Positions 1 through 10,572 of a stretch of 10,572 nt of DNA are shown here, one piece after another. Both the position numbers and the translations under genes were made by a program. The DNA comes from an uncultured archaeon (GTDB lineage: Archaea; Asgardarchaeota; Lokiarchaeia; Sigyniarchaeales; SOKP01). Numbering within the stretch: position 1 is the first letter of the stretch; every line of letters starts with the position of its first letter. The stretch is from assembly GCA_964447495.1 (NCBI GenBank), contig CAYUTF010000012.1, positions 40,271 through 50,842 on the forward strand. Reading direction: 5' to 3'. The notes under the pieces were generated by a model, which saw nothing but the letters and a program-made list of their open reading frames with translations, ran no database searches and had not been told where the DNA came from.

Positions 1-641
1 TTAAAAATAGAATACATCATCTTTTCAGGACCACAAGTATAAACTGCTATTTTAGAATTGAAATCTATTGATTCTTGGTTAATAGCTTTTTCAAATGTTT
101 CTGAGGCAAATCCTTTTTGCCCATAACTTCCATCATCAGTACAAAAAATTAATTCAGAAACCTCATTATTTAAATTGTTACGTTTTTCAGTAAGAATTAG
201 ATTATTTCTGACTTTTGCCCCCTCAATTATTACTGATTTGATCTTCATCTTATTTATTTTAGCTGCGAGAAATCTAAGAGGGGCTATTCCTGTTCCACCA
301 CCCACCATATATACTTTTTCTATCTCTTTTGATGGTAGCTTAAAAAAATTGCCTAATGGTCCCCTAATACCTATAAAATCATTCTTTTTTAATTTAAAAA
401 TAGCATCTGTACATTCCCCTACTCTTTTTACTGTAATACTCCAATCACCAGCATCATTACAACCCGATATGGACATTGGGACCTCATCTATTCCAGGGAC
501 CCAAACCATTACAAACTGTCCTGGTTCCGGTTTTATATAATTCTTTGTATTTTTCTTACCTATATTGAAAGTAATTGTTTTTATTTCAGAACACTCTTCA
601 ATGATTTTTTTTACTTTAACAGTTCTTATAGCATTAATCAA
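1..641 (-). CDS. pyrK: Dihydroorotate dehydrogenase electron transfer subunit (3' end runs off the window)
   Basis: Not in the ORF track; translated by hand. TTG at 641-639, then (M)INAIRTVKVKKIIEECSEIKTITF...PEPGQFVMVWVPGIDEVPMSIS...GIRGPLGNFF...MVGGGTGIAPL...CTDDGSYGQKG...VYTCGPEKMM, open to base 1. These are ferredoxin-reductase-type FAD/NAD motifs. The gene overlaps the pyrD stop. Confidence 0.93.
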   Translation of the reverse strand, partial: MINAIRTVKVKKIIEECSEIKTITFNIGKKNTKNYIKPEPGQFVMVWVPGIDEVPMSISGCNDAGDWSITVKRVGECTDAIFKLKKNDFIGIRGPLGNFFKLPSKEIEKVYMVGGGTGIAPLRFLAAKINKMKIKSVIIEGAKVRNNLILTEKRNNLNNEVSELIFCTDDGSYGQKGFASETFEKAINQESIDFNSKIAVYTCGPEKMMYSIF

Positions 642-1563
642 AAAAATCCGGCACCTCCTGAGTTTTAAAGTTATGAGTTAGTCCAGTTAATTCCGAAATA
701 GAACTTTTTTCAATTTGTGTTAGGTAATTTCGCAATCCATCATTAATCTCATTAATAATTTCAAATCCATTGCAGAGTGCAGTTCCTATTTGAACAGCAG
801 AAGCTCCTGCTAAGAAAAATTCTATTACATCTTGCCAAGTAGAAACCCCACCACACCCTATTATAGGAATATGTAAATTATTATAAAGATCATATACCTT
901 TTTAATCGCTATAGGATGTATTGCCTTTCCTGAAAGACCTCCGCTTCCATGAGATAATATAGGCCTCCAAGTATCTATATTGATTGCCATTGCAGTTAGT
1001 GTGTTTATAGCAACTACAGCATCGGCTCCTGCTTTTTCTGCAGCTTTTGCAATATCTAAAATATTAGTTACATTTGGATTTAGTTTTACAAAAAGAGGTA
1101 TAGAAATATTCTTTTTTATCTCTAAAACTAGAGTATAAGTTAAAGAGGGATCAATTCCGATTGATGCGACTTCTGAGTGAGGACATGAAATATTAATTTC
1201 AATTGCATCCGCTCCAGCTTTTTCAGCTTTAGTAGCAACTTCAATATAGGATATATCATCATTTCCAAAAACACTAACAATCAATGGGAAATTGTACTTC
1301 TTAATTTCTCTTATATCATCAATAAAGATATCAATTCCGGGATTTCCAAGACCTACACTGTTAATAAAGGTCCCCGGAAGCAGTTCTACAATAGAGGGAT
1401 TGTGATAGCCTAATCTTGGCTTAGGTCCTATCGATTTAGTGGTTATTGCCCCTAATCCTGCTTCAATTAATCTTTTCATTATTGAATAAGAAACTCCTAA
1501 AATACCGGAAGCCAAAATAAGAGGAGTTTTTAATTTTAGTCCAGAAAGGTTTACTTCAAGCAT
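634..1563 (-). CDS. pyrD: Dihydroorotate dehydrogenase family 1B, catalytic subunit
   Basis: Motifs PLILASG, TTKS, NSVGLGNPG, EINISCPH (catalytic Cys), VKLNPN, AINT, GGLSGKAIHPIA, IIGCGGV, GASAVQIGTA. Directly upstream of pyrK. Confidence 0.96.
   Translation of the reverse strand: MLEVNLSGLKLKTPLILASGILGVSYSIMKRLIEAGLGAITTKSIGPKPRLGYHNPSIVELLPGTFINSVGLGNPGIDIFIDDIREIKKYNFPLIVSVFGNDDISYIEVATKAEKAGADAIEINISCPHSEVASIGIDPSLTYTLVLEIKKNISIPLFVKLNPNVTNILDIAKAAEKAGADAVVAINTLTAMAINIDTWRPILSHGSGGLSGKAIHPIAIKKVYDLYNNLHIPIIGCGGVSTWQDVIEFFLAGASAVQIGTALCNGFEIINEINDGLRNYLTQIEKSSISELTGLTHNFKTQEVPDFFD
652..659 (-). promoter_or_regulatory. Shine-Dalgarno site for pyrK
   Basis: AGGAGGTG on the minus strand, 10 nt upstream of the TTG at 641, inside the 3' end of pyrD. 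Confidence 0.7.
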
Positions 1564-1582
1564 TACTATTATTATGTAAGGA

Positions 1583-1603
1583 ATTATTATTATTATTATT
1601 ATT
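1583..1603. repeat. (ATT)7 trinucleotide repeat in the divergent pyrD/nop5 intergenic region
   Basis: Seven perfect ATT units read directly from the sequence. Confidence 0.8.
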
Positions 1604-1635
1604 TAAGAAATTATAAAGGAACATCTACTAAAAAA

Positions 1636-2850
1636 ATGAAATGTTATATCATAGACACGCTAATAGCTGTATTCGCCATTAATGATGCCGGAAATATCCT
1701 AAATTTCAGGAATTTTGATGATGATATTCAAAAGGCTGTTACATTTTATAAATCTATAGAGCAAGGTAAAATAGTTGATGAATATATTCAATTTTTAGAA
1801 GAATTACATAGCTCAGGATTTAATGAATTCATATTTGATAACAAAAGTTTAGAAGTTTTAACAGCAAAATTTACAGGTTACCGTACAAAATTTTTATCAA
1901 AATCTCTAGAATTTAAGGATTTTCGTTTTTCTTTGGAGAAACAATTGAATGCTATAGGTATTAATTTATCTGAAGTGGAAGTTTTGCAAAAATTTAAAAC
2001 AATTCAAGAAGAATTGACTAAATTTAAAATCACACAGATTGGCGAGAGAGAAGATATTATTATCATTCAAATTATTGAAAGTCTTGATATAATTAAAAAA
2101 TCGATAAGTCTCTTTTCTAGTAGAATGCGGGAATGGTATGGTTTGCATTTTCCCGAATTAACTGACAAATTAATTGAAGATAATATTGTGTTAGCTAAAA
2201 TTATTTCCAAATTAGGTACAAGAGATAATTATAGTTTCGATAAATTACACGATAATTTTGAATTTAATGAAAAAAGAATTCATAAATTACTTACTTTAGC
2301 TTCTAATTCTATGGGATCTGATATTGATTTAACAATATTACAAGGATATACGAATCAAATTTTAAATTTAGACAACTATAGGGTAGAACTAGAATCCTAT
2401 TTGGATTCGTTGATTGAGAAAGTCACTCCAAATCTACGTTCTATTGTGGGGAGTTTAGTTAGTGCAAAATTAATTTCAAAGGCGGGTAGTTTAAAGAAGC
2501 TTGCTTTCATGCCCGCCTCACGTATACAATTATTAGGTGCAGAAAAGGCATTATACCGATTTTTGAAAACTGGTGAAAAAAGACCTAAACATGGATTAAT
2601 TTTTCAATGGAATCAAATTCGATCAGCAAAACCATATCATAGAGGTAAAATTGCAAGAATGATATCCGGTAAAATAGGTTTAGCATCTAAGCTTGATTAT
2701 TTTAACGGAGAGTTTATAGGAGATAAATTATTAGAAGAAATTGAGTCAAAAATTAAGGAGATTGAAAAAAAATATCCAAAACCCCCTTTAAAAAATACAA
2801 AGACAAAAGAAGTTCCCCAAAAAAGGAAAAAACAAAAGAAAAGATCTTAA
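1636..2850 (+). CDS. nop5: C/D box methylation guide RNP subunit Nop5 (Nop56/58 homologue)
   Basis: RMREWYGLHFPEL, SMG, PNL, MPASRIQLLGAEKALYRFLKTGEKRPKHGLIFQ, RGKIAR; Lys-rich tail; adjacent to fibrillarin. Confidence 0.97.
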   Translation: MKCYIIDTLIAVFAINDAGNILNFRNFDDDIQKAVTFYKSIEQGKIVDEYIQFLEELHSSGFNEFIFDNKSLEVLTAKFTGYRTKFLSKSLEFKDFRFSLEKQLNAIGINLSEVEVLQKFKTIQEELTKFKITQIGEREDIIIIQIIESLDIIKKSISLFSSRMREWYGLHFPELTDKLIEDNIVLAKIISKLGTRDNYSFDKLHDNFEFNEKRIHKLLTLASNSMGSDIDLTILQGYTNQILNLDNYRVELESYLDSLIEKVTPNLRSIVGSLVSAKLISKAGSLKKLAFMPASRIQLLGAEKALYRFLKTGEKRPKHGLIFQWNQIRSAKPYHRGKIARMISGKIGLASKLDYFNGEFIGDKLLEEIESKIKEIEKKYPKPPLKNTKTKEVPQKRKKQKKRS

Positions 2851-2865
2851 AGGAGAATTATAAAT

Positions 2866-3561
2866 TTGAGTAAGATTGATATAAAACCGTATTCTATATT
2901 CACGAATGTCTATTATTCAGGTTTTCAAAATAATATAAAACTCTATACTAAAAATATTTGCAAGGGAATAAGAGTATATGGGGAAAATCTGATTATTGAC
3001 GAAAATAATGAATATAGAGAATGGGATCCGTTTAGAAGTAAATTAGCAGCTCTTTTATTGGAAAAACCTAAATTTAATTTGTTTTCAATTGAGAAAAAAT
3101 GTCTATATTTAGGAGCTTCCTCTGGAACAACGATTTCCCATCTGTCAGATATATTAGCCGAAGGAATAATATATGGAGTTGAGATTGCGGAGAGAAGCAT
3201 TCGACAATTAATTCAGAACACTTCTGAAAGAGGTAATATAATCCCAATTTTAGGAGATGCAAATCATCCTGAGAATTATGCGAAATCAATATTTTCCGAA
3301 GTAGATTTGGTTTATCAAGATGTTGCACAACCAAATCAAGCAGAAATTGCCGTAAAAAATAGTGATTATTATTTAAAAGATAATGGTTATCTAATTTTGG
3401 CAATAAAGTCTCAATCTATTGATAGTATCCAGAAATCAGAAAAAATTTACAAGGAAGAAAAAAAAACTTTGGAATTAAGTGGATATGAAATAATTGAGAG
3501 CATTAACATCCAAAAATATGCAGCTAATCATTTAGTTTTAATTGCGCGCAAAAAGTTATAA
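2866..3561 (+). CDS. flpA: Fibrillarin-like rRNA/tRNA 2'-O-methyltransferase
   Basis: EYREWDPFRSKLAA, LYLGASSGTTISHLSDI, NIIPILGDA, YQDVAQPNQAEI, AIKSQSID. TTG start with AAGGAG upstream. Confidence 0.97.
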   Translation: MSKIDIKPYSIFTNVYYSGFQNNIKLYTKNICKGIRVYGENLIIDENNEYREWDPFRSKLAALLLEKPKFNLFSIEKKCLYLGASSGTTISHLSDILAEGIIYGVEIAERSIRQLIQNTSERGNIIPILGDANHPENYAKSIFSEVDLVYQDVAQPNQAEIAVKNSDYYLKDNGYLILAIKSQSIDSIQKSEKIYKEEKKTLELSGYEIIESINIQKYAANHLVLIARKKL

Positions 3562-3585
3562 AATAAGTACTATTATAGATGTAAA

Positions 3586-4287
3586 TTAGATATAATCCGT
3601 CATCTTTCTATTATAAATTAATTCTTCTGCCAGAACTCTAGATGTTTCCCATGATTTTCTAACAAATGAGGGAAATTTCTTTTTTGAAGTTATCCAATCA
3701 CGCAAGAATTTGATTGTTTTCTTATCAGAGGTATATCCTGATCCAAAATCTCCAAATTGTTCTCTTAGACTTGCTACTAATGAATCTCGTTTATGTTTCG
3801 CCACAATAGAAGCGGCTGAAACTATTAGATATTTTTCATCTGCTTTATGTTCTGATATAATTTTTTTGGGAGGAAATTTCAATAACTTTCTAATAGATGC
3901 TCCAAATCTTTCTTCATTTACATCCGCAGCGTCAATGAAAATTTCTTCTGCTCTTAACTCATCTATAATTTGTGCAATTTTTAATTCTTCTAACCTATTG
4001 AGAGAGATTTTTGCCTTAATTCTCTCATCAATTTCATGAGGCGGGACTTCTATTAACTTATATGATATACAGTTTTCTGTAAGCAATTCTGCTAATATTT
4101 TTCTTTTTTCTGGATTAAGCTTTTTTGAATCTTTTACTCCAATTTCGGATAGAAAGTGCAATTGTGATTTAAGAAAAGATATTCCACATATAACCATAGG
4201 ACCAATGACGGGCCCCTTTAGCGTATAATTCTAATTGAATGCTACTCTACCAGCCTCGTCAATCCCACAGATTTTCGATTCTTCCAT
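3586..4287 (-). CDS. rnhB: Ribonuclease HII, split by a 30-nt insertion; predicted exons 4287-4247 and 4216-3586, 223 aa after splicing
   Basis: The track ORF (4197-3586) has GVKDSKKL, FIDAAD, EHKADEKYLIVSAASIVAK and DFGSGYTSD but lacks the catalytic N-terminus. In the same frame upstream: ATG(4287) MEESKICGIDEAGR-[VAFN*NYTLK]-GPVIGPMVICG. Confidence 0.93.
4217..4246 (-). other. Putative 30-nt bulge-helix-bulge (BHB) mRNA intron in rnhB
   Basis: Contains an in-frame TAG (4233-4231). Central helix UGGU/GCUA, 3-nt bulges AGA and AAG, intron stem GUA/UAC plus AUUC/GAAU, exon-exon stem GACG-A-GG/CC-CGUC. Cutting after the 2nd nt of each bulge gives GGU AGG GGG CCC = GRGP. Confidence 0.8.
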
Positions 4288-4377
4288 ATTTCAAATCTGA
4301 ACAAAATTGATTTCTTGATTATATTAGATTTTTAATAATTTTTATTAAATAAATATTCTTATAAATGAAAGAAAGGT

Positions 4378-5388
4378 TTACTTGGATTCTTGAATAAGCT
4401 CAATAAATTCATCTTCATTATCAATCTTTTCTAATTCTTTAATCCGCACGATTGGAATCTGATCTTTTTCCGAATCAGGGATTTTTATATTATTATTTAT
4501 GATAATAAGAGCTTGTTTGTTAAACAAACTATTAAAAAGTTTAAGACATTTAATATTTAATTTATTTATCTTTGTTTTCTCATCAGATACACCCGAAAAA
4601 AGAGGATAAAAATCGTCTTGATTCTTTAATTCCCTATTTTCAGAATAAATTGATAATTTAAATGGTAGGGGGCCTTTTTTATACCAATATGTAGAGATGC
4701 CAATATCTTCTATTATATTATGAACATGAGCTTCGAAAGGAGTTAATTCGCTTTCCTCAGAAGTGGATATTAGATCCTTGCTTAATTTAAAATTCCACTC
4801 AAAAATATTAATTTTTTTAAATATTGAACTATCTTCCAAAATTTCAGAGATTTTTAGTCCTATTTTTTCACTTGGACGCATATCTTCATTTTCATATGAA
4901 CATATAGTTCTTTTAGTCACCCCAACTTTATCCGCTAGTTCTTTTCTAGAAATAAAATTCTTTTCTCTTAAATCTCTTACCAAATCTCCATTTAAAAACA
5001 TAACTCCTCCGCCACGTCTAGCAAGAATATAAGGATATTTATGATTTAATATATTCTCTAAGGTATTGACTGTTATAAATGGTAATTCTTCTCTAATGTA
5101 AATTGTATTATCTTCTAATTTCTGGTATCTATTTCTTATCCCTATCAATAAAGGTTTAGATTTTAATAAAAGGGATAAAGATTTCATATCACAGACAATA
5201 TCTGGGTTTAAATTGTCAATGTTTGGAAATATTTTAACGCTGAAAATAGAATCTTGTTTTTTAACAAGTAGATCGAAGCAGAATTTGCTTTTCTTAGTTG
5301 AAAAATTATCTAATGAGAAGGTTTCATAGTTAGCACTTTTTAATAAAAATTTAATTCTTTCAAGAACTGTTTCGATCATTTGATCCAA
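4378..5388 (-). CDS. Archaeal HTH-type transcriptional regulator (COG1395-like, central XRE HTH)
   Basis: N-terminal CFDLLVKK...SVKIFPNIDNL...PLLIG...LEDNTIYIR, then ARRGGGVMFLNG, then HTH LREKNFISRKELADKVGVTKRTICSYENE. The start may be TTG 5388 or ATG 5379. Confidence 0.85.
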   Translation of the reverse strand: MDQMIETVLERIKFLLKSANYETFSLDNFSTKKSKFCFDLLVKKQDSIFSVKIFPNIDNLNPDIVCDMKSLSLLLKSKPLLIGIRNRYQKLEDNTIYIREELPFITVNTLENILNHKYPYILARRGGGVMFLNGDLVRDLREKNFISRKELADKVGVTKRTICSYENEDMRPSEKIGLKISEILEDSSIFKKINIFEWNFKLSKDLISTSEESELTPFEAHVHNIIEDIGISTYWYKKGPLPFKLSIYSENRELKNQDDFYPLFSGVSDEKTKINKLNIKCLKLFNSLFNKQALIIINNNIKIPDSEKDQIPIVRIKELEKIDNEDEFIELIQESK

Positions 5389-5468
5389 TTATTTTAAAGA
5401 TAAGCTATTTAAAAAATCTTTTTTAAATGAATGTTTGTTCTATAATTGAGAATTTAATCAATAAGCAT

Positions 5469-6038
5469 TCAATAACTACTTGTAAGTTTCAAAAAATCTG
5501 AATCTGTTATAATCCCTACATACTTGTTGAAATTTTTGACTAAAACAGCGGGATAATTTAAGAGTAAATTAGAAATACCTTTAGCACTCCAATTTTTTTC
5601 GACTTCAGGAAACGGTAATTCTTTCACATCTATAACTTTCAAATTCAAGATATAAGCATTTTCAGTGAGTAATTTTTGAATTTTTTTTGCAGTTAAGCTT
5701 CCAATGTTTCTTTCTTCATCAATAATAGGTATTTGTGATATTTTATGCTGGTTCATTATTTCAACAGCGCTCTTTACTGTTGAATCAGAAGTTATACTAA
5801 ATATTTCTTTTGTCATAATATTTTCAGCCATTATTTCAGATTTTTTACTCTTTGTAAGTTCTTTTTGTAAAAATGAATAGATTTTTTTAATTTTCGAATA
5901 AGGAGGGTCCATCGAGCCATTTTCAATCCTTGAAATTGTTGATTGTGGAATATCTAATTTTTCACCCAGTTCTTTTTGGCTTATATTCAGTTTTTTTCTT
6001 AAAGATTTAATTTCAGAAAGATCAGGCAGCGCTTTCAT
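5469..6038 (-). CDS. XRE-family HTH regulator with a C-terminal CBS pair (COG3620-like)
   Basis: IKSLRKKLNISQKELGEKLDIPQSTISRIENGSMDPPYSKIKKI, followed by CBS motifs AENIMTKEI...HKISQIPII...GSLT and YPAVLV...VGIITDSDFLK. Confidence 0.92.
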   Translation of the reverse strand: MKALPDLSEIKSLRKKLNISQKELGEKLDIPQSTISRIENGSMDPPYSKIKKIYSFLQKELTKSKKSEIMAENIMTKEIFSITSDSTVKSAVEIMNQHKISQIPIIDEERNIGSLTAKKIQKLLTENAYILNLKVIDVKELPFPEVEKNWSAKGISNLLLNYPAVLVKNFNKYVGIITDSDFLKLTSSY

Positions 6039-6081
6039 AATTTAACTTCAAATTAGTAAAATTTATTTAGTATAATCTTAG

Positions 6082-6105
6082 TGCATATAATATTCATTAA
6101 ATGCA
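6082..6105. promoter_or_regulatory. Palindrome, candidate operator
   Basis: TGCATATAAT-attc-ATTAAATGCA (9/10 symmetric), between the divergent HTH-CBS and mat genes. Confidence 0.45.
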
Positions 6106-6123
6106 TTTTTTCAATCATAATTA

Positions 6124-6146
6124 TTTAAATTAACCATTAATTTAAA
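6124..6146. promoter_or_regulatory. Perfect 10-bp inverted repeat over the likely mat TATA region
   Basis: TTTAAATTAA-cca-TTAATTTAAA, ending 29 nt before the mat ATG. The arms are AT-only, so chance cannot be excluded. Confidence 0.35.
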
Positions 6147-6175
6147 AAGATAATTATAAAAAATAGTTATAAAAT

Positions 6176-7417
6176 ATGCTAAAAATAACCCGAGCTAACT
6201 TTTTACCTATTGAAAAAAGCGAATTTCCTGAAATATGTGAAAGAAAGGGGATTGGTCATCCCGATAGTGTATGTGACGCAGTAGCGGATGCTTGCTCAAG
6301 AGCGCTTTGTGTTTATTATTTAAACAACTACGGTCGTGTTTATCACCATAATGTTGACAAAGCAGCGCTCGTTGGGGGAACAGCTAAGCCTAAATTTGGT
6401 GGAGGTATGATTATTCAACCACAATACTTTTTAATTGTAGGAAGAGCTATTAATCAGATCCTTACTCAATGTGGTTCAGAATGTAAATTAGATTACATTC
6501 CGGTCGCTACAATTTGTATTGAAACACAAAGACAAGAATTGGGGAAGATATTTAGGAATTTAGATTTAAATAAGGATATCCAATTCGATTACGCAGTTCG
6601 ACCAGGTTCAATAGATTTGACTGGTGTTTTCGATGATTCTCATCATACTGAAGATGTACCTTTAGCAAATGATACAAGTTTTGGAGTAGGATATGCTCCT
6701 TATTCAGATGTAGAAAAAATAACATTGGAAGCGGAATATCTTATAAATTCTTCGAAATTTAAGGATAAGTGTAAGGGATCTGGCGAGGATATAAAGGTAA
6801 TGACACAGAGAATTGGAAATAAAGTAGGAATTACCGTTGCGGCTGCAATGATAAGTAAATATATTAATGATGCAGATGAATATGTAAATTATACCAATCA
6901 AATTAAGGAGGCAGTTCTAGATTTGGCAGCTAAAGTCATTCCTGAAAGGGAAGTAACTTGTGAAGTTAATGTTGCAGATCAAATTGAAAAAGGTATAATG
7001 TATTTAACCATAACCGGTACAAGCGCAGAAGCGGGAGATGATGGTGAAGTAGGGAGAGGTAATAGAAGTAATGGCCTGATTACCCCTTGTAGAACTATGA
7101 GTTTAGAAGCAGTATGTGGAAAGAACCCAATAAATCATGTTGGAAAAATATATAATGTACTATCAACTGAGATTGCAAGAGAAATTATTAAGAGAGGAGA
7201 AGGAGATATCATTGAAGCACATGTCAAATTATTGTCGCAAATTGGAAGACCTATTACAGATCCTTGGATCAACTCCATTGAATTAATACCTGCTGAAAAT
7301 GTAAATTTTGCGAGTATTCAAAAAATAGGTAAAGAAGTTTCAGATGATTTTTTAAACAAAGACTATATGATTGATCTAAGAAAACGATTAATTGAAGGAA
7401 AAGTACAGGTTTTTTAA
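6176..7417 (+). CDS. mat: Archaeal-type S-adenosylmethionine synthetase
   Basis: [89 protein letters not shown]. Confidence 0.97.
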
Positions 7418-7573
7418 AGAATTTTCGAGTAACTTCACCTTAATCGTTCAATTGATTATCTTATTTTTATTTTCTTATTAAGGATTAATATAGATTAGAA
7501 AATTTTAAAGTATTAGGTTAAATTAATAGAATAAGAATAAGATTTTTATAATTTTACGAAGAGTGAGAGAAAT

Positions 7574-7828
7574 TTGGGATTGGATAAATGGATTAAACCT
7601 GATAAAGTCGAGAAAAAAAAGAGCAAAAAACCTAATAATATCGAAACTGAAAAAAAAGATTCTAAACTAAAAAAACAGCCGAATCCACCTTTAATTAAAA
7701 AGCTCTCTAAATTTAGGCTTATTTGCAGTAATTCAAAATGTAAATATCAAAAAATAGTGATGAAAAAATCCCTAGAGAATAAAGATAAGATATGTCCCAA
7801 ATGCAAGAGTGAAATGAAACTTAAATAA
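7574..7828 (+). CDS. Small basic protein with a C-terminal zinc ribbon
   Basis: 84 aa, TTG start after purine-rich GAGTGAGAG. Lys-rich linker, then CSNSKC...CPKC. Confidence 0.75.
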   Translation: MGLDKWIKPDKVEKKKSKKPNNIETEKKDSKLKKQPNPPLIKKLSKFRLICSNSKCKYQKIVMKKSLENKDKICPKCKSEMKLK

Positions 7829-7829
7829 A

Positions 7830-8051
7830 TTAAACTTCTATCTTTTTTAACGTTTCTAAATCAAATCTACTTTCACAATTTGGACATCTATCTTTTTTTT
7901 TACTATATTTTATCGCAAGATATATAAAAAATCCTAAGCCACATGTTAAGAGCACCATAAAGCATAATACTTCGTGATAAATATGATCAAAATTCTTCCT
8001 TCTTAGTTCTACTTGCCGTTCGCATGTAGGGCAATAAACCGTTTTTCCCAT
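7830..8051 (-). CDS. LITAF-like zinc ribbon membrane protein
   Basis: 73 aa: CPTC, hydrophobic segment VLCFMVLLTCGLGFFIYLAI, then RCPNC. AGGGG SD-like motif upstream. Confidence 0.75.
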   Translation of the reverse strand: MGKTVYCPTCERQVELRRKNFDHIYHEVLCFMVLLTCGLGFFIYLAIKYSKKKDRCPNCESRFDLETLKKIEV

Positions 8052-8190
8052 CTGAACCCCTTTCTTAAATTAATCTGAATTAATAAATAAAATGATTAGT
8101 TGATAATTTAATTTATTGAAAAAATAATAAAAATCCTTATAAAAACCTTAGAATATCAGAATTAAGCACTAAAACGAAATTCCTGAATAT

Positions 8191-8316
8191 TTATTCTTCT
8201 TTCTTCTTTTTCGTTAAATCAGTTAAAATATTCCAAGTACTTTTTACTCCTAAATTCTTTAATTTTTCTCTTTCTTGTTCTAAATCTTTATTATTATTCT
8301 TTTTATCGTCACTCAT
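8191..8316 (-). CDS. Hypothetical 41-aa protein (not in the ORF track)
   Basis: ATG 8316 to TAA 8191: MSDDKKNNNKDLEQEREKLKNLGVKSTWNILTDLTKKKKEE. It sits in the middle of an otherwise empty, very AT-rich gap and has coding-like purine skew. Confidence 0.55.
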   Translation of the reverse strand: MSDDKKNNNKDLEQEREKLKNLGVKSTWNILTDLTKKKKEE

Positions 8317-8475
8317 TATAATGAATTATTTCTATTTTATTAAAGGAAAAAATTATTTTAATAATTAAATAACATAATCTTGTTTTAAATTTAGGCTAAA
8401 TATTATTAATACAAATTTATATATCAATACTAAAATCATATATTTTTATCAACCCTATTTTAAAGTAGTTGAATT

Positions 8476-9468
8476 ATGCCAATTTGTTATCATTGTGGAC
8501 AACAAACTTCAGAAGATTATTATTGTAGTAAATGTGGGCAGAGTTATTGTTCATTACATAAGGATCCTATCGATCACGAGTGCAATCTTTTACTAGAGAG
8601 TTTAAGATTACAACAAGTACCATTAGATTCCGCATATATTACTAATTCACAAACAATACCTACAATTTCATCTCAAGAATATACATCTCACACTGATTCT
8701 GTTATCAGGGGTACAACTGATGGAACGTATACATGGTATCGTCAAGAAAAACAAATTCCTGAAGATGCATTTAGTCCAGAATCAGGAATAAGCTTTAAAG
8801 GAATTTTACTCGCCCATAAGTCAGAATTACTTCATTTTATTATTGGGGGAAGCTTAATCTTTATAATTGGCTTAATCGCATTTTGGGATGCCCAATTATT
8901 TGTCTTAGGATATGGTTGGGCTTTATTTATGCTTGCGGGCTTTTATACAACAGCTTTTCTTTTTCATGAATTTGGGCATCGCCAAGTTGCGTTACATTTT
9001 GGACTACAAACAAAATTTAGACTTCTTACATTTGGGATGTTATTAACCCTAATAGGTTTATTTACTGGATTATTTAGTTTAATCTCAAATTCTCCCGCGA
9101 TTCCCTCTCTTGCGCTTCCAGGAGCAGTAGTAGTTTTAGGGTTAGATAAGGTTAATAGAAAAACAGGATTATGCAAGGCAGCAGGTCCCATTGTAAACTT
9201 AATATACGGAACGATATTACTAATGATCTCATTTCTTATTCCTCCGATAATATATCCTTTGAATTACTTTTTTGCGCTTGCCGCTTATTTAAATTATATG
9301 CTAGGAACATTTAATATGATACCCTTAGGGATTTTAGATGGCCAAAATATTTTCAAGTGGAATAAAAAAGTATATTTTATATTAATGGCAAGTCTGGGAA
9401 TCTTCTTAATTATTAGTGGTATACTTGTATATACTCCATTAGGAACCTCGCTTTATTTTCCTCTTTAA
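8476..9468 (+). CDS. AN1-type zinc finger fused to an M50 (site-2 protease) intramembrane metalloprotease
   Basis: CYHC...CSKCGQSYCSLH...HEC, a Ser/Thr-rich linker, then FHEFGH, AAGPIVNL and FNMIPLGILDG within several TM segments. Confidence 0.9.
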   Translation: MPICYHCGQQTSEDYYCSKCGQSYCSLHKDPIDHECNLLLESLRLQQVPLDSAYITNSQTIPTISSQEYTSHTDSVIRGTTDGTYTWYRQEKQIPEDAFSPESGISFKGILLAHKSELLHFIIGGSLIFIIGLIAFWDAQLFVLGYGWALFMLAGFYTTAFLFHEFGHRQVALHFGLQTKFRLLTFGMLLTLIGLFTGLFSLISNSPAIPSLALPGAVVVLGLDKVNRKTGLCKAAGPIVNLIYGTILLMISFLIPPIIYPLNYFFALAAYLNYMLGTFNMIPLGILDGQNIFKWNKKVYFILMASLGIFLIISGILVYTPLGTSLYFPL

Positions 9469-9619
9469 TTAAACGTACTAAGGCAATTATTTGAAATTAA
9501 CCTAAAAAGTTATCAAGGATAATATTTTTAATATTAAATAATCATTAAAGTATATTTTTGAGTAAATTTTTTTCAGATTAGGGAATTATCAATTGAAATT
9601 GTAGTTGATTTTATAACTT

Positions 9620-10525
9620 ATGCCATTCTGTGAGACTTGCGGAGAAGAGATTGGATATCTCCCTTTTAAGTGTAAATATTGTGGAGGAGTGTTTTGTAAG
9701 AAGCATAGATTACCTGAAAATCATCATTGCTCTTTTGAATTAAAACATTCCCCTATTGTACCTATTATGAGAAGGGGTTCTAGTAAAAATCTCCCCACTA
9801 GTTCAGAATCTCGTAAATCTTCATACAAAGCGCCCAGAAGTATAAAGAAGTATATGAAAAGGCAAGATAAGCAGAAGATAAAGACGATTAGAGATTTTGA
9901 AAACTATAAAGAAAGAAAAACAAAAGGAACTAGCTATTTAATCGTTTCAATTTTTATATTTTCCTTAGTTACTTTTGTGTATCCAATTTATTTAACTCTT
10001 AGTAGTTTGAGTTTCTTAAACTTATGGTTATGGACTTTTATTACATCGTTCTTTGTTAGCTACACCGAAGATTTATTTGGTCTATTCTTTTTAATAATTC
10101 TAATAATCTTATTTTATGTAATGATAAAAAATCTAGAACGCACTTTTGGAACGAAATTTTTATTAAAATTATATTTTATCTGCGGTTTCTTAACTGGATT
10201 ATTTTATACGTTAATATGGTTAATATTGCAATCATTTTATTTTGATATTATTATAATTCCTATTGGTTTAGCCTCGGGAGCTTTATTAGGCGTTATTAGT
10301 TTTATGATTTTTTTAAATTTAAATACCGAGATGACCTTTTTGTTATTTTTTATGCCAATAAGAATGAAAGGAAGGAGTATTATAATTTTTTTAGTACTAT
10401 TGAATTTAATTCCAGGTATTTTATTAGCGATTGGCAATCCTTTATATTTATTAGTTTATCTTCCAGATTTGGGAGGCGTTTTGGCTTCTTATCTTGTTTA
10501 TTTTTTCAAATATAAACCCCGATAA
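9620..10525 (+). CDS. AN1-type zinc finger fused to a rhomboid-fold membrane domain, probably catalytically inactive
   Basis: CETC...PFKCKYCGGVFCKKHRLPENHHC; rhomboid hallmarks LWTFITSFF, LERTFGTKFLLKLYFICG, GLASGALLGV, FFMPIRMK, PDLGG. Confidence 0.82.
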   Translation: MPFCETCGEEIGYLPFKCKYCGGVFCKKHRLPENHHCSFELKHSPIVPIMRRGSSKNLPTSSESRKSSYKAPRSIKKYMKRQDKQKIKTIRDFENYKERKTKGTSYLIVSIFIFSLVTFVYPIYLTLSSLSFLNLWLWTFITSFFVSYTEDLFGLFFLIILIILFYVMIKNLERTFGTKFLLKLYFICGFLTGLFYTLIWLILQSFYFDIIIIPIGLASGALLGVISFMIFLNLNTEMTFLLFFMPIRMKGRSIIIFLVLLNLIPGILLAIGNPLYLLVYLPDLGGVLASYLVYFFKYKPR

Positions 10526-10572
10526 GCTAATGTTATATTCATAAGAAAAAATTCCGAAATTAATATGAAGGA

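What the first reader, a model, noticed from the sequence alone, without database searches (positions are those of the whole stretch)
4199..4287. Candidate bulge-helix-bulge mRNA intron splitting the RNase HII active-site motif
Seen: on the minus strand the gene reads GAC GAG GCT GGT AGA [GTAGCATTCAATTAGAATTATACGCTAAAG] GGG CCC GTC, so exactly 30 extra nt with an in-frame TAG lie inside the conserved DEAGRGP motif, while the rest of the gene is intact. Folded by hand: central 4-bp helix UGGU(4252-4249)/GCUA(4222-4219) with two G-U pairs; bulges AGA(4248-4246) and AAG(4218-4216); intron hairpin GUA/UAC and AUUC/GAAU with loop AAUUA; exon-exon stem C4253-G4215, then GG/CC, GACG/CGUC and GGAU/GUCC. 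Established: archaeal tRNA-splicing endonuclease (EndA) cuts after the 2nd nt of each 3-nt bulge and RtcB ligates; crenarchaeal cbf5 pre-mRNA is the well-documented protein-gene case. Applying that rule removes 4246-4217 and gives in-frame GGU AGG GGG CCC (G-R-G-P), a 223-aa enzyme. Inference: RNase HII expression depends on tRNA-type splicing, conceptually like non-spliceosomal HAC1/XBP1 splicing, and could be a regulatory switch. Gene callers would miss it and report a truncated protein lacking the catalytic D and E. I do not know of a described rnhB intron, but I cannot search.
Basis: partly seen in the sequence, partly recalled or inferred. Interest (0 to 1): 0.93.

Follow-up and report, generated by a model that had tools for sequence, protein, structure and literature searches.

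The report
Splicing-type intron inside archaeal RNase HII gene
A 30-base tRNA-style (bulge-helix-bulge) intron splits the catalytic motif of the RNase HII gene of an Asgard archaeon; it is conserved in most of that archaeal family and recurs at the same codon in tiny DPANN archaea, which makes it only the second known kind of protein-coding gene in archaea that must be spliced.

Summary
On the minus strand, rnhB (ATG at 4287, stop at 3586) reads GAC GAG GCT GGT AGA, then 30 extra bases with an in-frame TAG, then GGG CCC GTC. Removing 4246-4217 gives a 223-aa protein with DEAGRGP that aligns without gaps to uninterrupted orthologues.

The organism is an Asgard (Promethearchaeota) MAG. In its family, 82 of 127 genomes with a detectable rnhB carry an insert at this codon, 43 do not, and 2 are unclear.
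- The inserts are 28-31 nt, so some break the frame and cannot be translated.
- The exons are under purifying selection (dN/dS 0.15-0.28).
- The insert is conserved far above synonymous sites.
- The proposed 4-bp central helix covaries (U-G, G-C, U-A and C-G at one pair; 0 of 500 shuffles reach the score).

The genome encodes two EndA paralogues and RtcB. I found no RNA data, so splicing itself is inferred. The motif is a relaxed BHB and is not the minimum-energy fold. Public gene calls are truncated and lack the catalytic D and E.

At least 20 of 401 sampled DPANN genomes carry a 21-39-nt BHB insert at the same codon. In 13 of them a LAGLIDADG-like gene lies directly upstream. Eight literature searches found no described rnhB intron. 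Verdict: a real new member of the archaeal mRNA BHB-intron kind.

The parts
4247..4287 (-). rnhB exon 1. ATG at 4287. Encodes M-E-E-S-K-I-C-G-I-D-E-A-G plus the first two bases (AG) of the Arg codon.
   Evidence: The ICGIDEAG(R) codons are conserved in relatives.
4217..4246 (-). 30-nt BHB-type intron, with boundaries set by the rule 'cut after the 2nd base of each 3-nt bulge' (rule recalled, not tested). Moving both cuts one base 3' gives the same protein.
   Evidence: Homologous inserts of 28-31 nt sit at the same codon in 61 inspected family genomes.
3586..4216 (-). rnhB exon 2. Third base of the Arg codon, then G-P-V-I-G-P to the end, including the stop codon at 3588-3586.
   Evidence: dN/dS 0.15-0.28 among intron-bearing pairs.
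4231..4233 (-). In-frame TAG inside the intron. It ends the unspliced reading frame after 18 codons.
4249..4252 (-). 5' strand of the central 4-bp helix (UGGU). It consists of the last base of the Ala codon plus the Gly codon, so it is exonic.
   Evidence: Pairs with 4219-4222.
4219..4222 (-). 3' strand of the central 4-bp helix (GCUA). It is intronic.
   Evidence: Across 41 distinct sequences the four pairs read: UA23/UG5/AU3/CG3/GU1/other6; GC20/GU16/other5; GC36/GU5; UG17/GC10/UA8/CG5/other1.
4246..4248 (-). 5' three-base bulge (AGA). It holds the predicted 5' cut, between 4247 and 4246.
   Evidence: the first A is invariant, and G and A are at least 90% conserved in 43 sequences.
4216..4218 (-). 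3' three-base bulge (AAG). It holds the predicted 3' cut, between 4217 and 4216.
   Evidence: the first A is invariant and the third base is A in at least 90% (G here).
4223..4245 (-). Intron hairpin (inner helix h'): GUA/UAC and AUUC/GAAU around the loop AAUUA.
   Evidence: Inner helix 88.9% paired, and 8 of 9 pairs show changes on both sides.
4207..4215 (-). 3' strand of the irregular exon-exon (outer) helix. It pairs with 4253-4260: C4253-G4215, then GG/CC and GACG/CGUC with bulged bases.
   Evidence: 97.6% paired, but every varying pair changes on one side only. All of these positions are also constrained by coding, so this helix is not independently shown.
4253..4260 (-). 5' strand of the outer exon-exon helix (GAC GAG GC).

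Best explanation
The 30 bases at 4246-4217 (minus strand) are an archaeal bulge-helix-bulge intron in the coding region of rnhB (RNase HII) of an Asgard archaeon.

Proposed mechanism:
1. In the pre-mRNA, the last base of the Ala codon plus the Gly codon (UGGU) pairs with GCUA near the 3' end of the insert, forming the 4-bp central helix.
2. A 3-nt bulge sits on each side (AGA and AAG). An AU-rich intron hairpin stacks on one side and an irregular exon-exon helix on the other.
3. The two-subunit splicing endonuclease (EndA alpha/beta) cuts once in each bulge.
4. RtcB joins the exons to give GGU-AGG-GGG-CCC. This restores the D-E-A-G-R-G-P active-site motif and a 223-aa enzyme.
5. The unspliced mRNA stops after 18 codons. 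Translation from the next ATG gives a protein without the catalytic Asp and Glu.

Shown here:
- The anatomy of the insert.
- Its conservation, covariation, and exact presence or absence at orthologous loci.
- Selection on the exons and on the intron.
- The presence of the enzyme genes.

Inferred, not shown: the cleavage and ligation themselves, and the exact cut positions.

History: the intron was most likely present in the ancestor of this family and was lost precisely several times.
For: 1. Same-site inserts.
- 8 of 23 same-genus genomes with a match carry an internal stop and a match about 30 nt longer; 15 do not. The sequences confirm this.
- A pattern search over 400 Asgard genomes found 46 genomes, all in the window's family. 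The reversed-pattern control found 0.
- With the protein as query, 127 of 135 family genomes have rnhB. Of these, 82 are interrupted, 43 are uninterrupted and 2 are unclear. I read the sequences of 61 of the 82.

2. The insert cannot be translated. Lengths are 30 nt in most, but 28, 29 and 31 nt also occur (G280, G178, G235, G281). Stops of different kinds (TAG, TAA, TGA) lie inside.

3. Structure (41 distinct sequences).
- 92.7% of cells are paired.
- The covariation score is 0.354 against 0.185 for shuffles, and 0 of 500 shuffles reach it.
- Sliding the partner by 1-3 columns drops pairing to 29-43%.
- At one central-helix pair the types are U-G 17, G-C 10, U-A 8, C-G 5, unpaired 1.
- A rival pairing proposed by RNAalifold fails: 28 of 41 and 25 of 41 sequences are unpaired at two of its pairs.
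- The central helix forms 4 of 4 pairs in 34 sequences and 3 of 4 in 12, out of 46.

4. Not a pseudogene.
- dN/dS of exon 2 is 0.15-0.28 among intron-bearing pairs and 0.06-0.15 among uninterrupted pairs.
- In 137 sequence pairs whose fourfold sites are only 34% identical, the intron is 68% identical.
- The spliced product aligns without gaps to uninterrupted orthologues.

5. Same locus. The upstream HTH gene is found in 45 of 46 intron-bearing loci and in 21 of 21 uninterrupted loci. Fibrillarin lies downstream in 46 of 46 and 17 of 21.

6. Machinery.
- Two EndA paralogues of 201 and 205 aa, each with the N-terminal and the catalytic domain.
- One RtcB, E 1.6e-168.
- ARAGORN calls an intron in 15 of 56 tRNA genes.

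7. The insert is in DNA. A contig of run X3 spans 3984-4306 with no differences, and no joined form was seen.

8. Independent parallel. 20 of 401 sampled DPANN genomes have a 21-39-nt insert at the same codon. The central helix forms 4 of 4 pairs in 15 and 3 of 4 in 4, and the register is unclear in 1.
Against: - There is no RNA evidence of any kind and no enzyme assay. Cleavage, ligation and the cut positions are inferred.
- The BHB is not the thermodynamic optimum. In the window sequence the MFE is -29.6 kcal/mol against -24.2 with the BHB enforced. Across 46 sequences the median penalty is 3.3 kcal/mol (maximum 10.2). The MFE shows the exact motif in only 1 of 46.
- The motif is relaxed. 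The outer helix next to the 3' bulge is a single C-G pair followed by bulged bases. In the energy-optimal BHB-constrained fold the 3' bulge is 5 nt long.
- 12 of 46 sequences have one mismatch in the central helix.
- With only the first 9 sequences, covariation was not significant: 57 of 500 shuffles reached it. The sequences are related, so the shuffle counts overstate significance.
- A paralogue with an RNase HII domain exists, so essentiality alone does not force this copy to be functional.
- 21 of the 82 'interrupted' genomes were classified only from a stop inside a longer match, not by reading the sequence.
Confidence: 0.9

Rival explanations
1. The gene is a pseudogene. An insertion inactivated rnhB, and the RNase HII-domain paralogue (or another RNase H) does the work.
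For: The unspliced frame stops after 18 codons. A 551-aa paralogue with an RNase_HII domain (E 1.1e-21) fused to a Schlafen AlbA_2 domain lies on contig C1. One family member, G258, has no recognisable exon 1 and may really be decayed.
Against: - dN/dS is 0.15-0.28 in exon 2 of intron-bearing genes, close to the values for uninterrupted ones.
- In the genes I read there are no other stops or frameshifts.
- The insert is retained at one codon in 82 of 127 family genomes, with its length held at 28-31 nt.
- The insert is twice as conserved as fourfold sites and has covarying helices.
- The paralogue has a different architecture and covers only profile positions 1-165 of 199.
Confidence: 0.03
2. 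Translational recoding. The ribosome bypasses the 30 bases, as in the 50-nt hop of phage T4 gene 60, or reads through the stop, so no RNA splicing is needed.
For: The insert is short, contains a hairpin and lies within a coding region, which superficially resembles the gene 60 gap (recalled). Bypassing would also tolerate lengths that are not multiples of three.
Against: - Gene-60-type hopping needs matching take-off and landing codons (recalled). Here AGA or GGU before the insert faces AAG, AAA or ACA before GGN after it, with no consistent match.
- Read-through is excluded by the 28-, 29- and 31-nt inserts, and by two stops in some inserts.
- The covarying pairs tie exon bases to the 3' end of the insert across two 3-nt bulges. 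That is the EndA recognition geometry, not a take-off hairpin.
Confidence: 0.03
3. The insert is removed at the RNA level, but by some machinery other than EndA and RtcB, or the BHB-like fold is incidental.
For: The BHB is not the MFE and its outer helix is irregular. No enzyme assay was possible.
Against: - 30 nt is far too short for a group I or group II ribozyme.
- No Rfam family matches the window.
- The conserved features are exactly those of the EndA substrate: a 4-bp helix and two 3-nt bulges on opposite strands (description in the preprint passage).
- The same architecture recurs with unrelated sequence in DPANN.
Confidence: 0.03
4. Assembly or sequencing artefact in this MAG.
For: The window comes from a 223-contig metagenome assembly with 3.75% estimated contamination.
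Against: A contig of another run (X3) covers 3984-4306 with 0 differences. Homologous inserts are present in dozens of independently assembled genomes.
Confidence: 0.005

Closest known systems
The cbf5 pre-mRNA intron of Crenarchaeota (Desulfurococcales and Sulfolobales). Sources: Watanabe et al. 2002, reference-list entry only; Yokobori et al. 2009, PMC2738675, abstract and passages read.
   Same: - A short BHB-type intron inside the coding region of a conserved nucleic-acid enzyme.
- It must be removed to make the protein.
- It occurs in lineages with a hetero-oligomeric EndA.
- Its distribution is best explained by an ancestral gain followed by secondary losses, the same pattern seen here.
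   Different: - A different gene (rnhB, not cbf5) and different phyla (Asgard and DPANN, not Crenarchaeota).
- cbf5 of this genome is uninterrupted.
- Splicing of cbf5 was shown experimentally according to that paper. Here it is only inferred.
- The rnhB intron sits in the catalytic motif itself and recurs at the same codon in two distant phyla.
BHB intron in the 5' UTR of the Haloferax volcanii HVO_1309 mRNA (Schwarz et al. 2020, PMC7714728, passages read).
   Same: An mRNA substrate of the archaeal splicing endonuclease. That paper states that, besides it, only the cbf5 case had been reported.
   Different: It lies in the untranslated leader, not in the coding region. It was verified in vivo and in vitro there, whereas the rnhB intron has not been verified.
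Archaeal tRNA and rRNA BHB introns, including non-canonical tRNA introns of Asgard archaea (preprint 10.64898/2026.10.13.758758, passages read; PMC5829648, passages read).
   Same: [quoted passage not shown]
- The same presumed enzymes.
- A relaxed form of the motif, of the kind tolerated by (alpha-beta)2 and epsilon2 EndA.
- Mini-intron size.
   Different: The host is an mRNA. The exon strands of the helices are also codons, so third-codon positions covary with intron bases.
IRE1/RtcB splicing of HAC1 and XBP1 mRNA in eukaryotes (recalled; named in the review PMC13149111, passages read).
   Same: Non-spliceosomal, protein-enzyme splicing of an mRNA. It changes the reading frame or product and is completed by an RtcB-type ligase.
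   Different: The endonuclease is different (IRE1, not EndA) and the substrate fold is different. That splicing is regulated by stress. No sign of regulation was found or tested here.
Collaborative homing of a free-standing homing endonuclease and an ORF-less intron (F-CphI and the psbA group I intron of cyanophage S-PM2; PMC6083498, passage read).
   Same: In 13 DPANN genomes a LAGLIDADG-like gene lies directly upstream of an rnhB whose conserved site is interrupted by an ORF-less mini-intron. This is the arrangement described for collaborative homing.
   Different: - The intron type (BHB, not group I) and the endonuclease family differ.
- Neither the target nor the nuclease activity has been tested.
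- No such gene is found in the window's genome or family.

Membership tests
Archaeal BHB (EndA-dependent) intron | [quoted passage not shown] | tested here: met
   - Window: UGGU/GCUA, with bulges AGA and AAG.
- The central helix forms 4 of 4 pairs in 34 sequences and 3 of 4 in 12, out of 46.
- It covaries.
- It is not the MFE in 45 of 46 sequences.
Archaeal BHB (EndA-dependent) intron | Flanking helices h (exon-exon) and h' (intron) of the strict hBHBh' form. | tested here: inconclusive
   - h' is present and covaries: 8 of 9 pairs show double changes.
- h is only one C-G pair followed by bulged bases. Its varying pairs change on one side only and are constrained by coding.
- The motif therefore fits a relaxed (HBh'-like) form rather than the strict one.
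Archaeal BHB (EndA-dependent) intron | Removal at the bulges restores a functional product. | tested here: met
   The conceptual splice gives 223 aa with DEAGRGP and aligns without gaps to uninterrupted orthologues. In 17 of the 18 DPANN inserts parsed by script the junction codon is AGA.
Archaeal BHB (EndA-dependent) intron | The splicing endonuclease and RNA ligase are present in the organism. | tested here: met
   Two EndA paralogues with N-terminal and catalytic domains. RtcB with E 1.6e-168.
Archaeal BHB (EndA-dependent) intron | Cleavage by EndA, and a spliced RNA and/or excised (circular) intron observed. | not testable with these tools
   No RNA run was listed for this sequence. No assay was possible.
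RNase HII (Pfam PF01351) | Full-length domain match with the N-terminal D-E-A-G-R-G motif. | tested here: met
   The read-through product matches profile positions 1-198 of 199, E 2.4e-44. The motif is contiguous only after removal of the insert.
Self-splicing group I or group II intron | A ribozyme core of hundreds of nucleotides. | tested here: not met
   The insert is 30 nt (28-31 nt in relatives). Rfam finds no match in the window.
Programmed translational bypass (T4 gene 60 type) | Matching take-off and landing codons that flank the gap (feature recalled). | tested here: not met
   The codons before and after the insert do not match in the window or in relatives.
LAGLIDADG homing endonuclease (the DPANN ORF upstream of rnhB; not in the window) | Two LAGLIDADG motifs with conserved acidic residues, and the LAGLIDADG fold. 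| tested here: met
   - Invariant GLWLAEGD and FAGEG motifs.
- Pfam LAGLIDADG_3 in 8 of 8 members, best E 2.2e-6, but below the curated cut-off for the first member.
- AF2 model with pLDDT 89.9.
- Foldseek hits to bI3 maturase, WhiA, E-DreI and I-DmoI, E 1e-6 to 1e-5, target TM about 0.6.
- The WhiA hit shows that a non-nuclease DNA binder with this fold plus an HTH is also possible.
LAGLIDADG homing endonuclease (the DPANN ORF upstream of rnhB; not in the window) | Site-specific cleavage of the uninterrupted target, and mobility. | not testable with these tools
   Only the association is shown. All 14 strong hits among 401 genomes lie directly upstream of rnhB, and 13 of those rnhB genes are interrupted.

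The most novel reading that the evidence does not exclude
The rnhB mini-intron may be one half of a homing system for BHB introns in protein-coding genes. A LAGLIDADG endonuclease would recognise the highly conserved DNA that encodes D-E-A-G-R-G-P. The intron interrupts exactly that site, so it would protect its carrier from cleavage and be copied together with the endonuclease gene. That would be collaborative homing with an EndA-spliced intron in place of a group I intron. The DPANN loci would show the active or recently active state: endonuclease gene directly upstream, exon-1 duplicates left as scars. The Asgard family, including this window, would carry the endonuclease-less remnant, inherited vertically for a long time and lost precisely in some lineages. 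This would explain why two distant phyla have an intron at the very same codon.
Probability: 0.3. Interest if true: 0.85.

Novelty: new member of a known kind. Interest (0 to 1): 0.74.

Why it matters
In the library I could search, protein-coding genes interrupted by tRNA-type introns rest on a single gene, cbf5 of Crenarchaeota, plus one 5'-UTR case. A 2020 paper says so explicitly.

- **A second gene family.** It is widespread: about two thirds of one Asgard family and at least 5% of a DPANN phylum sample. This suggests that mRNA splicing by EndA and RtcB is a recurrent feature of archaeal gene expression rather than a curiosity.
- **A practical consequence.** Gene callers and public records annotate these genes as 203-213-aa 'ribonuclease HII' proteins that lack the catalytic Asp and Glu. 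Functional inference, marker-gene sets and pseudogene counts for these genomes are therefore biased. A BHB-aware annotation step is needed.
- **A testable substrate.** It is a small natural mRNA substrate, with more than 60 natural sequence variants, for studying how (alpha-beta)2 EndA recognises relaxed motifs.
- **A route of spread.** The DPANN association with a LAGLIDADG-like gene offers a concrete, testable way for such introns to spread.

Tried and rejected
- **RNA evidence.** The look-up of sequencing runs with window 1-10000 (kind any) listed 19 runs. None is on record as RNA, so no RNA holder is listed. I could not look for spliced reads or a circular intron. Read laying on four DNA-contig runs found nothing laid for X1. 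X2 and X4 do not bridge the insert; only X3 does.
- **Genome-wide scan for other BHB introns in coding regions of G000.**
  - A loose BHB definition gave 466,305 candidates. The definition was 4 central pairs with at most 2 G-U, 3 inner pairs, 1 outer pair, and intron length 14-120 nt.
  - Of these, 4,783 would merge two open frames of at least 50 codons, and 31,893 would extend a long ORF at its 5' end.
  - The motif carries too little information, and I had no bulk homology filter. The scan therefore does not discriminate and says nothing about whether other genes are interrupted.
- **nhmmer with a profile of the intron columns against G000.** It found rnhB itself (E 0.0013) and one further weak hit, C20:8809-8842 (E 0.014). 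That hit lies inside a long uninterrupted ORF and is probably chance.
- **cbf5 as a second interrupted gene.** It is a single 349-aa open frame with no stops.
- **Pyrrolysine or read-through of TAG.** Rejected, because relatives carry TAA, TGA or two stops, and inserts of 28, 29 and 31 nt.
- **The upstream 336-aa ORF of the window as a homing endonuclease.** Rejected. It has an HTH_3 domain only and is present next to both interrupted and uninterrupted rnhB genes. There was no tblastn hit of the DPANN ORF in G000 at E up to 0.1. Over the 135 family genomes there were only marginal partial profile hits, E 4e-5 or worse, none at rnhB.
- **PDB sequence search with the profile of the DPANN ORF.** It gave only weak winged-helix hits, E 0.064 or worse. 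The fold search was needed to see the LAGLIDADG fold.
- **MFE and RNAalifold predictions.** Neither returns the BHB. The RNAalifold alternative was tested on 41 sequences and fails.
- **First constrained-folding script.** The script did not enforce the pairs. It was redone, and the energy penalties I quote are.
- **Strict DNA patterns.** They missed genomes whose exon 2 begins GGC TCT (Gly-Ser). The protein search and direct reading recovered them.
- **Literature.** Searches found no paper that describes an rnhB or RNase HII BHB intron. The one paper holding 'RNase HII', 'BHB' and 'intron' (PMC3082918) mentions them in unrelated passages.
Full report
**What is in the window.**

On the minus strand an ORF starts with ATG at 4287. 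It reads M-E-E-S-K-I-C-G-I-D-E-A-G-R and then V-A-F-N-stop, with the TAG at 4233-4231. Thirty bases after the AGA codon the sequence resumes with GGG CCC GTC ATT GGT CCT ATG and stays open to the stop at 3588-3586.

With the TAG read as X, the 233-aa product matches Pfam RNase_HII over profile positions 1-198 of 199, E 2.4e-44.

A conceptual removal of 4246-4217, done inside a script, gives 672 nt, 223 aa, junction codon AGG and an intact DEAGRGP. It aligns as one ungapped block with three uninterrupted orthologues at 59-62% identity. Moving both cuts one base 3' gives the same protein. Moving them one base 5' would give Lys instead of Arg.

**Organism and context.**

The window is G000:C12:40271-50842 of a 3.8-Mb, 223-contig genome, 98% complete with 3.75% contamination. 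The nearest named records are titled 'Promethearchaeota archaeon', that is, Asgard archaea.

| Window position | Strand | Gene |
|---|---|---|
| 3-641 | - | pyrK-like |
| 634-1563 | - | pyrD |
| 1636-2850 | + | Nop5 |
| 2866-3561 | + | fibrillarin |
| 3586-4287 | - | rnhB |
| 4378-5388 | - | HTH_3 protein |
| 5469-6038 | - | HTH-CBS protein |
| 6176-7417 | + | archaeal SAM synthetase |
| 8476-9468, 9620-10525 | + | two zf-AN1 membrane proteins |

No tRNA and no Rfam family is found in the window.

**The insert is conserved at this codon, and exactly absent elsewhere.**

- Of 24 same-genus genomes, 23 have rnhB. Eight show one TAA inside a match about 30 nt longer, and 15 show none.
- Reading the DNA shows a 30-nt insert at the identical place in those eight. 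All 15 others, and six genomes of other families, have an uninterrupted GGN-AGR-GGN-CCN.
- The closest relative (L033, 72% identical in exon 2) and a more distant one (L034, 54%) also carry 30-nt inserts.
- A pattern that demands the two exon motifs 18-63 nt apart hit 46 of 400 Asgard genomes. All 46 are in the window's family and span seven genera. The reversed-pattern control gave no hit.
- A relaxed pattern gave the same 46 genomes. The uninterrupted pattern hit 38 other family genomes.
- With the protein as query, 127 of 135 family genomes have a match. Seventy-eight rows carry stops inside a longer match.
- I read 16 further 5' ends. Fourteen have a 30-nt insert and had escaped the patterns because exon 2 begins GGC TCT. 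One (G235) has a 29-nt insert. One (G258) has no recognisable exon 1.
- My tally is 82 interrupted, 43 uninterrupted and 2 unclear. Sixty-one of the 82 were read directly. The other 21 were inferred from a stop inside a longer match.
- The locus is the same everywhere. The upstream HTH gene is found in 45 of 46 interrupted loci and 21 of 21 uninterrupted loci. Fibrillarin is found in 46 of 46 and 17 of 21 (the 46 loci include one duplicate genome).

**The insert cannot be translated, and the gene is not decaying.**

- Insert lengths of 28 (G280), 29 (G178, G235) and 31 nt (G281) break the frame.
- Inserts carry TAG, TAA, TGA or two stops.
- dN/dS of exon 2 is 0.15-0.28 for ten pairs of intron-bearing genes. 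For three pairs involving uninterrupted genes it is 0.06-0.15.
- In the 137 sequence pairs whose fourfold-degenerate sites are at saturation (mean identity 0.34), the intron is on average 0.68 identical. In less diverged bins the intron also stays above the fourfold sites.
- The insert is therefore itself under constraint.

**Structure.**

With 43 sequences (41 distinct), the BHB model gives these figures:
- 92.7% of cells are paired, against 83.2% for shuffles.
- There are 53 cells with changes on both sides, against 13.2 for shuffles.
- The covariation score is 0.354 against 0.185, and 0 of 500 shuffles reach it.
- Pairing drops to 29-43% when the partner is slid by 1-3 columns.

| Central-helix pair (innermost to outermost) | Pair types across 41 sequences |
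|---|---|
| 1 | U-G 17, G-C 10, U-A 8, C-G 5, other 1 |
| 2 | G-C 36, G-U 5 |
| 3 | G-C 20, G-U 16, other 5 |
| 4 | U-A 23, U-G 5, A-U 3, C-G 3, G-U 1, other 6 |

The 5' strand of this helix consists of codon bases: the third position of the Ala codon and the Gly codon. Synonymous positions therefore track the intron.

The intron hairpin has changes on both sides in 8 of 9 pairs. The pairing that RNAalifold preferred fails on the larger set, with 28 and 25 of 41 sequences unpaired at two of its pairs.

The bulges are conserved: A-G-A (or U) on the 5' side and A-N-A (or G) on the 3' side.

Against the model:
- The outer exon-exon helix never shows a double change. Next to the 3' bulge it is a single C-G pair followed by bulged bases.
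- The far exon stem of the hand fold is not conserved.
- The BHB costs energy relative to the MFE. The penalty is 5.4 kcal/mol in the window, with a median of 3.3 and a maximum of 10.2 over 46 sequences. The MFE shows the exact motif in 1 of 46.
- Twelve of 46 sequences have one mismatch in the central helix.

The element is thus a relaxed BHB. According to passages of PMC5829648, only (alpha-beta)2 and epsilon2 endonucleases cut relaxed forms, and Asgard archaea have the (alpha-beta)2 type with the L1 insert.

**Machinery.**

- G000 encodes two EndA paralogues of 201 and 205 aa, each with the N-terminal and the catalytic domain.
- It encodes one RtcB, E 1.6e-168.
- ARAGORN calls introns in 15 of 56 tRNA genes. 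Some of these calls, with 'introns' of 670-807 nt, are doubtful.
- The preprint 10.64898/2026.10.13.758758 (passages) reports two EndA paralogues in 44 of 60 Asgard genomes. It mentions no mRNA intron.

**DNA and RNA evidence.**

A contig of run X3 spans 3984-4306 without a difference, and no joined form was reported in the four DNA runs laid. The insert is therefore in the DNA. No listed run is RNA, so splicing remains an inference.

**History.**

On a maximum-likelihood tree of exon 2 (34 rows, LG+G4) the 11 intron-bearing rows are not one clade. The tree needs at least 4 changes, and strongly supported branches force at least 2.

Three observations point to one ancestral intron with repeated precise losses:
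- The introns resemble each other across genera.
- Most of the family has one.
- The loci are syntenic.

This is the scenario proposed for cbf5 in Crenarchaeota (PMC2738675, passages). A single 210-column gene tree cannot prove it.

**Known cases and novelty.**

PMC7714728 (2020, passages) states that, besides its own 5'-UTR example in Haloferax, only the cbf5 mRNA intron had been reported. Eight full-text searches found nothing on an rnhB or RNase HII BHB intron. The library lacks most subscription journals, and supplements were closed. cbf5 of this genome is uninterrupted.

**Annotation consequence.**

- The protein collection holds a 203-aa call from this contig that begins MVICG (P0003).
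- Calls of 203-213 aa from intron-bearing relatives, several of them named 'ribonuclease HII' by NCBI or JGI, start inside or after the insert. Examples are P0021 on the contig of G217 and P0048 on that of G216.
- One 228-aa call (P0046, contig of G235) reads exon 1 in a wrong frame.
- Uninterrupted genes give proteins of about 228-242 aa that carry CGIDEAGRGP.

**A parallel in DPANN archaea, and a possible origin.**

One Woesearchaeota record (L057) has a 38-nt insert at the same codon, and there the BHB is essentially the MFE. In 401 sampled genomes of that phylum, the pattern hit 14. Six more interrupted genes turned up next to the gene described below. That makes 20 genomes, with inserts of 21-39 nt.

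Their sequences are unrelated to the Asgard ones, but the architecture is the same:
- The central helix forms 4 of 4 pairs in 15, 3 of 4 pairs in 4, and has an unclear register in 1 (L157).
- Helix variants include CGGG/CCCG, AGGA/UCCU, AGGC/GCCU and UGGU/ACCA.
- The junction codon is AGA in 17 of the 18 inserts parsed by script.

Directly upstream of rnhB in L057 lies a 336-aa ORF. Its relatives occur in 16 of 401 genomes.
- The 14 strong hits all lie immediately upstream of rnhB.
- Thirteen of those rnhB genes are interrupted. One (G732) is not.
- The ORF family has invariant GLWLAEGD and FAGEG motifs.
- It matches Pfam LAGLIDADG_3 and a TrmB-type winged helix in 8 of 8 members.
- It folds with pLDDT 89.9 into a structure that Foldseek matches to bI3 maturase, WhiA, E-DreI and I-DmoI.
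- L057 also has a second copy of exon 1 upstream of this ORF.
- In G732 the ORF begins with an exon-1-like peptide. In G659 it runs in frame into exon 1.

This arrangement matches 'collaborative homing' as defined in PMC6083498 (passage). There, a free-standing endonuclease cuts the uninterrupted gene, and an ORF-less intron protects the carrier's own copy. Neither nuclease activity nor the target is tested here, and the WhiA match shows that a pure DNA-binding role is possible.

No relative of this ORF is found in G000 or at rnhB in the 135 family genomes. For the window itself this is only a hypothesis of origin.

**Verdict.**

The reading as a BHB intron is supported about as far as sequence comparison can take it (confidence 0.9). 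The regulatory-switch idea is untested. It is a new member of a known kind. Its extra interest comes from the Asgard host, the same-codon recurrence in DPANN, the possible homing partner, and the systematic mis-annotation it causes.

Noticed in passing
L057:417-1424 (+) and homologues in L157, L159, L160, L164, L166, L167-L172: A LAGLIDADG-like ORF with a C-terminal winged helix lies immediately upstream of rnhB exon 1 in 14 DPANN genomes. Thirteen of those rnhB genes carry a BHB mini-intron at the DEAGRGP site. The arrangement looks like a free-standing homing endonuclease paired with an ORF-less protecting intron.
   Followed up: yes
L057:319-351 (+); L167:308-1390 (+); L157 (minus-strand orientation, ORF segment 469-1518): Exon-1 scars around that ORF. 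L057 has a second copy of the rnhB exon 1 upstream of the ORF. In G732 (L167) the ORF begins with an exon-1-like MAKIIAIDE and is followed by an uninterrupted rnhB (DEAGKGP). In G659 (L157) the ORF runs in frame into exon 1, and the insert there does not fit the BHB register (1 of 4 central pairs).
   Followed up: partly
L002:622-2277 (-) = G000:C1: A 551-aa paralogue combines an RNase_HII domain (profile positions 1-165 of 199, motif GSDEVGKGE) with a C-terminal Schlafen AlbA_2 domain. It is not an rnhB orthologue and its role is unknown.
   Followed up: partly
G224:C110:13841-14527 and G224:C7:2-439: One family genome holds an intron-bearing rnhB and also a partial uninterrupted copy at a contig end. 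This could be strain mixture, contamination (7%) or a real polymorphism.
   Followed up: no
L197 (G258:C43:15500-15700): This rnhB has no recognisable exon 1 or DEAG motif upstream of exon 2 and has a TGA inside the match. It may be a truly decayed copy.
   Followed up: no
L022 (G003): The bulges are AAA and AAA, so any splice register gives Lys rather than Arg (D-E-A-G-K-G-P). The same Lys appears in some uninterrupted genes (G203, G204, G732).
   Followed up: no
G000:C20:8809-8842 (-): A 34-nt stretch resembles the rnhB intron profile (nhmmer E 0.014) but lies inside a long open frame without stops. It is probably chance.
   Followed up: partly
G000 genome, ARAGORN output: Fifteen of 56 tRNA calls carry introns, at several positions. 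Calls with 'introns' of 670 and 807 nt and a tRNA-SeC call look like artefacts or unusual loci.
   Followed up: no
window 1636-3561 (+) and 3586-4287 (-): rnhB is convergent with a Nop5-fibrillarin pair (C/D-box RNP genes). This neighbourhood is kept in nearly all family loci, whether or not the intron is present.
   Followed up: partly
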